Of a stretch of 56,374 bases of DNA, positions 1 through 56,374 are shown one piece after another. Position numbers and translations under genes: made by a program. How positions within the stretch are numbered: the first letter of the stretch is position 1; every line of letters starts with the position of its first letter. Under the pieces are notes generated by a model, which worked only from the letters and a program-made list of their open reading frames with translations, searched no databases and was not told where the DNA came from. The DNA comes from a virus. The stretch spans positions 1-56,374 of IMG/VR virus record IMGVR_UViG_3300045988_058758. One strand, 5' to 3'.

Positions 1-55
1 ATGGAAATATTGAAATACAGTTAAAGAATTTTTAGCAGAAACTTAATGCCATGGG
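1..55. repeat. Terminal direct repeat, copy 1 (identical to 56320-56374). Overlap of a circular or circularly permuted assembly; bases 1-35 duplicate the 3' end of the integrase ORF
   Basis: 55/55 nt identical between window start and end. Confidence 0.95.
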
Positions 56-63
56 CATGGCAT
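46..63. repeat. Inverted repeat ATGCCAT-GGGC-ATGGCAT just after the integrase stop; terminator hairpin or part of attP
   Basis: 7-bp perfect arms with a 4-nt loop; no U-tract. Confidence 0.4.
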
Positions 64-209
64 ATAGGAAGTGCTAATGCCGTATTTATCACGTTTTACA
101 ATTATATAATTTCAATGCTGTCGCTTATATGTCGTACACATGTCTATTATGTGTCGCTATAAGTGTCTTTTTTTATGTCAAAATTAAGTCAGAAAGAGAG
201 GTAATGCGA

Positions 210-365
210 ATGTTTTCTGATGAAGTTAGAGAAAAAATCTTAAGCAAAGAAGAATTACAGAAACTTGATTTAGTGACATTATCTCTTGTTATCCACGCAA
301 TCGAGGAAGTTTTAGAGGAGGCAGACAATGAACAATCCTTATCAAGCAGTGCCTATGATGAATAA
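210..365 (+). CDS. Small acidic hypothetical protein (51 aa)
   Basis: RBS AGAGAGG 7-8 nt upstream of the ATG; overlaps the next ORF by 38 nt. Confidence 0.35.
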   Translation: MFSDEVREKILSKEELQKLDLVTLSLVIHAIEEVLEEADNEQSLSSSAYDE

Positions 366-858
366 TTCTTATATGCAATCTCAAAATCCATATATGGATA
401 GAATGAACTTTTTGCAAAATTATCAGCAGAGCTTACAACAACAGCCTATGCAGATGAATCAACAACCTATACCACAGCAGATAGTAGGTATTAATGGAAG
501 AATAGTACAGGCAGTTGAAAATATTAATGCCAATGAAGTGCCTATGGATGGAAGTATGGCTTTTTTCCCTAAGCAGGATATGTCAGAGATATACGTTAAG
601 GGCTGGAATGCTGACGGAACAATTAGAACGATTGTGTATAAGCCTTATACAGAGCCAGGCGGAAGCAATGCTTGCAATCCGACAACCGACATAGAAAACG
701 CTAAATTTACCCTATCAGACGAAAGCACACAGCTATTCTTAAATAAGTTTGAAGAGCTATCAGAGAAAATAGGACAGTTAGAAGATAGATTTGATAAATC
801 TTTAGGAACACAAAGAAAAACTTCAAGAACTCAAAGTAAGGGCGGTGATGAAGAATGA
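328..858 (+). CDS. Hypothetical protein with a Q/N/M/P-rich N-terminus and a K/T/S-rich tail
   Basis: Strong RBS GAGGAGG; 176-aa ORF; no family recognised. Confidence 0.7.
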   Translation: MNNPYQAVPMMNNSYMQSQNPYMDRMNFLQNYQQSLQQQPMQMNQQPIPQQIVGINGRIVQAVENINANEVPMDGSMAFFPKQDMSEIYVKGWNADGTIRTIVYKPYTEPGGSNACNPTTDIENAKFTLSDESTQLFLNKFEELSEKIGQLEDRFDKSLGTQRKTSRTQSKGGDEE

Positions 859-1085
859 ACCCAATTAACCTTTTTCAAATGATGAGAGGTGGTCCTCAAC
901 AATTTATACAGCAGATAATGGGGAACAATCAGCTTATGAGTAATCCAATGATGAAGAATACAATGCAAATGGCACAGCAAGGCAATATGCAAGGTATCGA
1001 ACAGATGGCTAGAAACTTATGTAAAGAAAAAGGGCTAAATGCAGATGATGTATTTAATCAGATAAAAAGCAGATTTAATAATTAA
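855..1085 (+). CDS. Small Q/M/N-rich hypothetical protein
   Basis: ATGA start/stop overlap with the upstream ORF. Confidence 0.6.
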   Translation: MNPINLFQMMRGGPQQFIQQIMGNNQLMSNPMMKNTMQMAQQGNMQGIEQMARNLCKEKGLNADDVFNQIKSRFNN

Positions 1086-1155
1086 TAGCATATTAGATGT
1101 CTTTGCAAATTACCTGGGTGACATCTTTATGAATAAATTAATGGAGGTAACTAAT

Positions 1156-1941
1156 ATGTTTAATTCAAATTGTGCCAGCGTACCATTAGTCGCTAATATT
1201 GACGGCAACGGCAATAACGGCGGATGGGCTGATGGTGGATGGCTTTGGATAATCGTTGTATTTGCTTTACTCTTTGGATGGGGTAATGGTGGATTTGGCG
1301 GTTTTGGCGGCAATAATGGCGGTGGCTATGTTGCAACAGCTGCTACGCAGGCAGACATTCAGAGAGGATTTGACAATTCCGCAGTTATCAGCAAGTTAGA
1401 CGGCATTTCTAACGGACTTTGCGATGGATTCTACGCTATGAATAACAGTATGCTCACAGGCTTTAATGGCATAAATACAAACATTATGCAGACAGGCTAC
1501 GGCATCCAGCAGGCTATTAACGCTGATACAGTCGCTAATATGCAGAATACAAACGCATTACAGTCACAGCTTGCCAACTGTTGCTGTGAGACAAGAGAAG
1601 CTATTCAGGGTGTAAACTACAATATGGCAACTAACACCTGTGCTTTACAGAACACGATGAATAATAATACAAGAGATATTATCGACAGCCAGCAGGCAGG
1701 AACAAGAGCAATCCTTGATTTCTTAACAAATGACAAGATAGCTACATTACAGGCAGAGAACAATGATTTACGCAGAGCTGCTTCACAGGATAGACAGAAT
1801 GCACTTCTGACTACAACAATGGCAGCACAGACAAATCAGATAATCGACGCTGTAAGACCTACACCAGTGCCATCATTCCCAGCAAGTAACCTTTACGGAT
1901 ATGCTTATGGATGCGGATGCAATACAGGTTGTGGCTGCTAA
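1156..1941 (+). CDS. Gly-rich membrane-anchored protein with internal CCCE and a C-terminal YGCGCNTGCGC Cys cluster
   Basis: RBS GGAGG; hydrophobic WLWIIVVFALLFGW flanked by G/N runs; N/Q/T-rich helical middle. Confidence 0.7.
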   Translation: MFNSNCASVPLVANIDGNGNNGGWADGGWLWIIVVFALLFGWGNGGFGGFGGNNGGGYVATAATQADIQRGFDNSAVISKLDGISNGLCDGFYAMNNSMLTGFNGINTNIMQTGYGIQQAINADTVANMQNTNALQSQLANCCCETREAIQGVNYNMATNTCALQNTMNNNTRDIIDSQQAGTRAILDFLTNDKIATLQAENNDLRRAASQDRQNALLTTTMAAQTNQIIDAVRPTPVPSFPASNLYGYAYGCGCNTGCGC

Positions 1942-2006
1942 ACAACTGAATAATCAAGTATCTTAATCGAAAGATTATGTCTGCTAAGCAGTATTACTTA
2001 AATTTA

Positions 2007-2041
2007 AAGGGCAGACTTGTATGGTTTGCCCTTGTTTTTTT
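2007..2041 (+). terminator. Rho-independent terminator
   Basis: AAGGGCA/TGCCCTT stem followed by a T7 run. Confidence 0.7.
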
Positions 2042-2060
2042 AGAAAGAGAGGTAAAAACA

Positions 2061-2480
2061 ATGGAAATAACAGGAATTGCATTACAAACAGTTGCCGCCG
2101 GCGAAGATGTGGCATTTACAGAAACACCGGTATGTGGAACTAAATGTATAGTTCACAGACAGGGAAGTGGAATTATCAAGTTAAGAGGTATCACAAATCA
2201 ATGTAAGGCACGATTTTTAGTGTCGTATAGCGGCAACATTCAGATACCTACAGGCGGCACAGTAGAAGCTGTTTCACTTGCTATCGCAGTGGACGGAGAA
2301 CCTTTGCAGTCTACAAGAATGATTGTTACACCAGCCGCAGTCGAAAACTTATTTAACGTATCGGCACAAGCCTATGTTGATGTACCTTGTGGCTGTTGCA
2401 GTACAGTAGCGGTGCAGAATACATCTACACAGGCTATACAGGTTCAGAACAGCAACTTAATTGCTGTCCGTGAAGCGTAA
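2061..2480 (+). CDS. Small beta-rich Cys-containing protein; pattern recalls spore-surface jellyroll domains (BclA C-terminal or Ena-like)
   Basis: RBS AGAGAGG identical to the one at 194; alternating beta pattern; CGxxC near the N-terminus and CGCC near the C-terminus; the family call is a guess. Confidence 0.6.
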   Translation: MEITGIALQTVAAGEDVAFTETPVCGTKCIVHRQGSGIIKLRGITNQCKARFLVSYSGNIQIPTGGTVEAVSLAIAVDGEPLQSTRMIVTPAAVENLFNVSAQAYVDVPCGCCSTVAVQNTSTQAIQVQNSNLIAVREA

Positions 2481-2492
2481 GGGGGTGTGAGT

Positions 2493-3137
2493 ATGCACAT
2501 TGAAAGAATCCACAAAATGATTGAATGTCTTACAGAGAAAGCCTTAGGCGAGCTTGATAAGGGTGTTGAGAATGTCAATACAGAGGAAATGGGCGAAGCT
2601 GTCGATATGATTAAGGACTTATGTGAAGCAGAATACAAGGCAGTTATCGTTAAGTCTATGAAGAAAGCTGATGAAGAGGAAGAAGAGTACAACAAGGAGC
2701 TTCTCAGAACTTTTAAAGCTGAATATGGTGAAGAGGGTGGCAGAAGATACTATGATGAATACAGATACAAGACTACTGGCAGATACGCCCCTAAAGGCAA
2801 AGGTACTTATGTAGGCAGAAGAGGATACGAAGAACCACCTTATATGCATATGTACCCAGAAAGGGATATGGATAGAGAATACGGAAGAATGTACTATACA
2901 GAGCCTACAGCCACACATACATCTGAAAGTGGCTACGACAGGGCAAAGAGAATGTACACAGAAACTAAAGAAATGCACAAAGCTAATACACCAGAGGATA
3001 AGGAACATAAGATGAAGTCTCTTGACAGCTACACTAAGGAACTCGCAAGCGACATTACAGGTATGGTTGCCGATATGTCAGCAGAAGAGAAAAACTTACT
3101 TAGAACAAAGTTAAGCACTCTTGTATCTAAGATATGA
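2493..3137 (+). CDS. Charged E/K/R/Y-rich hypothetical protein
   Basis: RBS GGGGG 7 nt upstream; 214 aa. Confidence 0.65.
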   Translation: MHIERIHKMIECLTEKALGELDKGVENVNTEEMGEAVDMIKDLCEAEYKAVIVKSMKKADEEEEEYNKELLRTFKAEYGEEGGRRYYDEYRYKTTGRYAPKGKGTYVGRRGYEEPPYMHMYPERDMDREYGRMYYTEPTATHTSESGYDRAKRMYTETKEMHKANTPEDKEHKMKSLDSYTKELASDITGMVADMSAEEKNLLRTKLSTLVSKI

Positions 3138-3144
3138 TTTTAAA

Positions 3145-3179
3145 GGCTATGAGTATCAATATTCATAGCCTGTTTTATT
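3145..3179 (+). terminator. Rho-independent terminator ending the 210-3137 operon
   Basis: GGCTATGA/TCATAGCC stem followed by TGTTTTATT. Confidence 0.7.
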
Positions 3180-3197
3180 CAGAAAGGGGGCATACAG

Positions 3198-3518
3198 ATG
3201 TTTTTTGCAATCAATGGTACAATCTGGCACATACAATATAAAAATTCAAATTCGGGCGAATTAAAGCGGTCAGACAACACAATTAGCTTAGGTGTAACTG
3301 ACAGAAACACGCATACGATATATCTGTCAGACAAACTACAGGGATTTATGCAACGCAAAGTGCTAATACACGAAGTATGCCACACTGTCTGTATGTCGTA
3401 TGATATTTATTTGCCGATTGAGACAGAAGAAATATTGTGCGATTTTGTAGCAACTTATGGAGATGAAATATTTGATATTGTTGATATGGTTTTAGGGGCA
3501 GTTAGGAGAGCGGGATAA
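3198..3518 (+). CDS. Short ImmA/IrrE-like Zn metallopeptidase (HExxH)
   Basis: Motif VLIHEVCH preceded by GVTD...TIYL, typical of COG2856-type peptidases; RBS AAGGGGG. Confidence 0.55.
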   Translation: MFFAINGTIWHIQYKNSNSGELKRSDNTISLGVTDRNTHTIYLSDKLQGFMQRKVLIHEVCHTVCMSYDIYLPIETEEILCDFVATYGDEIFDIVDMVLGAVRRAG

Positions 3519-3664
3519 TGAGTATTGATGAGCTGTTAAAGATAATTCAAAAGACTAATCCGACTATGACTAAAGAATTGTTGATATATGAGCTTGGTCA
3601 ATGTCGGTATTCAAGTAAAGCATTAATTTATACAGAAAGTTGTTGTGTTGACAATAATATTTAA
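3518..3664 (+). CDS. 48-aa ORF translationally coupled (TAATG) to the metallopeptidase
   Basis: Below the ORF-track cutoff; found by reading the sequence. Confidence 0.3.
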   Translation: MSIDELLKIIQKTNPTMTKELLIYELGQCRYSSKALIYTESCCVDNNI

Positions 3665-3676
3665 AAATGCTATTAT
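3648..3676 (+). promoter_or_regulatory. SigA-type promoter TTGACA-17-TATTAT
   Basis: Consensus -35 box, 17-nt spacer, 5/6 match at -10. Confidence 0.55.
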
Positions 3677-3739
3677 TTAATAGATGTAAACAATTGATAA
3701 TTAATATATCATTTTACCTTAATAGAACCATAGTGGAAA

Positions 3740-3783
3740 GTTGCATTGATACATTTTTGTATAGGTGCAACTTATTTTATTTT
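3740..3783 (+). promoter_or_regulatory. Terminator-like hairpin plus U-tract in the leader, 12 nt before the Cas5-like start (possible attenuator)
   Basis: GTTGCA...TGCAAC with inner TACA/TGTA, followed by TTATTTTATTTT. Confidence 0.45.
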
Positions 3784-3795
3784 AGAGGTTTTATT

Positions 3796-4494
3796 ATGAG
3801 AGTTGTAAGATTAAAAATGTATCAAGAAATGGCTAGATTCAATAATCCATCAGCACCAAAAGGTGCAGATTGCTACCCTTTGCCACCATTTAGTACAGTT
3901 AATGGGTTTATTCATTCAATGTGTCAATGGAAAATGTATCATAAATTAGATTATTTTGTTACTGGCAAAGGAATTTATAATACTAAGGTGCAAAAAGAAT
4001 GGCACGGTGGCTATAATTTCAACAAAATTAACGATGAAATGCTTAATCGTTGGGATATTATAACAGATCATGCAGACGGAAGCCGCACCGGCTGGGTCAG
4101 TGCAGTTAAATATCATCTAATGCTAGTTGATTTATATACAACTATATACATCAAAGCTGATGATAGTGACATAGATGATATATACCATGCGTTACTAAAC
4201 CCACCGGTATATCCATCATTAGGTGAGTATGGTGATTTATGCAAGATTGAAGCAGTAGATATTGTAGAACTTAAGGAACTTGACAAAACTATATCAGCTC
4301 CATTAGATACGCAATCTTATATTCCTGTTAATAAAGGCAATTTCACAGGAACTATATATAGAATTAATAACAAATATGAAATTATCAAAGGTTTTAGGCG
4401 ATTCCAGAAAGTTCCTTGTTACTTAGTAGATAAAGAGCAGGAAGTTGTTAGTAATCTTTTTGATGATGATAAACCGATTATTTTTATAGATTGA
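3796..4494 (+). CDS. Solitary Cas5-like RAMP protein (resembles type I-B/TNEAP Cas5)
   Basis: N-terminal RVVRLKMYQEMARF...YPLPPFSTVNGFIHSMC and later NPPVYPSLGEYGDLCKIE match remembered Cas5 motifs; RBS AGAGG; no other cas genes in the genome. Confidence 0.55.
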   Translation: MRVVRLKMYQEMARFNNPSAPKGADCYPLPPFSTVNGFIHSMCQWKMYHKLDYFVTGKGIYNTKVQKEWHGGYNFNKINDEMLNRWDIITDHADGSRTGWVSAVKYHLMLVDLYTTIYIKADDSDIDDIYHALLNPPVYPSLGEYGDLCKIEAVDIVELKELDKTISAPLDTQSYIPVNKGNFTGTIYRINNKYEIIKGFRRFQKVPCYLVDKEQEVVSNLFDDDKPIIFID

Positions 4495-4501
4495 TTTAAA
4501 C

Positions 4502-4552
4502 CCCACGGAATATAGGTAAAATTTTTCTTTACCCCCGTGGGTTGACTTTTTG
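4502..4552. terminator. Two-tier hairpin terminator after the Cas5-like gene
   Basis: CCCACGG/CCGTGGG outer stem and GGTAAA/TTTACC inner stem, followed by TTGACTTTTTG. Confidence 0.55.
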
Positions 4553-4559
4553 TATTCAC

Positions 4560-4770
4560 AATTTCAATTTTAAAAAATCTCAAAATTTGGTGCAGATTTC
4601 GTTCAAATCCTACTAAAAAAAATTGGAAAAATTTCTCCACAAATTTTATTGCTAAAAATTTTGATACCCCCGTCATATGCAATTTTGGAATCCAAAAATC
4701 GGTTACGCAGAATTTCAATTTTTGCTCCCGATTTTGTTCAGATTTGCCCTGAAAAATTGATGAAAAACTT
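4560..4770. repeat. Two degenerate copies of a 60-80-nt unit in A/T-tract-rich ORF-free DNA
   Basis: AATTTCAATTTT at 4560 and 4711; GATTTCGTTCAAAT vs GATTTTGTTCAGAT; CAAAATTTGGTGCAG vs CAAAAATCGGTTACGCAG. Confidence 0.6.
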
Positions 4771-5100
4771 TAATAGATTAAAGTGCATTATATAAACTTG
4801 ACCGGCTGTGATTCGTGCTTGTTTTGACTTTGTGGCTTTGTGATTTGCCCTGTACGGCGGTTTTATTGTGTCGGTGTAGACTTCTAAGCCTACAGAACAA
4901 ACAGCCTTAAAACGCTTTTAAATGTATTGCGCAAAATGGATATAATACACCTGTTGGGTTGTTGGAGCTGTCGCCAGTTTTGAAGAATCCACCAGAACAC
5001 GCGCCGCCCCAACTGGGTACACTTGTACACCTAAAAGGTGTAAAAAGCCTTATATATAAGCATAGCATTATTATATTGATTTTTCAAGGTACACAATAAA

Positions 5101-5118
5101 AGCATATAAATATATGCT
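5101..5118. terminator. Palindromic hairpin AGCATATA-N-TATATGCT (U-tract on the minus strand)
   Basis: Perfect palindrome; minus strand continues TTTATT. Confidence 0.4.
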
Positions 5119-5120
5119 AA

Positions 5121-5160
5121 TGCTTGCGGCTGGAATCGAACCAGTCAAACCACAGCAAGC
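5121..5160 (-). ncRNA. tRNA-like acceptor/T-arm minihelix no. 1 (no D or anticodon arm)
   Basis: Minus strand: GCTTGCT-GTGGTTTG-ACTGG-TTCGATT-CCAGC-CGCAAGC-A. Confidence 0.5.
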
Positions 5161-5187
5161 CAAAAAGGGCGCAGATTGTACGCCCTT
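5161..5187 (-). terminator. Rho-independent terminator of the leftward cassette
   Basis: AAGGGCG/CGCCCTT stem followed by T5 on the minus strand; overlaps the stop codon. Confidence 0.7.
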
Positions 5188-5488
5188 ATTCAATATATTT
5201 TTTGTAATGTTCTGGAAATTTGAAAATCCTTTCTCTTCCTATGTTCTTTGGTTTAGATGAAAATCTTTCTAATCTTGTTGAGCTGCTATTGACATCTAAA
5301 TCTAAATCATTGTAACACTGTTCGCACTCTAAACGCACTATCCAATTAAATGAGCCGCTATCATATTGATATAACATAGCTTTAGCTTTTGGATAGGCTT
5401 TTAAATAATTTTCAATAGATTGAAATTGTAAAGCAGTTTCTTCAAGTTTCGAATATCTGTCAATTTTTAGCCAATGTACATATTTCAC
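5186..5488 (-). CDS. Hypothetical protein (100 aa), third gene of the ArdA cassette
   Basis: GTG start with RBS GGAGG 7 nt upstream. Confidence 0.65.
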   Translation of the reverse strand: MKYVHWLKIDRYSKLEETALQFQSIENYLKAYPKAKAMLYQYDSGSFNWIVRLECEQCYNDLDLDVNSSSTRLERFSSKPKNIGRERIFKFPEHYKKYIE

Positions 5489-5530
5489 GGTACAACCTCC
5501 ATATATTTATTATTTGCCATTTGGCAAAAA

Positions 5531-5571
5531 TCCGTCGCAGGGATTCGAACCCTGCCGACCGCCTGAACGGA
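5531..5571 (-). ncRNA. tRNA-like acceptor/T-arm minihelix no. 2
   Basis: Minus strand: TCCGTTC-AGGCGGTCGG-CAGGG-TTCGAAT-CCCTG-CGACGGA followed by TTTTT. Confidence 0.55.
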
Positions 5572-5583
5572 TGACGAAAAGAA

Positions 5584-5949
5584 TTAATATTTTTCTGGGC
5601 TTGTTACTTTGTCAAAACCAAAATAAAAATATGCATTGCTTGCCCTGTTTGCCTTGTCCGCTGTAGCCTTGTCAATTTCGCAATATCCTATTACCTCGTG
5701 ATTCCTCCATATAGCATACTTTTTCAATGGTTTCGTGTCGTCAACTATAAGAAAATGCCTATTTTCAAAAAATAATGTTGTACCATATCCAGGCAAGAAA
5801 GCACTTTTGATTGTTTTGTCTATTATTTCCTTTTTGGTGTAATCAACGATATAATTTGTTTTGTAATCGTTCGGTATTCTTTCCCATTCTTCCCTTGTTA
5901 AAATGTGCAAAACGCTTTTATTTTCGTCTGATAACTGTATTTTTTTCAT
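5584..5949 (-). CDS. Hypothetical protein (121 aa), second gene of the ArdA cassette
   Basis: ATG preceded by GAAAGGCGG; the upstream part of the tracked ORF overlaps minihelix no. 3. Confidence 0.65.
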   Translation of the reverse strand: MKKIQLSDENKSVLHILTREEWERIPNDYKTNYIVDYTKKEIIDKTIKSAFLPGYGTTLFFENRHFLIVDDTKPLKKYAIWRNHEVIGYCEIDKATADKANRASNAYFYFGFDKVTSPEKY

Positions 5950-5991
5950 ATAAATACCGCCTTTCAATTTTATTATCCTCTTACGAGGTAA

Positions 5992-6033
5992 AAGCAAGCC
6001 GGGGAATCGAACCCCGGGAACGCCGACCTTGCC
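5992..6033 (-). ncRNA. tRNA-like acceptor/T-arm minihelix no. 3
   Basis: Minus strand: GGCAAGG-TCGGCGTTC-CCGGGG-TTCGATT-CCCCGG-CTTGCTT; begins at the ArdA stop codon. Confidence 0.5.
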
Positions 6034-6545
6034 TAGAATATCTCTATAGCATTGTTATCATCTGTAAAAATGTAAGTTCCTTCGATGCCTAAATCCCTGC
6101 CGAATGATTCATAATCAAAATATCTTGCTACATTGTCAGGTACATTATTCAAATATCCACATTCCTCTACAACCTGATATGCTATGTCGGTCATATCGTC
6201 ACAATCACTATATATTCTATAATCGCCACTGTTTACCTTGTCTATAGCTTCATTCAGTGTATAACCTAACTCCGACATTAAAACTTTCACAACTTCACTT
6301 TCTTCTTCACCTAACTCTTCAATCCGTTCTGCTATCTCATTTAATGTATCTAGGCTTTCATACTCTCCGACTTCGTAAAAGTCGCACTCATAATCAGTTA
6401 TAAAATACTCTTCATATTCTTCATTGATTCCAATACGCTCAAATACTTTCTGAAGTTCTTCCTGTGATACTGGCAGCTCTACCCATTCGCCTATCAACTC
6501 GCCTTCATTATACTTGCCTAAGTTTGTTAAATAAATATTCATCAT
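6033..6545 (-). CDS. ardA: Antirestriction protein ArdA (DNA-mimic inhibitor of type I R-M)
   Basis: Near full-length resemblance to Tn916 Orf18/ArdA (IY..NLGKYNEGEL.G.W..LP...EE....IG.N.EYEEY.I.DYE; SDCDDM; FGRDL). Confidence 0.85.
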   Translation of the reverse strand: MMNIYLTNLGKYNEGELIGEWVELPVSQEELQKVFERIGINEEYEEYFITDYECDFYEVGEYESLDTLNEIAERIEELGEEESEVVKVLMSELGYTLNEAIDKVNSGDYRIYSDCDDMTDIAYQVVEECGYLNNVPDNVARYFDYESFGRDLGIEGTYIFTDDNNAIEIF

Positions 6546-6654
6546 GTTCTTGTACCATTTCGCCGACTGTGATATAATCGGCTTACCTTTCTTTTTTGAT
6601 TGGTGGCGGTTGCTTGTCTTGGTAGGATGTCAACCGCCTTTTATTTATGCTCTT

Positions 6655-6683
6655 ATTATAAAGCTATCTTTATATAATTACAA
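6655..6683 (-). promoter_or_regulatory. Leftward promoter TTGTAA-17-TATAAT for the ArdA cassette, with an operator in the spacer
   Basis: Read on the minus strand; perfect -10 box. Confidence 0.5.
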
Positions 6684-6847
6684 GTCGCAAAATGTAACAA
6701 ATATATAAAGCTATCTATATAATTTTATTGTGCAATATGTATAAAGCTATCTATATATAAATATATAACGCTACTATATAATAAAGTTATCTTTATATTT
6801 GTATTGACTTTAATATAACGCTACTATATAATAAAGTTATCTTTATA
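6657..6847. promoter_or_regulatory. Operator array: five TATAAAG-N4-CTTTATA-type palindromes, including two perfect 35-bp direct repeats (6763-6797 and 6813-6847)
   Basis: Palindrome copies at 6657, 6704, 6740, 6781 and 6831; ATATAACG half-sites at 6763 and 6813. Confidence 0.7.
6804..6832 (+). promoter_or_regulatory. Rightward promoter TTGACT-17-TATAAT
   Basis: Overlaps the second 35-bp repeat. Confidence 0.6.
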
Positions 6848-6862
6848 AAAGGAGTTGATTTG

Positions 6863-7084
6863 ATGGCAGTATCTAAAGCACAAGCAAGAGCAACACAGAA
6901 ATATGATAATAAGGCATATTTTAAGAGCCTAGTAAGATTCAAGAAAGAAGATGAGAAAAGAATCAGAGCCGCCGCAGGCAACAGCTTAAACGGCTTTATT
7001 GTTTCGGCGGTGCTGGAGAAAGTACAGGAAACAGAAAAGGCGAAAGCTCCAACCTGTACAAGCTCCGACGAATGCCCATTCTAA
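6863..7084 (+). CDS. Putative ribbon-helix-helix (Arc/CopG-like) DNA-binding regulator
   Basis: RBS AAGGAG; KSLVRFKKEDEKRIRAAA..SLNGFIVSAVLEKV pattern; sits next to the palindrome array. Confidence 0.45.
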   Translation: MAVSKAQARATQKYDNKAYFKSLVRFKKEDEKRIRAAAGNSLNGFIVSAVLEKVQETEKAKAPTCTSSDECPF

Positions 7085-7111
7085 ATAGTTAAAAGAATTA
7101 TAAAATATTGC

Positions 7112-7140
7112 TTGACTATATAACGATAGCGTTATATAAT
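7112..7140 (+). promoter_or_regulatory. Promoter TTGACT-17-TATAAT carrying the perfect palindrome TATATAACG-ATAG-CGTTATATA (7117-7138)
   Basis: Same architecture as the 6804-6832 promoter. Confidence 0.6.
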
Positions 7141-7190
7141 AAGAGTACAAATTAAGAAAGGGCAGCCGAAAGGCTGAAAAGGTGGAAAGG

Positions 7191-7385
7191 ATGAAAACAG
7201 CAGAGTTATTAAACAAAGTTGTTGGACTTGGATTTGACAGAGAAAAGGCACTTGCAGACATAGACGCAAGTCTTGATGAAATAATCGGAGCAGAGAACAG
7301 AAAGCCAATCGCAGAAGAAGAAATAAGCGAAGAGCTGGCAAGCGATATTTTATTCGGGTTTGAATGCGAAAAAGAAAACAATTAA
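7191..7385 (+). CDS. Small acidic hypothetical protein
   Basis: RBS AAAGGTGG. Confidence 0.55.
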   Translation: MKTAELLNKVVGLGFDREKALADIDASLDEIIGAENRKPIAEEEISEELASDILFGFECEKENN

Positions 7386-7407
7386 GAAAGGTTAAAAGGT
7401 GGACGAT

Positions 7408-7710
7408 ATGAAAGCATATACGATTATTGACAAGAACGAAAGGAACGCACAAAGCGAATGCGTTTTGTACACATTCAAGGAATTGAAAGAACTTTTTAAG
7501 CCAGAGGAGGAAGAGACGGTCACTAATTGGGAAGAGTGGGAAAAGCTTCAAGATGTAGATGACTTGCAAACGTACTTGATAAAGTCATATGACGGGATGG
7601 CGTGCCCATATAGTTTTGAAGCTGTGGAAGTTGAAAGTCTGGAACAGCTCCGGCGAATGAATGAATATTTATATTCTGATGGGTTAAAAGAAGAACTGTT
7701 AAACAATTAA
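7408..7710 (+). CDS. Acidic hypothetical protein
   Basis: RBS AAAGGTGG (same as the previous gene). Confidence 0.6.
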   Translation: MKAYTIIDKNERNAQSECVLYTFKELKELFKPEEEETVTNWEEWEKLQDVDDLQTYLIKSYDGMACPYSFEAVEVESLEQLRRMNEYLYSDGLKEELLNN

Positions 7711-7723
7711 TATTAATATTTAG

Positions 7724-7753
7724 GCGGTGTATATTGTTATACATCGCTTTTTT
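7724..7753 (+). terminator. Rho-independent terminator
   Basis: 10-bp stem with TTGT loop followed by T6. Confidence 0.7.
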
Positions 7754-7820
7754 AATGCCTATTGATTAATTATATTTATTGTGTTATTATATTGCTAATA
7801 ATTAAATATATAAGATTTAC

Positions 7821-7857
7821 ACCCGATAATATTAATATTGTTATCGGGTTATTTTTA
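7821..7857 (+). terminator. Second terminator-like hairpin
   Basis: ACCCGATAA/TTATCGGGT stem followed by TATTTTTA. Confidence 0.55.
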
Positions 7858-7915
7858 TGTTATTAGATATATAATAATTAATTAGCTGGAGCAGATCTAG
7901 CAGAAAGGGGAATAT

Positions 7916-8575
7916 ATGGAAAAAGTGAAGGGAACGCCAGACACACCCGAAGTATTTCAAAACGATATAGAACTTTATTTATCGCAGTTTTGCCAAGAGC
8001 ACAACATCGAAGATATGACTAAAGAACCACAGAGCCGATGGAACGCCGCCCTAATGTATATAAATAAATATGTTTTTGGTGATAAAAGTATATTAAAATT
8101 AAATAAGAATATTAATAAAAATAATACTAATTGCATTATGGATAGTAATTTTTATATGTATGATTATGATAAATTAGAGTATATATTATATATATATTAT
8201 TATTTATGTGCTGTATATGATAAAGAATGTAGTATAATGGGATATAGCTTATTAACTGGTATTAATTACGATACGCTGATGGATTGGGGAGCAGGTGAAA
8301 GAAAACTAAGTACGAAAGCCTTCGACATCGTGCAAAAACTGCGCATTTTTCGTGAAGAAAGTTTGTCGAACAAGCTCGCAACCGGCAACAAAAACCCTGT
8401 TGGCATCCTTGCAATACTTAACCGACACTTTGTATGGAATCTTCCCGGAGTTAGTAGAGAAAGCACTACAAAAGTTATTAAGACCGCATCAGAGCTTCCA
8501 CAATTGAGCCAAAACAATACACAATTAACAGATAAGCAACAGATAAACGCTATAAACAATTCTGACACAATTTAA
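7916..8575 (+). CDS. terS: Putative terminase small subunit
   Basis: MGYSLLTGINYDTLMDWG ... NPVGILAILNRHFVWN resembles the TerS HTH and C-terminal motifs; contains a roughly 85% AT island at 8085-8225. Confidence 0.5.
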   Translation: MEKVKGTPDTPEVFQNDIELYLSQFCQEHNIEDMTKEPQSRWNAALMYINKYVFGDKSILKLNKNINKNNTNCIMDSNFYMYDYDKLEYILYIYYYLCAVYDKECSIMGYSLLTGINYDTLMDWGAGERKLSTKAFDIVQKLRIFREESLSNKLATGNKNPVGILAILNRHFVWNLPGVSRESTTKVIKTASELPQLSQNNTQLTDKQQINAINNSDTI

Positions 8576-8625
8576 ACAGTTTAGAAACCGCTTAAATACT
8601 GGGCTTATAAGTGCTAAGTATTCAT

Positions 8626-8659
8626 ATAACGCTGATAAATTAAGGTTTATCAGCGTTAT
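8626..8659. repeat. Perfect 14-bp inverted repeat (ATAACGCTGATAAA / TTTATCAGCGTTAT)
   Basis: 6-nt loop; no U-tract. Confidence 0.8.
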
Positions 8660-8707
8660 GGTACAGATATAGTATTAATTGTGTTAATTGTTTGAAATAT
8701 CTGTACC
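8660..8707. repeat. Perfect 11-bp inverted repeat (GGTACAGATAT / ATATCTGTACC) with a 26-nt loop
   Basis: The loop carries TTAATTGT twice. Confidence 0.8.
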
Positions 8708-9075
8708 AAGCAGACACAATTTTATAGATAGGGGCTGGGGGTTGTTAGCCTCTAGGATTTTGCCCCAACTAAGTCGCTCAAATATTCTCAAAAATAAAAA
8801 GGCTTATTATATTTATATATACACATTTATTTATATATATTTATATACCCAATAATTAATAACTTATTAACCCATATACAATAATTAATATATTTATTAA
8901 TATAACTTTAATAAAACCTATATAATTTAGTCAATAATTACTGTACAAATCCTATAAATAGGTGTATAATAAACACAGTTAATTTAATTCTAAAGATTTT
9001 GCAAACACACATCAGATACCGATTATTCAATCGGGCTATTTCCAAAAAATTTTAAAATATAAAAAGGGGTTAGAA

Positions 9076-9492
9076 ATGCAGGGCAATGAATACCAAAAAT
9101 TGGCTATGCGTACTAACGATAAAATGGCTTATCATAGATTAAATACTGAATTAACTGGTAAGTTTCCACTTAGTCCTCTAACAGAAAGCAATGCTAAGTG
9201 TAGCAACATAAATGACATAGCAGGACTTCTTAATGGTGTCTTAGGTTTAACTGGCGAAGCTGGCGAAGTATCAGACCTTGTTAAAAAGGGCATATTCCAC
9301 GAAAAAGGCATAGACCTGGAACACCTCAAGAAAGAGTGCGGCGATGTAATGTGGTACGTTGCTATGATTTGCGAAGCTTGCGGATTCAGTCTTGATGAAA
9401 TCATGCAGATTAACATTGATAAGCTGAAAGCAAGATATCCAGAGGGATTTGATACTTACAGAGCTAATCACAGACAGGCAGGTGATGTCTAA
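9076..9492 (+). CDS. mazG: MazG-like nucleoside triphosphate pyrophosphohydrolase
   Basis: YQ..A.RT; GLTGEAGEVSDLVKK; GDVMWYVA; KLKARYPEGF. Confidence 0.85.
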   Translation: MQGNEYQKLAMRTNDKMAYHRLNTELTGKFPLSPLTESNAKCSNINDIAGLLNGVLGLTGEAGEVSDLVKKGIFHEKGIDLEHLKKECGDVMWYVAMICEACGFSLDEIMQINIDKLKARYPEGFDTYRANHRQAGDV

Positions 9493-9866
9493 TGAGCGAT
9501 ATTTCATATCCATTACCTTGTATTAATTGTGCAAGTAGACTTCAGTCAGAATACGCATGTAATAATTGCACACATAACGGTGCTAAGAGCGATGATAAGT
9601 TTGATAATTTTATTCCACTCAAAGATGTTGCACCTAGCGTCAATGGAAAGCCGGTAAATGACAATGTTAATCATCCAAGCCATTATGAGACTGGCAGCTT
9701 TGAATGTATAGATGTTATGTTGGAAACACAGGGCAAGGAAGCCGTTAAGAACTTTTGCTTATGTAATGCCTTTAAGTACATTTACAGACATAATAACAAG
9801 AATGGCTTAGAAGATATTAAAAAAGCTAAGTGGTACATTGACAAGTACATAGAATTGTCAGAATAG
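9492..9866 (+). CDS. DUF3310-family protein
   Basis: VNHPSHY ... ECIDV ... NAFKYIYRHNNKNGLEDIKKAKWYI. Confidence 0.7.
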   Translation: MSDISYPLPCINCASRLQSEYACNNCTHNGAKSDDKFDNFIPLKDVAPSVNGKPVNDNVNHPSHYETGSFECIDVMLETQGKEAVKNFCLCNAFKYIYRHNNKNGLEDIKKAKWYIDKYIELSE

Positions 9867-9951
9867 CCGTGTCGGTCAATGAAAGTATAATGACTACAAA
9901 GGATAGTACACTGCGGTTTGTGGCGAATATATACCAAGAATAGCCACTTAA

Positions 9952-10023
9952 TGCACCATAGCCAAGCGGTAAGGCACAGAGCTTTGACCTCTGTATGCGT
10001 CGGTTCGAATCCGACTGGTGTAG
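9952..10023 (+). tRNA. tRNA-Gln (anticodon TTG)
   Basis: Hand-folded cloverleaf: acceptor TGCACCA/TGGTGTA (U1-A72), anticodon loop CT-TTG-AC, T arm GTCGG-TTCGAAT-CCGAC. Confidence 0.8.
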
Positions 10024-10258
10024 TTCGTCTTACTTTTATCGTAGACTACCATGTTTTGCATTTTAAGGTAGTCCTCCTTTCATGTACCTCTTTGGATTTT
10101 GTTCAGTTAAAAGCGGTGCAAGACCGCTTGAGAGGGCTTGGCGTGTATATACACAGTCATGTGAAAACCAACTTATCAAGAAGCACTCCTTACTAAAATA
10201 CCCCTAATATTTTATTGTTTCTGTTCTTGTTTCTTGATAGCCGTTACAGGCGGTATTT

Positions 10259-10341
10259 GCCGATATGGGATAAAGGTATTCCAGTAGCTTGCTAAGCTAT
10301 CCAACAGAAATGTTGTTCGTGTTCGATTCACGATGTCGGCG
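10259..10341 (+). tRNA. tRNA-Ser (anticodon GCT), long variable arm
   Basis: Acceptor GCCGATA/TGTCGGC; anticodon loop TT-GCT-AA; variable arm CAACA-GAA-ATGTTG; T arm TCGTG-TTCGATT-CACGA. Confidence 0.7.
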
Positions 10342-10456
10342 CTAACTTACGACAGGGGTGAACCTTGCCGTAAGCGGTAGAAAGTCCGCATGAAATTGTA
10401 CAAAGTAGTGGCAAAAGCAATTTCAAATATGGCAGTTCCACTACACTGTCATATTT

Positions 10457-10538
10457 GCCGTATGTCCGGGTGGTGAGGGAGCGGTCTTGAAAATCGTTGG
10501 CTGTAAAAGGCTTGCAGGTTCGAATCCTGTGTACGGCG
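10457..10538 (+). tRNA. tRNA-Ser (anticodon TGA), long variable arm
   Basis: Acceptor GCCGTAT/GTACGGC; CT-TGA-AA loop aligns with E. coli tRNA-Ser(UGA); T arm GCAGG-TTCGAAT-CCTGT. Confidence 0.65.
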
Positions 10539-10648
10539 CTTATCTTTGGATAACTTTTAATTACCAGAACTGCAAATATGGGTTATAAGGTTGTCTGTAT
10601 GGATAGTAGTTGTATTATCGGAAACAGAAAACTCTTTGCAAAATAGAA

Positions 10649-10711
10649 TTTGCAGATTTGAAATGCATTGGCATGGTTTGGTCTGACAGAGTTCGACTCT
10701 CTGTGCAACTA
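10649..10711 (+). other. Degenerate tRNA-like fragment (Gln-type anticodon arm plus T arm, no D arm)
   Basis: TGCAG-ATTTGAA-ATGCA and CAGAG-TTCGACT-CTCTG; no acceptable cloverleaf. Confidence 0.3.
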
Positions 10712-10811
10712 TTTACAGCAAACTAGGTTAGCTACCGAAAAGCAGACCACGACTGCCTGTTTGTTGTTATATCTAAAATCGTGGAAATTATCATTCGTGG
10801 AGGTAAATAAA

Positions 10812-11048
10812 ATGGCAAAGTTGATTAAGCATCGTTCAATCGGAAAAATAAGAATGGAACTTGCGGATTATGTGCTGAATTGCACAGATGATGAATTGTA
10901 CGAGCTTTGCGGTGCTGTTTCAGAGCTTGAAGGTGTAACATCTTGGTCTTGTGATGAATGCCAAAAACGATTTAAACCAGATTGTAGCTTTGATAGCGAT
11001 GATTCAAGATGCAAGAAGCATTTCTTTGAGATGAATAAGCCGGAATAA
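10812..11048 (+). CDS. Small Cys-containing hypothetical protein
   Basis: RBS GGAGG; the upstream part of the tracked ORF spans the tRNA-like DNA. Confidence 0.6.
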   Translation: MAKLIKHRSIGKIRMELADYVLNCTDDELYELCGAVSELEGVTSWSCDECQKRFKPDCSFDSDDSRCKKHFFEMNKPE

Positions 11049-11158
11049 TATTGGTAAAATCAGTTGCCTAGTGATTGCAACACGAAAAGAGTAACCTACG
11101 AACTCCTGGTAACTGTTTTTATATAAATCGTAGGGTTATCTATCGTAGGAGGTAAAAT

Positions 11159-12157
11159 ATGGCAGACATAAAAATTAAAAAAGCAGTAATTAGAGAAGAT
11201 TTATTATCAATAACAAACGATTATAGAAAAGCAATCATTCTCAATCAGTTTATCTATTGGTCTGAAAGAGTTTCAGATGCCGATAAGTTTATCAAGAAAG
11301 AGAATGAGATTGCGAAGAACAATGGAGAAGAAGAAAGAGAGCTTTTCTATGGTTGGATATATAAAACCGCCGAGGAATTAGCTGATGAGGTTATGTTAGG
11401 TTTATCTGCAAGCCAGATAAGAAGATATATCAGCGATTTGGTGAATATGGGTTATATCTCAAAACGAAATAACCCTAAATATAAGTGGGATAGAACATTA
11501 CAATATAGGGTAAATCTTGTAAATATTGCAAAAGACCTTAAAAAGAATGGCTATCCATTAAGCGATTATAAAATTGAAATTCCAGAAAATGAGAAAACCA
11601 TTACGCACGAGTGCGTAATCAATAATGAGCCAATGAAAAATCAAACACAAGCTAGTGACGAAGCAATACCAAAGAGTACTAACATAGATTATTTAAACAG
11701 AGATTATACTACAGAGAATAAATATGCTCTTTCAGAATCTAAAGATTCTTCAAGAGGAGATATATATGCTTTTTCAGCTGAAAAAGGCGGAAGCAAATCT
11801 GATGTGATTAAAAACCTTGCTGTTGAATTCGCTGATTGCGAGCCATCAGATTGGCGAATAGAGGAGTTAACGCATATTATTGATTATTTCCTTGAACAAT
11901 ACAATAAAACTTTAAACATGAGCCATATACGCATTACAGAACAGGCTTTGACAAAGATAGTTATTAATTACTTTGAGCCAGTTGGTAATTATATGAGCGA
12001 TAATTCTGCTTATGGACTTGATGATTACTACAAAGAGTTAATAGATTATTACTTACAGACAAAATACAAGATTAATGGCAAAGAAGTAACTAAGAGCTTG
12101 CAGCATTTCATGTCTGGAATGATAAGAGAAAACTTAGCACAGAAATATTTGAAATAA
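11159..12157 (+). CDS. Winged-helix protein resembling RepA_N/DnaD-type replication initiators
   Basis: RBS AGGAGG; ILNQFIYWSERV ... YKTAEELADEVMLGLSASQIRRYISDLVNMGYISKR. Confidence 0.4.
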   Translation: MADIKIKKAVIREDLLSITNDYRKAIILNQFIYWSERVSDADKFIKKENEIAKNNGEEERELFYGWIYKTAEELADEVMLGLSASQIRRYISDLVNMGYISKRNNPKYKWDRTLQYRVNLVNIAKDLKKNGYPLSDYKIEIPENEKTITHECVINNEPMKNQTQASDEAIPKSTNIDYLNRDYTTENKYALSESKDSSRGDIYAFSAEKGGSKSDVIKNLAVEFADCEPSDWRIEELTHIIDYFLEQYNKTLNMSHIRITEQALTKIVINYFEPVGNYMSDNSAYGLDDYYKELIDYYLQTKYKINGKEVTKSLQHFMSGMIRENLAQKYLK

Positions 12158-12169
12158 GGAGCGATTATT

Positions 12170-12364
12170 ATGGCCATGGGAGTACATCCACTAAACAAAG
12201 ATAAGTTTTATGAAGCAATTAACTTATACATATCAGGACAGGCTTCACAGGTAAAGGCGGCAAAAGTAGCAGGTTGCAGCGTGCCGACATTTAAGAAATA
12301 TGCTAATAAGATATATGGCGGCGAGGAGTTACCAGATAATTTATGGGGGAAGAATAATGATTAA
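12170..12364 (+). CDS. Small HTH protein
   Basis: RBS AAGGAG; QVKAAKVAGCSVPTFKKY. Confidence 0.5.
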   Translation: MAMGVHPLNKDKFYEAINLYISGQASQVKAAKVAGCSVPTFKKYANKIYGGEELPDNLWGKNND

Positions 12365-12593
12365 GAAAATTATTAACTGTTGGATAAGACGCAAGACAAA
12401 GAACCTAACAGAAATACCGCTTTTTACGATGACATTTAATTACCGCAAGTATAAGGCACAGGGAAAGAAAGATAGCTGTCTGTTTTGCAGCCACCCAGAC
12501 ATTGCCAATGATGAATTTGTAAAGGACAAATTACAAGAAGTTGTTGACTATATCAGAGATAACTATGATTTGGATATATTTACGAAGATTTGA
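12357..12593 (+). CDS. Hypothetical protein
   Basis: ATGA overlap with the upstream gene. Confidence 0.5.
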   Translation: MIKKIINCWIRRKTKNLTEIPLFTMTFNYRKYKAQGKKDSCLFCSHPDIANDEFVKDKLQEVVDYIRDNYDLDIFTKI

Positions 12594-12601
12594 GGTGCAA
12601 T

Positions 12602-13339
12602 ATGAAAGATTGCTCAATTTGCAAATATTGTGATGAAGATTTTGATTTTGATGAAGAAATAGGAGAAGAATACCCCATTTATACTTGTAGCAAGGGAAAT
12701 GACACAAGCATAGATTATAAGTGTAAGGATTTTAAGGAATACAAGCCGAAGAAATATAAAGAGAAAGATACAGAGTGCGATATATGCGAATACAGAGAAA
12801 AATGTGCAAAATATAGTTCCGGGATAGACTGTACAACCAACATGGATATAAAAACACATATTATTTATCCACAAGACAAATGTATTAAAAGGGCAAAAGA
12901 ACTAGGTGTTGAAATACCCAAAGATATCCAGAAAGCTACAGATTGTAAATATTATGAAATGTTAAGTTACGGAGTACTTGGCACGGCTCACACATGCGTG
13001 AATGAGAAAAGTAATTGCTATTTAGATTACCCAGTTATATGCCTTAAGGGGTGCGGATTTTATGAAAAAGACAAATCTATATATAGCATGAAGCACTTTG
13101 AAATAAATAACATATCTTTCGATGTTGGTTACGGAGAAAAATATGCTATTGATGTTACAAATGAACGATTAGAAATTGTTGGCATGCAGGTACTTGGTAG
13201 AAAACCTATAAGGATGGTCGAAAAGGACTATGTGAGAAATAGCATAATAATTAAGGCGCTTGAATACATAGCTTGCAATAACTGGAGAAAAAGACACGGA
13301 TTGCCAATGTTAAAACACTATTCACACAAAACAAAATAG
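12602..13339 (+). CDS. Cys-rich hypothetical protein
   Basis: RBS GAGGTG; multiple CxxC pairs. Confidence 0.65.
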   Translation: MKDCSICKYCDEDFDFDEEIGEEYPIYTCSKGNDTSIDYKCKDFKEYKPKKYKEKDTECDICEYREKCAKYSSGIDCTTNMDIKTHIIYPQDKCIKRAKELGVEIPKDIQKATDCKYYEMLSYGVLGTAHTCVNEKSNCYLDYPVICLKGCGFYEKDKSIYSMKHFEINNISFDVGYGEKYAIDVTNERLEIVGMQVLGRKPIRMVEKDYVRNSIIIKALEYIACNNWRKRHGLPMLKHYSHKTK

Positions 13340-13379
13340 TCAATAACGGATTTTTATTTGATAAGTAAGGGTGGTTTAT

Positions 13380-13619
13380 ATGAAACATCAAAAAGAATGG
13401 CACACTTGTGACAGGTGCGGAAAAGAGATAATGCCTAAGAGTTGGAAAGAAGTTAGATTTAAGCAAGTTGGATGTTGCGGAGATATAGTTCCCACTTTTG
13501 AAGATAATGATATGTGTCTTGAAATCAAGAATGTTCGCAGATATGAATTTTTAGAAAGAACATATGACTTATGCCCTAAGTGCAGGAAAGATTTTGAGAG
13601 GTTTATGAGGAATGAATAA
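13380..13619 (+). CDS. Zn-ribbon protein
   Basis: CDRCG ... CPKC. Confidence 0.6.
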   Translation: MKHQKEWHTCDRCGKEIMPKSWKEVRFKQVGCCGDIVPTFEDNDMCLEIKNVRRYEFLERTYDLCPKCRKDFERFMRNE

Positions 13620-13818
13620 CATTGACAATCCCTTATCCGAACATCAATCACCACCTAAAGAAGCATTAAGAGATTTTGGCATAGATATTTCAAGAGAAGC
13701 GGTAGAAAAATACGCTTTGGAAAAGTTTGGCAGACTGCCACAAAGCCATATTGAAATGACTTTTGCTAGAGACTCTAAGATAATTGAGGAAACAAGGAGG
13801 TTTATAAGGAATGAGTAG
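13612..13818 (+). CDS. Hypothetical protein
   Basis: Start overlaps the upstream stop. Confidence 0.5.
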   Translation: MNNIDNPLSEHQSPPKEALRDFGIDISREAVEKYALEKFGRLPQSHIEMTFARDSKIIEETRRFIRNE

Positions 13819-13963
13819 TGCTTTTACGATTATGCTTTTTATTGTGATTATAGTGGTTGTGGCACTTGTGATATCTATATGCATTGCAGGAACGGTGTTT
13901 TTGCTTGAAGAAACAGGAATACTTGATGCATTCAGAGAGATTATCAAAAAGAATAGGAAGTGA
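13811..13963 (+). CDS. 50-aa single-pass membrane peptide
   Basis: Not in the ORF track; FTIMLFIVIIVVVALVISICIAGTVFLL. Confidence 0.4.
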   Translation: MSSAFTIMLFIVIIVVVALVISICIAGTVFLLEETGILDAFREIIKKNRK

Positions 13964-13967
13964 TTTT

Positions 13968-14174
13968 ATGAAAATATCAGAAATGAATAACTGCATTGAA
14001 GAAATGCGTAAATGCTACAAGTTTAATGATGATAAAACAGAAATAAGACTTGGAGATATGGCAAGTGGAAGCAACAGATATGTAACTGTCGGTACAAAAG
14101 ACGAAAACGGGACACAGATTGAAATGACAAGAATAGCAGATAAATTAGAAGAAGCAGACTATTGTTTGCGATGA
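13968..14174 (+). CDS. Hypothetical protein
   Basis: RBS AGGAAG. Confidence 0.5.
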   Translation: MKISEMNNCIEEMRKCYKFNDDKTEIRLGDMASGSNRYVTVGTKDENGTQIEMTRIADKLEEADYCLR

Positions 14175-14185
14175 AGGGAGATTTT

Positions 14186-14467
14186 ATGAAGAAAAAAATT
14201 TTAGCAGTTGTATTAGGATTGACATTGTGCTTAGGAATGACCGGATGTGCGTCATGGGACAGAGCAATAACAGATATGAAAAGCGATGTAAATGGCGGTA
14301 TGCAAAGAACAATTACTGTATACACGGCAGATGGTAAAGAACTTGCAACATATCAAGGTAAGATTGATATTGATACAAACGATGGCGAATATGTTAAGTT
14401 TGATTTCAACGGAAAGAGATACATCTATTATAACTGCTTTGTAGAAAGCATTGCAGATATTGATTAA
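14186..14467 (+). CDS. Lipoprotein
   Basis: Signal peptide MKKKILAVVLGLTLCLGMTGC with a lipobox. Confidence 0.7.
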   Translation: MKKKILAVVLGLTLCLGMTGCASWDRAITDMKSDVNGGMQRTITVYTADGKELATYQGKIDIDTNDGEYVKFDFNGKRYIYYNCFVESIADID

Positions 14468-14470
14468 GTG

Positions 14471-14513
14471 ATTTTACCGGCTACAGATTGATTGTAGTTG
14501 CTGACCTTAGAAA
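14471..14513 (+). repeat. Conserved intergenic hairpin element, copy 1
   Basis: ATTTTACCGGCTACAGATTGATTGTAGTTGCTGACCTTAGAAA. Confidence 0.7.
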
Positions 14514-14552
14514 GATAAAGGTTGATAAAACATAGAAAAGGAGACAGAGAAC

Positions 14553-14933
14553 ATGAAGAAGTTATTTGTAAGTGTGCCGATGAAAGGCAGAACAGAGGAA
14601 GAAATCAAAGCAAGTATTCAGAAGATGAAAAAGATTGCTGAAATATACGAGGGTGAGGAATTAGAACTTATCGACAGCTACATTGAGGATGACCCACCTA
14701 AAGACAGCAAAGAAGCTGTATGGTATTTAGGCGAAAGCCTTAAGAAGCTGGCGCAGGCTGATGTGTTCATAGGAATTGCGGAGAACTATGATTGGAGTGG
14801 CTGCTGCATTGAAAGGGAAACAGCAGAAAGATATGGCATTAAAGCATATATGATTCCAGCAAGATATGTAATTGATGATTATAATGCACTTGTGCAGAAA
14901 TTACATCCGGCTGTCCGTGACGTATTATTCTAA
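14553..14933 (+). CDS. DUF4406 / nucleoside 2-deoxyribosyltransferase-like protein
   Basis: MKKLFVSVPMKG ... ADVFIGIAENYDWSGCCIERETAERYG; weak recollection of the family. Confidence 0.35.
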   Translation: MKKLFVSVPMKGRTEEEIKASIQKMKKIAEIYEGEELELIDSYIEDDPPKDSKEAVWYLGESLKKLAQADVFIGIAENYDWSGCCIERETAERYGIKAYMIPARYVIDDYNALVQKLHPAVRDVLF

Positions 14934-14938
14934 CAAAA

Positions 14939-14980
14939 TTTTACCGGCTAACAAATAGAGTTAGTTGCTAACCTAGAAAA
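14939..14980 (+). repeat. Conserved intergenic hairpin element, copy 2
   Basis: ATTTTACCGGCTAACAAATAGAGTTAGTTGCTAACCTAGAAA; the stem differs from copy 1 by compensatory changes. Confidence 0.7.
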
Positions 14981-15035
14981 ATTATAGGCAGAGGTCTATA
15001 AGCGCCTTTGCTTTTAAGTGGAGGTGCTTTTCTTT

Positions 15036-16769
15036 ATGGCTAGTCAGAGCCTTATTTCCACAGTTAATGGATATGAAAATTACATAGAGAAAAATGGAAT
15101 AGATGAACAGGTAATTAATGCCTATGTAGACGCTTGCAACGTGGCTATAAACGGCGAGAAAGATATTGAGTATGGACTACAACTCACTAAGAAGGCAAAA
15201 GACATTATAGAGCGTTTCTGCAAGGATAAGACAGGCGGTACAATTTGGGATTTAGAAAAGTATGCTTTTGCAAATAAAGTAGAGTATGAATTGATTAATT
15301 GGTTTTACGATATTTTACTGATTGAAGCACAAAACAAGGTTGTTGACAGTTTTTTTAGATACATAGAAAAGAAACGTGAACCTAAAGAAAGATTCTATAT
15401 GCCGAGAAGAAAACAGTTTATCAAAATAGGCTTAATAGAAGCATTACAAGGCATGATTGATGATAAATATGATATTTTATGTATTTCTCTCCCACCCGGA
15501 ACAGGGAAAACCACAATCGAAAAGTTTTTTCATTCTGCGGTTATAGGTTGGTACTCAAACGGATATAACCTCTTTTATTCACACAGCAGAGACATTACAC
15601 AAATGTATTATGATGGAGTATACGATATTGTCACAAACGCTAACGAGTATACATGGGGAGAAGTGTTCCCTGGACTTGAAGTAACAAGTACAAATGCAAA
15701 ACTTGAACAGTTTAACGTAGGAAAATATAAGCCGTTTCAATCTGTACAATGTACATCCGTCGGCAGTAAAAATGCTGGTAAAGTCAGAGCTAATAAATTT
15801 CTGCTAGTTGATGATATGATAGGCGGCATTGAAGAAGCACTAAACCCAACCTATCTTGATAAATTGTGGGATAAATATGCAGTAGATGCACGACAAAGAA
15901 AGATACCGGACGAGGATGGAAACCCATGTAAAGAAATACATATTGCTACAAGGTGGAGCGTTAGAGACGTAATAGGACGTATTATACAAGCTTATGAGGG
16001 AAACAAGCGAGTTAAAGTAATATCCGTGCCTGATGTAGACCCAGTAACAGGAGAAAGTAATTTTGACTTTGAATTTGGTGGCTATACAGTAAAGGATTTT
16101 GAAGATATTCAGCTACTTATGGATGAAATCTCATATCGCTGCCTGTATAAACAAGACCCTATAGAACGTGAGGGCTTATTATTCCCGGACGATAAAATCC
16201 GCAGATACCTTAATCTACCACACGGAGAACCAGAAATTATCACAGCTCAATGCGATACAAAAGGAAAAGGTACAGATTATTTTGTACTGCCTGTATTGCA
16301 GAAGTACGGCGAAGATTATTACTGCGTTGATTGCGTATGTGACAACACAGCAGATTATGAGCAACAGTATAGAAATGCATCTGCAGTAATTGTGAATAAT
16401 AAGGTTCAAGAGTGCGAATTTGAGCGTAATGCCGGTGGAGATAGGGTCGCAATGGAAGTTAATAAGCGTGTGGAGAGTGTGGGATGGATATGCAATATTA
16501 CAGATACACCGACTGAAACAAACAAAGAAGCAAGAATATTTCAGTGTTCCAACTGGATTCTACAGCACATTATCTTTAAAGACGTATCGCTTTACAAACC
16601 TAATGAATCATACGGAATAATGATGTCGCTTTTAAAACAATATTCAGTATCGGGTAAGAAACAGTTAGATGATGTTCCAGATGTTTTCTCAAACTTTGCA
16701 CTAAGAATGACACAAGGTAATAGAACAGCTAAAGTTGAAGCTGCTATAAATCCATTTAGGAGGTATTAA
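15036..16769 (+). CDS. terL: Terminase large subunit
   Basis: Walker A SLPPGTGKTT; Walker B LLVDDM; size and position ahead of the portal gene; start could instead be GTG at 15018. Confidence 0.85.
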   Translation: MASQSLISTVNGYENYIEKNGIDEQVINAYVDACNVAINGEKDIEYGLQLTKKAKDIIERFCKDKTGGTIWDLEKYAFANKVEYELINWFYDILLIEAQNKVVDSFFRYIEKKREPKERFYMPRRKQFIKIGLIEALQGMIDDKYDILCISLPPGTGKTTIEKFFHSAVIGWYSNGYNLFYSHSRDITQMYYDGVYDIVTNANEYTWGEVFPGLEVTSTNAKLEQFNVGKYKPFQSVQCTSVGSKNAGKVRANKFLLVDDMIGGIEEALNPTYLDKLWDKYAVDARQRKIPDEDGNPCKEIHIATRWSVRDVIGRIIQAYEGNKRVKVISVPDVDPVTGESNFDFEFGGYTVKDFEDIQLLMDEISYRCLYKQDPIEREGLLFPDDKIRRYLNLPHGEPEIITAQCDTKGKGTDYFVLPVLQKYGEDYYCVDCVCDNTADYEQQYRNASAVIVNNKVQECEFERNAGGDRVAMEVNKRVESVGWICNITDTPTETNKEARIFQCSNWILQHIIFKDVSLYKPNESYGIMMSLLKQYSVSGKKQLDDVPDVFSNFALRMTQGNRTAKVEAAINPFRRY

Positions 16770-16775
16770 TCTATT

Positions 16776-17198
16776 ATGACAACTAAGGACTATCTGAATC
16801 AGATAAGTTATTACAACAAGATAATTGATAATAAATTGATAGAAATAACACAGTATAAAGAATTATCATACAGCATATCAGCGGTTGTTAATGAAGAAAG
16901 AGTTATGTCATCATCAGATCCAGACAAAACAGGCTGCGGATATGTCAGACTTGAACAAATGGAAGAAAACCTTGATAAGCTTATAGATAAATACATTGAT
17001 GTAAAGAACAAAATAATAGAGCAGATAGAGCAGATAAACAACGAAGATTATTACACAGTATTGTTTCTAAGATATGTCAGAAAGTTTACATTTGAAAAAA
17101 TTGCAAATGAAACAGACTGGTGCTGGCGGCAAGTACACAGAATACATGCTAAAGCCCTGCAAGCCTTTGAAGATAAATATGGAAATGAATATTTATAA
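16776..17198 (+). CDS. ArpU/RinA-like regulator (sigma-70 region-4-type HTH)
   Basis: YTVLFLRYVRKFTFEKIANETDWCWRQVHRIHAKALQAF. Confidence 0.55.
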   Translation: MTTKDYLNQISYYNKIIDNKLIEITQYKELSYSISAVVNEERVMSSSDPDKTGCGYVRLEQMEENLDKLIDKYIDVKNKIIEQIEQINNEDYYTVLFLRYVRKFTFEKIANETDWCWRQVHRIHAKALQAFEDKYGNEYL

Positions 17199-17291
17199 AA
17201 GATGTCATAGAATGTCATATTGCACTAATGATATACTGTATCTGTAAGAAGTTACAAAGATGTTTTTCATAAACAAAACATTCCTTATCGA

Positions 17292-17325
17292 AAGCACCGT
17301 TACTTAATTGTGATGGTGCTTTTTG
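17292..17325 (+). terminator. Rho-independent terminator
   Basis: AAGCACC/GGTGCTT stem followed by T5. Confidence 0.6.
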
Positions 17326-17345
17326 TTATGCAACGAGGTAAAAAT

Positions 17346-17555
17346 ATGAATTTTTATATGAATAAAGATAAATCAATTATGTGCCCGAACTGCCATAAGT
17401 TTTTAACTAAGGCAGACAGCAAAGACCCAAGAACACATAAACTGGCGTGCAAGCATTGCCACAAATGGATATGGTATGTGCCTAACGATGATGATAATTT
17501 TCAAATTAAAGAAATACCGGACAGCAGAAGTTCAAGTGGTATGACATTTTATTAG
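17346..17555 (+). CDS. Zn-ribbon protein
   Basis: CPNC ... CKHC; RBS GAGG. Confidence 0.55.
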   Translation: MNFYMNKDKSIMCPNCHKFLTKADSKDPRTHKLACKHCHKWIWYVPNDDDNFQIKEIPDSRSSSGMTFY

Positions 17556-17564
17556 GAGCAAGAT

Positions 17565-19001
17565 ATGAACACAATGTATTTTCAAGACCTTGTTAGAGGT
17601 TGTTATGGTAGAAAAATTGCATATACGAATGTAGATACAATAACTGCTAACAATGTTGTTAAGGTTATTGGAAGTACTATAGGTGTATTTAATTGGAATA
17701 AGCCAGTTATTAAGTATCTGTGGCATTACTACAAGGGCGACCAACCGATATTGTATAGACATAAGCTGACTAATGAAGATATTACAAACAAGATTGTTGA
17801 GAATCACGCATATGAGATTGTTCAGTTTAAGGTAGGACAGACGTATGGCGAGCCAATTCAGTTTATTAGCCGCAAAGATGATGAAGCTATCAATAAGGCG
17901 GTTGATATACTCAATGATTTTATGGCGGATGCCAATAAACAAGAAAAAGATATTAAGGCTGGAGAATGGCAATCGGCAACAGGAACATCCTTTAAGGCGG
18001 TTCAACCTAAAAATGGTGATGTGCCATTTAGAATTGTAGCACCTACGCCAATGAACACTTACGTTGTTTACAATGAAAGCACAGAAGAACCTATGCTTGT
18101 TGTGCAAGAACTTAAAGACGAGGATGGAAACTGGTACAAGATGGCATTTTCCGACACTATGTCTTTTAGAATTGTTGACAGCAAAGTAGTTGAAGCAAAA
18201 CTACATACATATGGTGAAATCCCTATTGTAGAGTTCCCTAATAACCACGAAAGAATATCTGATATTGAGCTTGTTATAGGCATGTTGGATGCTATTAATA
18301 ACATGCAGTCTAACAGAATGGATAGCATACAGCAGTTTGTTGAATATTGGGTTAAGTTTGTAAATTGCGAAGTTGATGAAAAAACATTTGCAAAAATGAA
18401 AATGAACCACGCTCTTACAGTTAAGTCCATCAATAAGGATAATAAGTCGGATGTCGAAATTATGACACAAGAGCTTAATCAGACACAATGTCAAGTTGCT
18501 AAGGAAGATTTGTGGGATAACACATTATCTATATTGGCTATACCAAACAAACAGGGCAACACAGGCGGAGATACGCAAGGAGCGGTCGAGTTAAGAAACG
18601 GATGGGATTTCTCTAAGACAAGAGCAAAACTGAAAGACCCTATTGTTAAATCGTGCGAAAAGCGGTTAGCGGTAGTGATTCTTAATATTCTAAGACTTGC
18701 AGGAGAAGACTTAAAACTATCGGTTAGAGATTTTGATGTACAGATAAATCACAGTCCACAAGACAATATGTACACCAAGGCGCAGACGTTGCTTTTACTT
18801 TTACAAGCTGGCATACATCCACTTATAGCAATTAAGACAGTTGGTTTATGGGGAGATGCAGAAAAGACATTCCTTTTATCAAAATCATATCTTGATAATA
18901 TATATAAGACTATTGATGATGTGGAAGAACAAGAAAAGAAAGCACAAGAGATAGTTGATCAACTTAATAATAATCAGCAAAATAAGGCAGTTATCGAATA
19001 A
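17565..19001 (+). CDS. Portal protein (SPP1 gp6-like)
   Basis: 478 aa; located after terL and before the scaffold gene; RBS AGGAG. Confidence 0.8.
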   Translation: MNTMYFQDLVRGCYGRKIAYTNVDTITANNVVKVIGSTIGVFNWNKPVIKYLWHYYKGDQPILYRHKLTNEDITNKIVENHAYEIVQFKVGQTYGEPIQFISRKDDEAINKAVDILNDFMADANKQEKDIKAGEWQSATGTSFKAVQPKNGDVPFRIVAPTPMNTYVVYNESTEEPMLVVQELKDEDGNWYKMAFSDTMSFRIVDSKVVEAKLHTYGEIPIVEFPNNHERISDIELVIGMLDAINNMQSNRMDSIQQFVEYWVKFVNCEVDEKTFAKMKMNHALTVKSINKDNKSDVEIMTQELNQTQCQVAKEDLWDNTLSILAIPNKQGNTGGDTQGAVELRNGWDFSKTRAKLKDPIVKSCEKRLAVVILNILRLAGEDLKLSVRDFDVQINHSPQDNMYTKAQTLLLLLQAGIHPLIAIKTVGLWGDAEKTFLLSKSYLDNIYKTIDDVEEQEKKAQEIVDQLNNNQQNKAVIE

Positions 19002-19109
19002 TCGGTAGCTGCTTTTATTTTATACATTTTGCAGCTATGCGGTAAATAGCAGAAGAACACAGCAGGAGCGACCTGCGGTAACAAAAGCGTGTGTTTAACG
19101 GAGGTAATT

Positions 19110-19664
19110 ATGACAAGAGAAGATGTATTAAAACTTTTTCCAGAAGCAACAGATGAACAGATTACAAATCTTCTTAATCAGAACAATTCAGAAGTTGCTA
19201 CGGAGAAAAACAAGGCAAAGCAGTACAAGGCTAAGGCTGACACAGCAGATGACTTACAGAAGCAGCTTGATGAAATACAGGCTGGCAATCTGACAGAGCT
19301 TGAAAAGGCAAATAAAGCCCTAGATACAGCTAATCAGCAGATAGCCGATTTACAGAAATCTAACGCTATCAGAGACCAGAGGGAAGCAGCTATGACTAAT
19401 TTTAAGATTACTGCTGAACAGGCAAAGACGGTTGTTAAAGATGATGGAAGTCTTGATTACACCGAACTTGGCAAGATTATGTCCGAAAAAGAAACCGCTG
19501 CGGCACAGGCTAAGGAACAGGAGATTGCAAAACATCAGGATATTCCGGGCGGCGGCAGTAATAAAGGCGGTGCAGATAATAAGACAAATGCTGAAAAGAT
19601 AGCAGAAAGTCTTATATCTAATGCACCTAAGAACAATGATGTTTTATCACATTATATTCAGTAA
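19110..19664 (+). CDS. Scaffolding protein (GP20-like)
   Basis: Coiled-coil, Q/K/A-rich; position. Confidence 0.6.
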   Translation: MTREDVLKLFPEATDEQITNLLNQNNSEVATEKNKAKQYKAKADTADDLQKQLDEIQAGNLTELEKANKALDTANQQIADLQKSNAIRDQREAAMTNFKITAEQAKTVVKDDGSLDYTELGKIMSEKETAAAQAKEQEIAKHQDIPGGGSNKGGADNKTNAEKIAESLISNAPKNNDVLSHYIQ

Positions 19665-19680
19665 TAACAGGAGGTAAGAA

Positions 19681-20034
19681 ATGGCAAAGGAAATGAATAT
19701 GCAGTATGAAAAGACTTCATACGCAGGAGACGTTCAGATTTTAAAGAGAGAGCCTAACGAAGCAATCCCATTAACACTTGATTTTGATGGCGTGACAACT
19801 AAAAATGCACAGGGTAAGAAGATTGTCAAAGCAGGCACTCCAATCGGAGCAACCGGCAAGGCTGACAATACAGCCACAGTAGTAGGCATTTTAAGGTTCG
19901 ATGTAACAGAGGACAGACCACAGGGAGTATTGCTTAAAAAAGCATATCTTAATACAAAGGTGGCAGAAGCACATTCTGGCGTTACATATGACGCAACAGT
20001 TAAGACAGCTCTTCCAATGATTGTATTTGAATAA
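19681..20034 (+). CDS. Putative head decoration protein
   Basis: 117 aa between the scaffold gene and an E-type capsid gene, as with lambda D. Confidence 0.45.
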   Translation: MAKEMNMQYEKTSYAGDVQILKREPNEAIPLTLDFDGVTTKNAQGKKIVKAGTPIGATGKADNTATVVGILRFDVTEDRPQGVLLKKAYLNTKVAEAHSGVTYDATVKTALPMIVFE

Positions 20035-20051
20035 TAACAGGAGGTAAATAG

Positions 20052-21125
20052 ATGTTAATTAATGAAGTATTAGACAGTAAGTCTATCGCATTATCGGCAA
20101 CAGAAAACGCTAGTAATCAGATACCTTATCTTGGTTTACAGTGGTTTCCAGAAAGAAAGAAGCAAGGTCTTGATTTAAGCTGGATTAAGACACATAAAGG
20201 ACTTCCAGTATCACTTGCACCATCTAACTTTGACACAATCCCAACACTTAGAGCTAGAGAGGGATTAAGCAAGGAAAAAACACAGATGGCATTTTTCCGT
20301 GAGGGAATGACAGTCGGTGAAGAGGAAATGCTTGAAATCGAGCGTATTCAATCAGCAGATGACCCTTACCTTGCAAGTGCTTTGGCAAGCGTATATGACG
20401 ATACAAATAATCTTGTAAGCGGTGCAGAAGTTGTACCAGAGCGTATGAGAATGTCACTTCTTGCAACAAATGCAGGTCATCCGGTAATTGCTATCGTAAG
20501 TGATGGCGTTCAGTATGCCTATGATTATGACAAAGACGGTTCATATGCAAAAGACCATTACGCAAAGTTAACCGGCACAAGTATGTGGAGTGATACAGCT
20601 AATTCAAAGCCACTTACAGACCTTAACAATGCAAGAAAAAAGTTACAGAAGCAGGGCAAGATTGCCAGATATGCACTTATGAATAGTAATACATTCCAGT
20701 ATCTGCTTGATAATGCACAGATAAGAAACTCAATACTTGCACAGAACCTTACAGCAACTATTGAGGTTGACGATGATACTGTTGTTTCAGTAGTACAGAA
20801 GAGAACAAAGCTTACTATAGTACTTTACGACAAGATGTACATTGATGATGATGACAAGGAGCAGTATTTCTATCCGGATAACAAGGTTACACTTCTTCCG
20901 AAAGGAAGCCTTGGTAGCACTTGGTTTGGCACTACACCGGAAGAAAGAACTGCAAGACAGGTAGCTGATGTCGATGTAACAGTATACGGCACAGGTATCA
21001 CAGTTGCTACAAAGACAGAGTACGGACCACCTATGAAGATGTCGACATTTGCTTCTGAGGTTGTTCTTCCATCATACGAGAATATGGATAGCACATTCGT
21101 ATATGAGGTTCATAGCGAAGAGTAG
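20052..21125 (+). CDS. Major capsid protein (phage capsid E family)
   Basis: 357 aa; N-terminal LQWFPERK...SLAPSNFDT pattern; position. Confidence 0.8.
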   Translation: MLINEVLDSKSIALSATENASNQIPYLGLQWFPERKKQGLDLSWIKTHKGLPVSLAPSNFDTIPTLRAREGLSKEKTQMAFFREGMTVGEEEMLEIERIQSADDPYLASALASVYDDTNNLVSGAEVVPERMRMSLLATNAGHPVIAIVSDGVQYAYDYDKDGSYAKDHYAKLTGTSMWSDTANSKPLTDLNNARKKLQKQGKIARYALMNSNTFQYLLDNAQIRNSILAQNLTATIEVDDDTVVSVVQKRTKLTIVLYDKMYIDDDDKEQYFYPDNKVTLLPKGSLGSTWFGTTPEERTARQVADVDVTVYGTGITVATKTEYGPPMKMSTFASEVVLPSYENMDSTFVYEVHSEE

Positions 21126-21136
21126 GAGGTGCAACT

Positions 21137-21364
21137 ATGAAATATCCATATATAGTGATTCATAATGGTAAATGGTATAACGCGGGTGAAGAGGTTCCGG
21201 AAAATAATAATTCCGGAGCTTCTTTTGATTATAGCAAGACAACCATTAATCGCATGTCTACATCTGATTTACAGGCTTTTGCCACAGAACAAGGTATAGA
21301 CAATGCAGAAGAACTCACAGGAGCAGAGTTAAAGAAGCTGTTAATTGAGAAATTAGGATTATAG
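21137..21364 (+). CDS. Hypothetical protein
   Basis: RBS AGGAGG. Confidence 0.55.
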   Translation: MKYPYIVIHNGKWYNAGEEVPENNNSGASFDYSKTTINRMSTSDLQAFATEQGIDNAEELTGAELKKLLIEKLGL

Positions 21365-21373
21365 GAGATAGTT

Positions 21374-21751
21374 ATGGAATACACCACATTAGAACAAGTC
21401 AAAATCAGACTTAAACAATTTCATATTGATACAGTCACAAATGATGACGAAACTACATCTGATGTGGTAGTGTTCGATAGCAAAGAAGATAATCCGATAA
21501 TCGAACAGCTCATTAAACAAGCTACAGAAGATGTAAAGGCAAGAAGAAACTACCCCGACAGCTACACAGATGAAATGATAACCGAGGACTTGAAGAAGTT
21601 TGAGAGCGTTATTGTTAATCTGACTGTCTATGACCATTCACAAGCAGGCGAAGCATTTATGGCAAGTTACAATGAGAATGGCGTAAACAGAACTTGGAAA
21701 GATAGAGATAGCTTATTTGTTGGGGTATTTCCATTTGCTAAAGTGTTATAG
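21374..21751 (+). CDS. Head-tail connector (gp6-like)
   Basis: TLEQVKIRLK..ID ... IIEQLIKQATEDVKARRNY. Confidence 0.5.
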   Translation: MEYTTLEQVKIRLKQFHIDTVTNDDETTSDVVVFDSKEDNPIIEQLIKQATEDVKARRNYPDSYTDEMITEDLKKFESVIVNLTVYDHSQAGEAFMASYNENGVNRTWKDRDSLFVGVFPFAKVL

Positions 21752-21858
21752 AAGACTGTGCGTTAGCATTTTGCTTATGTCAGCAATATGTTAGCAGGCG
21801 GCGCACATTAAGGGTGGTGGGCGGTGTGCCATTATTAATTATGAAAGGCGGTATATCA

Positions 21859-22182
21859 ATGCCAATAGCAGTAATTATAAGCATAATTTCAGTTGCTTTT
21901 TCCGTCTTTTTCGGATTTTTCAGTTTATCATTCAACTCTAAGAATGATAAACGAAGTGACAGAGTAGAACTTGAAGAACGTGTGAAAGAGAACACGCGAA
22001 TAAATATGAAACTTGACGCAATATCTAACAATACAACGGAGATTAAGAACGAAGTCACAGAAATGCGTAAAGAACTTAATTCTCACGATAGTAGGATAGT
22101 TAAAGTTGAAGAAAGTGTTAAGTCAGCACATCACAGAATTGATGGCATAGAGACAAGACTTAATGATGACAAGGAGGTATAG
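21859..22182 (+). CDS. N-terminal transmembrane plus coiled-coil protein (possible holin partner)
   Basis: IAVIISIISVAFSVFFGFFSL followed by heptad-rich sequence. Confidence 0.5.
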   Translation: MPIAVIISIISVAFSVFFGFFSLSFNSKNDKRSDRVELEERVKENTRINMKLDAISNNTTEIKNEVTEMRKELNSHDSRIVKVEESVKSAHHRIDGIETRLNDDKEV

Positions 22183-22186
22183 CAGA

Positions 22187-22456
22187 ATGGATATAACATC
22201 AGTATCAACAGTAGTTGCAATCGTTGTAATAACATATCTGATAGGCTTAGGAGCTAAGGCAATTCCACACATTAAGGATAATTACATTCCTATAATTGTA
22301 GGCGTTGCAGGTGGTATCTTAGGCGTTATAGGTATGTATGTAATACCGGATTTTCCGGCAAATGACATTCTTAATGCAATCGCAGTAGGAATTGTGTCTG
22401 GATTGTCAAGTACTGGCATAAATCAGATTTATAAGCAGGTAAAGAACAATGCTTGA
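22187..22456 (+). CDS. Holin (Hol44 / phage_holin_5-like)
   Basis: Three hydrophobic helices; IPIIVGVAGGILGVIGMYVIPDFP ... AIAVGIVSGLSSTGINQIYKQ. Confidence 0.65.
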   Translation: MDITSVSTVVAIVVITYLIGLGAKAIPHIKDNYIPIIVGVAGGILGVIGMYVIPDFPANDILNAIAVGIVSGLSSTGINQIYKQVKNNA

Positions 22457-22907
22457 CATTAATAAGCAGGCTATGAAGTATTCGCTTCAAGGACAAACTG
22501 TCACCATCTATGAAAGAGATGATGAGGGCAATATCCTTTATGAGGGATATACCGACACAGAAGGTAATTTTATTCCTTATCTTGATGATGAGGGAAATAA
22601 GATACCCAAAGTCCTTGAAGAGAAAACAGGTTTTTCAGAGCCGGTTGATTTCAAAGCTAACATATCGTTCAGTGGTGGAGAAGCGCAGAGTAAAGAATAC
22701 GGCTTTGATACCGCTGATTTTGACGCTATTTTACTGACAGATAGGAATACATTACCTATTCAAAAAGGCGACCTTATCTGGCTTGATAGCAAGCCTACAT
22801 ACACAGATGATAGCCTCGTTGATGAAACATCAGCGGACTTCACGATTGTAGGTACGAAACCGGCATTGTGTTCAACTAAGTATATGCTTAAAGCAGTTGT
22901 AAAGTAG
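22449..22907 (+). CDS. Head-tail joining or structural protein
   Basis: Position only. Confidence 0.35.
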   Translation: MLDINKQAMKYSLQGQTVTIYERDDEGNILYEGYTDTEGNFIPYLDDEGNKIPKVLEEKTGFSEPVDFKANISFSGGEAQSKEYGFDTADFDAILLTDRNTLPIQKGDLIWLDSKPTYTDDSLVDETSADFTIVGTKPALCSTKYMLKAVVK

Positions 22908-22914
22908 GTGCATT

Positions 22915-23451
22915 ATGGCAAGACATACAATTAATATATCCTTGTCTGAAAAGTCCGTAAATGAAGCTATCAGACAGCTACAACAGTATAAGCAGAGTTT
23001 ACAGTATAAATGTGAACTGCTTGTTGAGCGATTAGCAGAATTAGGCGACAAAGCGGCAATTATGAGTGTTAATGAAAGTCCGCTAGGCAGAACAGTAACA
23101 TTGAGAGTTGAGAAAACACCAACTCAAATGGGCTGTAAAGCCGTTTTAATCGCAACTGGCAAAACTATTGAGGTGGAAGATAGAGAGCCGTTTTACACGC
23201 TTTTAGCAATCGAATTTGGTGCAGGTATTTATTACAACAGCGGCAACGAAAACCCAAAGGCTAATGATTTCGGCTTGGGCGTAGGGACATATCCAGGACA
23301 AATCCACGCATTTGAAGATGGCTGGTACTACTTAGGTAATGATAATCAATGGCACTACACACACGGCGTCAAGGCTACAATGCCTATGTACAACGCCACA
23401 ATAGAAATTGTTAATCAGTATAAGCGTATAGCGAAAGAGGTGTTTAACTAA
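22915..23451 (+). CDS. Structural protein (neck or tail completion)
   Basis: Position only. Confidence 0.35.
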   Translation: MARHTINISLSEKSVNEAIRQLQQYKQSLQYKCELLVERLAELGDKAAIMSVNESPLGRTVTLRVEKTPTQMGCKAVLIATGKTIEVEDREPFYTLLAIEFGAGIYYNSGNENPKANDFGLGVGTYPGQIHAFEDGWYYLGNDNQWHYTHGVKATMPMYNATIEIVNQYKRIAKEVFN

Positions 23452-23867
23452 TGGCAAATGCAAACGATTGGGCGATAGACTTTGAAAACACAGTCACAGC
23501 ACTTGTCAAGGCTAAGACCCTAACACAATTAAAGAAAGCGTACCCGAAGATAGTTATAACAAATGAGGGAGAAAACAGCGGTCAAGCAGTATTCCCGACA
23601 GTATACATACATCTGTTATCAGCGGTAGAGCAAGGGCAAACACTTGATGGACAGACAATTAATGCATTGTTAGCGACATTTCAAGTAGATGTTACCACTA
23701 ACACAAACAAGTCTGACTGTCGCAAGGTTATGGCAGTAATTACAGATGCATTTAAGACAATGAGATTTCAAGGTAACGCAATGCCAGAGTTCTCAATCAG
23801 CAATAAAGTACATAAGAGTACCGCTAGATTCAGACGAATAATAGCGGCAAATGACAGATTAATGTAA
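23451..23867 (+). CDS. Structural protein (possible tail terminator)
   Basis: Position only; TAATG coupling. Confidence 0.35.
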   Translation: MANANDWAIDFENTVTALVKAKTLTQLKKAYPKIVITNEGENSGQAVFPTVYIHLLSAVEQGQTLDGQTINALLATFQVDVTTNTNKSDCRKVMAVITDAFKTMRFQGNAMPEFSISNKVHKSTARFRRIIAANDRLM

Positions 23868-23869
23868 CA

Positions 23870-23896
23870 AAGAGCAGAAATGCTCTTATTTTTTTG
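23870..23896 (+). terminator. Rho-independent terminator
   Basis: AAGAGCA-GAAA-TGCTCTT followed by T7. Confidence 0.7.
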
Positions 23897-23922
23897 CAAA
23901 TTTTTAGGAGGTAAACAAGGCG

Positions 23923-24405
23923 ATGGCAAGTACAAGTTATAAAGCTAGGGTTATCTACAAGGAGCATAGCGAAGATGGTTTTGCAGGCTCATACAAGTTA
24001 ATGGTTGCGGCTAAGTCGATTTCAGCACCAGTATCAGCACCTAACACAGTTGAAAGTACAACATTTGAAGATGATTCACAGACATTCTTAATGGGTATCA
24101 AAACATCTGACGCTAAGACTTACACAGGAAACCTTGAAAAGGCTTATTTGCAGGACTTAATCAAAGCAGAGGGTAAGCAGTTAGATATTATTCAGTTATA
24201 TGGTTCTGACGGATTAGGTGCGGTTGCTAAGTACGCATTTGTCGGGCAGGTAACAGCAACGCCTAATGATGTTTCTGGTACTGATTCGGTACTTGAAATG
24301 ACAGTAACAGCAGTTCCTAATACTTCACCTATCGAATGCACAGACAAGCTTCAAGTTGTCGAGGGTGCTGGTGGCACATTCACAGTAACAAAGGTGGGGG
24401 AATAA
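23923..24405 (+). CDS. Major tail protein
   Basis: 160 aa, strong RBS, immediately before the chaperone and tape-measure genes. Confidence 0.65.
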   Translation: MASTSYKARVIYKEHSEDGFAGSYKLMVAAKSISAPVSAPNTVESTTFEDDSQTFLMGIKTSDAKTYTGNLEKAYLQDLIKAEGKQLDIIQLYGSDGLGAVAKYAFVGQVTATPNDVSGTDSVLEMTVTAVPNTSPIECTDKLQVVEGAGGTFTVTKVGE

Positions 24406-24576
24406 TAAGCCAATCGACTAAATCAAAGGCTGTGTCGATTGGTGGCACAAACGCCAAAACAGCCGACTACACATCATATCTTGATGATGTAACAGAATGA
24501 TTATTTTAAAAGGTAGGTGCGGTGTAAAATCCGCACCTTTCCCTATATAGTGATAGGGTGGGAAAGGGTAAAAATT

Positions 24577-25065
24577 ATGATGAATATTAATGCAAATGGA
24601 AAAGAATACAAAGTTGAGTTCTCTTTTGGTGCGGCAGAGTGCAAAGAGATAGTGCAGAAAATGTTTTCTGTTGTCAATGGTTCTTACTTACTTGCGCGGA
24701 CAGATAAAAGTGTTGCACAGGCTTCCTTTGATGGATTAGCAAATATGACAGCAGATGTGCCAGAGATTTGCATTTTAGCCATTTATGCAGGCTGTATTGA
24801 CAATAACCCTGTAACTATGGATGAAGCAAAAGAACTCACTAGAGCATATATTACAGAAAAGAGAAAGACAGATAAGATTTACGGATATAGAACATTGTTT
24901 GAAGAAATAAAGAAAGCGATGGAAGATGATGGTTTTTTCGAGTTGAGCGGAATAACAGCGATGTTAGAGGAAATGGCGAACAATGTGGAAGAAGCAACGC
25001 AGGAGCAGAAGAAACCGACAGTAGTTCCACAGGACCACAAGAAAAAGCAGACTTCCACAAAATAA
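24577..25065 (+). CDS. Tail assembly chaperone (G-like)
   Basis: Position upstream of the tape measure; acidic C-terminus. Confidence 0.65.
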   Translation: MMNINANGKEYKVEFSFGAAECKEIVQKMFSVVNGSYLLARTDKSVAQASFDGLANMTADVPEICILAIYAGCIDNNPVTMDEAKELTRAYITEKRKTDKIYGYRTLFEEIKKAMEDDGFFELSGITAMLEEMANNVEEATQEQKKPTVVPQDHKKKQTSTK

Positions 25066-25424
25066 TCTGGGAAGAATACTTTGTCTTAGCCAGTTCACTA
25101 GGCGTTAGTTATTCGGACTTTTTAAAAATGACACCTACAAAATTATTACTATATGCAAAAGGCAAAAAAATTGATAGACAAAATCGAGACGCAGAAATGT
25201 ATAACTGGTTTTTAGTTTATGCAATTCCAGCTATTTCTTGCGGAATAGGTGCGGCATTTAATAAAGATGTACACATTGAATATCCTAAACAAGCTATTTT
25301 ATCAGAAAAAACAGAAGAAAGTGAAGAAGATACATACGATAAGGAGTTACAGCTGATGTTACTCAATGAGCAAAAATGGGCGGCACAGACTGAAAAGAAA
25401 GGACTACCACCAACAATCCTATAA
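24930..25424 (+). CDS. T-like segment of the tail chaperone, presumably expressed as a G-T fusion by -1 frameshifting
   Basis: Open -1 frame overlapping the end of G; the IIWEEYFVLASSLGVSYSDFLKMTP segment precedes the first ATG. Confidence 0.5.
   Translation, partial: WFFRVERNNSDVRGNGEQCGRSNAGAEETDSSSTGPQEKADFHKIIWEEYFVLASSLGVSYSDFLKMTPTKLLLYAKGKKIDRQNRDAEMYNWFLVYAIPAISCGIGAAFNKDVHIEYPKQAILSEKTEESEEDTYDKELQLMLLNEQKWAAQTEKKGLPPTIL
25039..25047 (+). promoter_or_regulatory. Candidate -1 frameshift site AAG-AAA-AAG near the end of the chaperone ORF (alternative: canonical T-TTT-TTC at 24933-24939)
   Basis: The -1 frame is open from 24930 to 25424 and has no plausible start before 25128. Confidence 0.45.
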
Positions 25425-25439
25425 AAAGGAGGTTAAATC

Positions 25440-28400
25440 GTGGAATTAGACAGTTTAGAAGTTAAAATTACCGGCACCGCCACTAAAGCTATTAATTCTG
25501 TTGATAAACTGATAAATCAGCTTACAAGGCTATCTACATCACTTGCGACTGTGAATGGCTCATCATTAAGCAACCTGGCAAACGGTGTTAGTCAGTTAAG
25601 TTCTGCTATGCAGAATATGAACGCAGGAACAGCAGATTTTACAAGACTTGCCAAGAATATCACAAAGATAGGTTCTGTTGATTCAGCCGCACTTGCTAAC
25701 ACAGCTACATCACTTGAAGCCGTTACGAAAGCAGTTGCAAGCATATCAGCTATTCCGCAAAATGCAACACAGGTTACAGAATTTGCAAAATCATTAGGTA
25801 AGCTAGGCAGTAAAAGTATAGAAAACGCCGTTGTAAACATTCCAAAGCTGGGTAATGCTTTAAATGGCTTAATGACAACGCTATCAAGAGCACCAACAGT
25901 AAGCCAGAATGTTATTCAAATGACTAACGCATTGGCTAATCTTGCTAGTCAAGGTAGCAAGGTGGGTACTTCTTCAAACTCGCTTCAAAAGTCGCTGTAT
26001 GGTGTTTCTACAAGTGCTAAAACGGCAACTAAAAGCAGTTGGAACTTAGCAAGTGCAATAGGTAAGTTTTATGCCACTTATTTTATAATAATTCGTGGCA
26101 GCAAGAAACTTGTAGAAGCTATTAAATCAACAACAGATTACATTGAAGCGTTTAACTATCAAGCGGTAGCATTTGGTAAAATCGGTTCTGAATGGGATAA
26201 GGATTACGAGAAGTACGGATATGATAACGCTACGGCATACGCAGAAAGCTTTCAGAACAGAGTTAATGATACTCTCGGAAAACTGTCCGGACTTAAGGTT
26301 AATGTTCAAGGTGGCTTACTTGAAGAAAGCGGAGCAAAAAACTTAGGACTTAACATACAAGAGATAACGCAGTATGCTTCACAGTTAGCTTCTGTTACTA
26401 ATTCATTAGGACAGACTGGTGAAGCGACAACGGCAATAACAAAGTCAATGACAATGCTTGCAGGCGATATAAGCTCGCTTTTTAATGTGGACTATTCAAC
26501 AGTAGCACAGAACTTACAAAGCGGCTTAATCGGTCAATCAAGGGCATTATACAAGTATGGTATTGATATTACCAATGCTACATTAGCGACATATGCTTAT
26601 AATTTAGGCATTTCTAAGTCTGTATCAGAAATGACGCAGATGGAAAAACAGCAATTAAGAGTATTGGCTATACTAGACCAATCAAAAGTATCGTGGGGGG
26701 ATTTAGCAAATACAATCAACTCGCCAAGTAACATGTTACGCCAGTTCAGCAACAATATGAAAGAAGTCGGAATGGTAGCAGGACAGCTGTTTATTCCAAT
26801 TCTTTCAAAGGTTATGCCAATAGTAAACGGAGTAACTATTGCAATCAAAAGATTATTAGTCAATCTTGCTTCTTTAATGGGCGTTAAGATTGACTTTGAG
26901 AGCTTCGGACAAAGTGGTTACAAAGATACTTCTGACGGATTAGAAGATATTTCAGACGGATACCAAAATGTAGCGGATTCTGCAAAGAAAGCTACATTAT
27001 CCCTTATGGGATTTGATGAAATAAATAAATTACAAGACGATACAAGCTCAAGCAAGGGTTCAAGCGGTGGCGGCGGTGGTAGTATTGACTTAACAGATGA
27101 TATTACTAAGGCGGCGGCAGAATATGAAGCGGCTTGGAATAAAGCATTTGCCAATATGGAAAATTCGGCTATTGCGTGGGCTGATAGGATTGATAAGGCA
27201 CTTGAGCCTGTTAAACAGATTTTTAAAGATTTTGCGGTTGGTGATTTCTTTAAGGCAGGGCAAGATACATCTAACCTTGTGGCAGGAATTTTTAATTGGT
27301 TTGCAGATGCAATAGATAAAGTCGATTGGTACGGAATTGGCAGAAAGATGGGTGACTTTTTAGCTGGTATCAACTGGACGGAAGTATTTTCAAGTGTAGG
27401 TCATTTCATATGGGAGGGCATAAAAGCAGCTATTGAGTTGTGGAGTGGCTCTTTCACGTCAGCACCTATTGAAACTACAATCATAACGGCACTTGGATTT
27501 ATGAAATTTAGTGGCTTAGGAAAGATTGTAGGTGGGAAAATATCTGACGCATTAAGTTGGAAAACAGTTAAGACAGGCTTAAAAACATTAGGCGGTAAAG
27601 GTGGTTTAGCAGAGGGAATAAACACAATGCTTACTACTGACTTATCTACCATAATGGGTGCTGGAACTGCCACAGAAATAGGCTTAACAATCGGCACAGG
27701 TATTATAGGCGGCATTGGTGCGGCTATTGGTGGATTTAGCTTAGGAAACAAGTTAAATGAAGCACTCACAGGCGAAAAGATAGACATGTCAATGTTTGAC
27801 CAATTAGCATATCTTATAAAAGCACCGTTTGAAGATTTGCCTAGCTTTATTGACGGAGTGATAGAAACTATCACATTCGGGCATAAAGATGATATATCAA
27901 AGTGGTGGACTACAAGCGTTGCACCATGGTTTACTAAGTCAAAATGGGGAGAGCTTGGCGATAATGCTAAAACTTCATTAAGCAATTCTTGGAGCAGTTT
28001 TTCAAGTTGGTGGGGCAATACAGCTATTGTAGGTTGGTGGAATAATAGCGTAGCACCATATTTTACAAGAGAAAAATGGAACAACTTAGGCAATAATATT
28101 GAAAACAGCTTATCTAATTCTTGGAATAGCTTTTCAAACTGGTGGGGCAATACAGCTATTGTAGGTTGGTGGAATAATCATGTTTCACCTTGGTTTACGG
28201 CAGATAAATGGCGTGATATGGCAAACGGAATAATGCAAGGACTTCAAAATACGTGGTATAGTGTTCTTAATTGGTGGGATAGTAAACCAGAACTTCACAG
28301 AATATCAGTTGCGATAGAAGATTTCTTTGGCTATATACGTGACTTGTGGTATAATTTAAAAGACTGGTGGGGCGACTTATCACTTAGATTTCCTCATATT

Positions 28401-28772
28401 AAAATGCCACATTTTAGCATTGAGGGCGAATTTAGTCTTATGCCTCCAGAAGTACCTCATATTGGTGTTGATTTTTATGCAAATGGTGGTTTCCCAAACA
28501 AAGGACAGCTGTTTGTTGCTAATGAAGTTGCACCCGAAATGGTTGGTACTATGGACGGAAGAACAGCAGTAGCCAACCAGCAGGAAATCACAACAGGTAT
28601 TGCCAACGCAGTTTATCCAGCGGTTTATAATGCGGTTGTGGCGGCTATGTCAGAAGCTAACAACAATGTAAACATAACATTACAAGGTGACGCAGATAAG
28701 CTGTTTACAATGGTGCAAGACAAAGCTAACAGTTATACAAATATGACAGGTCAAGCAGCTTTTCCATATTGA
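25440..28772 (+). CDS. Tape measure protein
   Basis: 1110 aa; GTG start with AAAGGAGG; helical/Gly-rich with W-rich repeats. Confidence 0.85.
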   Translation: MELDSLEVKITGTATKAINSVDKLINQLTRLSTSLATVNGSSLSNLANGVSQLSSAMQNMNAGTADFTRLAKNITKIGSVDSAALANTATSLEAVTKAVASISAIPQNATQVTEFAKSLGKLGSKSIENAVVNIPKLGNALNGLMTTLSRAPTVSQNVIQMTNALANLASQGSKVGTSSNSLQKSLYGVSTSAKTATKSSWNLASAIGKFYATYFIIIRGSKKLVEAIKSTTDYIEAFNYQAVAFGKIGSEWDKDYEKYGYDNATAYAESFQNRVNDTLGKLSGLKVNVQGGLLEESGAKNLGLNIQEITQYASQLASVTNSLGQTGEATTAITKSMTMLAGDISSLFNVDYSTVAQNLQSGLIGQSRALYKYGIDITNATLATYAYNLGISKSVSEMTQMEKQQLRVLAILDQSKVSWGDLANTINSPSNMLRQFSNNMKEVGMVAGQLFIPILSKVMPIVNGVTIAIKRLLVNLASLMGVKIDFESFGQSGYKDTSDGLEDISDGYQNVADSAKKATLSLMGFDEINKLQDDTSSSKGSSGGGGGSIDLTDDITKAAAEYEAAWNKAFANMENSAIAWADRIDKALEPVKQIFKDFAVGDFFKAGQDTSNLVAGIFNWFADAIDKVDWYGIGRKMGDFLAGINWTEVFSSVGHFIWEGIKAAIELWSGSFTSAPIETTIITALGFMKFSGLGKIVGGKISDALSWKTVKTGLKTLGGKGGLAEGINTMLTTDLSTIMGAGTATEIGLTIGTGIIGGIGAAIGGFSLGNKLNEALTGEKIDMSMFDQLAYLIKAPFEDLPSFIDGVIETITFGHKDDISKWWTTSVAPWFTKSKWGELGDNAKTSLSNSWSSFSSWWGNTAIVGWWNNSVAPYFTREKWNNLGNNIENSLSNSWNSFSNWWGNTAIVGWWNNHVSPWFTADKWRDMANGIMQGLQNTWYSVLNWWDSKPELHRISVAIEDFFGYIRDLWYNLKDWWGDLSLRFPHIKMPHFSIEGEFSLMPPEVPHIGVDFYANGGFPNKGQLFVANEVAPEMVGTMDGRTAVANQQEITTGIANAVYPAVYNAVVAAMSEANNNVNITLQGDADKLFTMVQDKANSYTNMTGQAAFPY
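27957..28220 (+). repeat. Tandem 132-nt (44-aa) duplication inside the tape measure gene
   Basis: Exact 38-nt repeat at 28009-28046 and 28141-28178. Confidence 0.85.
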
Positions 28773-28832
28773 TAAGATAAACGTATTGTGTTATCCTTTT
28801 GCTATATATAAAAAGCAAAGGGGTAATGCAAT

Positions 28833-29465
28833 ATGGCAGAAAAGAAAGCAAAGAAAAAAGACAGTAAGCTAAGCATAGCGGCGGCAGTAACAGCACTATT
28901 TATATTCACAATTCCAATAGGCTTTATATTGGCTATTGTGGACTTAATAAAAAGCAAAGGCGACAAGTCACAAAGGCACTTAGGCTCTTACTTTGCAATA
29001 GTATCATTCGTGCTATTTCTGATAGTTGCTTTTAGCAACGGAAGTGTTAACAGCAGTAACAATAATAGTAGTACTGTAAAGCAGTCTAGCACCACACAAC
29101 AAGATACAGATATAGCAAGATATGGCGATACAACACTTGAGTACCTTAAACACGAAACAATTACAGATAGCAATAATAGAGAGGTTGTTGTTGTCTATTT
29201 TGACTTTGCAAATAATTCAAAAGATAACGAGGCATTTGTTTACAACTACAATGTTACTTGCTTTCAGAATGGCAAGGAACTTGACTATCCATTAGTCAGT
29301 TTTGATGTTGACGAATACAACAATACGGCAAGAGAATTACAGACTGGCACTAATATTACAGTTGCCAAGATATATATATTAGAAGATAAAAGTGACGTTA
29401 ATTTAGAAGTAACCCCTTGGGGTTCAAACAAGAAGCTTCTAAATCTGACATTAAAAGTAGAATAA
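28833..29465 (+). CDS. Membrane protein with a DUF4352/DUF5067-like extracellular domain (moron)
   Basis: Two transmembrane helices, S/N/T linker, beta-rich C-terminal domain; own RBS; flanked by hairpins. Confidence 0.5.
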   Translation: MAEKKAKKKDSKLSIAAAVTALFIFTIPIGFILAIVDLIKSKGDKSQRHLGSYFAIVSFVLFLIVAFSNGSVNSSNNNSSTVKQSSTTQQDTDIARYGDTTLEYLKHETITDSNNREVVVVYFDFANNSKDNEAFVYNYNVTCFQNGKELDYPLVSFDVDEYNNTARELQTGTNITVAKIYILEDKSDVNLEVTPWGSNKKLLNLTLKVE

Positions 29466-29469
29466 AAAA

Positions 29470-29501
29470 ATCAGAACAAGTTGGGTAGACCTGTTCTGAT
29501 T
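29470..29501. terminator. Hairpin with an A7 run upstream and no downstream U-tract (would terminate minus-strand transcripts)
   Basis: ATCAGAACA/TGTTCTGAT stem. Confidence 0.45.
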
Positions 29502-29564
29502 AGCACGTATGAGTGAATGTAAATTAACTCATGCCAATAATAACAAATAAATAGCAAAATGACA

Positions 29565-29598
29565 AGGACATTTCACTTAATTGTGAGGTGTCCTTTTT
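29565..29598 (+). terminator. Rho-independent terminator
   Basis: AGGACA/TGTCCT stem followed by T5. Confidence 0.5.
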
Positions 29599-29631
29599 GT
29601 TACCCATTTTTAGGCAGAAAGGGGCGATTGA

Positions 29632-30003
29632 ATGATAAGTGCTGTAATTATCGAGGGAGTGACATTCCCAGTAGCTTACAACGGCTACACATACAGCAGA
29701 AACAAGATATGGTCTAAAAATACTGAAAGAAACGACTATGGAGAAATGGTAGGAACAATCGTAGCTATTAAAGACAAAGTAGAGCTTCAATTACCGCCAT
29801 TAACAGGTGAACAGGCGTTATTGCTTGATAATGTGATTAATGATGAAAATAACCCATTCCCAACAGCACAAGTCCTATTTTTAGGTGGTACTCAAAAAGA
29901 AATGACAATATACACAGGAGATGTGACATATCCGTATCTTACAAGGGCAAAAAATGAGGACGGACTTATAGTCGGAGCAAAATTAAGTTTAATTCAGAAA
30001 TAA
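29632..30003 (+). CDS. Tail-associated hypothetical protein
   Basis: Position; RBS AAAGGGG. Confidence 0.5.
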   Translation: MISAVIIEGVTFPVAYNGYTYSRNKIWSKNTERNDYGEMVGTIVAIKDKVELQLPPLTGEQALLLDNVINDENNPFPTAQVLFLGGTQKEMTIYTGDVTYPYLTRAKNEDGLIVGAKLSLIQK

Positions 30004-30016
30004 AGGAGAGTTCCAC

Positions 30017-30400
30017 ATGAAACTTAAAACAAGTGAGTTAATAGACAGATTCCAGAGCTTAAGCAACATATCACATGACGAGACCACAGGCAGAATTGCT
30101 ATGGCTATTATGTGCAATATCAAGGCGTTAGAAGAATTATATAAGGCAACATTACAGACCATAGAAGATACTAAGGTTAAGTATGCAGATAAGGACGACA
30201 GCGGTAATCCAGTTATCAACGATAATCAGTATCAGATTACATCAGAGAACTTAAAGAAGCTACAGGAAGAATTACAGGAAATCAATGAGCAAGAGATTGA
30301 AGTGCCTGACATGACAATGCTTCCTATGGACGCATTCGATAAATGCGAAGAAATTACACCAGCTAAATTATACTCAATTGAGTTTATGATAAGCCATTAA
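30017..30400 (+). CDS. Tail-associated hypothetical protein
   Basis: RBS AAAGGAG. Confidence 0.5.
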   Translation: MKLKTSELIDRFQSLSNISHDETTGRIAMAIMCNIKALEELYKATLQTIEDTKVKYADKDDSGNPVINDNQYQITSENLKKLQEELQEINEQEIEVPDMTMLPMDAFDKCEEITPAKLYSIEFMISH

Positions 30401-30423
30401 TTAATCAATAAAGGCGGTGTAGA

Positions 30424-33400
30424 ATGAAGATATTAGACACAGCTATAACGGAGATTGTTAAGGGGAATAGTGCAAGGTACTATTCCAAGTACATTGTCGA
30501 TGGAAAAGAATATACCAACACGCTTAACAAATTCAATTTCCAAAACATAACAAATCCTAATAACGAAATTACCATAGGTAACACTTGTGCAAGCAGTGTT
30601 ACCTTTTCTATTTATATGCCACAAGTAAGTCTCGAAAATAAAGAGATTACTATATATGAGGGCGTAAAAGTTAGTAACGAGATCAAGCATATTAAATTAG
30701 GAACATTTACAGTCAGCAAGCAGACAAGCAATGGAGAATACACGAGTTACGAAGCCTACGACAAAATGTATAAGGCTGACATGCCGTATTCGTCTGATTT
30801 GGTATTTCCTAGCACAGATAAAGCTATCCTCACTGAAATATGCGGTAAGCTAGGCATATCATTAGCAACAAATATAGTTACAGCGCACACTGTTAGCGAC
30901 AAGCCACAAGGTTATACAATGCGTGAAATTATCGGCTATATGGCTATGTTACAAGGCTGTAATGCGGTAATTAATGCTGATGGCAACCTTGAATTAAGGT
31001 GGTATAAGGATAGCGGATATGTACTTGACGGACATAAGTATTATCAACAAGGCGTTACCTTTACAACATCTAAGGATTTCATAATACAAAAACTGACATG
31101 CAATAATACGAAGTCAGGCGACAAGGAAACTAGCACGATTACCAGCGGTAGCGGTGCAACTGGACTTAGTTTCACTAACCCATTTATGACGCAAGCAGTC
31201 TTAGATGAAGTCCACAAAAAGATAGGCGGCTTTCAGTTTAGACCGCTTACAGTTAAGTTTGTCGGCGACTGGCGACTTGAACCGGGCGACATTATTACTG
31301 TTAATAAGGGCGGCGTTGATTACAAAGTGCCTATAATGCAGATAACCCACGAATGTGACGGCGGCTTAATGGATACTGTTACATCTATAGGGCAATCTGA
31401 CACAGAAAACAGCAATATCGCTAGCGGCCCGATAACAAAGCAAATGGAGCGTTACTACGCAAATTTATTAGTTGTTAATAAGGCGTTAATCAATAAGTTA
31501 GATGTAGATACAGCCAAGATTACTTATGCAACAATAACTAATCTTAACGCAACAAATGCGAATATTGACGCTCTCAAAGCAAATAAATTAGACGCTTCAT
31601 ATGCTGACATAATAAATGCTAATGTAGAAAGTCTCAAAGCAGCTAATGCTGAAATTACACAGTTAAAAGCCAATTCATTAACAGTAGATATAGCAGATTT
31701 AAAATACGCACAGATTGATTTTGCTAATGTCAAAGGGCAGGTTATAGGAACTTCTCTTATTAAAGACGGAGCAGTAACTAATGAGAAAGTACAAAACCTA
31801 TCCGCTAATAAGCTAACAGCAGGCACAATTGACGCAAGCAAGATTACAGTTACTAATCTTAACGCTGATAATATCACAGTAGGCACAATTAACGGAAAAC
31901 GCATTGGAACTGGTTCGTTATCACTGGATAAACTGTCAGAAGAAGTACCTACTAAAGAATACTTAGATAAAGTACAAGAAGAATTGCAAGGTCAGATTGA
32001 TGGCAATATCGAGACATTCACAAAGACAGAAATACCTACTCTTAATAATGAGCCAGCTGTTAATTGGACTGACAATGCCACAAGAAAGAAACATATAGGC
32101 GATATCTGTTATGTGGTTAATCCTACCTCAAGTGCAGATGGATATTCATACAGATTTGCCAATACCGGCACAGAACAAGCGCCTGTATATGAATGGGTGT
32201 TAATTAAGGATAGTGATGTTACTAAGGCGTTACAGGATATTATTAACATCAATGGTGAGATTACAGGTATTAAGAAGTTTAATGTTGAAATAAGCTCATG
32301 GAAAACTGATACAGACAGTGAATTATCAAGCCTTAAGACACGAACAACCAGCCTTGAAACTGATATGGGTAATAAGGTTGATACTACAACATTTAACAAG
32401 GTTAAGCAGACTGTTGATGAAAATAGTTCTACCATAACCAAAATGTCTGAAACACTTAGCAAAAAAGCTGACAGTGGCACAGTTACAACTTTAAGTAATA
32501 CTGTTAACAGTATTAAGCAGACAACAGATAGCAATACATCAAGTATTTCAAGCTTAACAACAACTGTCACAAAAGTTGAAAGTACAGCTAATAATGCAAG
32601 TAAAACAGCTAGTGAAGCTAAAACCGCAGCAAGCAAAGCAGAAACGGCAGCAAGCAATTCAGCTACAAATGCAAGTGCAGCTGTATCTACAGCTAACACA
32701 GCAAAGAGTACTGCTGACAGTGCGAAGTCAACAGCTACAGCTGCAAACAACACCGCTAATACAGCGAAGTCAACGGCTGATAGTGCATTATCTAAGGTCA
32801 ATACGCTTACAACTACTGTAACGAACCAAGGTTCAAGCATTACACAGCTTCAAGGTAGTATTACTAATAAGGTTTGGAAGCAGGACATAACTACTGCGGT
32901 TAATGATATTCAGATTGGTGGAACAAACTTAATTCGTAATAGTAATTTTTTTCAGAAGGATGCTTATTGGGCATATGATACAGGTACAGGTACAATTATA
33001 TCAGATAATAGTGTAATTGGTAATGTATTAGTTTTTAAACCTACTGGTGGTCACTTACGTGTTTTTGCAAATACTCGGAATGTATGGGTTGCTAATGAAA
33101 TCTATACTGTTTCGTTTTATGCTAAAGCTTCTGTTGCAAATACTACAATTACTCCAAGCCGTAGTATAGCTGATAGCGCAAGTGCAGTTACACTAACAAC
33201 TACGTGGAAAAGATATACTGGAACTATTCGCTCAACAGCAACGAGTGATTCAGGGTCACTTTCTTTTAGCGTTAATAATATAAATGCAACTTACTATATT
33301 GCAGCAGTAAAGCTGGAAAAAGGAAATAAGGCAACAGATTGGTCGCCAGCACCAGAAGATGTAGATAGTTCTATAAGTACTGTAGATAATAAGGTAACAA

Positions 33401-34923
33401 CTGTAAGCAATCAGTATACAACTCTTAATCAGACTGTTAATAGTATTTCAGCTACAGTTAATAGTCACACTTCACAAATTGCTACAAAAGCAGATAACAG
33501 CACTATAACAACAATTAACAACAAGGTTACATCTTTGACATCTGATTTAAGTGGGTTTAAGACTACTGTCAGTAACACATATGCAACAAAGAATAGCTTA
33601 AGTAATTACGCAACGACAACTGCTATGAACTCTGCTATATCTCAATCTGCTAATAGTATAACTCAATCGGTATCTGCTACTTATGCGACAAAAAGTAGCC
33701 TTTCTTCTTATGCAACTACGGCTAGTTTATCTGCTTATATAGCTAAAACTGATACTGGTACGCTTAAAAGTTGTATTGAAGCTATTGCAGATACAATTAA
33801 CATTACTGCAAGAGGCGGTCTTAATTTAAGTGGCAACAGGTTTACGTTAAACAGCACGAATACCAGCATTACGGCAGACGGAACTATAACTTGCAAAAAC
33901 TTTGTTGGAAATGGCGGTACAATAGGCGGCTGGAATATCAATTCTACTTCTATTTACAGCGATTACAAATACGACCCTAGTGTGGGTTATGGCTTATACA
34001 GAGTGTCGTTAGATAAATCGACTGGAAGCGATTCAAAGGTTATGTCTGTCAGAGCTACAGTTAAAGATAATGTGTTTAACTATCCATTTTATGTTAGAAG
34101 CGATGGATATATGTATTCGGTAAAAGGACAAATTAGTGGATTCCAATTTGATTCAAACAAGATGTCAAATGCAGTTTCTATATATTTATTACCGGACAAA
34201 GATGTGTTACATACCTTGCGAAATGCCATTGTAAACAATACAACATCGCAACTCGCATTAAGTCAATACGACCTAAATGGAAGTGGCAAAGTTGATTTGA
34301 CTGATTTTGTAGTAGCGAAAAATTATGTTTTAGGAACGCAGACAGAAACTGATTTTAGTAAGTGGAAGTATGCAAAAAAAAGTGACATAACATATAAGCT
34401 TAACCCTTCTGACGTTAAGAACGCTTTGAGCATTTCAGGTACGGATATTTGGGGCAAAACAAGGCAAACTACATTAGGAATAGGGACATTATATAGTAAT
34501 GAAATTAGTTGCGACAACTTGATTGTTAAAGACCCTGTAGACTATTCAACTTTTAACACATTTTTAAATACAATAAATGTCAAAGAAACATCAACATCAA
34601 TAGATTTAGAAAACTTTGTACGCAACTACACTATCAAAGGCAATGGAATGTTAGTTGTCAATATATCAATTTGGACGGACGTTAAAGATGATTACGGAAC
34701 TACTACGGCAAAAATATACATTGACGGAAATTGTGTTATGAATAACCGCAACAGATTGGCAAATAGCCACCCGTCAGAACTTGCAGGCGGTGCTACATTT
34801 GTTTGGTGGTTTAATGACAATGCAACGCACAGAATCAAACTTGAAGCTGGTTCAACTAAAGAGGGCACAAAGACTTATACACAATCTATTCAAGCGCTTT
34901 TTGGATTACAAATATCAACGTAA
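30424..34923 (+). CDS. Tail tip / tail fibre host-recognition protein (1499 aa)
   Basis: N-terminus like phage minor structural/tail proteins; long NLNA/KANKL coiled repeats; CBM-like LEKGNKATDWSPAPED; dockerin-like loop. Confidence 0.75.
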   Translation: MKILDTAITEIVKGNSARYYSKYIVDGKEYTNTLNKFNFQNITNPNNEITIGNTCASSVTFSIYMPQVSLENKEITIYEGVKVSNEIKHIKLGTFTVSKQTSNGEYTSYEAYDKMYKADMPYSSDLVFPSTDKAILTEICGKLGISLATNIVTAHTVSDKPQGYTMREIIGYMAMLQGCNAVINADGNLELRWYKDSGYVLDGHKYYQQGVTFTTSKDFIIQKLTCNNTKSGDKETSTITSGSGATGLSFTNPFMTQAVLDEVHKKIGGFQFRPLTVKFVGDWRLEPGDIITVNKGGVDYKVPIMQITHECDGGLMDTVTSIGQSDTENSNIASGPITKQMERYYANLLVVNKALINKLDVDTAKITYATITNLNATNANIDALKANKLDASYADIINANVESLKAANAEITQLKANSLTVDIADLKYAQIDFANVKGQVIGTSLIKDGAVTNEKVQNLSANKLTAGTIDASKITVTNLNADNITVGTINGKRIGTGSLSLDKLSEEVPTKEYLDKVQEELQGQIDGNIETFTKTEIPTLNNEPAVNWTDNATRKKHIGDICYVVNPTSSADGYSYRFANTGTEQAPVYEWVLIKDSDVTKALQDIININGEITGIKKFNVEISSWKTDTDSELSSLKTRTTSLETDMGNKVDTTTFNKVKQTVDENSSTITKMSETLSKKADSGTVTTLSNTVNSIKQTTDSNTSSISSLTTTVTKVESTANNASKTASEAKTAASKAETAASNSATNASAAVSTANTAKSTADSAKSTATAANNTANTAKSTADSALSKVNTLTTTVTNQGSSITQLQGSITNKVWKQDITTAVNDIQIGGTNLIRNSNFFQKDAYWAYDTGTGTIISDNSVIGNVLVFKPTGGHLRVFANTRNVWVANEIYTVSFYAKASVANTTITPSRSIADSASAVTLTTTWKRYTGTIRSTATSDSGSLSFSVNNINATYYIAAVKLEKGNKATDWSPAPEDVDSSISTVDNKVTTVSNQYTTLNQTVNSISATVNSHTSQIATKADNSTITTINNKVTSLTSDLSGFKTTVSNTYATKNSLSNYATTTAMNSAISQSANSITQSVSATYATKSSLSSYATTASLSAYIAKTDTGTLKSCIEAIADTINITARGGLNLSGNRFTLNSTNTSITADGTITCKNFVGNGGTIGGWNINSTSIYSDYKYDPSVGYGLYRVSLDKSTGSDSKVMSVRATVKDNVFNYPFYVRSDGYMYSVKGQISGFQFDSNKMSNAVSIYLLPDKDVLHTLRNAIVNNTTSQLALSQYDLNGSGKVDLTDFVVAKNYVLGTQTETDFSKWKYAKKSDITYKLNPSDVKNALSISGTDIWGKTRQTTLGIGTLYSNEISCDNLIVKDPVDYSTFNTFLNTINVKETSTSIDLENFVRNYTIKGNGMLVVNISIWTDVKDDYGTTTAKIYIDGNCVMNNRNRLANSHPSELAGGATFVWWFNDNATHRIKLEAGSTKEGTKTYTQSIQALFGLQIST

Positions 34924-34955
34924 TACAAATCAAATGGAATCGGATATTAGCAATT

Positions 34956-34981
34956 AAGGACATCTTCGGGTGTCCTTTTTT
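34956..34981 (+). terminator. Rho-independent terminator
   Basis: AAGGACA-TCTTCGGG-TGTCCTT followed by T5. Confidence 0.75.
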
Positions 34982-35006
34982 AATACAAATTAGGAGGTAA
35001 AACACA

Positions 35007-35306
35007 ATGTTAGACATCAACTCATCAATTCAGAAAAATGGAACACTATCTGTTCAAAATTCAGACGGAACACTTAAACAGGTGGCTTATCTGTCAGCTA
35101 CAATCAGCGAAAGTGGCACAGTTAGTATGTCAGCCAGCTTTAATGATTTTGCGGCATACTTAGCAAATGATACAGCACTAGACAGCGAGCTTAAGAGCTT
35201 CCTTGATGGTGTTAAAAACACTTACAAGGCAACATACAGCACAGAAGATAACACAATCAGTTCAGATGTAAATATAACAGGAACAGTAGAAAGTGAGGTA
35301 TTTTAG
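35007..35306 (+). CDS. Hypothetical protein
   Basis: RBS AGGAGG. Confidence 0.55.
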   Translation: MLDINSSIQKNGTLSVQNSDGTLKQVAYLSATISESGTVSMSASFNDFAAYLANDTALDSELKSFLDGVKNTYKATYSTEDNTISSDVNITGTVESEVF

Positions 35307-35307
35307 T

Positions 35308-36414
35308 ATGATTAAGTGTGGAGATTTTTCAGCGTGGAATGGTGATGTTAATTGGGATAGGGTTAAAGCGGCAGGACTTACTCACGCTGTCCTTAAAGTT
35401 ATCAGACGTGATTTTGACCCAGATAAGCAGTTTGAAAACAACTGGAAAGGTTGCCAGTTAGCAGGTATGCATATCTGCGGTGTATATAACTATGTATACA
35501 CGCCGACAGTAGAAGAAGCTATTGCGGCGGCTAAAAGAGTATTAGAGGTGCTTGACGGACGTAAGGTAACTGTCTGGATGGACGTTGAAGATGAATGTAT
35601 GCGAAACTTAGGTTCAGAACTTATCGACATTATCAAGGCTTACAAAGAGGTTATCGAGAGTGCAGGTTATCAGTTTGGTGTGTATACTGGCTTATCATTC
35701 TATGGTAGCTACATCAAACCTTATACAAACCCTAGCGACTTAGATTGTCCGTTCTGGATAGCACGTTATTACTTAGGCTATGATGAAATGCAGTTAAATG
35801 ATGATGTTAATGCAGATAAGACACCCAGTATCGACCATTATCTTGCGGGGTGGCAGTATACTTCTAGCGCAAGAATTGACGGTGTAGACGGAGTTTGCGA
35901 CTTATCAGAATTTTATGGTTTCCACAATGATGAAGATAACGCAGAGGATAACAGCGAAGAGGATAACGCAGAGGATAGCACAGATGAACACGTATATGCT
36001 ACATATGCCGCTTATACAGACCGCTGGTGGGGCGAAGTAGAGGACAGAGAAGATTGGGCTGGTGCAGGTGACAATAAAGCTATTACAGCACTTATTGTTA
36101 AGGTCAGCAGAGGTTCAGTTAAGTACAGAGTTCATACACTTAATGGCGATTGGCTTCCTTACGTTACTGGCTTTGATTATAATGATTTCAACAACGGCTT
36201 TGCAGGCGACCAGAAAACACCGATAGATGCCGTAGAAATCATCTACTATACACCAGAGGGTGAGCCTTGGAAGTACGCAAAGTATATGGTATCTGTATTC
36301 AACAATAGAAACTTCTATCCAGAGCAGATAGATGATGAAACATCTAACGGAATGGACGGATATGCAGGTGTTATGGGTAATGCTATCGACAAGTTTCAGT
36401 TAGTTGTCGAATAA
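35308..36414 (+). CDS. Endolysin: GH25 muramidase plus an unassigned C-terminal domain
   Basis: GDFSAWNGDVNWDRVKAAGLTHAVLKV ... WMDVED; acidic EDNAED linker repeats. Confidence 0.8.
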   Translation: MIKCGDFSAWNGDVNWDRVKAAGLTHAVLKVIRRDFDPDKQFENNWKGCQLAGMHICGVYNYVYTPTVEEAIAAAKRVLEVLDGRKVTVWMDVEDECMRNLGSELIDIIKAYKEVIESAGYQFGVYTGLSFYGSYIKPYTNPSDLDCPFWIARYYLGYDEMQLNDDVNADKTPSIDHYLAGWQYTSSARIDGVDGVCDLSEFYGFHNDEDNAEDNSEEDNAEDSTDEHVYATYAAYTDRWWGEVEDREDWAGAGDNKAITALIVKVSRGSVKYRVHTLNGDWLPYVTGFDYNDFNNGFAGDQKTPIDAVEIIYYTPEGEPWKYAKYMVSVFNNRNFYPEQIDDETSNGMDGYAGVMGNAIDKFQLVVE

Positions 36415-36440
36415 AGTCAAAATTACACGACCGAAAGTAT

Positions 36441-36469
36441 TTGAAATATACTAACAATAAATGTATAAT
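36441..36469 (+). promoter_or_regulatory. Promoter TTGAAA-17-TATAAT
   Basis: Spacing counted by hand. Confidence 0.55.
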
Positions 36470-36558
36470 AAACTTGTCTTTGAGAAAAGACCCTTAAACA
36501 TTTTCAAGTTCTGGCAGGCGATATTGTTTGATTGGCGTTGGCAATATCGCCGCTACAC

Positions 36559-36587
36559 TTGACACGATAGAACGTGTGTTCTATAAT
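36559..36587 (+). promoter_or_regulatory. Perfect consensus promoter TTGACA-17-TATAAT
   Basis: Both hexamers match consensus with a 17-nt spacer. Confidence 0.7.
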
Positions 36588-36637
36588 AATCGTATCGCTA
36601 TCAAACGTGCAAGGGCAAGAGAGGGGAGTGCAGGTTT

Positions 36638-36757
36638 ATGAGTAATGAGGAATACAGGCGAATAATAATAGAAACAGTCAATAACTGTAATAATAAAAGA
36701 TTTTTAAAGTTTTTATATGAATTAATTATATCATTCAAAAAGAAATGGGGCATTTAA
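36638..36757 (+). CDS. 39-aa ORF downstream of the consensus promoter
   Basis: RBS GAGGGGAG; ends in the shared GGGGCA/TGCCCC hairpin. Confidence 0.35.
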   Translation: MSNEEYRRIIIETVNNCNNKRFLKFLYELIISFKKKWGI

Positions 36758-37113
36758 TGCCCCTCTTTCTCATACCAATAGGCTATATTGTCAAATATAG
36801 TTTGTTGATGTTCTTTATTAAGTTTCATTAACTTCTTAACACTATCCAATATTTTCTTATCTGACATTAAGTCGGGAATGATATCAGCATTATCAGTAGA
36901 TAAATTATCTTCCCACCCCATTAAATATGATGGAGAAATATCAAGAATCTGTGCAGCAATCTGAATTTTATCACTTGGTATGTTTGTTACGGCATTGTTT
37001 TCATACTTATATAATGTCTGTTTAGAAACGCCCATCTTTTTAGCCAACTCTACTTGTGACATATTGTTAAGCTCTCTTTGTTCCTTAATCCTATCTCCAA
37101 CAGTTTTAATCAT
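36754..37113 (-). CDS. CI-like repressor (XRE-family HTH)
   Basis: MSQVELAKKMGVSKQTLYKYEN; RBS AAAGGAGG; divergent from the cro-like gene. Confidence 0.85.
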   Translation of the reverse strand: MIKTVGDRIKEQRELNNMSQVELAKKMGVSKQTLYKYENNAVTNIPSDKIQIAAQILDISPSYLMGWEDNLSTDNADIIPDLMSDKKILDSVKKLMKLNKEHQQTIFDNIAYWYEKEGH

Positions 37114-37144
37114 TAGTGTTTCCTCCTTTCTTATCGGTAACTTG

Positions 37145-37172
37145 ATTATAGCACAAAAAAGTTACAAGTCAA
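37145..37172 (-). promoter_or_regulatory. Leftward promoter TTGACT-16-TATAAT (TG-extended) for the repressor gene
   Basis: Read on the minus strand. Confidence 0.6.
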
Positions 37173-37179
37173 GAAAAAA

Positions 37180-37196
37180 ATAACTTGACAAGTTAC
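37180..37196. promoter_or_regulatory. Operator ATAACTT-GAC-AAGTTAC
   Basis: 17-bp inverted repeat. Confidence 0.65.
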
Positions 37197-37212
37197 TTTT
37201 GCGGTGTATAAT
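37185..37212 (+). promoter_or_regulatory. Rightward promoter TTGACA-16-TATAAT (TG-extended)
   Basis: Overlapped by the operator at 37180-37196. Confidence 0.65.
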
Positions 37213-37216
37213 AAGA

Positions 37217-37233
37217 GTAACTTCAAAAGTTAC
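37217..37233. promoter_or_regulatory. Operator GTAACTT-CAA-AAGTTAC
   Basis: Perfect 7-bp arms. Confidence 0.7.
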
Positions 37234-37256
37234 GAAGTTGGAAAGGAGATGAGAAG

Positions 37257-37484
37257 ATGGTTGATACAAATAAGCTTCGTGGGATTATTGCTGAAAACGG
37301 AAAAACGCAGACAGAAGTTGCACAAATGATAGGTGTAACACCCAAGACTTTCTATTTACGAATGCACAAGGGCGTTTTTGGCAGTAACGAAATTCAGATT
37401 ATGATTGATAATTTGAATATTGAAAATCCTATGGAGATTTTTTTTGCAAAGAAAGTAACTTCACAAGTTACTGAAAAGGAGTAA
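37257..37484 (+). CDS. Cro-like HTH regulator
   Basis: KTQTEVAQMIGVTPKTFYLRM; position. Confidence 0.7.
   Translation: MVDTNKLRGIIAENGKTQTEVAQMIGVTPKTFYLRMHKGVFGSNEIQIMIDNLNIENPMEIFFAKKVTSQVTEKE
37455..37471. promoter_or_regulatory. Third operator copy GTAACTT-CAC-AAGTTAC, inside the 3' end of the cro-like gene
   Basis: Perfect 7-bp arms. Confidence 0.6.
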
Positions 37485-37486
37485 GA

Positions 37487-37744
37487 ATGAGTAAAATTAA
37501 AAAATGTGTAAGCATATTTTTGAATAAGCATTTTGTGAAATGGAAATTTTTACAGAGTACATTTGTTATTCCATTTCAAAAAAATGGGAAGATGTATTTG
37601 CATATTTCACAGGTTTGTGAAAACGGAACAAGAGTTATAAAAAGAACTTTCCTCATTGAGCATTTGGTTGATGATAACTTGGCGGTTACGAACCAAACAC
37701 TCGCAGAGGAAGAAAGAGTGTTTAAAAACCCTACATTATTTTAA
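37487..37744 (+). CDS. Hypothetical protein
   Basis: RBS AAGGAG. Confidence 0.5.
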   Translation: MSKIKKCVSIFLNKHFVKWKFLQSTFVIPFQKNGKMYLHISQVCENGTRVIKRTFLIEHLVDDNLAVTNQTLAEEERVFKNPTLF

Positions 37745-37907
37745 TCCATGTAGTATATCCACACTCATCGCACTCTGGTAATGTTTCACCACGATGTTTT
37801 ATAGAAACAATTCCGTTGTCGTTTTCGTTACCACACTGCATACATACATATGTACCACAGTTTACAGTGTCGTATGTACTAAATGTTTCAGAGTAATGAT
37901 TATCCAT
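37731..37907 (-). CDS. 58-aa Zn-ribbon (rubredoxin-like) protein
   Basis: Not in the ORF track; RBS AGAGGTG; CGTYVCMQC ... CDEC. Confidence 0.5.
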   Translation of the reverse strand: MDNHYSETFSTYDTVNCGTYVCMQCGNENDNGIVSIKHRGETLPECDECGYTTWIKIM

Positions 37908-37975
37908 ATTTTCACCTCTTTTCTCAATAGAATAAGAGGATTATATCACAAATTACAGATTGAGAGGTAATAACA

Positions 37976-38377
37976 ATGAATGAAGTTCAGATTGATTTAT
38001 TAAAAAACTATATACTTGAGGATTTAGAAAAAGCAAGAAAAAGCGACATATCTGCAAAAGAAAAGGCAGAATTAGAAATTTCAGCTTTAAGAGCACTTGT
38101 AGAGCTAGAAAACAGTCCGGTAGCCGCAAGAATTGACAAGGCTTATGAAGCTTTTACGACACAGCAGAATAAAATAGATATTAATAAAAATTTTTATGAT
38201 AAGGTTACTGAATATTGCAACGAAAAGAAAATGCCAATATCAGTATTTGAGAAAATGTGCAGCATTGGTAATGGAACGTGTGGTCGTTGGAAAGATAGTA
38301 TGTCATCTCCAACATTAACTACTATACAGAAGATTGCAGAAGCAACAAAAATTCCGATTGAAAAATGGGTTAGATAA
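37976..38377 (+). CDS. Protein with a C-terminal XRE-like HTH
   Basis: PTLTTIQKIAEATKIPIEKWV. Confidence 0.5.
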   Translation: MNEVQIDLLKNYILEDLEKARKSDISAKEKAELEISALRALVELENSPVAARIDKAYEAFTTQQNKIDINKNFYDKVTEYCNEKKMPISVFEKMCSIGNGTCGRWKDSMSSPTLTTIQKIAEATKIPIEKWVR

Positions 38378-38391
38378 GAAAGGGTATATTT

Positions 38392-39114
38392 ATGGAGTTA
38401 CAGATTTTTAGCAATTCAGAGTTTGGAGAAATCCGAACCATTACTAAAGATGATGAACCTATGTTCTGCTTGGCTGATGTGTGCAAGGCATTGGAAATAT
38501 CAAATGTAGGAAATGTTAAGCAGAGGTTATCTGAAAAGGGTATCCATACTGCGGATACCCTTACAAAGGGTGGAATGCAGAAGATGATATTTATTAGCGA
38601 GGCTAATCTTTACAAGACAATCTTTCAGAGCCGTAAAGAAAGTGCAGAGAGATTTACAGATTGGGTTACAGGAGAAGTCCTTCCGTCAATCAGAAAGACG
38701 GGCAGTTATGGTATGCCAAAGACAACAGGCGGTCAGATACAGCTTTTAGCACAGGGTTATACAGAACTTGAACAGGCTGTTAACTCTATCAAAGAAGATA
38801 TGACAGAGCTTAAGGATAACACACCTCTTTACGGCTGTGAGATTGATGAGGTCAAACAGCACGTTAATAGAAAAGGCGTAATTGTACTTGGCGGCAAGGA
38901 TAGCGAAGCTTATAAGAATGGCAGTATTCGCAGTTCAGTATATTCTGACATATATAAGCAGTTAAAACGTGAGTTTGGTTGCGTAACAACATATAAGAGC
39001 ATAAGAAGAAAGTACATTGATAATGTACACAAGTTTATAGATGATTATGCGTTGCCTATGGCACTTGCTGAACAGGTAAAAGAAGCTAATGCACAGATAA
39101 GTATGAGTTTTTAA
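38392..39114 (+). CDS. Antirepressor (BRO-N domain plus ORF6C-like C-terminus)
   Basis: FSNSEFGEIRTITKDDEPMFCLADVCKALE. Confidence 0.75.
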   Translation: MELQIFSNSEFGEIRTITKDDEPMFCLADVCKALEISNVGNVKQRLSEKGIHTADTLTKGGMQKMIFISEANLYKTIFQSRKESAERFTDWVTGEVLPSIRKTGSYGMPKTTGGQIQLLAQGYTELEQAVNSIKEDMTELKDNTPLYGCEIDEVKQHVNRKGVIVLGGKDSEAYKNGSIRSSVYSDIYKQLKREFGCVTTYKSIRRKYIDNVHKFIDDYALPMALAEQVKEANAQISMSF

Positions 39115-39129
39115 GGAAAGGATTAAGAG

Positions 39130-39270
39130 TTGGAAAGATTGATAAAAGAATTAATCCAGATTGAAAAGAAAAGAAATTCCTTGCTTGCAGAACTAAACGA
39201 AAATTTAAAGAAACTGACAAGCAAGGAAGATAAGCATTGTGAGTATGAAACTGGTAAAACAGCACTTTAG
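39130..39270 (+). CDS. 46-aa coiled-coil ORF (TTG start)
   Basis: Weak; not in the ORF track. Confidence 0.2.
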   Translation: MERLIKELIQIEKKRNSLLAELNENLKKLTSKEDKHCEYETGKTAL

Positions 39271-39282
39271 AAAGGAACAGGA

Positions 39283-39462
39283 ATGAGAGAACCATACACG
39301 ATTAAAGGTGACGAACAGCAAAGAAGTTTGCAAGACTATGTAGAACAGATCGCTTTAGGTATTGCTGATGATGTAATAAAAGGTGAGAAAAATGAGACAG
39401 TACAGAGCGAATGTAGAGTCCTCAATTCCCTCACCAATGCTTTATTAGTAATTAAATGCTAA
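39283..39462 (+). CDS. 59-aa hypothetical protein
   Basis: RBS AAAGGA; not in the ORF track. Confidence 0.35.
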   Translation: MREPYTIKGDEQQRSLQDYVEQIALGIADDVIKGEKNETVQSECRVLNSLTNALLVIKC

Positions 39463-39635
39463 TAACCAATATGAAAAGGATTACTGATTGCTGTCGCTTT
39501 AGCTGGCTGCGGTTTGATAGTACTCATAAATTCATCATAGTATTTGCGATACTCTTCTTTGAATTTAGATACATCGCCTTGATAGCCACATATTTTAGCA
39601 AGAGCATAAAATTCAGCAAGCTTTGAGTTATCCAT
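39459..39635 (-). CDS. 58-aa hypothetical protein
   Basis: Shares its 5' control region with the 37731-37907 minus-strand gene. Confidence 0.45.
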   Translation of the reverse strand: MDNSKLAEFYALAKICGYQGDVSKFKEEYRKYYDEFMSTIKPQPAKATAISNPFHIGY

Positions 39636-39704
39636 TAAATCACCTCTTTTCTATAGAGAGATAAAGGGATTATATCACAATTTTTTTAAAATAAGGAGAA
39701 GTTT

Positions 39705-39893
39705 ATGGAAGATATACAGGCAACACCACAGTATAGCATATCAATAGAAGAATTGATAGCAGAAAGAAACAATTTAGAAGTCTTTATTGCGGCATACAAG
39801 AAAGCGAAGAGAGACAGCAGGATAGCTGAATATTTATGGATGTTATCAGCAATATTATTTATTGCGTCAATGATATTTCAGCTTATTAATTAG
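39705..39893 (+). CDS. Small protein with a C-terminal transmembrane helix
   Basis: RBS AAGGAG. Confidence 0.5.
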   Translation: MEDIQATPQYSISIEELIAERNNLEVFIAAYKKAKRDSRIAEYLWMLSAILFIASMIFQLIN

Positions 39894-39910
39894 AAAGGAG
39901 TTTTAGCAGA

Positions 39911-40192
39911 TTGATATTTATTATTTCTGAAAAAGGCGAAAGAGAGCAGATTAATGAGGTAGAAAAACTTGAAATCCTGGCACACATTGGCAGAAGAACA
40001 AGTTACCTCTTAGGAAGAAATAAGCATTGTGAGCCATTAAGAAGCATGGTTGTAAGAGACATTTTAGGGCAGTTAAAGCACGAATACGGGTGTGGTTTGA
40101 GCGAGCTTAAAAAGAAGTACATAGCAGACACTCACGATTATATCGACTGCTATGAACTGCCTACAATAATGAAAGAGAGATATAAGCTATGA
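39911..40192 (+). CDS. ORF6C-domain protein
   Basis: LKHEYGCGLSELKKKYIADTHDYIDCYELP is paralogous to the C-terminus of the 38392 gene; TTG start. Confidence 0.45.
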   Translation: MIFIISEKGEREQINEVEKLEILAHIGRRTSYLLGRNKHCEPLRSMVVRDILGQLKHEYGCGLSELKKKYIADTHDYIDCYELPTIMKERYKL

Positions 40193-40341
40193 TACTAGGT
40201 TTTATAGCAGGAATAATATTCGGCATAATACTCACAACAGTTTGTGCCGTTATTGCAACAATAAGAACTAATGCAGAAGAAAGGAAAGAACAAGATGAAA
40301 CAGGTAAACGAAAAAGTAATAACAGTACAGGATTGCATTGA
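40189..40341 (+). CDS. 50-aa membrane peptide
   Basis: ATGA overlap; ILGFIAGIIFGIILTTVCAVIATI. Confidence 0.35.
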   Translation: MILGFIAGIIFGIILTTVCAVIATIRTNAEERKEQDETGKRKSNNSTGLH

Positions 40342-40429
40342 TATGTACGAGAAGAAAGATATGGTAACAGTTATAGACGGCGGCAAAGTTGTAGGGTTTG
40401 TTGAGAAAGGAGTAACAAATGATAAATAA
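40295..40429 (+). CDS. 44-aa hypothetical protein
   Basis: RBS GAAAGGAAAG. Confidence 0.3.
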   Translation: MKQVNEKVITVQDCIDMYEKKDMVTVIDGGKVVGFVEKGVTNDK

Positions 40430-41063
40430 TAACAGGACTTATATATTAGGAAAGGTTGCTAAAAAGCCGGTTTTTTCACACGAGATATGTGGTGAGGGAT
40501 TTTACCTCTTTTATATAGAGGTTTTAAGAAAGAGTGGGAGTACAGATACGCTTCCAGTAATTGTATCGGAAAGATTAATAAGTATTAATAGGCTTGATGT
40601 AGACAGAACTGTAGTAATTAACGGACAGATAAGGTCATACAACAAGCATACAGATAATGAGGAGCATAGTCATCTGATACTTAGTGTATTCGCCAGGGAA
40701 ATAGATGTGCTAGAAGATGTTGAAATTGATCCGGACGTAAATAATGCTGTTGAGATTGTAGGTCACTTATGCAAGCCGCCTATATACAGAAAAACTCCAT
40801 TAGGAAGAGATATTGCTGATATTCTTGTCGCAGTAAACAGACCATATGGCAAGTCAGACTATATACCTTGCATAGTTTGGGGCAGAACAGCTAAGTTTGT
40901 CGGTCACTTGCCAGTAGGAACACATATAGAAATGACAGGCAGGTTTCAGTCAAGACCTTATACAAAAAAGATAAGTGAAGATGAAATTGAAAACAGAGTA
41001 GCTTATGAGGTATCAGTAGGTAGAGTTGAGATTATAGAAGAAAAGGAGAATGCTGATGAATAG
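40419..41063 (+). CDS. Tandem-OB-fold SSB-like protein
   Basis: Two OB-like halves (ILGKV...PVIVSERL; VEIVGHL...IPCIVWGRTAKF). Confidence 0.45.
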   Translation: MINNNRTYILGKVAKKPVFSHEICGEGFYLFYIEVLRKSGSTDTLPVIVSERLISINRLDVDRTVVINGQIRSYNKHTDNEEHSHLILSVFAREIDVLEDVEIDPDVNNAVEIVGHLCKPPIYRKTPLGRDIADILVAVNRPYGKSDYIPCIVWGRTAKFVGHLPVGTHIEMTGRFQSRPYTKKISEDEIENRVAYEVSVGRVEIIEEKENADE

Positions 41064-41250
41064 TGATGTTACAGTTTCAGAATTAACCGCTATGGCAGCA
41101 GATAGCGAAAAGCGTTGTCAAGTATGGCATCCAGTCCAAGGTGTTATATTTGACGGCACGTTTGATGAACTTGACAGACGGCATTATCTTGCGGATAAGA
41201 CAGTTGATAACTTCTCAATAGAAGATGATGTATTCATTATGAATATATAA
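41056..41250 (+). CDS. Hypothetical protein
   Basis: RBS AAGGAG. Confidence 0.5.
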   Translation: MNSDVTVSELTAMAADSEKRCQVWHPVQGVIFDGTFDELDRRHYLADKTVDNFSIEDDVFIMNI

Positions 41251-41270
41251 ATAAGGAAAGGGTATTGTTT

Positions 41271-43196
41271 ATGAAAATATTTTTAAAAAAAGCGGTTTTA
41301 GAGAATTTTATGTGTTACGCAAGCAGAACATTTGATTTTTACGACATAACAAAGATTATGGCTGAGAATGGCGTAGGCAAGTCAACAATAGCCACGGCAT
41401 ATCTGTGGTGCTTGTTTAACTGCGATTATGAGTTAAAGGATAACCCGGTAGTCAGAAGAGAAGTTGATGGAGTATCAGTTGATGATATGGACGTGTCAGT
41501 TGAACTTACACTTGATGTTGACGGAAAAGAAGTAAATATGAAGAAAGTGCAGAAACGTACTTATAGCAAGGATGGCAGCAGTTACAAGGATGATAACGCA
41601 TACTTCGTCAATGACGTTCGTAAGAATTTAAAAGACTTCGACGCATATCTTGATGTTGATATGAGCGTATTCAAGATGTGCAGTAACATCAACGCATTTC
41701 TAAATCAGAAGCCTGCGGAAATGAGAGAATATCTGTTCAGTCTTGTTGAGAATGTGACAGACCTTGATATAGCACATTCTAAGGCTGAATTAGCCGAGTT
41801 AGTTCCTTTACTTAATAATTATACAGTTGAAGAATTATCTGCTATGAATAAGGCTACTAAGGCTAAAATCACAAAGGATTTACCTATCCTTGACGGACAG
41901 ATTAAGGAAAAGGAAAGAGATATTCAGATTAAGCAGGACACAGATGTATCTGACCTTGAACTGTATAGAAACAGCCTTAAAGAGCAGATTGCTGATTGCA
42001 TTGCGAAGCAGACTGACAATGACAAGCTGTTAGCTGAATATGACAAGGCTAGTGCCGATATTCTTGACTTGAAATTTAAGCAGGGAGATTTATCACGCAA
42101 GGCTAACGAGGAGAATATCAAGGCTAGACGAAAAATTGATGTCAAGATTACTGACAAGAAGTTTCTTGTTAGACAGACAGAAAAGACTATTGCCGATACC
42201 GAAAGCTGTATTGCCAGTTCAGAAAAGACCATTGAGAGCATTAAGGCTTACTTACAGACAGAGCGTGATAAGTGGAAAGAAGAAAATGAGCGTAAGTTTG
42301 ATGATTCAAGCCTTATCTGTCCTTATTGCGGTAATGAATATAAGGAAGATAAGAAAGAACAGTTAAAGGCTGATTTTACAAAGCATAAGGCTGATAACTT
42401 AAAGACAATTACTGACAATGGCAATATGTACAAGGAAAGGCTTGATAAGGAAAAAGCTACGCTTGAAAGTCTTAAAACGGAATTACCACAGCACAAGGAA
42501 AGCCTTGAAATGCTGAACACAGACATTGCAGACCTTGAAAAGCAGTTATCCGAACTTCTGCAGGAAATTGATGTGACAGCCGCAGAGGAGTACAAGGCAC
42601 TTGAACAGCAGATAGCCGAAAAAGAAGAAGCTATGCACAAGGCTAATGACATATCGGCAGTCAAGGTTGAATTAAAGGCACAGGAAAGCGAACTTAGGCA
42701 GCAGCTATCAGAAGCTGAACAGAAGATTGCTGAAAGTAACACAGAGAGAGACGAGCAGCGACTTGAAGAATTAAGGGCAGAACAGCGCACACAGGAACAG
42801 AATAAGGCTAATGCTGAAAAAATCCTTGATTTGCTTGATGAACTGGATAAGGCGAAGAATGAAACATTGTCTGATAGCATCAACAGCCATTTCTCACTTG
42901 TTAAGTGGAAGTTGTTTGAACTGAATAAGTCTGGCGGTTACAAGTCGGTTTGCATACCTACAGTTAATAGAAAATCAATTCTTACAACTATGAGCAATAA
43001 GGGCAACAGGATTTTAGGCAGAGTTGATATTTGCAACTCAATTCAGAAGATTAGTGCTATGTCAGTGCCTATTATCTTAGACGATAGTGAGAGCCTTGAC
43101 AGCACTAATCAGAAGAAAGTTGCTGAAATGGTGGATAGTCAGTTGATTATGCTGATTGTCAATGATAGCGAGAAATTAGAGATTGTGGAGGGGTAA
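41271..43196 (+). CDS. SMC/SbcC/RecN-like AAA ATPase (recombination module)
   Basis: Walker A AENGVGKST; long coiled coil; CPYCG zinc hook-like motif; C-terminal LDDSESLD. Confidence 0.65.
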   Translation: MKIFLKKAVLENFMCYASRTFDFYDITKIMAENGVGKSTIATAYLWCLFNCDYELKDNPVVRREVDGVSVDDMDVSVELTLDVDGKEVNMKKVQKRTYSKDGSSYKDDNAYFVNDVRKNLKDFDAYLDVDMSVFKMCSNINAFLNQKPAEMREYLFSLVENVTDLDIAHSKAELAELVPLLNNYTVEELSAMNKATKAKITKDLPILDGQIKEKERDIQIKQDTDVSDLELYRNSLKEQIADCIAKQTDNDKLLAEYDKASADILDLKFKQGDLSRKANEENIKARRKIDVKITDKKFLVRQTEKTIADTESCIASSEKTIESIKAYLQTERDKWKEENERKFDDSSLICPYCGNEYKEDKKEQLKADFTKHKADNLKTITDNGNMYKERLDKEKATLESLKTELPQHKESLEMLNTDIADLEKQLSELLQEIDVTAAEEYKALEQQIAEKEEAMHKANDISAVKVELKAQESELRQQLSEAEQKIAESNTERDEQRLEELRAEQRTQEQNKANAEKILDLLDELDKAKNETLSDSINSHFSLVKWKLFELNKSGGYKSVCIPTVNRKSILTTMSNKGNRILGRVDICNSIQKISAMSVPIILDDSESLDSTNQKKVAEMVDSQLIMLIVNDSEKLEIVEG

Positions 43197-43197
43197 T

Positions 43198-43398
43198 ATG
43201 CAGGGCGAAGACACATATGTACTTGCAGTAAGCGATGAAGAAGCAGAAGTTATCAAACAGTTTGTATCAGCAATGGAGAGAGTTACTATTGGCGTAGATA
43301 ATGATGATATTTGGGATATTATGGAAACCATCGCAAACAAACGGACTTCTGGTAGCGTAACGGGCATAATGATTATGTATGAAGAAAGTGAGGAATAA
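43198..43398 (+). CDS. Small acidic hypothetical protein
   Basis: RBS GGAGGGG. Confidence 0.5.
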   Translation: MQGEDTYVLAVSDEEAEVIKQFVSAMERVTIGVDNDDIWDIMETIANKRTSGSVTGIMIMYEESEE

Positions 43399-43400
43399 TT

Positions 43401-44471
43401 ATGGCAGAAACAACAGCAGTAGCAGAAAAGAAAGCATTTACAACATCATTAAGCGAATGGAGTAATGCTATGACAGGTCTTGTTATTGACGATTATAAGG
43501 CTTGCGGAATGGATATGGACGATTACGCAAAAGAGTGTGCTATGGAAGCAATGACAAGCATATTCAATCTTGTTAAGAGCGACCCTAAGATTGATATGAG
43601 AAATCTTGATACAAGCAATTTAAGGGGCATTGTCAAGCGTTGTGCAAGTCTTAAACTCAATGCTAGCGCATACCCAAGGGAGTGTTATTTTCAGCTAAGA
43701 AATGTAAAGGTAGGAACTGACCCACAGACAGGAAAAGATATATGGCAGAAACAGGTTGAAATGGGAATTGAGGGAAACGGCTACGATTCTCTCTTATCCA
43801 ACTATGGAAAGAATGTTGACACAGTTTATCCATATTGGGTTATCAAAGAGGGGGATGTGTATATTCCACCTAAACACAAAGGTCTTTTAATTACAGAACC
43901 GGAATGGGAAGAAAAAGGGTTATCCGATAAGGCGGTAAGAGTTGTATATCCTGTTAAGTTATTAGACGGAACAGTAACATATCTTTCTGCTGACAGGGAT
44001 AGTGTTAAGGTTAATCTGTTGGCTCATGTAAAGCAGAATATGATGAACAGTACCTTTGAAGTATGCGAGGATAGATATAAGGCTACGCCAAAGCAGAAAG
44101 CAGAAATTAAGGCTAAAAAAGACGAGATACTTAATGCTTTAAGAGCATGCAAGACAGTAGATGAAATGCTTGAATGTGAAATTGCAAGACCATTCATCAG
44201 CGGTGCTTGGCTTGATACGCCAGAGAGTATGATTCAGAGAAAAATGTGCAACAACGCTACAAGGAAATACCCTAAGAACTATGACCCTATGGCTAGACAG
44301 GCACAAGTTGAAATGGACGAGGTATATCAAGTTGCACAGGCTGAAATTGATGAAAATGCTAATACTGTTGAATTTATAGAAGATAAGGCAGATGCGGTTG
44401 ACACCACAGCCACAGAAGTAACCAAAGAACAGGCAGACAGTACATTACCGCCGTTTATGCAGGCAGAATAG
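43401..44471 (+). CDS. recT: RecT-like single-strand annealing protein
   Basis: RCASLKLNASA..ECYFQLRN...QVEMGIEGNGYDSLL pattern; position between the ATPase and the nuclease. Confidence 0.55.
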   Translation: MAETTAVAEKKAFTTSLSEWSNAMTGLVIDDYKACGMDMDDYAKECAMEAMTSIFNLVKSDPKIDMRNLDTSNLRGIVKRCASLKLNASAYPRECYFQLRNVKVGTDPQTGKDIWQKQVEMGIEGNGYDSLLSNYGKNVDTVYPYWVIKEGDVYIPPKHKGLLITEPEWEEKGLSDKAVRVVYPVKLLDGTVTYLSADRDSVKVNLLAHVKQNMMNSTFEVCEDRYKATPKQKAEIKAKKDEILNALRACKTVDEMLECEIARPFISGAWLDTPESMIQRKMCNNATRKYPKNYDPMARQAQVEMDEVYQVAQAEIDENANTVEFIEDKADAVDTTATEVTKEQADSTLPPFMQAE

Positions 44472-44481
44472 GAGATTAGAT

Positions 44482-44736
44482 ATGAAAGTATACGAATTAA
44501 TACAGGAATTAAGCCAGTACAATGCAGATACAGAAGTTAAGTTTCACTGTGAAGTCGAATATGACACTGACGTTGAAGCAGAATTTGACAGAGAGAATGA
44601 AAACGACACGCAGGAAGTGACAGTTACAGCAAGTTTTGACGATGATGTAGATTTTGATGATATTGACGATTATGAGCCAATGCACAAGAGAACTTGGCAG
44701 AAAGACCCATTCATTGTTATTAATTTATCTTATTAA
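44482..44736 (+). CDS. Very acidic small protein
   Basis: D/E-rich run DDDVDFDDIDDYE. Confidence 0.55.
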   Translation: MKVYELIQELSQYNADTEVKFHCEVEYDTDVEAEFDRENENDTQEVTVTASFDDDVDFDDIDDYEPMHKRTWQKDPFIVINLSY

Positions 44737-44747
44737 GGAGAGCTGAT

Positions 44748-45092
44748 ATGAGAGTAATATCACAGCATGGCAATGTTGATTTGCCTTATGAGCAGATAGT
44801 TGTGTGCCACGCAATGGAGAGCGTTATGGCGCTATACAATGGAGAGAAATACGTATTAGGTGAGTACTCTTCCAAAGAGAAATCGTATAAGGCTATGGAA
44901 ATGTTGAGAGAGACATATATCGGTATGCCTATTGTAATGCAGAATGTCGCTATTTCAGAAAATTTAGCAAAGGAATTTGAAAGATTGAAGAAATGTGGCG
45001 TTATGGTGCGAGCAGAAAATCAGCCGTCAAAAGTAGATTTTATCAACAATGCTGTTTTTCAGTTCCCACAGGATGATGAAATCGAGGTGTGA
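44748..45092 (+). CDS. Hypothetical protein
   Basis: RBS AAGGAG. Confidence 0.55.
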   Translation: MRVISQHGNVDLPYEQIVVCHAMESVMALYNGEKYVLGEYSSKEKSYKAMEMLRETYIGMPIVMQNVAISENLAKEFERLKKCGVMVRAENQPSKVDFINNAVFQFPQDDEIEV

Positions 45093-45094
45093 GT

Positions 45095-45451
45095 ATGAAA
45101 ATTATTAAAGGTAAAGAAAAAGAATACAAGGATTGGTACGACAAGAATAGTGATGAATATGGCAGAGCTTGCTTCGCTTATGCTGAAAGGTGGGCTGAAC
45201 TGTTAGAGACAGAAATTGACAAGAGCAATGATGTTATGAAGTGTTTTGTTGACAATGCCGACAGATTAAGCCACGAAGCAGATACAGAGGGCATAACAGG
45301 ATTTATGTACGGATGTGCAGTTAGTATTCTTTCACAGTGCTGGGAATACGGAGAGTATTTGAGAAAGTGGCACAACAAAGAGTATGGATATGACGGAGAC
45401 GGAGTTGTAAATCCAGCAGTTATGACAGTGGGTGTGGATGATGAAACTTAA
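45095..45451 (+). CDS. Hypothetical protein
   Basis: RBS GAGGTG. Confidence 0.55.
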   Translation: MKIIKGKEKEYKDWYDKNSDEYGRACFAYAERWAELLETEIDKSNDVMKCFVDNADRLSHEADTEGITGFMYGCAVSILSQCWEYGEYLRKWHNKEYGYDGDGVVNPAVMTVGVDDET

Positions 45452-46169
45452 ATGTATCGCAACGGGAAGCACAGGAAACTGCTACACCTTAACTTCTAAC
45501 GGTGGCGAAACACTTATCCTTGATTGCGGAATACCGATTAAGGAGATTAAAAAAGGCTTAGATTGGAACATTAAAGGTATTGTGGGTGTGTTATGCACCC
45601 ATAAACACCTTGACCATAGCAAGTCAGTAAAAGATTTTGAAACTATGGGTATTCCTATATGTGAGCCATACAAAGCCTTACTTATGAACCAGTTTCTAGC
45701 AAATTCTTATTTTACTGTAAGAGCATTTGACTTAACAACGATAGACGGAAACTGGACGCATACTAATGCAAATGGCGAACCTTGCCCGATATTCGGATTC
45801 CTGATTACACACCCAGAAATGGGGAAGATGCTTTACATAACGGATTGTGAAGTTATTAAGTGGAAATTTAAGGATATAAACCACATTCTCTTAGGTGTGA
45901 ACTATGACAAGGATTTAGTTGATACCGACAATCCGAAAGCTAATCACGTTTTCAGAGGTCATTTAAGCATTGATACCGCTTGCGATTTTGTTAAGGCTAA
46001 CGATTCAGATAGCTTGCAGAACGTCATAATGTGCCATTTATCAAGTGAAAATGCTGATAAGGATAGCTTTATTGAGAAAATGAAAAATGCTGTAAATGGG
46101 GCGAATGTGGACGTTGCAGAGCGTAACAAGGAATGGCTACTTGCTAATCCTAATGAGTGCCCTTTTTAG
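45441..46169 (+). CDS. Metallo-beta-lactamase-fold hydrolase/nuclease
   Basis: GSTGNCY...LDCG; THKHLDHS (HxHxDH). Confidence 0.7.
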   Translation: MKLKCIATGSTGNCYTLTSNGGETLILDCGIPIKEIKKGLDWNIKGIVGVLCTHKHLDHSKSVKDFETMGIPICEPYKALLMNQFLANSYFTVRAFDLTTIDGNWTHTNANGEPCPIFGFLITHPEMGKMLYITDCEVIKWKFKDINHILLGVNYDKDLVDTDNPKANHVFRGHLSIDTACDFVKANDSDSLQNVIMCHLSSENADKDSFIEKMKNAVNGANVDVAERNKEWLLANPNECPF

Positions 46170-46183
46170 AAAGGAGAATTGAA

Positions 46184-46519
46184 ATGAAGAAAGCTGAACC
46201 AAAAATGATTTTAAATATATCTCTCAATAGTGAGGAAATTGAAGAAAAGGTCAAGATTGCTATGGACGAATATGCAGAGAAAGTTATTTATAAAAATCTT
46301 GATGAAGAAATTGCAAAAATTGTTGACAAGAGAATTGAAAAACTTACGTCTGCTTCAAGCTGGAGTAGTGACAGGAAAATACAGGGTGTTTCTTTTGAGC
46401 AGTTTGTGAAAGATAGAACCGAAAAAACTATCGGTGATTTTGTAGAAAAGAATATCAAAGAAATCCTTGCCAAGAGATTTGCTGAAATTATGACAGATAG
46501 GAGTTTTGATAATGATTAA
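46184..46519 (+). CDS. Hypothetical protein
   Basis: RBS AAAGGAG. Confidence 0.55.
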   Translation: MKKAEPKMILNISLNSEEIEEKVKIAMDEYAEKVIYKNLDEEIAKIVDKRIEKLTSASSWSSDRKIQGVSFEQFVKDRTEKTIGDFVEKNIKEILAKRFAEIMTDRSFDND

Positions 46520-46537
46520 AGGCAGAAAGGAGCAGTA

Positions 46538-46936
46538 ATGGAGAGATTAACAAGAAGAAGTACTAACGGAACCGGCGTATATGCTACACCTAGTGGAGAA
46601 CCTGTTGAATGGGAAAATAACCGCCATAATGTATTGCAGAAATTAGCAGAATATGAGGACTTAGAAGAACAAGGCAGACTTTTGAAATTGCCTTGCAAGG
46701 TGGGAGATACAATATATGCTGTTGGCGAAATAGTAAAAGAATACAAAGTACTAAGCGTGAGTTATCATAGCAATAAACCAACTAACAGAAGCGAAGTTTG
46801 TATTGAAACATTGCCTGTCAATGGCTCAAGAGTAGTTGTGGCTTTTTATGATAAGGAATTTGGAAAGAATGTATTCCTCACAAAATCGGAAGCAGAAGCA
46901 AAACTGAAAGAATTGAGAGGTGGGAAAAATGAGTGA
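46538..46936 (+). CDS. Hypothetical protein
   Basis: RBS AAAGGAG. Confidence 0.55.
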   Translation: MERLTRRSTNGTGVYATPSGEPVEWENNRHNVLQKLAEYEDLEEQGRLLKLPCKVGDTIYAVGEIVKEYKVLSVSYHSNKPTNRSEVCIETLPVNGSRVVVAFYDKEFGKNVFLTKSEAEAKLKELRGGKNE

Positions 46937-47285
46937 TAAGCAGATAAAAGAGTTAGCAGAAGACAATGCTATATATGAATTTAATAAATTCAAAAAGATA
47001 TATGGCAATTATACAGATGAATATGTCAGACATTTTTACAACAAATTGGCTGAATTAAGAAGTGGGGTTGATGATGTTCATGTTTGCGACTGCCGGCACA
47101 GAGGCAATCCAAGAGATAATGAGCCTTGTTGCAGATGTGATAGCAAAACGACTAACGCAGACAGGATTAGAGATATGGGTGATGAAGAGTTAGCAGAATT
47201 TCTTGTCGGATTTAAAAACACATTCGGCGAGGAATACGAGGGAGAAGCTAGTTGCATGGAATGGCTTCAATCAGAAGCGGAATAG
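46929..47285 (+). CDS. Hypothetical Cys-containing protein
   Basis: RBS GAGGTGGG. Confidence 0.55.
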   Translation: MSDKQIKELAEDNAIYEFNKFKKIYGNYTDEYVRHFYNKLAELRSGVDDVHVCDCRHRGNPRDNEPCCRCDSKTTNADRIRDMGDEELAEFLVGFKNTFGEEYEGEASCMEWLQSEAE

Positions 47286-47293
47286 GAGAGAAA

Positions 47294-47578
47294 ATGAAGT
47301 ATATAAGTAATGCAAAATATGGAGAGCTGGTTGAAACAGGAACTATCTACAGAGGTGATAATAAAAGATTGGATATATGTGTTCACACGCTATGCGGTTG
47401 CGGAGAAACACTATATATGAATTGTCAGGCACTAGGTATTGTGGATAGAAAATTAAACAGTACATCTGTAATGAGCGCGATAAGCGAAGCACAATCATTA
47501 GTGAAACGTGAGCTTGATTTACTTAGCAAGGAACTTAATTCTATATTGAACAGTGAGATAGAAATATCAAGGTATTAG
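47294..47578 (+). CDS. Hypothetical protein
   Basis: RBS AGGAGAG. Confidence 0.5.
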   Translation: MKYISNAKYGELVETGTIYRGDNKRLDICVHTLCGCGETLYMNCQALGIVDRKLNSTSVMSAISEAQSLVKRELDLLSKELNSILNSEIEISRY

Positions 47579-47591
47579 AATAGGAGATAAC

Positions 47592-48053
47592 ATGGAAAAT
47601 AGATACTTATTTAAAGCAAAAAGGAAAAACTGGCAGGAATTACCAAAAGACGAACAATGGGTGCAGGGTTACTTGTTTGATGATGGATTTGAAAATGGGA
47701 GAGTGTTTGTAGGTAGTTTTGTCATTGAGAAATACAATGGAACTGCTTGTGATGATTGGGCTGTTACTGGCATAAATTTCTACGAGATAGACCAGAACAC
47801 AATCTGTCAGTGTACTGGCTTAAAAGACAAGAACGGCGAGCTGATTTGGGAAAATGATATTGTCAGAGATAAAGAGGGTAATTGTTATAAAGCCTTTTGG
47901 CAGAATAACTATTATCAGTTTTCTTGGATTTGTGTCAAATCAGACATATTCCAAATCGGTACAAAGTGGGATTTATACATTTGGAGAAGTTATGAAATAG
48001 CAGTTATCGGCAATACATTTGACAATCCAGAGTTATTAGAAAGTGAGGAATAA
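47592..48053 (+). CDS. YopX-family protein
   Basis: QCTGLKDKNGELIWENDIV ... IGNTFDNPELLE. Confidence 0.8.
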   Translation: MENRYLFKAKRKNWQELPKDEQWVQGYLFDDGFENGRVFVGSFVIEKYNGTACDDWAVTGINFYEIDQNTICQCTGLKDKNGELIWENDIVRDKEGNCYKAFWQNNYYQFSWICVKSDIFQIGTKWDLYIWRSYEIAVIGNTFDNPELLESEE

Positions 48054-48055
48054 AG

Positions 48056-48223
48056 ATGAGTGGGTTAATTGATTCATTAATTAAAATGCTTAAAGATAGC
48101 AATGCAGGATTTATCTCGACTAAGATAGGCGAGTACACGATTATTGTTACGGATGACGATGATGGAGCCAAGGTGCTTAATGAAGCTTGGGATGATTATG
48201 TAGAAGAAAGTGAGGAAAAATAA
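48056..48223 (+). CDS. 55-aa acidic hypothetical protein
   Basis: Not in the ORF track; RBS GTGAGGA. Confidence 0.4.
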   Translation: MSGLIDSLIKMLKDSNAGFISTKIGEYTIIVTDDDDGAKVLNEAWDDYVEESEEK

Positions 48224-48651
48224 TGAACAGAGTAATTTTATGTGGCAGGCTGACTAGAGAGCCGGAGGTTAGATATTCGCAGACAGCAAACGGAAGTATG
48301 GCAGTTGCAAGATACACATTAGCTGTTGACAGAGCTTTTAAGAAAGAGGGCGAACAATCAGCAGACTTTATCAGTTGTATTGCATTTGGCAAGAATGGAG
48401 AGTTTGCGGAGAAGTATCTCCATCAAGGCACTAAGATTATCGTTGAGGGCAGATGGCAGACAGGCAACTATACCAACAAGGACGGACAGAAAGTTTACAC
48501 TAATGATTGCGTTGTTGAAAGACACGAGTTCTGCGAAAGCCGTACTAATCAGCAGAGTGGCAATAATGGAATTATGGGCGGTAACAGCAGTAATGATGGC
48601 TTTATGGCTATTCCAGATGATGTAGCTGATGAGGGATTACCATTTAATTAA
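48223..48651 (+). CDS. ssb: Single-stranded DNA-binding protein
   Basis: MNRVILCGRLTREPEVRY ... acidic tail DEGLPF. Confidence 0.9.
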   Translation: MNRVILCGRLTREPEVRYSQTANGSMAVARYTLAVDRAFKKEGEQSADFISCIAFGKNGEFAEKYLHQGTKIIVEGRWQTGNYTNKDGQKVYTNDCVVERHEFCESRTNQQSGNNGIMGGNSSNDGFMAIPDDVADEGLPFN

Positions 48652-48663
48652 AGAGGTGTGAGT

Positions 48664-49868
48664 ATGACAGAAAATAAACATACAATGCAAGAATTGTATC
48701 AATGGCAGGCATTACCGCTTAATATCAAGGTTTTAATGACAGCCGAGAGAGTGCGAAACTGGGTTGATGAATTTGGCGAAGACGGAGTGTATCTGTCTTT
48801 TAGCGGCGGCAAGGATAGCACAGTTTTAGGACATATAATCAGAGAAGTTTGCGGATATAAAAACATTCCGTTTGTGTTCGTGGATGTACCGACACAATAT
48901 CCAGAGTTAAAGGAATTTGCAAAGACATTTGATAACCTTGTGATTTTGAAGCCTAAAATTTCATTTGCAGAGATTTGCGAAAAGTATGGTTTTCCAATGA
49001 TAAGCAAGGAAGTGGCAAATTGTGTAAGTGGTGCAAGAAAATATGTTAAATACCTTGACAGTCAAAAATCTAATAACACAATCTTGACAGACAGACAGAC
49101 AGACAGGCAGTTCCGTATGCTTGCTATATGGCAGATCTGCTAGGAATAGACAGGAGAATAAGCAAGCAGAACGAACAGTACAAGATTTTACAGATGGGGG
49201 TTATCCCTAGCGGTTCAGAATTCAGGTTACGCAGACTGAATGGAGAACTGACAGATAGTAAAGGTAATTATAGTCGGTTTAATCAAGAAAAATACAAATT
49301 CTTTCTTGACGCACCATTTGAGATAAGTGACTTATGTTGTGACATTATGAAGAAAAAGCCGGCACACGAATATGAAAAGAAAACATGCAGAAAGCCGATT
49401 ATAGCGACTATGGCAAGTGAAAGCGTTATGCGTACGCAAAAATGGTTACAGGATGGCTGCAATGCTTTTAATGTTACAAGACCACATAGCAACCCTATGA
49501 GCTTTTGGACGGAACAAGATGTGTTGCTTTATATCAAAGAAAACAATCTGCCTATTTGTTCAGTTTATGGCGAAGTAGTTACAGATTACGAAGCTATGGG
49601 GCAATGCGAAAATCAGATGTCATTTGCTGATTTTGGGATTTTCGATAATGAAAGACCATTGCTGAAAACCACAGGTTGCAAAAGAACAGGTTGTGTGTTA
49701 TGCGGATTTGGCTGTCATTTAGAGAAAGAACCGAATAGGTTTCAGATGTTAAAAGAAACGCACCCGAAATTTCATAATCTGCTTTACATCTTGAAAAACA
49801 ATGGCGTGACATATGCAGAAGCTATTGACTGGGTAAATGAACACGGAAATATGAATATTAAGTATTAA
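48664..49868 (+). pseudogene. PAPS-reductase / PP-loop ATPase-like gene split into two frames (48664-49143 and 49077/49128-49868) at a (GACA)5 repeat
   Basis: SFSGGKDST PP-loop in part 1; Cys cluster TGCKRTGCVLCGFGCH in part 2; the second frame is open from 49077. Confidence 0.6.
49086..49105. repeat. Tetranucleotide repeat (GACA)5 at the frame junction
   Basis: Read directly from the sequence. Confidence 0.95.
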
Positions 49869-49876
49869 AGGAGTGA

Positions 49877-50473
49877 TTAAAGACGGATTACAAGAAGCTA
49901 AGACAGGCAAAAGCCATAGAATCAGAGAACCGAAAGCGACTTCTAAAGATAAATCCAAAGCTGAATGACAGGAGTGGAATATACTTTTTGACAAGAACTG
50001 ACGAAAACAATATTTCGTACTTTTACATAGGGCAGGCAGTGCATATATGCCAAAGAATGTGCGGACATCTTGTAGGGTATCAACACATAGACCTGTCTCT
50101 TAAAAAGAGAGGTTTTTATAGCAATGACAACCATTATGGGTGGAAACTTAATTTTATCAACTATCCCGAATCCGAACTAGACAAATGGGAACAGTACTGG
50201 ATTTTGGAGTACACCCAAAAAGGTTATCAATGCAGATACAACAAGACAGCGGGCGGTCAAGGAGAGGGTAAAGAAAAGATAAATGAGTTTAAGCCCTCTA
50301 AAGGTTATCGTGACGGCATACAGCAAGGCAGAAAGAACCTTGCAAGGGAATTATCCAATATAGCGGAAAAGCACCTTAAAATCGAATTAAGAGAAGATAA
50401 GGCTAATAATAAGGTGTCGCAGAAGCAGTATGAGAAGTTTAAGGAATTATTGAAAGTGGGTGATTCAGAGTGA
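49877..50473 (+). CDS. GIY-YIG nuclease; 5' end unresolved (no canonical start upstream of the GIY motif)
   Basis: SGIYFLTR...YFYIGQA...R...H; frame open from 49877; first start codon (TTG 49988) lies after the GIY motif. Confidence 0.6.
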   Translation, partial: LKTDYKKLRQAKAIESENRKRLLKINPKLNDRSGIYFLTRTDENNISYFYIGQAVHICQRMCGHLVGYQHIDLSLKKRGFYSNDNHYGWKLNFINYPESELDKWEQYWILEYTQKGYQCRYNKTAGGQGEGKEKINEFKPSKGYRDGIQQGRKNLARELSNIAEKHLKIELREDKANNKVSQKQYEKFKELLKVGDSE

Positions 50474-50685
50474 AAAGAAATGATTGCATAGAGGCATTAG
50501 ACCACTTAAAAGAAAAGCTGAAAGAAAAAGATATAATTGCCGTACAGGATAGTGAAGATGATTATAAATGTCCTGTATGCGGTCAGATTTTTACAGGAGA
50601 AGATATTATTAAATACTCTTACAAGTGGTGCTATAACTGTGGTCAGAGAGTAGATTTTACTCTTCCGAGGAACAGATTTAACTAG
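50470..50685 (+). CDS. Zn-ribbon protein
   Basis: CPVCG ... CYNCG. Confidence 0.55.
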   Translation: MKRNDCIEALDHLKEKLKEKDIIAVQDSEDDYKCPVCGQIFTGEDIIKYSYKWCYNCGQRVDFTLPRNRFN

Positions 50686-50744
50686 CTAAAAATCAAAGAA
50701 AGGAATAGGTTGTGCGCACATAAAACCGCGGTTTCCTTTTAGTG

Positions 50745-51605
50745 ATGAAAATGTATAAAAAGAAAATTAAATGTGAGATTTATCGTGATTCTATGCAGAA
50801 TTACAAGAAATATGCAATACCTCCAGCACAGCTTATTATTGCTGATGTACCATACAATGTAGGCACTAACTTTTATGGTAGTAACCCGATGTGGTACAAC
50901 GGCGGCGACAATAAGAATGGAGAAAGCAAGTTTGCTAAAAAGGCGGCATTTAACTCTGACTTTAACTTTAATCTGTATGAATACTTCCATTTTTGTTCAA
51001 AGATGTTAAAGAAAGAGGACAAAAAGAATGTTGCTAGGGGCAGAAGTAGTAATAGTCCTTGTATGATTGTGTTTTGTGCATTTGAACAGTTACAGACACT
51101 TATTGCGGCGGCGAATAAACACGGATTTGTGCACTATATACCGCTTGTGTTTTGTAAAAATTACAGTCCGCAAGTGCTTAAAGCTAATATGCGTATCGTA
51201 GGGGCTACAGAATATGCACTTGTATTGTACCGAGATAAACTTCCGAAATTCCGAAACGGATTACAGGTTGATGAAAATGGAAAGAACATCAGAGGCACAG
51301 GACATATGGTATTCAACTGGTTTACCTGGGATAAAGACGGTAAAGATATTCCTAAAATTCATCCAGCACAAAAGCCTGTATCGGTATTAAAGAAACTGAT
51401 TGAGATTTTTACAGACGATGGGGATGTAGTTATTGACCCTTGCTGTGGAAGTGGTAGCACACTTAGAGCCGCACACGAATTAGGCAGAAGTGCTTACGGC
51501 TTTGAGATTGACAGAAACTTTTACGAGCGTGCTAAAAATGAAATGCTTATATTTCCGAAAGACCCACAAATGAATATTGAGGATTTTATCGGAGGTGCGG
51601 AATGA
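50745..51605 (+). CDS. DNA methyltransferase (N6-A/N4-C, beta class)
   Basis: Motif IV IIADVPYN precedes motif I VIDPCCGSGST. Confidence 0.8.
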   Translation: MKMYKKKIKCEIYRDSMQNYKKYAIPPAQLIIADVPYNVGTNFYGSNPMWYNGGDNKNGESKFAKKAAFNSDFNFNLYEYFHFCSKMLKKEDKKNVARGRSSNSPCMIVFCAFEQLQTLIAAANKHGFVHYIPLVFCKNYSPQVLKANMRIVGATEYALVLYRDKLPKFRNGLQVDENGKNIRGTGHMVFNWFTWDKDGKDIPKIHPAQKPVSVLKKLIEIFTDDGDVVIDPCCGSGSTLRAAHELGRSAYGFEIDRNFYERAKNEMLIFPKDPQMNIEDFIGGAE

Positions 51606-51859
51606 CGCAGGACGGACAGCTTGAATTGACTGACTTTTTAGGCAAGAGGATTGAAAGTAAATCCATTATGGATTTGACAGCTTGGATAAACAACCAAGGC
51701 AAGGCACAGTATTCACAGATTGGCGAGGTTATAGAGGAAGTTTACAATCGTGAAAAAGATAGCGGAGAACTTGTTGAAAGGCTCGCAAATGCCGTATCAA
51801 TATATGTTCTTAATCAATCTATGGGATATATGAATTATTTGCGAAAGGAAAGTGAGTAA
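51602..51859 (+). CDS. Hypothetical protein
   Basis: ATGA overlap; RBS GGAGGTG. Confidence 0.55.
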   Translation: MTQDGQLELTDFLGKRIESKSIMDLTAWINNQGKAQYSQIGEVIEEVYNREKDSGELVERLANAVSIYVLNQSMGYMNYLRKESE

Positions 51860-52050
51860 TGACAGACGATACGAAACAGGAAATACAAATAGTCCTTGAC
51901 TTGCTAAAAGGTAGCCTTACAAGGAATGGTGTAAGTATGGCAACGGATAGAGAGGGTAACTTGATGTTCTTTGATACGGCTACTTACAATAGGAGCAAAG
52001 GCAAGGAGTTTGACGGATTTAGGGTTAATATCAACGATTTAGTGAAGTAA
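51859..52050 (+). CDS. Hypothetical protein
   Basis: TAATG coupling. Confidence 0.5.
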   Translation: MTDDTKQEIQIVLDLLKGSLTRNGVSMATDREGNLMFFDTATYNRSKGKEFDGFRVNINDLVK

Positions 52051-52078
52051 CAATGTGACAGAACTTGAAGAGGTAATT

Positions 52079-52837
52079 ATGACAGGCAATTTTATTAAAA
52101 TTGACAGAAAGATTTTAAAGTGGGAATGGTGGAGTGATATTAATACATTCAGACTTTTTATGTATATGTTGATAAGTGCCTATTGGAAAGACGGAAATTA
52201 TAAAGGCAAGATAATTGAAAGAGGGTCTTTCCCCTCTTCAATATCTGAATTATCAAAAGAAACTAATTTGTCTGTAATGGAAATTCGTACCTCGCTAAAA
52301 CACTTGCAATTAACAGGCGAAATAACAAGCAAAGCAACAAACAAATTCACGATATTTACTGTGGTTAACTACAATTTGTATCAAACGGATAACAAGCAAG
52401 ATAACAAACAAATAACAAGCAACTTAACAAGCAATCAACAAACAGATAACATTCTATTAACAAACTCTATATTAAAAGAAAGTAAGAACGAAAGAACGGA
52501 AGAAATTAAAAAAGACAAGAATATAGAAAAAGATATTGATAAATCAATATCTAAAAAGAAAAACTATTATCCCAATGATGAATTGCTTGATGAAGCATTT
52601 AACGAGTATGTGACAATGCGTAAGAAAATTAAAAAGCCTATATGCACCGACAAGGCATTGCATAGGGCTATGAATACTCTTGAAAAGTTGTCTGGCGGGG
52701 ATAATGACTTAGCCGTTAAGATTCTTAATCAGTCAGTAGACCACTGTTGGCAAGGGTTGTTTGAGCTGAAAGAAGATAATTCTAATAAACAGGGCAAGAA
52801 AAATGTATTTGATGAATGGATGGAGGCGATGAAATGA
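52079..52837 (+). CDS. Phage replisome organiser / DnaD-like replication protein
   Basis: FIKIDRKILKWEWW ... SISELSKETNLSVMEIRTSLKHLQLTGEI. Confidence 0.55.
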   Translation: MTGNFIKIDRKILKWEWWSDINTFRLFMYMLISAYWKDGNYKGKIIERGSFPSSISELSKETNLSVMEIRTSLKHLQLTGEITSKATNKFTIFTVVNYNLYQTDNKQDNKQITSNLTSNQQTDNILLTNSILKESKNERTEEIKKDKNIEKDIDKSISKKKNYYPNDELLDEAFNEYVTMRKKIKKPICTDKALHRAMNTLEKLSGGDNDLAVKILNQSVDHCWQGLFELKEDNSNKQGKKNVFDEWMEAMK

Positions 52838-53496
52838 CAGAAGAACAGGTTGGAAAACTTCTAATGACGATACAGGCTTATTATCCCAACTACAATCCAC
52901 CAGACAAGAAGATTGCTCTTAATGCTTGGTATATAATGCTTGCTGAATATCCAGAAGAATTAGTTTTGCAATCGTTAAGAGCTTGCATTGCAACTAATAC
53001 TAGCGGATTTGCACCAGATGTAGGGCAGATAATAAGCAAGATACAGACTATATCACAACCGCAGGAGCTTGACGGAATGGCAGCTTGGGGATTGGTTAGT
53101 AAGGCGTTAAGGAATGGCACATATGGGGCAGTTGAAGAATTTAATAAACTGCCGCCGTTAGTTAGACAGGCAGTTGGTATTCCTGATAACCTCAAAAACT
53201 GGGCGACATCAGACTATCAGACAATAGAAACAGTAATACAATCAAATTTTCTAAGAACCTACGAAACAGTTGTTAAGCGTGTGAATGAAATAAATCGCAT
53301 GCCAGACAATATCAAATCACTTATCGAAAAAACGAATGCAAATTCGTATAAGGCTCAAATCGAGCAAAAATTCCAAAGAGGTATAAATGCACTTAATGAC
53401 AAAAATAGCAACCTTATCAGCCAAAAAGAAGATTCAGAGAGCTATATTGAAGCACCCAAAGAGGTACAAGATAGAATTGACAGAATGAGAGGTTGA
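52834..53496 (+). CDS. G39P-like helicase loader
   Basis: LLMTIQAYYPNYNPP...WYIMLAEYPEELV...FAPDVGQII. Confidence 0.45.
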   Translation: MTEEQVGKLLMTIQAYYPNYNPPDKKIALNAWYIMLAEYPEELVLQSLRACIATNTSGFAPDVGQIISKIQTISQPQELDGMAAWGLVSKALRNGTYGAVEEFNKLPPLVRQAVGIPDNLKNWATSDYQTIETVIQSNFLRTYETVVKRVNEINRMPDNIKSLIEKTNANSYKAQIEQKFQRGINALNDKNSNLISQKEDSESYIEAPKEVQDRIDRMRG

Positions 53497-53501
53497 TTTA
53501 A

Positions 53502-54146
53502 GTGGAAATAACGCCAATTAGTCCACAGAAAAAATTATATAATTACCGCCGAGAGAATGGATTGTGTCCTAAATGTGGCAAGCCACTTGATAGAAAAGGC
53601 TTTTATTGTGAAGAATGTAGAGAAAAGCAAACAGCTTATAGTAGAGAAACTAGAGAATTTTGCAAACAGTTTAAAATTTGCCCGGAGTGTCGCAAAAATA
53701 AGCTAGCAGGTGATGAAAAGATATGCCCGGAATGCTTGGCTAACAAAGCTGTATATAGAGCTAATCACCCATTGAGTGATGATAAGCGAAGAAAAAACAA
53801 TGAAGCATTTAAACAGTATTCAAAAAACTTATATGCTGAACGTAGAAAAGCCGGCATATGTGTTAGATGTGGCAAGGCTAAAGCTGTGCAGGGTAAGGCA
53901 AAGTGTGTATTATGTCAAGAAAAGGACAATGCTATTCACAGAAAGAGAACTGAAAATAGGCAAAATATAAAAGAATATCGCAAAGAAAATCACTTGTGCT
54001 ATCGTTGTGGAGAACCTATTGACAGACCACAAGGGCAATTATGTCAGAAATGTTGGCAGACAGACTATGAAAGAGGTAAAAGTCTTAAAAATGACAATGG
54101 CAAGCATTTATGGCGGTATGATAATCAATTTTTAAGAAAGCGGTGA
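53502..54146 (+). CDS. Multi-Zn-ribbon protein (repeated CxxC-N-CxxC units)
   Basis: At least five CP(K/E)C/C..C pairs; GTG start. Confidence 0.55.
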   Translation: MEITPISPQKKLYNYRRENGLCPKCGKPLDRKGFYCEECREKQTAYSRETREFCKQFKICPECRKNKLAGDEKICPECLANKAVYRANHPLSDDKRRKNNEAFKQYSKNLYAERRKAGICVRCGKAKAVQGKAKCVLCQEKDNAIHRKRTENRQNIKEYRKENHLCYRCGEPIDRPQGQLCQKCWQTDYERGKSLKNDNGKHLWRYDNQFLRKR

Positions 54147-54150
54147 ACAA

Positions 54151-54321
54151 ATGGAAGAAGAGAAAGATGAAATTATGCAAAGAATACAAAAATTAGAGCA
54201 CTCAATACATATCCACACTCTAATTCTGAAAGAAATGCAAAAAGTTTTAGAAGAAAATGTTCAAAACCAAGTTTCAGTACAAAAAATAATAAAGAAAATT
54301 GTCAAAATACTTGATAAATAA
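54151..54321 (+). CDS. 56-aa coiled-coil ORF
   Basis: Not in the ORF track. Confidence 0.35.
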   Translation: MEEEKDEIMQRIQKLEHSIHIHTLILKEMQKVLEENVQNQVSVQKIIKKIVKILDK

Positions 54322-54330
54322 GGAGTATGT

Positions 54331-54609
54331 ATGAGTAAGTCAGAACAGAAAAAGTTCAAGGAGCAAATGTTACGTGTTCAGATGAATAGAATTAGCAATG
54401 AACAGCAGAAGAAAAATTTTGAATCAGCATTAATATTAATTTTATGGGTACTACACGATAAGTTTGGTTTCGGACAGCAGAGATTAACAAAAGTGCAAAA
54501 AGAGCTTAAGGTGCTAATAGATAACTACAATGACGGATTATTCACAGCGGAAGAACTTGTTAATCAGCTCTACGAAGAAACAGGAATAGAACATATTAAG
54601 TTTAAGTAA
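54331..54609 (+). CDS. Hypothetical protein
   Basis: RBS AAGGAG. Confidence 0.55.
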   Translation: MSKSEQKKFKEQMLRVQMNRISNEQQKKNFESALILILWVLHDKFGFGQQRLTKVQKELKVLIDNYNDGLFTAEELVNQLYEETGIEHIKFK

Positions 54610-54621
54610 GGAGATTGGCTT

Positions 54622-54834
54622 ATGAAGTTTTCAGAACTGACTAAGCCAGAACTTGATAAGATAATTAAAAATGCCAATTTTACAGAAGAAGAATTGAGAA
54701 TATTCAAGTTACTATCACAAGGCAGAAGCATTACAGAAATTGCTATGCGGCTGTCCGTGTGTGATAGGACAGTTAATCGCAAAATAATTAAAATCAAAAA
54801 GAAAATAAGTAAGTTGGAGGGATATAATGATTAA
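54622..54834 (+). CDS. Sigma-70 region-4 / LuxR-type HTH regulator
   Basis: EELRIFKLLSQGRSITEIAMRLSVCDRTVNRKI. Confidence 0.55.
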   Translation: MKFSELTKPELDKIIKNANFTEEELRIFKLLSQGRSITEIAMRLSVCDRTVNRKIIKIKKKISKLEGYND

Positions 54835-54928
54835 GGTTACTCAAAACGGAGAGAGTGTGAAAACAGAAAACATAACTCTTTCAGACAGCTTACTAAAGAT
54901 AATCGCAGAGATAATTGACAATAAGTAA
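54827..54928 (+). CDS. 33-aa ORF
   Basis: ATGA overlap; weak. Confidence 0.2.
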   Translation: MIKVTQNGESVKTENITLSDSLLKIIAEIIDNK

Positions 54929-54939
54929 ATATGTGTTAC

Positions 54940-54977
54940 AATGTGCCGTATAATGTGATAAATGCGGCACATTTTTT
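54940..54977 (+). terminator. Rho-independent terminator before the integrase gene
   Basis: AATGTGCCG/CGGCACATT 9-bp stem followed by T6. Confidence 0.7.
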
Positions 54978-54992
54978 ATAAGGGAGAAAAAT

Positions 54993-56354
54993 ATGGAATG
55001 TGTTGCTTATATGAGAGTATCCACTGAAAAACAGGCTGTTGAGGGCAACGGACTTGATAGCCAGAAAAGGGATATTGAAAACTATTGCAGAAAAAATGAG
55101 CTTGTAATAACAGATTGGTACATTGATGATGGTTATACAGGTACGAATATGGATAGACCAGAACTTCAAAGGCTTGTGAATGACTGCGGTCGAAAGAGAA
55201 TAGGCTGCGTTGTAGCATTTAAACTTGACCGATTATCAAGAAATATGATTGATGGGATATATCTTATTGAGAAAGTATTTCAAAAATACGATGTTGTGTT
55301 TAAATGTGTTCACGATAGCGTGAATTATGACAGCCCAATGGAGCAGGCATACACACAGATGATGGCGGTATTCGCACAGCTTGATAAAAACACAATGATG
55401 TTGCGTATGCGTGGTGGAATGCTTGAACGTGTCAAGCAAGGCTACTGGTTCGGTGGCGGCAATTTGCCTTATTGTTATTCTTACAGCAAAGACCAAGGTA
55501 TATTAATACCTATTCCAGAACATGCGGAACAGGCGAGAAAAGGTCTTGAATTGTTCATATCCGGCTATTCAGATGCGAAAATTAAAGAAATTTGTGGCTT
55601 TAGATCAGAATTAGTTACTAGAAGTATCTTGACCAGCGTTGTTAATATTGGGATGATACCTTACAAAGGTAAAACATATCAAGGCAAACATGAAGCTGTT
55701 TTTGATAAAGATAGGTTTGAACTTGGATTAGAACTAAGAAAGACAAGGTGTTCGGCAAAAACTTACTGCATAACCGAACCTAATTTATTGACCGGATTAT
55801 GTTATTGTGGCATTTGTGGCTGCAAAATGCGTTATCAAAAATGGGGCAGTAAAAAGCATAAGATTTATTGCTGTTCAAGAAATAAATCACTTTCATATCT
55901 GCCTAATTATAATGCAAGCTGTAATAATTCGCTTGAATGGGCGGATGAGATAGAGAAACAGGTAGAAGAAGAAATACTTAAAATATCGCTTGATTTATCA
56001 TCTTACAAGCCGAAAGAAAAGGCGACAAAACTTGAAATTATGCAATCACAGCTTGAAAAGGAACAGATTAAGCTAAAAAGATTATATAATCTGTATGCTG
56101 ACGGAAATGATACAGTCTTAGAAATGATTAAGGAGCTCGAATCACAGATTAAAGAAATGAAATCAAACATTGCCGCCGAAAGCAAAAACGAAATCAATAC
56201 ACAGAAAAAGGAGTTTGTTTACGAGAACATAAAAAAACTTGCCGACATTTGGGATAAGGTCGACAAGAAACAAAAAAACATGATACTTAAGACTATAATA
56301 GATAGGATTGTTATAGTCAATGGAAATATTGAAATACAGTTAAAGAATTTTTAG
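54993..56354 (+). CDS. int: Large serine recombinase (integrase)
   Basis: YMRVSTEKQ catalytic Ser region; FKLDRLSRN; recombinase domain; Zn ribbon CGICGCKM...YCC; C-terminal coiled coil. Confidence 0.9.
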   Translation: MECVAYMRVSTEKQAVEGNGLDSQKRDIENYCRKNELVITDWYIDDGYTGTNMDRPELQRLVNDCGRKRIGCVVAFKLDRLSRNMIDGIYLIEKVFQKYDVVFKCVHDSVNYDSPMEQAYTQMMAVFAQLDKNTMMLRMRGGMLERVKQGYWFGGGNLPYCYSYSKDQGILIPIPEHAEQARKGLELFISGYSDAKIKEICGFRSELVTRSILTSVVNIGMIPYKGKTYQGKHEAVFDKDRFELGLELRKTRCSAKTYCITEPNLLTGLCYCGICGCKMRYQKWGSKKHKIYCCSRNKSLSYLPNYNASCNNSLEWADEIEKQVEEEILKISLDLSSYKPKEKATKLEIMQSQLEKEQIKLKRLYNLYADGNDTVLEMIKELESQIKEMKSNIAAESKNEINTQKKEFVYENIKKLADIWDKVDKKQKNMILKTIIDRIVIVNGNIEIQLKNF

Positions 56355-56374
56355 CAGAAACTTAATGCCATGGG
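56320..56374. repeat. Terminal direct repeat, copy 2
   Basis: Identical to 1-55. Confidence 0.95.

Follow-up and report, generated by a model that had tools for sequence, protein, structure and literature searches.

The virus record IMGVR_UViG_3300045988_058758 (56,374 nt, analysed over its full length and called the window here) encodes a single protein resembling the Cas5 subunit of Cascade, behind a promoter and a hairpin, and the locus raises the question of what a phage does with one Cas subunit and whether the leader of the gene takes part in it. The most reasonable reading would be an anti-CRISPR role through subunit mimicry, and the region 3648-4494 is interpreted here, with moderate confidence, as a two-component module of protein and RNA that would counter the type I-B system of the host, of the kinds represented by AcrIB3 and by the Cracr and Racr RNAs. 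The features of the locus are collected in Table 1.

Table 1. Features of the Cas5-like gene, its leader and its 3' boundary in the window.
Feature	Position	Strand	Basis or remarks
Sigma-70-type promoter, boxes TTGACA and TATTAT 17 nt apart, -10 box extended by TG (TGc)	3648..3676	+	11/12 consensus positions
First-repeat remnant, TTAATAG + ATGTAAAC	3677..3691	+	Sequence reading; ATGTAAAC at 3684-3691
Pseudo-spacer AATTGATAATTAATATATCATTTTACC, 27 nt	3692..3718	+	Two alleles among 80 relatives
CRISPR repeat-like unit TTAATAGAACCATAGTGGAA	3719..3738	+	Match to repeat model R1
Intrinsic terminator, T-run TTATTTTATTTT	3738..3783	+	Arms 3738-3753/3758-3773, 4-nt loop; T-run to 3783
Ribosome-binding site AGAGG	3784..3788	+	7 nt 5' of the ATG; GGAGG in many relatives
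Cas5b-homologous gene, 232 aa, N-terminus MRVVRLKMYQEMARFNNP...	3796..4494	+	ATG at 3796, stop codon ends at 4494; profile and fold matches; member of a virus-only clade
GC-rich hairpin CCCCACGG...CCGTGGGT	4501..4542		Closes the Cas5-like gene; sequence and alifold

A lone Cas5b homologue in a phage genome

The window gene is a genuine Cas5b homologue and stands alone in the phage, as the preliminary description had proposed. Its product matched the NCBIfam TIGR01895 (Cas5t/Cas5b) profile over residues 1-218 (profile positions 1-204 of 217) with E=3.8e-23 and 82.2 bits, a score below the curated cut-off of 96.7 bits, and the PADLOC Cas5b profile with E=1e-23, while Pfam PF09704 gave only E=0.096. 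An AlphaFold model (pLDDT 78.9) had Cas5 subunits of Cascade as its only top PDB matches in Foldseek (9cro_H, 1.8e-5; 8fcj_A, 5.7e-5; 4tvx_H). The Cas5 RAMP fold is accompanied by the N-terminal PLPP(F/Y)ST..G..H motif, invariant in the viral and cellular sets, and the conserved Cas5b core is kept (Y-PLPPFSTV-G-H-C, the LG..D motif, GT.Y, R201 and D223). Clade-specific fixed changes (Q10, Y15F, Y69W and F71G) fall at positions that are 85-100% invariant in cellular Cas5b. A 275-aa ORF opening at 3667 is an implausible form of the gene, since its start would lie within the promoter.

Among the 97 other ORFs of at least 45 aa, no other Cas family was matched at E<=1e-3 (PADLOC), no CRISPR array was found in the window, and a cas8b-cas7-cas5 operon with a CRISPR array is absent around the gene. 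The earlier statement that the phage has no further cas gene and no array is borne out by these searches, but CRISPR-like sequence does exist in the leader, in the form of one partial repeat (positions 4-23 of 30), a bare handle and a 27-nt spacer, where an array would have at least two full repeats and unique spacers of normal length. Phage genes in the window (portal, capsid, holin, lysozyme and serine recombinase) and synteny in relatives, which runs from an integrase through genes of unknown function to the Cas5-like gene, place the homologue on a mobile element outside cas loci. The ArdA gene with which it had been assigned to an accessory island is present on the minus strand (6033-6545, E=3.5e-42), but the cargo region around it is hypervariable and absent from most relatives, and for this reason ArdA is weak evidence for a shared island. 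The acr/aca setting that had been suggested for homologues has a counterpart in the relative P0014 (L004-L008), which lies behind a 90-aa gene and an HTH_3 gene at a prophage end, but not in the window, where no HTH regulator adjoins the gene and its neighbours are an M78-like 106-aa ORF and a 48-aa ORF.

Megablast of the window against GenBank phages returned one trivial match, and scanning viral contigs with P0013 or P0007 as the only protein query yielded next to nothing. The short viral homologues formed one clade apart from cellular Cas5b in 100/100 and 40/40 neighbour-joining bootstraps. Cellular relatives (n=80) were encoded beside Cas8b and Cas7 genes in 75 cases; four were cut by a contig end and one (L047) was an orphan. 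Two near-identical contigs, IMGVR_UViG_3300045988_054677 and _038347, are listed in Table S3 of Katz et al. as untested orphan viral cas5 (10.1101/2023.06.24.545427), so that the orphan status of the gene was already catalogued and the idea of a mimic is not new for it. According to the published table, the IMG/VR host prediction is Lachnospira. That the phage acquired a piece of a cas operon which is now decaying and without function would fit the TIGR01895 score under the cut-off and the three relatives truncated to 105 aa, but is hardly credible: more than 200 IMG/VR contigs carry the gene intact and at full length, its core motifs have been kept throughout a deep clade of viral proteins, and 80/80 close relatives retain the module while exchanging the DNA on its right side freely.

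A putative crRNA-like RNA gene in the leader

Read by its sequence, the stretch between the promoter and the Cas5-like gene is a putative gene for a crRNA-like small RNA. The promoter, rightly described before as consensus-like, is the best site between 3300 and 5400, and an equivalent one occupies the same place in four homologous loci (L010, L175, L177 and L179). The element ATGTAAAC is identical to the 8-nt type I-B crRNA 5' handle, which forms the 3' end of 42 I-B repeats; it begins 7 nt past the -10 box, at the predicted transcription start, and is invariant in 78 of the 80 relatives. The same 7-nt spacing, from the -10 box to ATGTAAA, recurs in L175 and L177. Beyond the pseudo-spacer, the repeat-like unit corresponds to a 30-nt type I-B repeat up to the point where the 8-nt handle would start, the handle itself being missing. 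This unit was the top match to model R1 on both strands of the whole 56-kb window (15 bits, E=0.0025), although E-values from the repeat model are modest (0.0025-0.6) and their calibration is rough. An ungapped full-length position weight matrix (PWM) under-scores handle-less units; scoring relied on a local model and a core PWM.

The spot of the would-be last handle is taken by the intrinsic terminator, and the 101-nt leader RNA gave a folding z of -2.5. A hairpin with a U-run had been recognized ahead of the gene in the preliminary description, where it was taken for a leader whose passage may need antitermination; it is better understood as the predicted terminator of the small RNA gene that separates the promoter from the Cas5-like gene. 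The proposal that the protein works with an adjacent repeat-like RNA keeps its basis insofar as a CRISPR-like RNA adjoins the gene, in the leader, but the non-coding region downstream (4545-4800) has no repeat similarity. As a CRISPR-like RNA this downstream region was rejected, with no match to the I-B repeat model or to Rfam; it shows no 3-periodicity, and a terminator is the only conserved fold there. The hairpin that closes the Cas5-like gene was the sole conserved pairing in an alifold of 47 sequences and is probably a two-way terminator.

Pairing of the RNA with viral Cas5-like genes

Across the viral clade, a crRNA-like RNA accompanies the Cas5-like genes, either upstream or downstream. 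In the window lineage the element lies 5' of the gene in 80/80 IMG/VR relatives; it lies 3' of the gene in L181 and, among 60 additional phage loci whose genes are full-length (L225-L287), in 58. Two or three repeat-like units are carried by relatives, and the leaders of homologues at 52-64% identity also contain such units, which are the top I-B repeat matches there. In each of the nine folded loci, the ..GGAA of the final repeat-like unit is immediately followed by a hairpin, whose sequence differs between loci, and in eight of the nine a T-run comes directly after it. Neighbouring third-codon positions vary among the 80 relatives. Repeat-like RNA was not detected with the I-B repeat model at homologous loci of the P0014-type subclade, where the protein is present, and the long-form Cas5 genes of Fusobacterium phages (L208-L224) showed no consistent repeat-like partner.

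The closest functional precedent for the protein is AcrIB3, a Cas5 homologue from Listeria that becomes part of a defective Cascade and is active alone from a plasmid (Katz et al., 10.1101/2023.06.24.545427). Both are full-length Cas5b homologues borne by a phage or prophage outside any cas operon, their identity to real Cas5 is similar (38% for AcrIB3, 25-32% for the window protein), and the likely target of both would be type I-B Cascade. The window protein nevertheless shares only 23-26% identity with the Listeria phage protein (22.9% by tblastn), grouped with it in 0/100 bootstraps and belongs to a separate clade, whose probable hosts are gut Lachnospiraceae and not Listeria. The window gene is also coupled to a crRNA-like RNA gene, whereas a locus scan found none next to the Listeria AcrIB3-type gene, and such a partner goes unmentioned by Katz et al. 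(10.1101/2023.06.24.545427).

On the AcrIB3 precedent, the protein could be the whole anti-CRISPR, a faulty Cas5 built into Cascade, and the leader a captured relic of a cas locus whose hairpin insulates or attenuates transcription. The independent activity of AcrIB3, the Listeria locus and the P0014 subclade with no detectable RNA, and a repeat-like unit found just 3' of cas5 in the host loci L030, L032 and L061 all speak for this; as units adjoin cas5 in some host loci, their capture together with the gene is plausible. A relic, however, would be expected to decay, yet the 80 relatives show almost no variation in the handle, repeat core and terminator, the pairing outlasts rearrangement from downstream to upstream among proteins that are 31-64% identical, and the RNA has its own consensus promoter both in L225 and in the window. 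We consider this explanation unlikely.

The pseudo-spacer and its host counterparts

Two pseudo-spacer alleles, AATTGATAATTAATAT and AATAGATAACTATTAT, occur among the 80 relatives between nearly invariant flanks, and the first 16 nt of the window pseudo-spacer recur unchanged in the two pseudo-spacers of a mobile element (L205, L189 and L204) that is unrelated and whose repeat parts differ. Owing to these two alleles, the constancy of their flanks and the 16 nt common to an unrelated element, the pseudo-spacer appears to behave like a specificity element. A PAM-flanked target was sought in the window and in 81 I-B loci and none was found beyond chance; a 14-nt match at L158 (246-259) is consistent with chance. 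None of the host I-B loci examined shared the window pseudo-spacer, where at least nine PAM-proximal nucleotides in common with a CreR/CreA RNA or a target promoter were sought. A single metagenome scan for a host regulator RNA returned only the other mobile element (L189, L204 and L205), apart from chance matches in Bacteroides-like contigs (L185, L188, L196 and L199); its pattern demanded GGAATGTAAA, so that repeats of the GGGATGTAAA type would escape it. As neither a host locus nor a target was found, a guide function of the window RNA is argued from analogy.

The analogy comes from host I-B loci, where units of identical architecture have partial self-targets close by, each next to a CCN or TCT. 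Specifically, RNAs of the CreR/CreA type in L015, L057, L092 and L041 consist of a handle-bearing first unit, a pseudo-spacer of ~23-30 nt, a handle-less second unit and a terminator. They share this layout with the window RNA but are located within cas loci with their partial targets adjacent, whereas the window RNA lies in a phage and has no self-target; a CreTA-like self-targeting addiction module was rejected as an explanation of the window RNA on this point. In Hominibacterium faecale, the RNA array adjoining the orphan Cas5 of L047 has a pseudo-spacer 23/24 identical to that of the regulator RNA in L041, the true I-B locus of the same genome, whose CCA-flanked target lies beside the promoter facing cas6-cas8b. 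The H. faecale orphan Cas5 is separate from the viral clade and, judged from this match, the RNA linked to it looks like a copy of the host RNA that regulates cas. Strain SF3 of this species contains both the orphan Cas5 with its RNA and the cognate I-B locus of the host.

Among viral RNAs, the window RNA most resembles Cracr RNAs, which have short pseudo-spacers, act together with a co-encoded Acr, and guide the complex to a host promoter that is bound without cutting; type I-B candidates are mentioned by the same authors (Liu et al., 10.1101/2024.10.29.618823). Like them, it has its own promoter, followed by pseudo-repeat, short pseudo-spacer and rho-independent terminator, and is borne by a phage outside CRISPR-Cas loci; further shared traits are a resemblance to host CreR/CreA-type RNAs, multi-unit arrays among relatives and a co-encoded protein that in the window is a candidate anti-CRISPR. 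The two differ in that the window partner is a Cas5 homologue, "Cas5" being absent from the text of Liu et al. (10.1101/2024.10.29.618823), and in that the first repeat of the window lineage is reduced to a bare handle at the predicted transcription start.

Racrs are repeat mimics that sit behind promoters, often beside acr genes, with RacrIC1 and AcrIC5 on one transcript (PMC10651486), and the window likewise has a repeat mimic straight behind a promoter in a viral genome, adjoining or co-transcribed with a candidate anti-CRISPR gene. The RNA could be a pure decoy of this type, absorbing Cas6 and Cas7 with a pseudo-spacer of no consequence, and the Cas5 copy a second, independent block. Racrs may share an Acr transcript, and no target of the window pseudo-spacer was found in the searches, both of which are in keeping with a decoy. 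RacrIF1, however, has neither a 5' handle nor a spacer, and its action thereby shuts out Cas5 and Cas8 (Camara-Wilpert et al., PMC10651486), whereas in the window RNA the canonical handle is retained and the pseudo-spacer is conserved, its partner is a Cas5 copy, and its repeat-like unit is not solitary but preceded by the handle remnant and pseudo-spacer. Moreover, 16 nt of the pseudo-spacer are common to an element with other repeat parts, the alleles vary only within the pseudo-spacer, and the H. faecale counterpart copies the pseudo-spacer of a host regulator. A pure decoy is accordingly given little credence.

Viral mini-arrays are also known (PMC10651486), and handle, spacer and repeat parts are all present in the RNA, which might suggest an array for inter-phage warfare in which host Cascade-Cas3, assisted by the viral Cas5, would cut competitors. 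This is very improbable given that the pseudo-spacers, at ~16-31 nt, are far shorter than those of the I-B arrays studied here (repeats every 50-85 nt), that they are conserved across distant lineages instead of newly acquired, that the architecture is that of host regulatory RNAs with partial targets, and that no pseudo-spacer matches were found in the phage loci examined beyond the elements themselves.

Proposed mode of action and significance

In the favoured two-component reading, the first component would be a crRNA-like small RNA made from the strong promoter, with its start on or beside a preformed 5' handle AUGUAAAC, continuing through the 27-nt pseudo-spacer into the pre-handle part of the I-B repeat, which is the crRNA 3' handle part, and ending at the intrinsic terminator in place of the last handle. 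The second would be the Cas5b-derived protein, translated from transcripts that read through this terminator. The viral RNA may rival real crRNAs for the host Cas6, Cas7 and Cas8b, and the first ~16 nt of its pseudo-spacer would steer the complex to a host promoter, that of the cas operon or of a CRISPR-guarding toxin, which would be bound without cutting as with Cracr RNAs. The viral Cas5 would occupy the Cas5 position on 5' handles and would either prefer loading the viral RNA or, like AcrIB3, spoil the complexes of real crRNAs, the net effect being a loss of interference against the phage or prophage. An AcrIB3-like loss of DNA binding may also disable RNA-guided repression, so that the two activities would conflict unless the protein discriminates between complexes.

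In a bolder reading, the protein would be no poison subunit but a dedicated loader of the phage guide-like RNA, converting host Cascade into a repressor as a "Cascade hijack kit", a possibility that we regard as real but doubtful. Cas5 caps the 5' handle, and an RNA born with the handle at its 5' end would bypass Cas6 cleavage; the viral Cas5 could then nucleate the host Cas7, Cas8b and Cas6 on the phage RNA, and the resulting Cascade would repress the host cas operon or a CRISPR-guarding toxin. Such a kit would have been inherited as a unit by the Lachnospiraceae phage clade and independently assembled in Hominibacterium.

Orphan cas genes have been counted by the hundreds in viruses and are mostly unexplained, and the largest group of viral Cas5 genes comes with a crRNA-like RNA partner that searches restricted to genes with "no CRISPR nearby" are bound to overlook. 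The module connects mimicry of Cas proteins with mimicry of guide RNAs, which have so far been described separately. If the protein biases the RNA loading of Cascade, it would offer a new control handle for type I-B tools and a route to CRISPR-resistant phages against gut Clostridia.

A crRNA-like RNA gene upstream of the Cas5-like gene

The segment between promoter and Cas5-like gene had been described as a terminator-like leader. The hairpin (3738–3773) and its T-run are real, but the leader as a whole is a crRNA-like RNA gene with a handle, a pseudo-spacer and a repeat-like unit; the consensus-like promoter stands as described (see table). Repeats such as GTTTTAATCTAACCATAGTGGAATGTAAAT make up the arrays beside cellular Cas5b genes, and a type I-B repeat model was built from 42 repeats of such adjoining arrays. 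The unit at 3719–3738 was the best match to this model anywhere in the window, on either strand (E = 0.0025), and in homologue loci (52–64% identity) the best matches fell at the equivalent place. In L010 and L179 the first unit is a full repeat. Since the handle lies 7 nt past the −10 box, with an identical gap before ATGTAAA in L175 and L177, the RNA is probably transcribed with a ready-made handle at its 5′ end. The Cas5-like gene is common in IMG/VR (218 stretches), and the best 80 of these (89–97% identity) show hardly any change in handle, repeat core or terminator, while third-codon positions alongside vary.

Terminator positions 3746–3758 (5′ arm and loop) are perfectly complementary over 13 nt to 3813–3825 (Cas5-like codons 6–10), with no obvious counterpart in the L010 sequence as read. 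Such pairing within read-through transcripts might surround both the ribosome-binding site and the start codon. An alternative 275-aa ORF opens at 3667, within the promoter. The UniProt/BFVD entry A0A8D9PGM8 (“Uncharacterized protein [Bacteriophage sp.]”, 275 aa) is 95% identical to the 3667–4494 product; its start is probably mis-annotated, using an in-frame upstream ATG inside the promoter and RNA gene.

Features of the module, its surroundings and comparable host RNA genes
Feature	Position	Strand	Remarks
M78/ImmA-like 106-aa ORF and 48-aa ORF	3198–3664		5′ of module
Promoter	3648–3676	+	11/12 consensus positions, TG extension
Type I-B 8-nt 5′ handle	3684–3691	+	ATGTAAAC; seven bases after −10 box (ends 3676)
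Pseudo-spacer	3692–3718	+	27 nt, between handle and repeat-like unit
Repeat-like unit	3719–3738	+	TTAATAGAACCATAGTGGAA; repeat positions 4–23, stopping where the 8-nt handle would start
Hairpin and T-run	3738–3783	+	occupies place of second handle
AGAGG	3784–3788	+	7 nt 5′ of ATG 3796; GGAGG in relatives
Cas5-like gene	3796–4494	+	ATG 3796, stop ends 4494; 232 aa
Hypervariable cargo region	5190–8600		includes ArdA and neighbours
ArdA	6033–6545	−	
Large serine recombinase	54993–56354		window end
CreR/CreA-like genes, Clostridia/Fusobacteria type I-B loci	L015 1567–1760; L057 6827–6950; L081, L085, L086 ~6790–6880; L092 6308–6480; L041 6360–6540		

The Cas5-like protein belongs to a separate viral clade

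The recognition of a solitary Cas5-like gene was borne out by full-length profile matches and the predicted fold. NCBIfam TIGR01895 (type I-B Cas5) covered the entire product (E = 3.8e-23) at 82.2 bits, below its curated cut-off of 96.7 bits; PADLOC Cas5b matched at E = 1e-23 and Pfam PF09704 only at E = 0.096. The top PDB matches of the AlphaFold model (pLDDT 78.9, pTM 0.69) were Cas5 subunits of I-A, I-B, I-E and I-C Cascades (E down to 1.8e-5, TM 0.4–0.5). As the preliminary description had held for the rest of the phage, none of the 97 other window ORFs matched a Cas family at E ≤ 1e-3 and a search of the window found no CRISPR array.

In NJ trees the protein and its viral relatives formed their own clade (100/100 bootstraps; 40/40 with seven further phage proteins added). 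Cas5b core motifs are retained throughout this clade, which has fixed changes (Q10, Y15F, Y69W, F71G) at residues that are invariant or nearly so (85–100%) in cellular Cas5b. Among 80 matches in GTDB genomes, 75 adjoin Cas8b and Cas7 genes, four end at a contig edge and one is an orphan.

Earlier literature largely anticipates the protein reading. The Listeria Cas5 homologue AcrIB3 blocks type I-B by entering a defective Cascade (Katz et al., bioRxiv 10.1101/2023.06.24.545427), and the same study tabulates 358 orphan viral cas genes. Its Table S3 lists IMGVR_UViG_3300045988_054677 (our L129, protein 94% identical to that of the window) and _038347 (L183) under “cas5, CAS-I-B”, with Lachnospira as the predicted host. 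The only GenBank phage matches to the window protein were two Listeria phages at 22.9% identity, and the Listeria phage protein was never placed inside the viral clade, falling among cellular Cas5b; this identity and the separate clade rule out membership of the AcrIB3 family.

Orphan viral Cas5 genes of the clade are paired with crRNA-like RNA

New here are the identity of the leader and the consistent pairing of this clade's orphan viral Cas5 genes with such RNA; module anatomy, conservation and gene–RNA linkage are direct observations. Sixty more loci with full-length Cas5-like genes (219–242 aa) came from a second scan of viral contigs, and 58 of them (L273 and L225, for example) have a repeat core 75–101 nt 3′ of the stop codon in the same orientation. 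An ATGTAAA-type handle lies 15–30 nt 5′ of this downstream core in nearly all of the 58; many have two units, and a terminator follows the core in both of the loci read in detail. L181 (41% identity) has three units immediately 3′ of the gene, the last lacking a handle and running into a terminator. Terminal hairpins from nine folded loci were unrelated in sequence and constant in position. No crRNA-like RNA was detected near the gene in the P0014 subclade, where it lies at the end of a prophage, preceded by a 90-aa gene and an HTH gene.

The adjacent repeat-like RNA region of the preliminary description, if it meant the non-coding stretch 4545–4800, is not CRISPR-like: this stretch, kept in 76–80 of the 80 relatives, showed no I-B repeat-model match, Rfam match or conserved fold, and the CRISPR-like RNA lies in the leader. 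It holds a degenerate direct repeat of ~150 nt (4557–4571 with 4708–4722; 4585–4599 with 4731–4745), and its TTTGATACCCCC motif also occurs 3′ of the L010 homologue.

Host regulators and the pseudo-spacer

Host I-B loci hold isolated units consisting of a handle-bearing unit, a pseudo-spacer of ~23–30 nt, a handle-less unit and a terminator. These are CreR/CreA-type regulators, and the window RNA has exactly their design. Partial targets flanked by CCT, CCA or TCT lie near the units of L015, L081, L085, L086 and L092 (five of six such loci, all but L057). Viruses carry copies of these RNAs, named Cracrs, which draw Cas proteins away by competition and use them to shut down cas or toxin promoters; Cracrs are found as arrays and act together with an Acr, encoded alongside, that leaves short-pseudo-spacer complexes intact (Liu et al., bioRxiv 10.1101/2024.10.29.618823). 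The text of that study does not mention “Cas5”.

Two pseudo-spacer alleles, AATTGATAATTAATAT (57/80 loci) and the AATAGATAACTATTAT type (23/80), were found among the best 80 of the 218 relatives, with three differing positions between invariant flanks. A mobile element dissimilar to the window, which has replication-type genes and lacks cas genes (L205 1120–1330, also L189 and L204), has three repeat-like units arrayed behind a promoter. Both L205 pseudo-spacers match the window pseudo-spacer over its first 16 nt, the repeat parts differing, and the second pseudo-spacer of L189 and L204 matches these at 15/16. Hominibacterium faecale SF3 has an orphan long-form Cas5 (L047 3246–4247; cellular long-form branch, outside the viral clade) followed by a three-unit array, with no cas8b or cas7 in the 14-kb stretch. 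The second pseudo-spacer of this array is 23/24 identical to that of the regulator RNA gene in the real I-B locus of the same genome (L041), which has a CCA-flanked 10/12 target adjoining a TTGACA-17-TATATT promoter facing cas6-cas8b. The alleles between invariant flanks, the sharing with an unrelated element and the H. faecale copy together suggest that pseudo-spacer sequence matters. Neither a target of the window pseudo-spacer nor the host locus was found in the sequences searched.

Genomic surroundings

The window is a temperate phage with portal, major capsid, holin, GH25 lysozyme and serine recombinase genes. ArdA is present, as described, but is weak evidence for an accessory island shared with the module: the ArdA region is common to at most 17 of the 80 close relatives (falling to one or two along most of the gene), whereas the module and 4495–4800 are kept in 76–80. 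DNA right of ~5200 is swapped freely, other relatives having different minus-strand genes in the cargo region. On the 5′ side, the 106-aa ORF (weak M78/ImmA-like HExxH match, E = 5e-4; PHROG 1233, E = 2.7e-14) and the 48-aa ORF keep their synteny in several lineages with Cas5-like proteins at just 52–64% identity.

Fragments resembling tRNA T-arm and acceptor (GGTTCGATTCC type) follow minus-strand genes at ~5120–5160 (−) and, in L010, at ~7170–7190, 7545–7565 and 7895–7915. They gave no ARAGORN call and a single weak Rfam match (Plastid-ycf2, 23.5 bits), and could represent remnants of recombination or attachment bordering the variable cargo region. Three tRNA genes (Gln-TTG, Ser-GCT, Ser-TGA) lie within 9952–10780, with an Rfam int-alpA RNA match at 10716–10780 (40.6 bits). 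A 120-aa protein (45089–45451, +) matches the Thoeris inhibitor Tad4 (PF25186, E = 2e-38); its gene overlaps the start of a metallo-beta-lactamase-fold gene (45432–46169, +) with a weak match, below cut-off, to Anti-Pycsar Apyc1 (E = 2e-4), making 45089–46169 a putative further anti-defence site within the early region. On a 407-kb metagenomic contig (L001, 4306–5432 onward) a related prophage starts immediately after spoIIAA, spoIIAB and an 85-aa sigma-70 region-2 fragment, which suggests insertion in a sigF-like sporulation sigma gene.

Possible function of the module

The proposal that a lone viral Cas5 acts as an anti-CRISPR by subunit mimicry is partly supported. The window RNA would assemble host Cas6, Cas7 and Cas8b into non-immune complexes, probably steered to a host promoter, and the viral Cas5 would take the handle position, either favouring the viral RNA or spoiling real crRNA complexes. 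Translation of the Cas5-like gene would rely on read-through of the RNA terminator, because the T-run ends just 12 nt before the ATG. RNA-guided repression and a Cascade defective in DNA binding may conflict as activities of one module. The module is directly testable.

Follow-up and report, generated by a model that had tools for sequence, protein, structure and literature searches.

The leftward accessory operon and its elements

The window analysed here is a 56,374-nucleotide stretch of viral DNA (IMG/VR record IMGVR_UViG_3300045988_058758), which carries on its minus strand a leftward operon of three small genes, each followed by a short tRNA-like element. A promoter-like site (6655-6683, minus strand) with a -35 box TTGTAA, a 17-nt spacer and a -10 box TATAAT matches the consensus at 10 of 12 positions. 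The 5' UTR, which reaches to 6546, is kept in relatives even with a different first gene: blocks 6650-6542 stay and the ArdA ORF is replaced. Here the first cassette slot holds an ArdA anti-restriction gene of 170 aa (6033-6545, minus strand), an identity proposed in the initial annotation and borne out by a match to PF07275 (E = 3.5e-42); in most relatives unrelated small genes occupy this slot instead. The second cassette, ORF2 (5584-5949, minus strand; 121 aa, ATG at 5949), and the third, ORF3 (5186-5488, minus strand; 100 aa, GTG start), are without family, as neither gave any Pfam or PHROGs match. Directly 3' of ORF3 lies a terminator-like hairpin with a U-run (5165-5187, minus strand). 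Elsewhere, the window contains three tRNA genes at 9952-10539 (ARAGORN, Rfam). None of these encodes CCA, so they already rely on RNase Z. A large serine recombinase at 54993-56354 is the sole recombinase among the window ORFs scanned.

The three elements, E1 to E3, had been described from the letters alone as tRNA-like minihelices, and their sequences were found as quoted at the minus-strand coordinates given. E1 (5993-6033) consists of the 5' strand GGCAAG (6033-6028) and G7, the linker UCGGCGUUC, a T stem CCGGGG/CCCCGG closed by the loop UUCGAUU (6011-6005), and the 3' strand CUUGCU (5998-5993); its first G is the final base of the ArdA stop codon TAG (6035-6033). The E1 trailer (5977-5992, minus strand) has U as N73, then UUA and the hairpin CCUC-GUAA-GAGG (5988-5977), and is located 5' of an A-rich spacer and the ribosome-binding site of ORF2. 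In relatives, this hairpin moves together with the downstream gene. The E1 family is kept in more than 120 viral contigs.

E2 (5531-5578, minus strand) has two alternative 5' strands, UUCGUC (5578-5573) and UCCGUU (5571-5566), a linker with GGCGG, a T stem GCAGGG/CCCUGC with the loop UUCGAAU (5549-5543), and the 3' strand GACGGA (5536-5531). With the UCCGUU strand it spans 5571-5531 and begins 12 nt past the ORF2 stop codon TAA (5586-5584). Its trailer (5514-5530, minus strand) comprises U73, a U-run and the hairpin UUGCC-AAAU-GGCAA (5527-5514), followed by the ribosome-binding site of ORF3. Three related contigs (L023, L028 and L031) lack both ORF2 and E2.

E3 (5122-5160, minus strand), the last element in the array and present as a family in 106 viral contigs, is built from the 5' strand GCUUGC (5160-5155), the linker UGUGGUUU, a T stem GACUGG/CCAGCC with one A.C mismatch, the loop UUCGAUU (5140-5134) and the 3' strand GCAAGC (5127-5122). 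Its trailer (5093-5121, minus strand) has A73, UU and the hairpin AGCAUAU-AUUU-AUAUGCU (5118-5101), and then UUUUAUUG. E3 is thus flanked by the terminator-like hairpin at 5187-5165 and by a hairpin with a U-run at 5118-5093, in agreement with the placement between two terminator hairpins originally reported. The other placements, E1 at the ArdA stop codon and E2 12 nt past a stop codon, likewise held, as did the lack of a D arm and an anticodon arm, for which there is no room in 39-41 nt.

The motif GGTTCGAWTCC occurs five times in the window, in the three elements and in two real tRNAs, compared with 0.01 in shuffles. This agrees with the initial view that the elements are unlikely to be chance. 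Taken one by one, the acceptor-like pairing of each element is only modestly unlikely (p = 0.03-0.06 over 26 registers), and the window copies, folded singly with RNAfold, have weak z-scores (-1.1 to -1.5). A covariance model was built from relatives and run without filters across the whole window. The top ranks went to E1 (43.1 bits, E = 1.5e-8), E3 (32.7 bits, E = 8e-6) and E2 (27.7 bits, E = 1.6e-4), scores that arise partly by construction, as the seed alignment holds copies identical or nearly identical to the window elements. The informative part of the scan is that the rest of the window does not score. A fourth match (19.5 bits, E = 0.023; the next has E = 0.29) is a weak copy at 10661-10711 on the plus strand, at the end of the tRNA cluster and just 5' of the int-alpA RNA; it has a T arm ACAGAG-UUCGACU-CUCUGU and an acceptor-like stem of 4 bp here and 6 bp in relatives (AGCGGU/GCCGCU).

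A conserved, strand-specific fold in related gut phages

The same architecture was found in more than 200 related gut-phage contigs, in at least 12 stem-sequence types. It comprises a 6-bp acceptor-like stem, a G/U-rich linker with GG and a 6-bp T stem with a GGTTCGAWTCC loop, and on the 3' side N73-UUA, a small hairpin and then a ribosome-binding site. Fold statistics were obtained from 59 non-redundant elements from these contigs; linkers were padded with N, as MAFFT misaligned the 5' strands on the raw seeds. Paired cells amounted to 91.9% compared with 61.8% in shuffles, the percentage being inflated because the register was picked by pairing. The covariation score was 0.816 compared with 0.216 in shuffles, and none of 500 shuffles reached it. 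Covariation, which the initial annotation had proposed to look for in the acceptor-like stem, is present in the relatives: 10 of the 12 helix pairs show changes on both sides. Independently, RNAalifold folded the 59 elements into a 6-bp acceptor and a 6-bp T stem forming a 12-bp stack, and position 7:66 is mispaired in 41 of the 59. The acceptor/T-arm minihelix originally described is therefore retained, with its 7 + 5 bp split replaced by 6 + 6.

The pairs G52-C62 and G53-C61 are invariant among the 59 elements; the collecting pattern had itself prescribed G53, C61 and most of the loop, but not G52-C62. The acceptor sequences vary greatly from type to type. Many G-U pairs occur in the fold, which is strand-specific: of sense and antisense, the sense strand gives the better fold in 28 of 30 acceptor types. 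Within families, wobble pairs outnumbered A.C by 13 to 6, a modest skew; the wobble/A.C test with the register set by Watson-Crick pairs only was swamped by chance 4-of-6 matches. GG was present in 42 of 48 linkers (26.9 expected), most commonly as UGGU or UGGC, and in some elements the linker folds into a mini D arm.

Position at gene junctions and the trailer

The minihelices are oriented along with the transcription of the genes. Of 220 sense-strand contexts, 171 have the end of an ORF just upstream and 165 have an SD sequence with an ORF downstream; the antisense counts are 43 and 9. Counted from the first acceptor base, the end of the upstream stop codon falls at +1, -1 or -2 in 93 of 194 contexts, and in about a quarter of contexts, E1 included, the final base of the stop codon doubles as the first of the acceptor. 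About 39 small gene families adjoin the elements, and the ten commonest upstream families had no significant match in Pfam.

Downstream, the trailer consensus is N-U-U-A, followed by another hairpin. U predominates at position 74 (123 of 142 distinct trailers, with C in only 15) and at position 75 (110), and a hairpin of at least 4 bp begins 3-6 nt past the acceptor in 83 (12.4 in shuffles). RNase Z is known to be suppressed by a C right after the discriminator, and the Bacillus subtilis enzyme touches only the T arm and acceptor stem of its substrate (PMC7479834). Some terminator traits were also observed: the T arm of E1 was flagged by a consensus scan and E2 is followed by UUUUU, with only UU after E3 and E5.

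Hammerhead ribozymes in the same operons

In the minihelix arrays of relatives, we found matches to the type II hammerhead ribozyme (Rfam RF02276) at 54-62 bits, compared with a gathering score of 37; the window itself has no match to this model at the gathering score. Among 135 hammerhead-pattern matches, 101 lie on the same strand as a minihelix and at most 3 kb from it, compared with two on the opposite strand, and 90 hammerheads begin at a stop codon (offset +1 or 0). Minihelices and hammerheads alternate inside arrays and can stand in for one another beside the same genes: three gene families are found preceding either kind of element, and 13 of 82 proteins following either. In the related Dulem virus 39, scanned for hammerheads only, hammerheads are located at the junctions of the leftward operon, the places of minihelices in the window (one above the Rfam gathering score and one by pattern).

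Type II hammerheads have been described flanking single prophage genes, ardA among these, and the role of bacterial hammerhead ribozymes is still called unclear (PMC3088659). Like the minihelices, they sit between small accessory genes of prophage operons (PMC3088659, RF02276), and in this phage family they resemble the minihelices in array, strand and start at the stop codon. Hammerheads, however, cut themselves, whereas the minihelices, which lack a ribozyme core, would rely on host enzymes.

Comparison with known RNA families

At the gathering score and at E <= 10, Rfam gave no relevant family for the elements. The tRNA model RF00005 matched none of them even at E <= 10, ARAGORN called only the genes at 9952-10539, and the only tRNA-clan matches at E <= 10 were to the tmRNA model, at the T arm. 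What the elements do have in common with tRNAs is a T arm of the GGTTCRANYCC type, with G53-C61 and a 7-nt loop, placed on an acceptor stem to form a 12-bp helix. The only Rfam model that aligned across whole elements on the coding strand was mascRNA-menRNA (RF01684), where E2 scored 17.7 bits and E1 16.7 bits, too low for membership at a gathering score of 42.5. Matches to RT-18 (opposite strand, 29 bits compared with 41.3) and to plastid UTR models were set aside as chance or T-arm matches.

Proposed function and alternative explanations

On balance, we consider it probable from sequence comparison that the elements imitate the upper half of a tRNA and so bring RNase P and/or RNase Z to cut the polycistronic mRNA, which would make them counterparts in phages of plant-mitochondrial t-elements and mascRNA. 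The 6-bp acceptor-like stem and the 6-bp T stem would stack into a 12-bp coaxial helix with a canonical T loop on top, and the GG of the short G/U-rich linker is plausibly the counterpart of G18-G19 in the D loop. Host tRNA-maturation enzymes would bind this minihelix shape; RNase P would cut at its 5' edge and RNase Z 3' of the unpaired N73, and the two cuts would separate the cistrons. The downstream mRNA would then begin 2-4 nt 5' of a small protective hairpin, and a minihelix of about 45 nt would be set free and might receive CCA. The minihelices would thereby act as intercistronic punctuation via host enzymes, doing the job of the self-cleaving type II hammerheads in relatives. Of the roles listed in the initial annotation (processing signals, 3'-end stabilisers, decoys for tRNA-targeting defences and scars of acquisition at tRNA genes), processing is the best supported, indirectly: the fold is conserved and covaries on the coding strand, the elements are co-oriented with the genes and start at stop codons as the hammerheads do, they co-occur and interchange with the latter, C is avoided at position 74, and the hairpin module lies 3-6 nt downstream. 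Cleavage, the acting enzyme, the order of the cuts and the fate of the product are what we infer.

Among the known substrates of bacterial RNase P are operon mRNAs and phage RNAs (PMC4919922). Since long 5' leaders inhibit the RNase Z of B. subtilis (PMC1874595), a model with RNase Z only would be awkward. Against cleavage speaks that a canonical RNase P cut at an overlap of the E1 type would deprive the upstream mRNA of its stop codon and give it no protective 3' hairpin. E3, located 3' of a terminator-like hairpin, would be transcribed by read-through only, and with five U's after it E2 may act mainly as a terminator. Variants of E2 in two related contigs (L003 and L004), in which the T-loop consensus is gone and the stems are kept, also count against processing. 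These E2 variants, and an element in contig L019 that keeps the architecture without the T-loop consensus, would suit an uncut structural element of the mRNA, acting with or without the trailer hairpin as a stabiliser, an exonuclease roadblock, a weak terminator or attenuator, or a modulator of translational coupling at the stop codon, its likeness to tRNA being merely that of a compact, stable fold. The stop-codon overlap fits the absence of a 5'-edge cut, and the terminator-like T arm and tail of E1 and the U's after E2 point the same way. We nevertheless regard an uncut element as unlikely, because it leaves unexplained why the near-invariant GGTTCGAWTCC loop, G52-C62 and G53-C61, the 12-bp length, the GG linker and the N73-UUA trailer recur across unrelated stems and why the elements interchange with self-cleaving ribozymes; moreover, E3 and E5 have no usable U-tract. 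It is also conceivable, though quite unlikely, that the excised minihelix is itself the product, a small and possibly CCA-tailed RNA that decoys host factors recognising tRNA acceptor ends or elbows, such as tRNA-targeting defence toxins or nucleotidyltransferases, with mRNA processing being secondary; such a role would be compatible with punctuation. It would fit an early accessory operon with ArdA present in this phage, the full mimicry of acceptor, T arm and elbow with a GG linker, and a protein of a related phage annotated in its GenBank record as RtcB, a tRNA-repair ligase. However, without an anticodon arm the minihelices would not decoy anticodon nucleases, the wide variation of acceptor sequences by type argues against mimicry of one tRNA, the elements are replaceable by hammerheads, which free no such RNA, and among the adjoining families ArdA is the only one with a known anti-defence role, the ten commonest of the roughly 39 having no significant Pfam match.

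The elements are mosaic joints for the reassortment of gene cassettes, and this raises the question of whether they act as DNA rather than as RNA. Homology breakpoints between relatives coincide with them, 92 combinations of 24 upstream with 43 downstream flank clusters meet at E1, and two chimeric elements, L029 (E1/E2) and L017 (E3/E1), are joined inside the shared loop motif. They could accordingly be DNA-level sites, either like integron attC or a tyrosine-recombinase core with crossover in the 7-nt loop, or homology linkers for cassette swaps. Integron attC sites likewise form one imperfect, strand-specific hairpin per ORF of an array whose cassettes reassort between genomes, but they have R''-L''...L'-R' boxes, a GTTRRRY core and IntI; no such core or R/L boxes are present in the phage elements, and the window ORFs scanned include no integron-type tyrosine integrase or other tyrosine recombinase. 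The phage hybrids are also rare (about 3 in 600) and defective, with broken stems resembling accidents, and other breakpoints lie in 5' UTRs. The G-U-rich fold on one strand, the orientation tracking transcription, the T-loop consensus, the GNRA-type trailer hairpins and the hammerhead partners are all features that point to an RNA role. For these reasons integron-like recombination sites were demoted, and we hold DNA-level function to be very unlikely; cassettes reassort at the elements because the cores are conserved between phages, and the joint role is probably a by-product. Most improbable to us is that the elements are now functionless remnants of tRNA genes, either att-site duplications or decayed phage tRNAs. 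Their T-arm consensus and CCA-less trailers do resemble the phage's own tRNAs, and tRNA-like sequences with D and T arms and no anticodon arm in contigs L099 and L141 suggest descent from tRNA. The 24-nt 3' half of E1, however, had only six matches in 185,579 species genomes, none in a tRNA gene and all in the same kind of post-ORF element, which for E1 rules out a host-tRNA scar and leaves the suggestion of acquisition at tRNA genes unsupported; contigs of Clostridium sp. CAG:510, Roseburia and UMGS894 relatives were among those matched. In the phage collection, matches covered part of the element only, with a tRNA-Phe gene as the sole annotated feature underneath. A conserved and covarying 5' strand, kept in hundreds of phages at exact gene boundaries, is likewise not what decay would leave.

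Relation to known tRNA-like processing signals

In mitochondrial tRNA punctuation, and where tRNAs are co-transcribed with bacterial or phage mRNAs, a tRNA-shaped unit is excised by RNase P and RNase Z. Such punctuation uses complete, decoding tRNAs, whereas the phage elements are without an anticodon arm and non-decoding. The t-elements of plant mitochondria, found by the motif GGTTCRANYCC and cut by RNase P and RNase Z (PMC1920247), are closer: as in their definition, the phage elements combine this T-arm consensus outside a tRNA with an acceptor-like stem and an mRNA boundary. Cuts by the two enzymes that make mRNA 5' and 3' ends have been proposed and partly shown for t-elements, and an excised t-element receives non-templated C or CA (PMC1920247). 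However, t-elements are non-canonical cloverleafs that occur singly in organelle genomes (PMC1920247), whereas the phage elements are two-stem minihelices of 39-48 nt, with only a linker where D and anticodon arms would be; they begin at stop codons, have a fixed N73-UUA and hairpin trailer, are serial in an operon and alternate with hammerheads. The two share no sequence homology, and processing is predicted for the phage elements. The mascRNA and menRNA of MALAT1 and MEN-beta are likewise mimics of acceptor and T arm within a long transcript and serve as substrates of RNase P and RNase Z (PMC4919922). These are eukaryotic, nuclear and one per transcript, and the 56-position RF01684 model has two further segments between acceptor and T stems, in contrast to the serial phage elements between ORFs. 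No prior description of such elements in phages was found in the full-text literature searched.

If the phage elements are cut, tRNA-shaped mRNA punctuation would reach beyond organelles and a few eukaryotic lncRNAs and be routine in abundant gut phages. Swaps of a ribozyme and an RNase P/Z substrate at the same junctions would then make the role of bacterial hammerheads directly testable, and the minihelix of about 45 nt with its 12-nt hairpin would be a compact natural part for splitting polycistronic RNAs in Firmicutes, resembling engineered tRNA-spacer arrays. More broadly, we see roughly even chances that a large family of Lachnospiraceae gut phages has accessory, partly anti-defence operons built from swappable single-gene cassettes split by two interchangeable RNA-cleavage modules, self-cleaving type II hammerheads and anticodon-less tRNA top-half mimics of about 45 nt that use host RNase P and RNase Z. 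If true, this would be a counterpart in bacterial viruses of mitochondrial tRNA punctuation and would give bacterial hammerheads a concrete function, and the freed, possibly CCA-tailed minihelices could act in trans on tRNA-directed host factors.

Three observations go beyond the initial annotation: the downstream hairpin module, the hammerhead link and the role of the elements as mosaic joints. If cut as proposed, the elements would mark the exact borders of a hypervariable cassette array, and as ArdA is among its occupants, the array would be useful for seeking new anti-defence genes.

Three minihelices in the ArdA operon

The leftward operon, on the minus strand of the window, comprises the ArdA gene (6545-6033; PF07275, E = 3.5e-42), ORF2 (5949-5584) and ORF3 (5488-5186), with a promoter-like site upstream (6683-6655). 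A family search with ORF2 and ORF3 gave no match to any family. The initial annotation had placed one tRNA-like acceptor/T-arm minihelix after each gene, and all three sequences were found exactly as first quoted. E1, after ArdA (6033-5993, minus strand), does start at the ArdA stop codon, its first base being the G of TAG, and the coordinates of E2 (5571-5531, minus strand) confirm a start 12 nt past the ORF2 stop. E3, after ORF3 (5160-5122, minus strand), is flanked as described by two hairpins, a terminator-like one upstream (5187-5165, minus strand) and one with a U-run downstream (5118-5093, minus strand). The context of the E1 3' strand (5999-5993, GGCUUGCU) is identical to that of the E3 5' strand (5160-5154), and GCAAG of the E1 5' strand recurs in the E3 3' strand; E1 and E3, at the two ends of the array, thus use one stem with its strands swapped.

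The T-arm motif GGTTCGAWTCC occurs five times in the 56-kb window, in the three elements and two genuine tRNAs, against 0.01 in shuffles. ARAGORN and Rfam called tRNA genes only at 9952-10539. No Rfam family reached its threshold for the elements, the nearest coding-strand model being mascRNA (17 bits vs 42.5), and Rfam holds no model for them. Taken singly, each acceptor-like pairing had p = 0.03-0.06, and the single-sequence folding z-scores of the window elements were weak, so that the argument depends on comparing the elements across relatives.

Conserved fold and covariation in related phages

ORF2, ORF3 and the element cores were used as queries and retrieved >240 stretches from ~55-60 kb IMG/VR contigs. 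Scanning these for T arms outside predicted tRNAs revealed at least a dozen stem-sequence types of one common architecture, with acceptor-like pairs such as AGCAAG/CUUGCU, GGCAAG/CUUGCC, UCCGUU/GACGGA, GCUUGC/GCAAGC, GCUAAU/AUUAGC, UUCGCGU/GCGCGGA, AAGUGAC/GUCACUU, GCAACC/GGUUGU and GUUGCUAU/AUAGCAAU. We aligned 59 non-redundant elements without gaps, padding their linkers with N. In this alignment, 91.9% of cells were paired vs 61.8% in shuffles, a percentage inflated by choosing the 5'-strand register by pairing, which does not inflate the diversity of compensating stems. The covariation score was 0.816 vs 0.216 (reached by 0 of 500 shuffles), and 10 of the 12 base pairs had changes on both sides. 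The covariation in the acceptor-like stem that had been proposed as a check was thus found. From the same alignment, RNAalifold predicted two stacked 6-bp stems, acceptor-like and T, together equal in length to the 12-bp acceptor/T-arm helix of tRNA.

This alignment also served to build a covariance model. Run unfiltered over the whole window, in line with the Infernal-type scan first suggested, the model recovered E1, E3 and E2 at E = 1.5e-8 to 1.6e-4; the seed includes sequences identical or near-identical to these elements, and the informative part of the scan is therefore the absence of other matches below E = 0.29 in the window, apart from a weak fourth copy at 10661-10711 (E = 0.023). 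The motif count and the covarying relatives bear out the view that three such tRNA 3'-half look-alikes are unlikely to be chance, and we are highly confident that the conserved fold of the sense strand is genuine and has a function.

Several variants were observed. In E2, a second possible 5' strand lies at 5578-5573, giving the alternatives UUCGUC and UCCGUU. Some genes upstream of E1 in relatives (L003, L019, L031 and others) end in ...AGCAAGCAAAUAA, ~30 nt before E1; their CDS thereby provides an additional 5' strand (AGCAAGC), fully complementary, beside the usual one. These doubled strands may permit alternative pairing or be a trace of duplication. Elements at L019 2926-2965 and at ~3375-3425 in L003 and L004 retain the two stems and the trailer (3' flank) hairpin, have loops outside the T-loop consensus (ACCGAUG, UCCAACG, UUCAACG) and are each followed by a U-run; the architecture can persist without a tRNA-like loop. 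Two sequences that ARAGORN did not call (L099 ~1342 and L141 ~825, both minus strand) have a 7-8-bp acceptor stem with D and T arms, lack an anticodon arm and may be intermediates between tRNAs and minihelices.

Features of the transcribed strand

The sense strand folded better than the antisense in 28 of 30 acceptor types (mean 2.4 kcal/mol). An ORF ended just upstream in 171 of 220 contexts on the sense strand vs 43 on the antisense, and a Shine-Dalgarno sequence with an ORF followed in 165 vs 9. The linker between 5' strand and T stem contained GG in 42 of 48 distinct cases (26.9 expected), mostly as UGGU or UGGC, and some variants form a three-pair mini arm with the loop UGGU or UUGGU. Strand-biased folding, ORF context and linker GG all point to the transcribed strand. 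In tRNA, the elbow is made by docking of D-loop G18-G19 onto the T loop; by analogy, the linker GG looks like a stand-in for them.

An unpaired discriminator-like base (N73) follows the 3' strand. Among 142 distinct trailers, the base after N73 is U in 123 and the one after that is again U in 110, usually with A next. A hairpin of at least 4 bp starts 3-6 nt past the acceptor in 83 of the 142 (12.4 in shuffles), its loops including the tetraloops GUAA, GAAA and GCAA as well as others. This hairpin stays with the downstream gene when genes reassort, and the median distance to the next start codon downstream is 45 nt. In 93 of 194 contexts, the upstream stop codon ends at +1, -1 or -2 as counted from the first base of the acceptor.

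Hammerhead ribozymes in the same operons

Dulem virus 39 (L254, PP511791), the nearest deposited relative (terminase 78% identical), has hammerhead cores between the genes of its leftward operon. Type II hammerheads (RF02276) scored 54-62 bits (gathering score 37) in this phage (7654-7721, minus strand; 9863-9927, plus strand) and in L004 (2288-2357), L009 (2343-2412), L012 (2384-2451), L014 (2375-2444) and L017 (2855-2922); a further hammerhead-like sequence in Dulem virus 39 (~8199-8140, minus strand) matched by pattern only. The Rfam-confirmed copies occur in minihelix operons and begin at the upstream ORF's stop codon, as minihelices do. A pattern scan gave 135 hammerhead-like matches in 106 of 262 stretches; 101 lay within 3 kb of a minihelix on the same strand and 2 on the opposite strand (median distance 598 nt), and 90 started at the upstream stop codon (offset +1 or 0). 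Arrays run ORF-hammerhead-ORF-minihelix-ORF-minihelix, and in L017 the 5' part of E2 has given way to a hammerhead. The two kinds of element have three upstream gene families in common, and 13 of 82 proteins were found downstream of both. Hammerheads are known to flank single prophage genes, ardA among them, and were suggested to cut long phage transcripts to gene-length mRNAs (Perreault et al.; PMC3088659).

Proposed role as intercistronic punctuation, and mosaic joints

We consider it moderately likely that the minihelices are host RNase P and/or RNase Z substrates serving as intercistronic punctuation. Cleavage would separate the cistrons. If RNase Z cuts, the mRNA on the downstream side would start 2-4 nt ahead of the trailer hairpin, an arrangement that in Firmicutes would be expected to protect it against 5'-end-dependent decay. 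The mechanism is plausible given known enzymology. RNase Z of B. subtilis cuts CCA-less precursors after the discriminator, is suppressed by C at the positions that follow, and touches its substrate at the T arm and acceptor stem only (PMC7479834, PMC1874595); the phage's own tRNA genes encode no CCA. Operon mRNAs and phage regulatory RNAs are among known bacterial RNase P substrates (PMC4919922), and plant mitochondrial t-elements, which share the T-arm motif, set mRNA ends via RNase P/RNase Z and gain non-templated C/CA (PMC1920247). Against punctuation, a canonical RNase P cut would remove the last stop-codon base in E1 and about a quarter of contexts, and the upstream mRNA would then lack a 3' hairpin; E3 comes after a terminator-like hairpin, and E2 variants in relatives have lost the T-loop consensus. 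A model with RNase Z only is awkward, since long 5' leaders inhibit the B. subtilis enzyme (PMC1874595). Of the 'tRNA punctuation' role first suggested, the covarying, strand-specific fold at gene junctions is observed, and cleavage is the proposed part.

The elements are also real mosaic joints: homology between relatives breaks at them, E1 joins 24 upstream with 43 downstream flank clusters in 92 combinations, and two chimeras have their junction within the common GGTTCGAWTCC motif (5' half from E1 and 3' half from E2 at L029 2915-2965; 5' half from E3 and 3' half from E1 at L017 3320-3375). Acceptor pairing is broken in both, which marks them as recombination scars. We read this behaviour as a probable consequence of the conserved cores rather than their purpose, because chimeras are rare and their stems disrupted, 5' UTRs contain breakpoints as well, and the sole recombinase among the scanned ORFs is a large serine recombinase. 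The latter lies at the window end (54993-56354, plus strand; Resolvase and Zn_ribbon_recom domains); no tyrosine integrase was found among the window ORFs scanned. In Dulem virus 39, a CDS with an integrase annotation lies similarly far upstream of the leftward operon. An origin as scars of acquisition at tRNA genes was rejected for E1, the element covered by the genome scan: its 24-nt 3' half had six matches in 185,579 species genomes, none in a tRNA gene. All six were post-ORF elements of the same kind on Lachnospiraceae contigs, which identifies the host lineage as Lachnospiraceae.

Literature searches in open-access papers and preprints turned up no account of comparable elements from either phages or bacteria. 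As a functional class, tRNA-like processing signals are already known from organelles and MALAT1; distinct in the phage elements are the minimal architecture, the fixed trailer module and the serial occurrence in operons, interchangeable with hammerhead ribozymes.

Neighboring RNA features

Downstream of E3, ~550 nt of the minus strand (4500-5090) contain no convincing ORF, begin with a promoter-like sequence of the extended -10 type (-35 at 5087, -10 ending at 5059), include a G+C-rich segment (~5010-4960) and are conserved in many relatives; this stretch may be a non-coding RNA. An int-alpA RNA (RF02996; 10716-10780, plus strand; 40.6 bits vs threshold 35.8) immediately follows the weak fourth minihelix at the end of the tRNA cluster and precedes a small ORF (~10813-11048). 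Dulem virus 39 carries a RAGATH-27 RNA beside its tRNA cluster (14033-14116; 77.2 bits vs gathering score 76.1) and, just before the terminase, a gene annotated as tRNA-splicing ligase RtcB (16460-17665).
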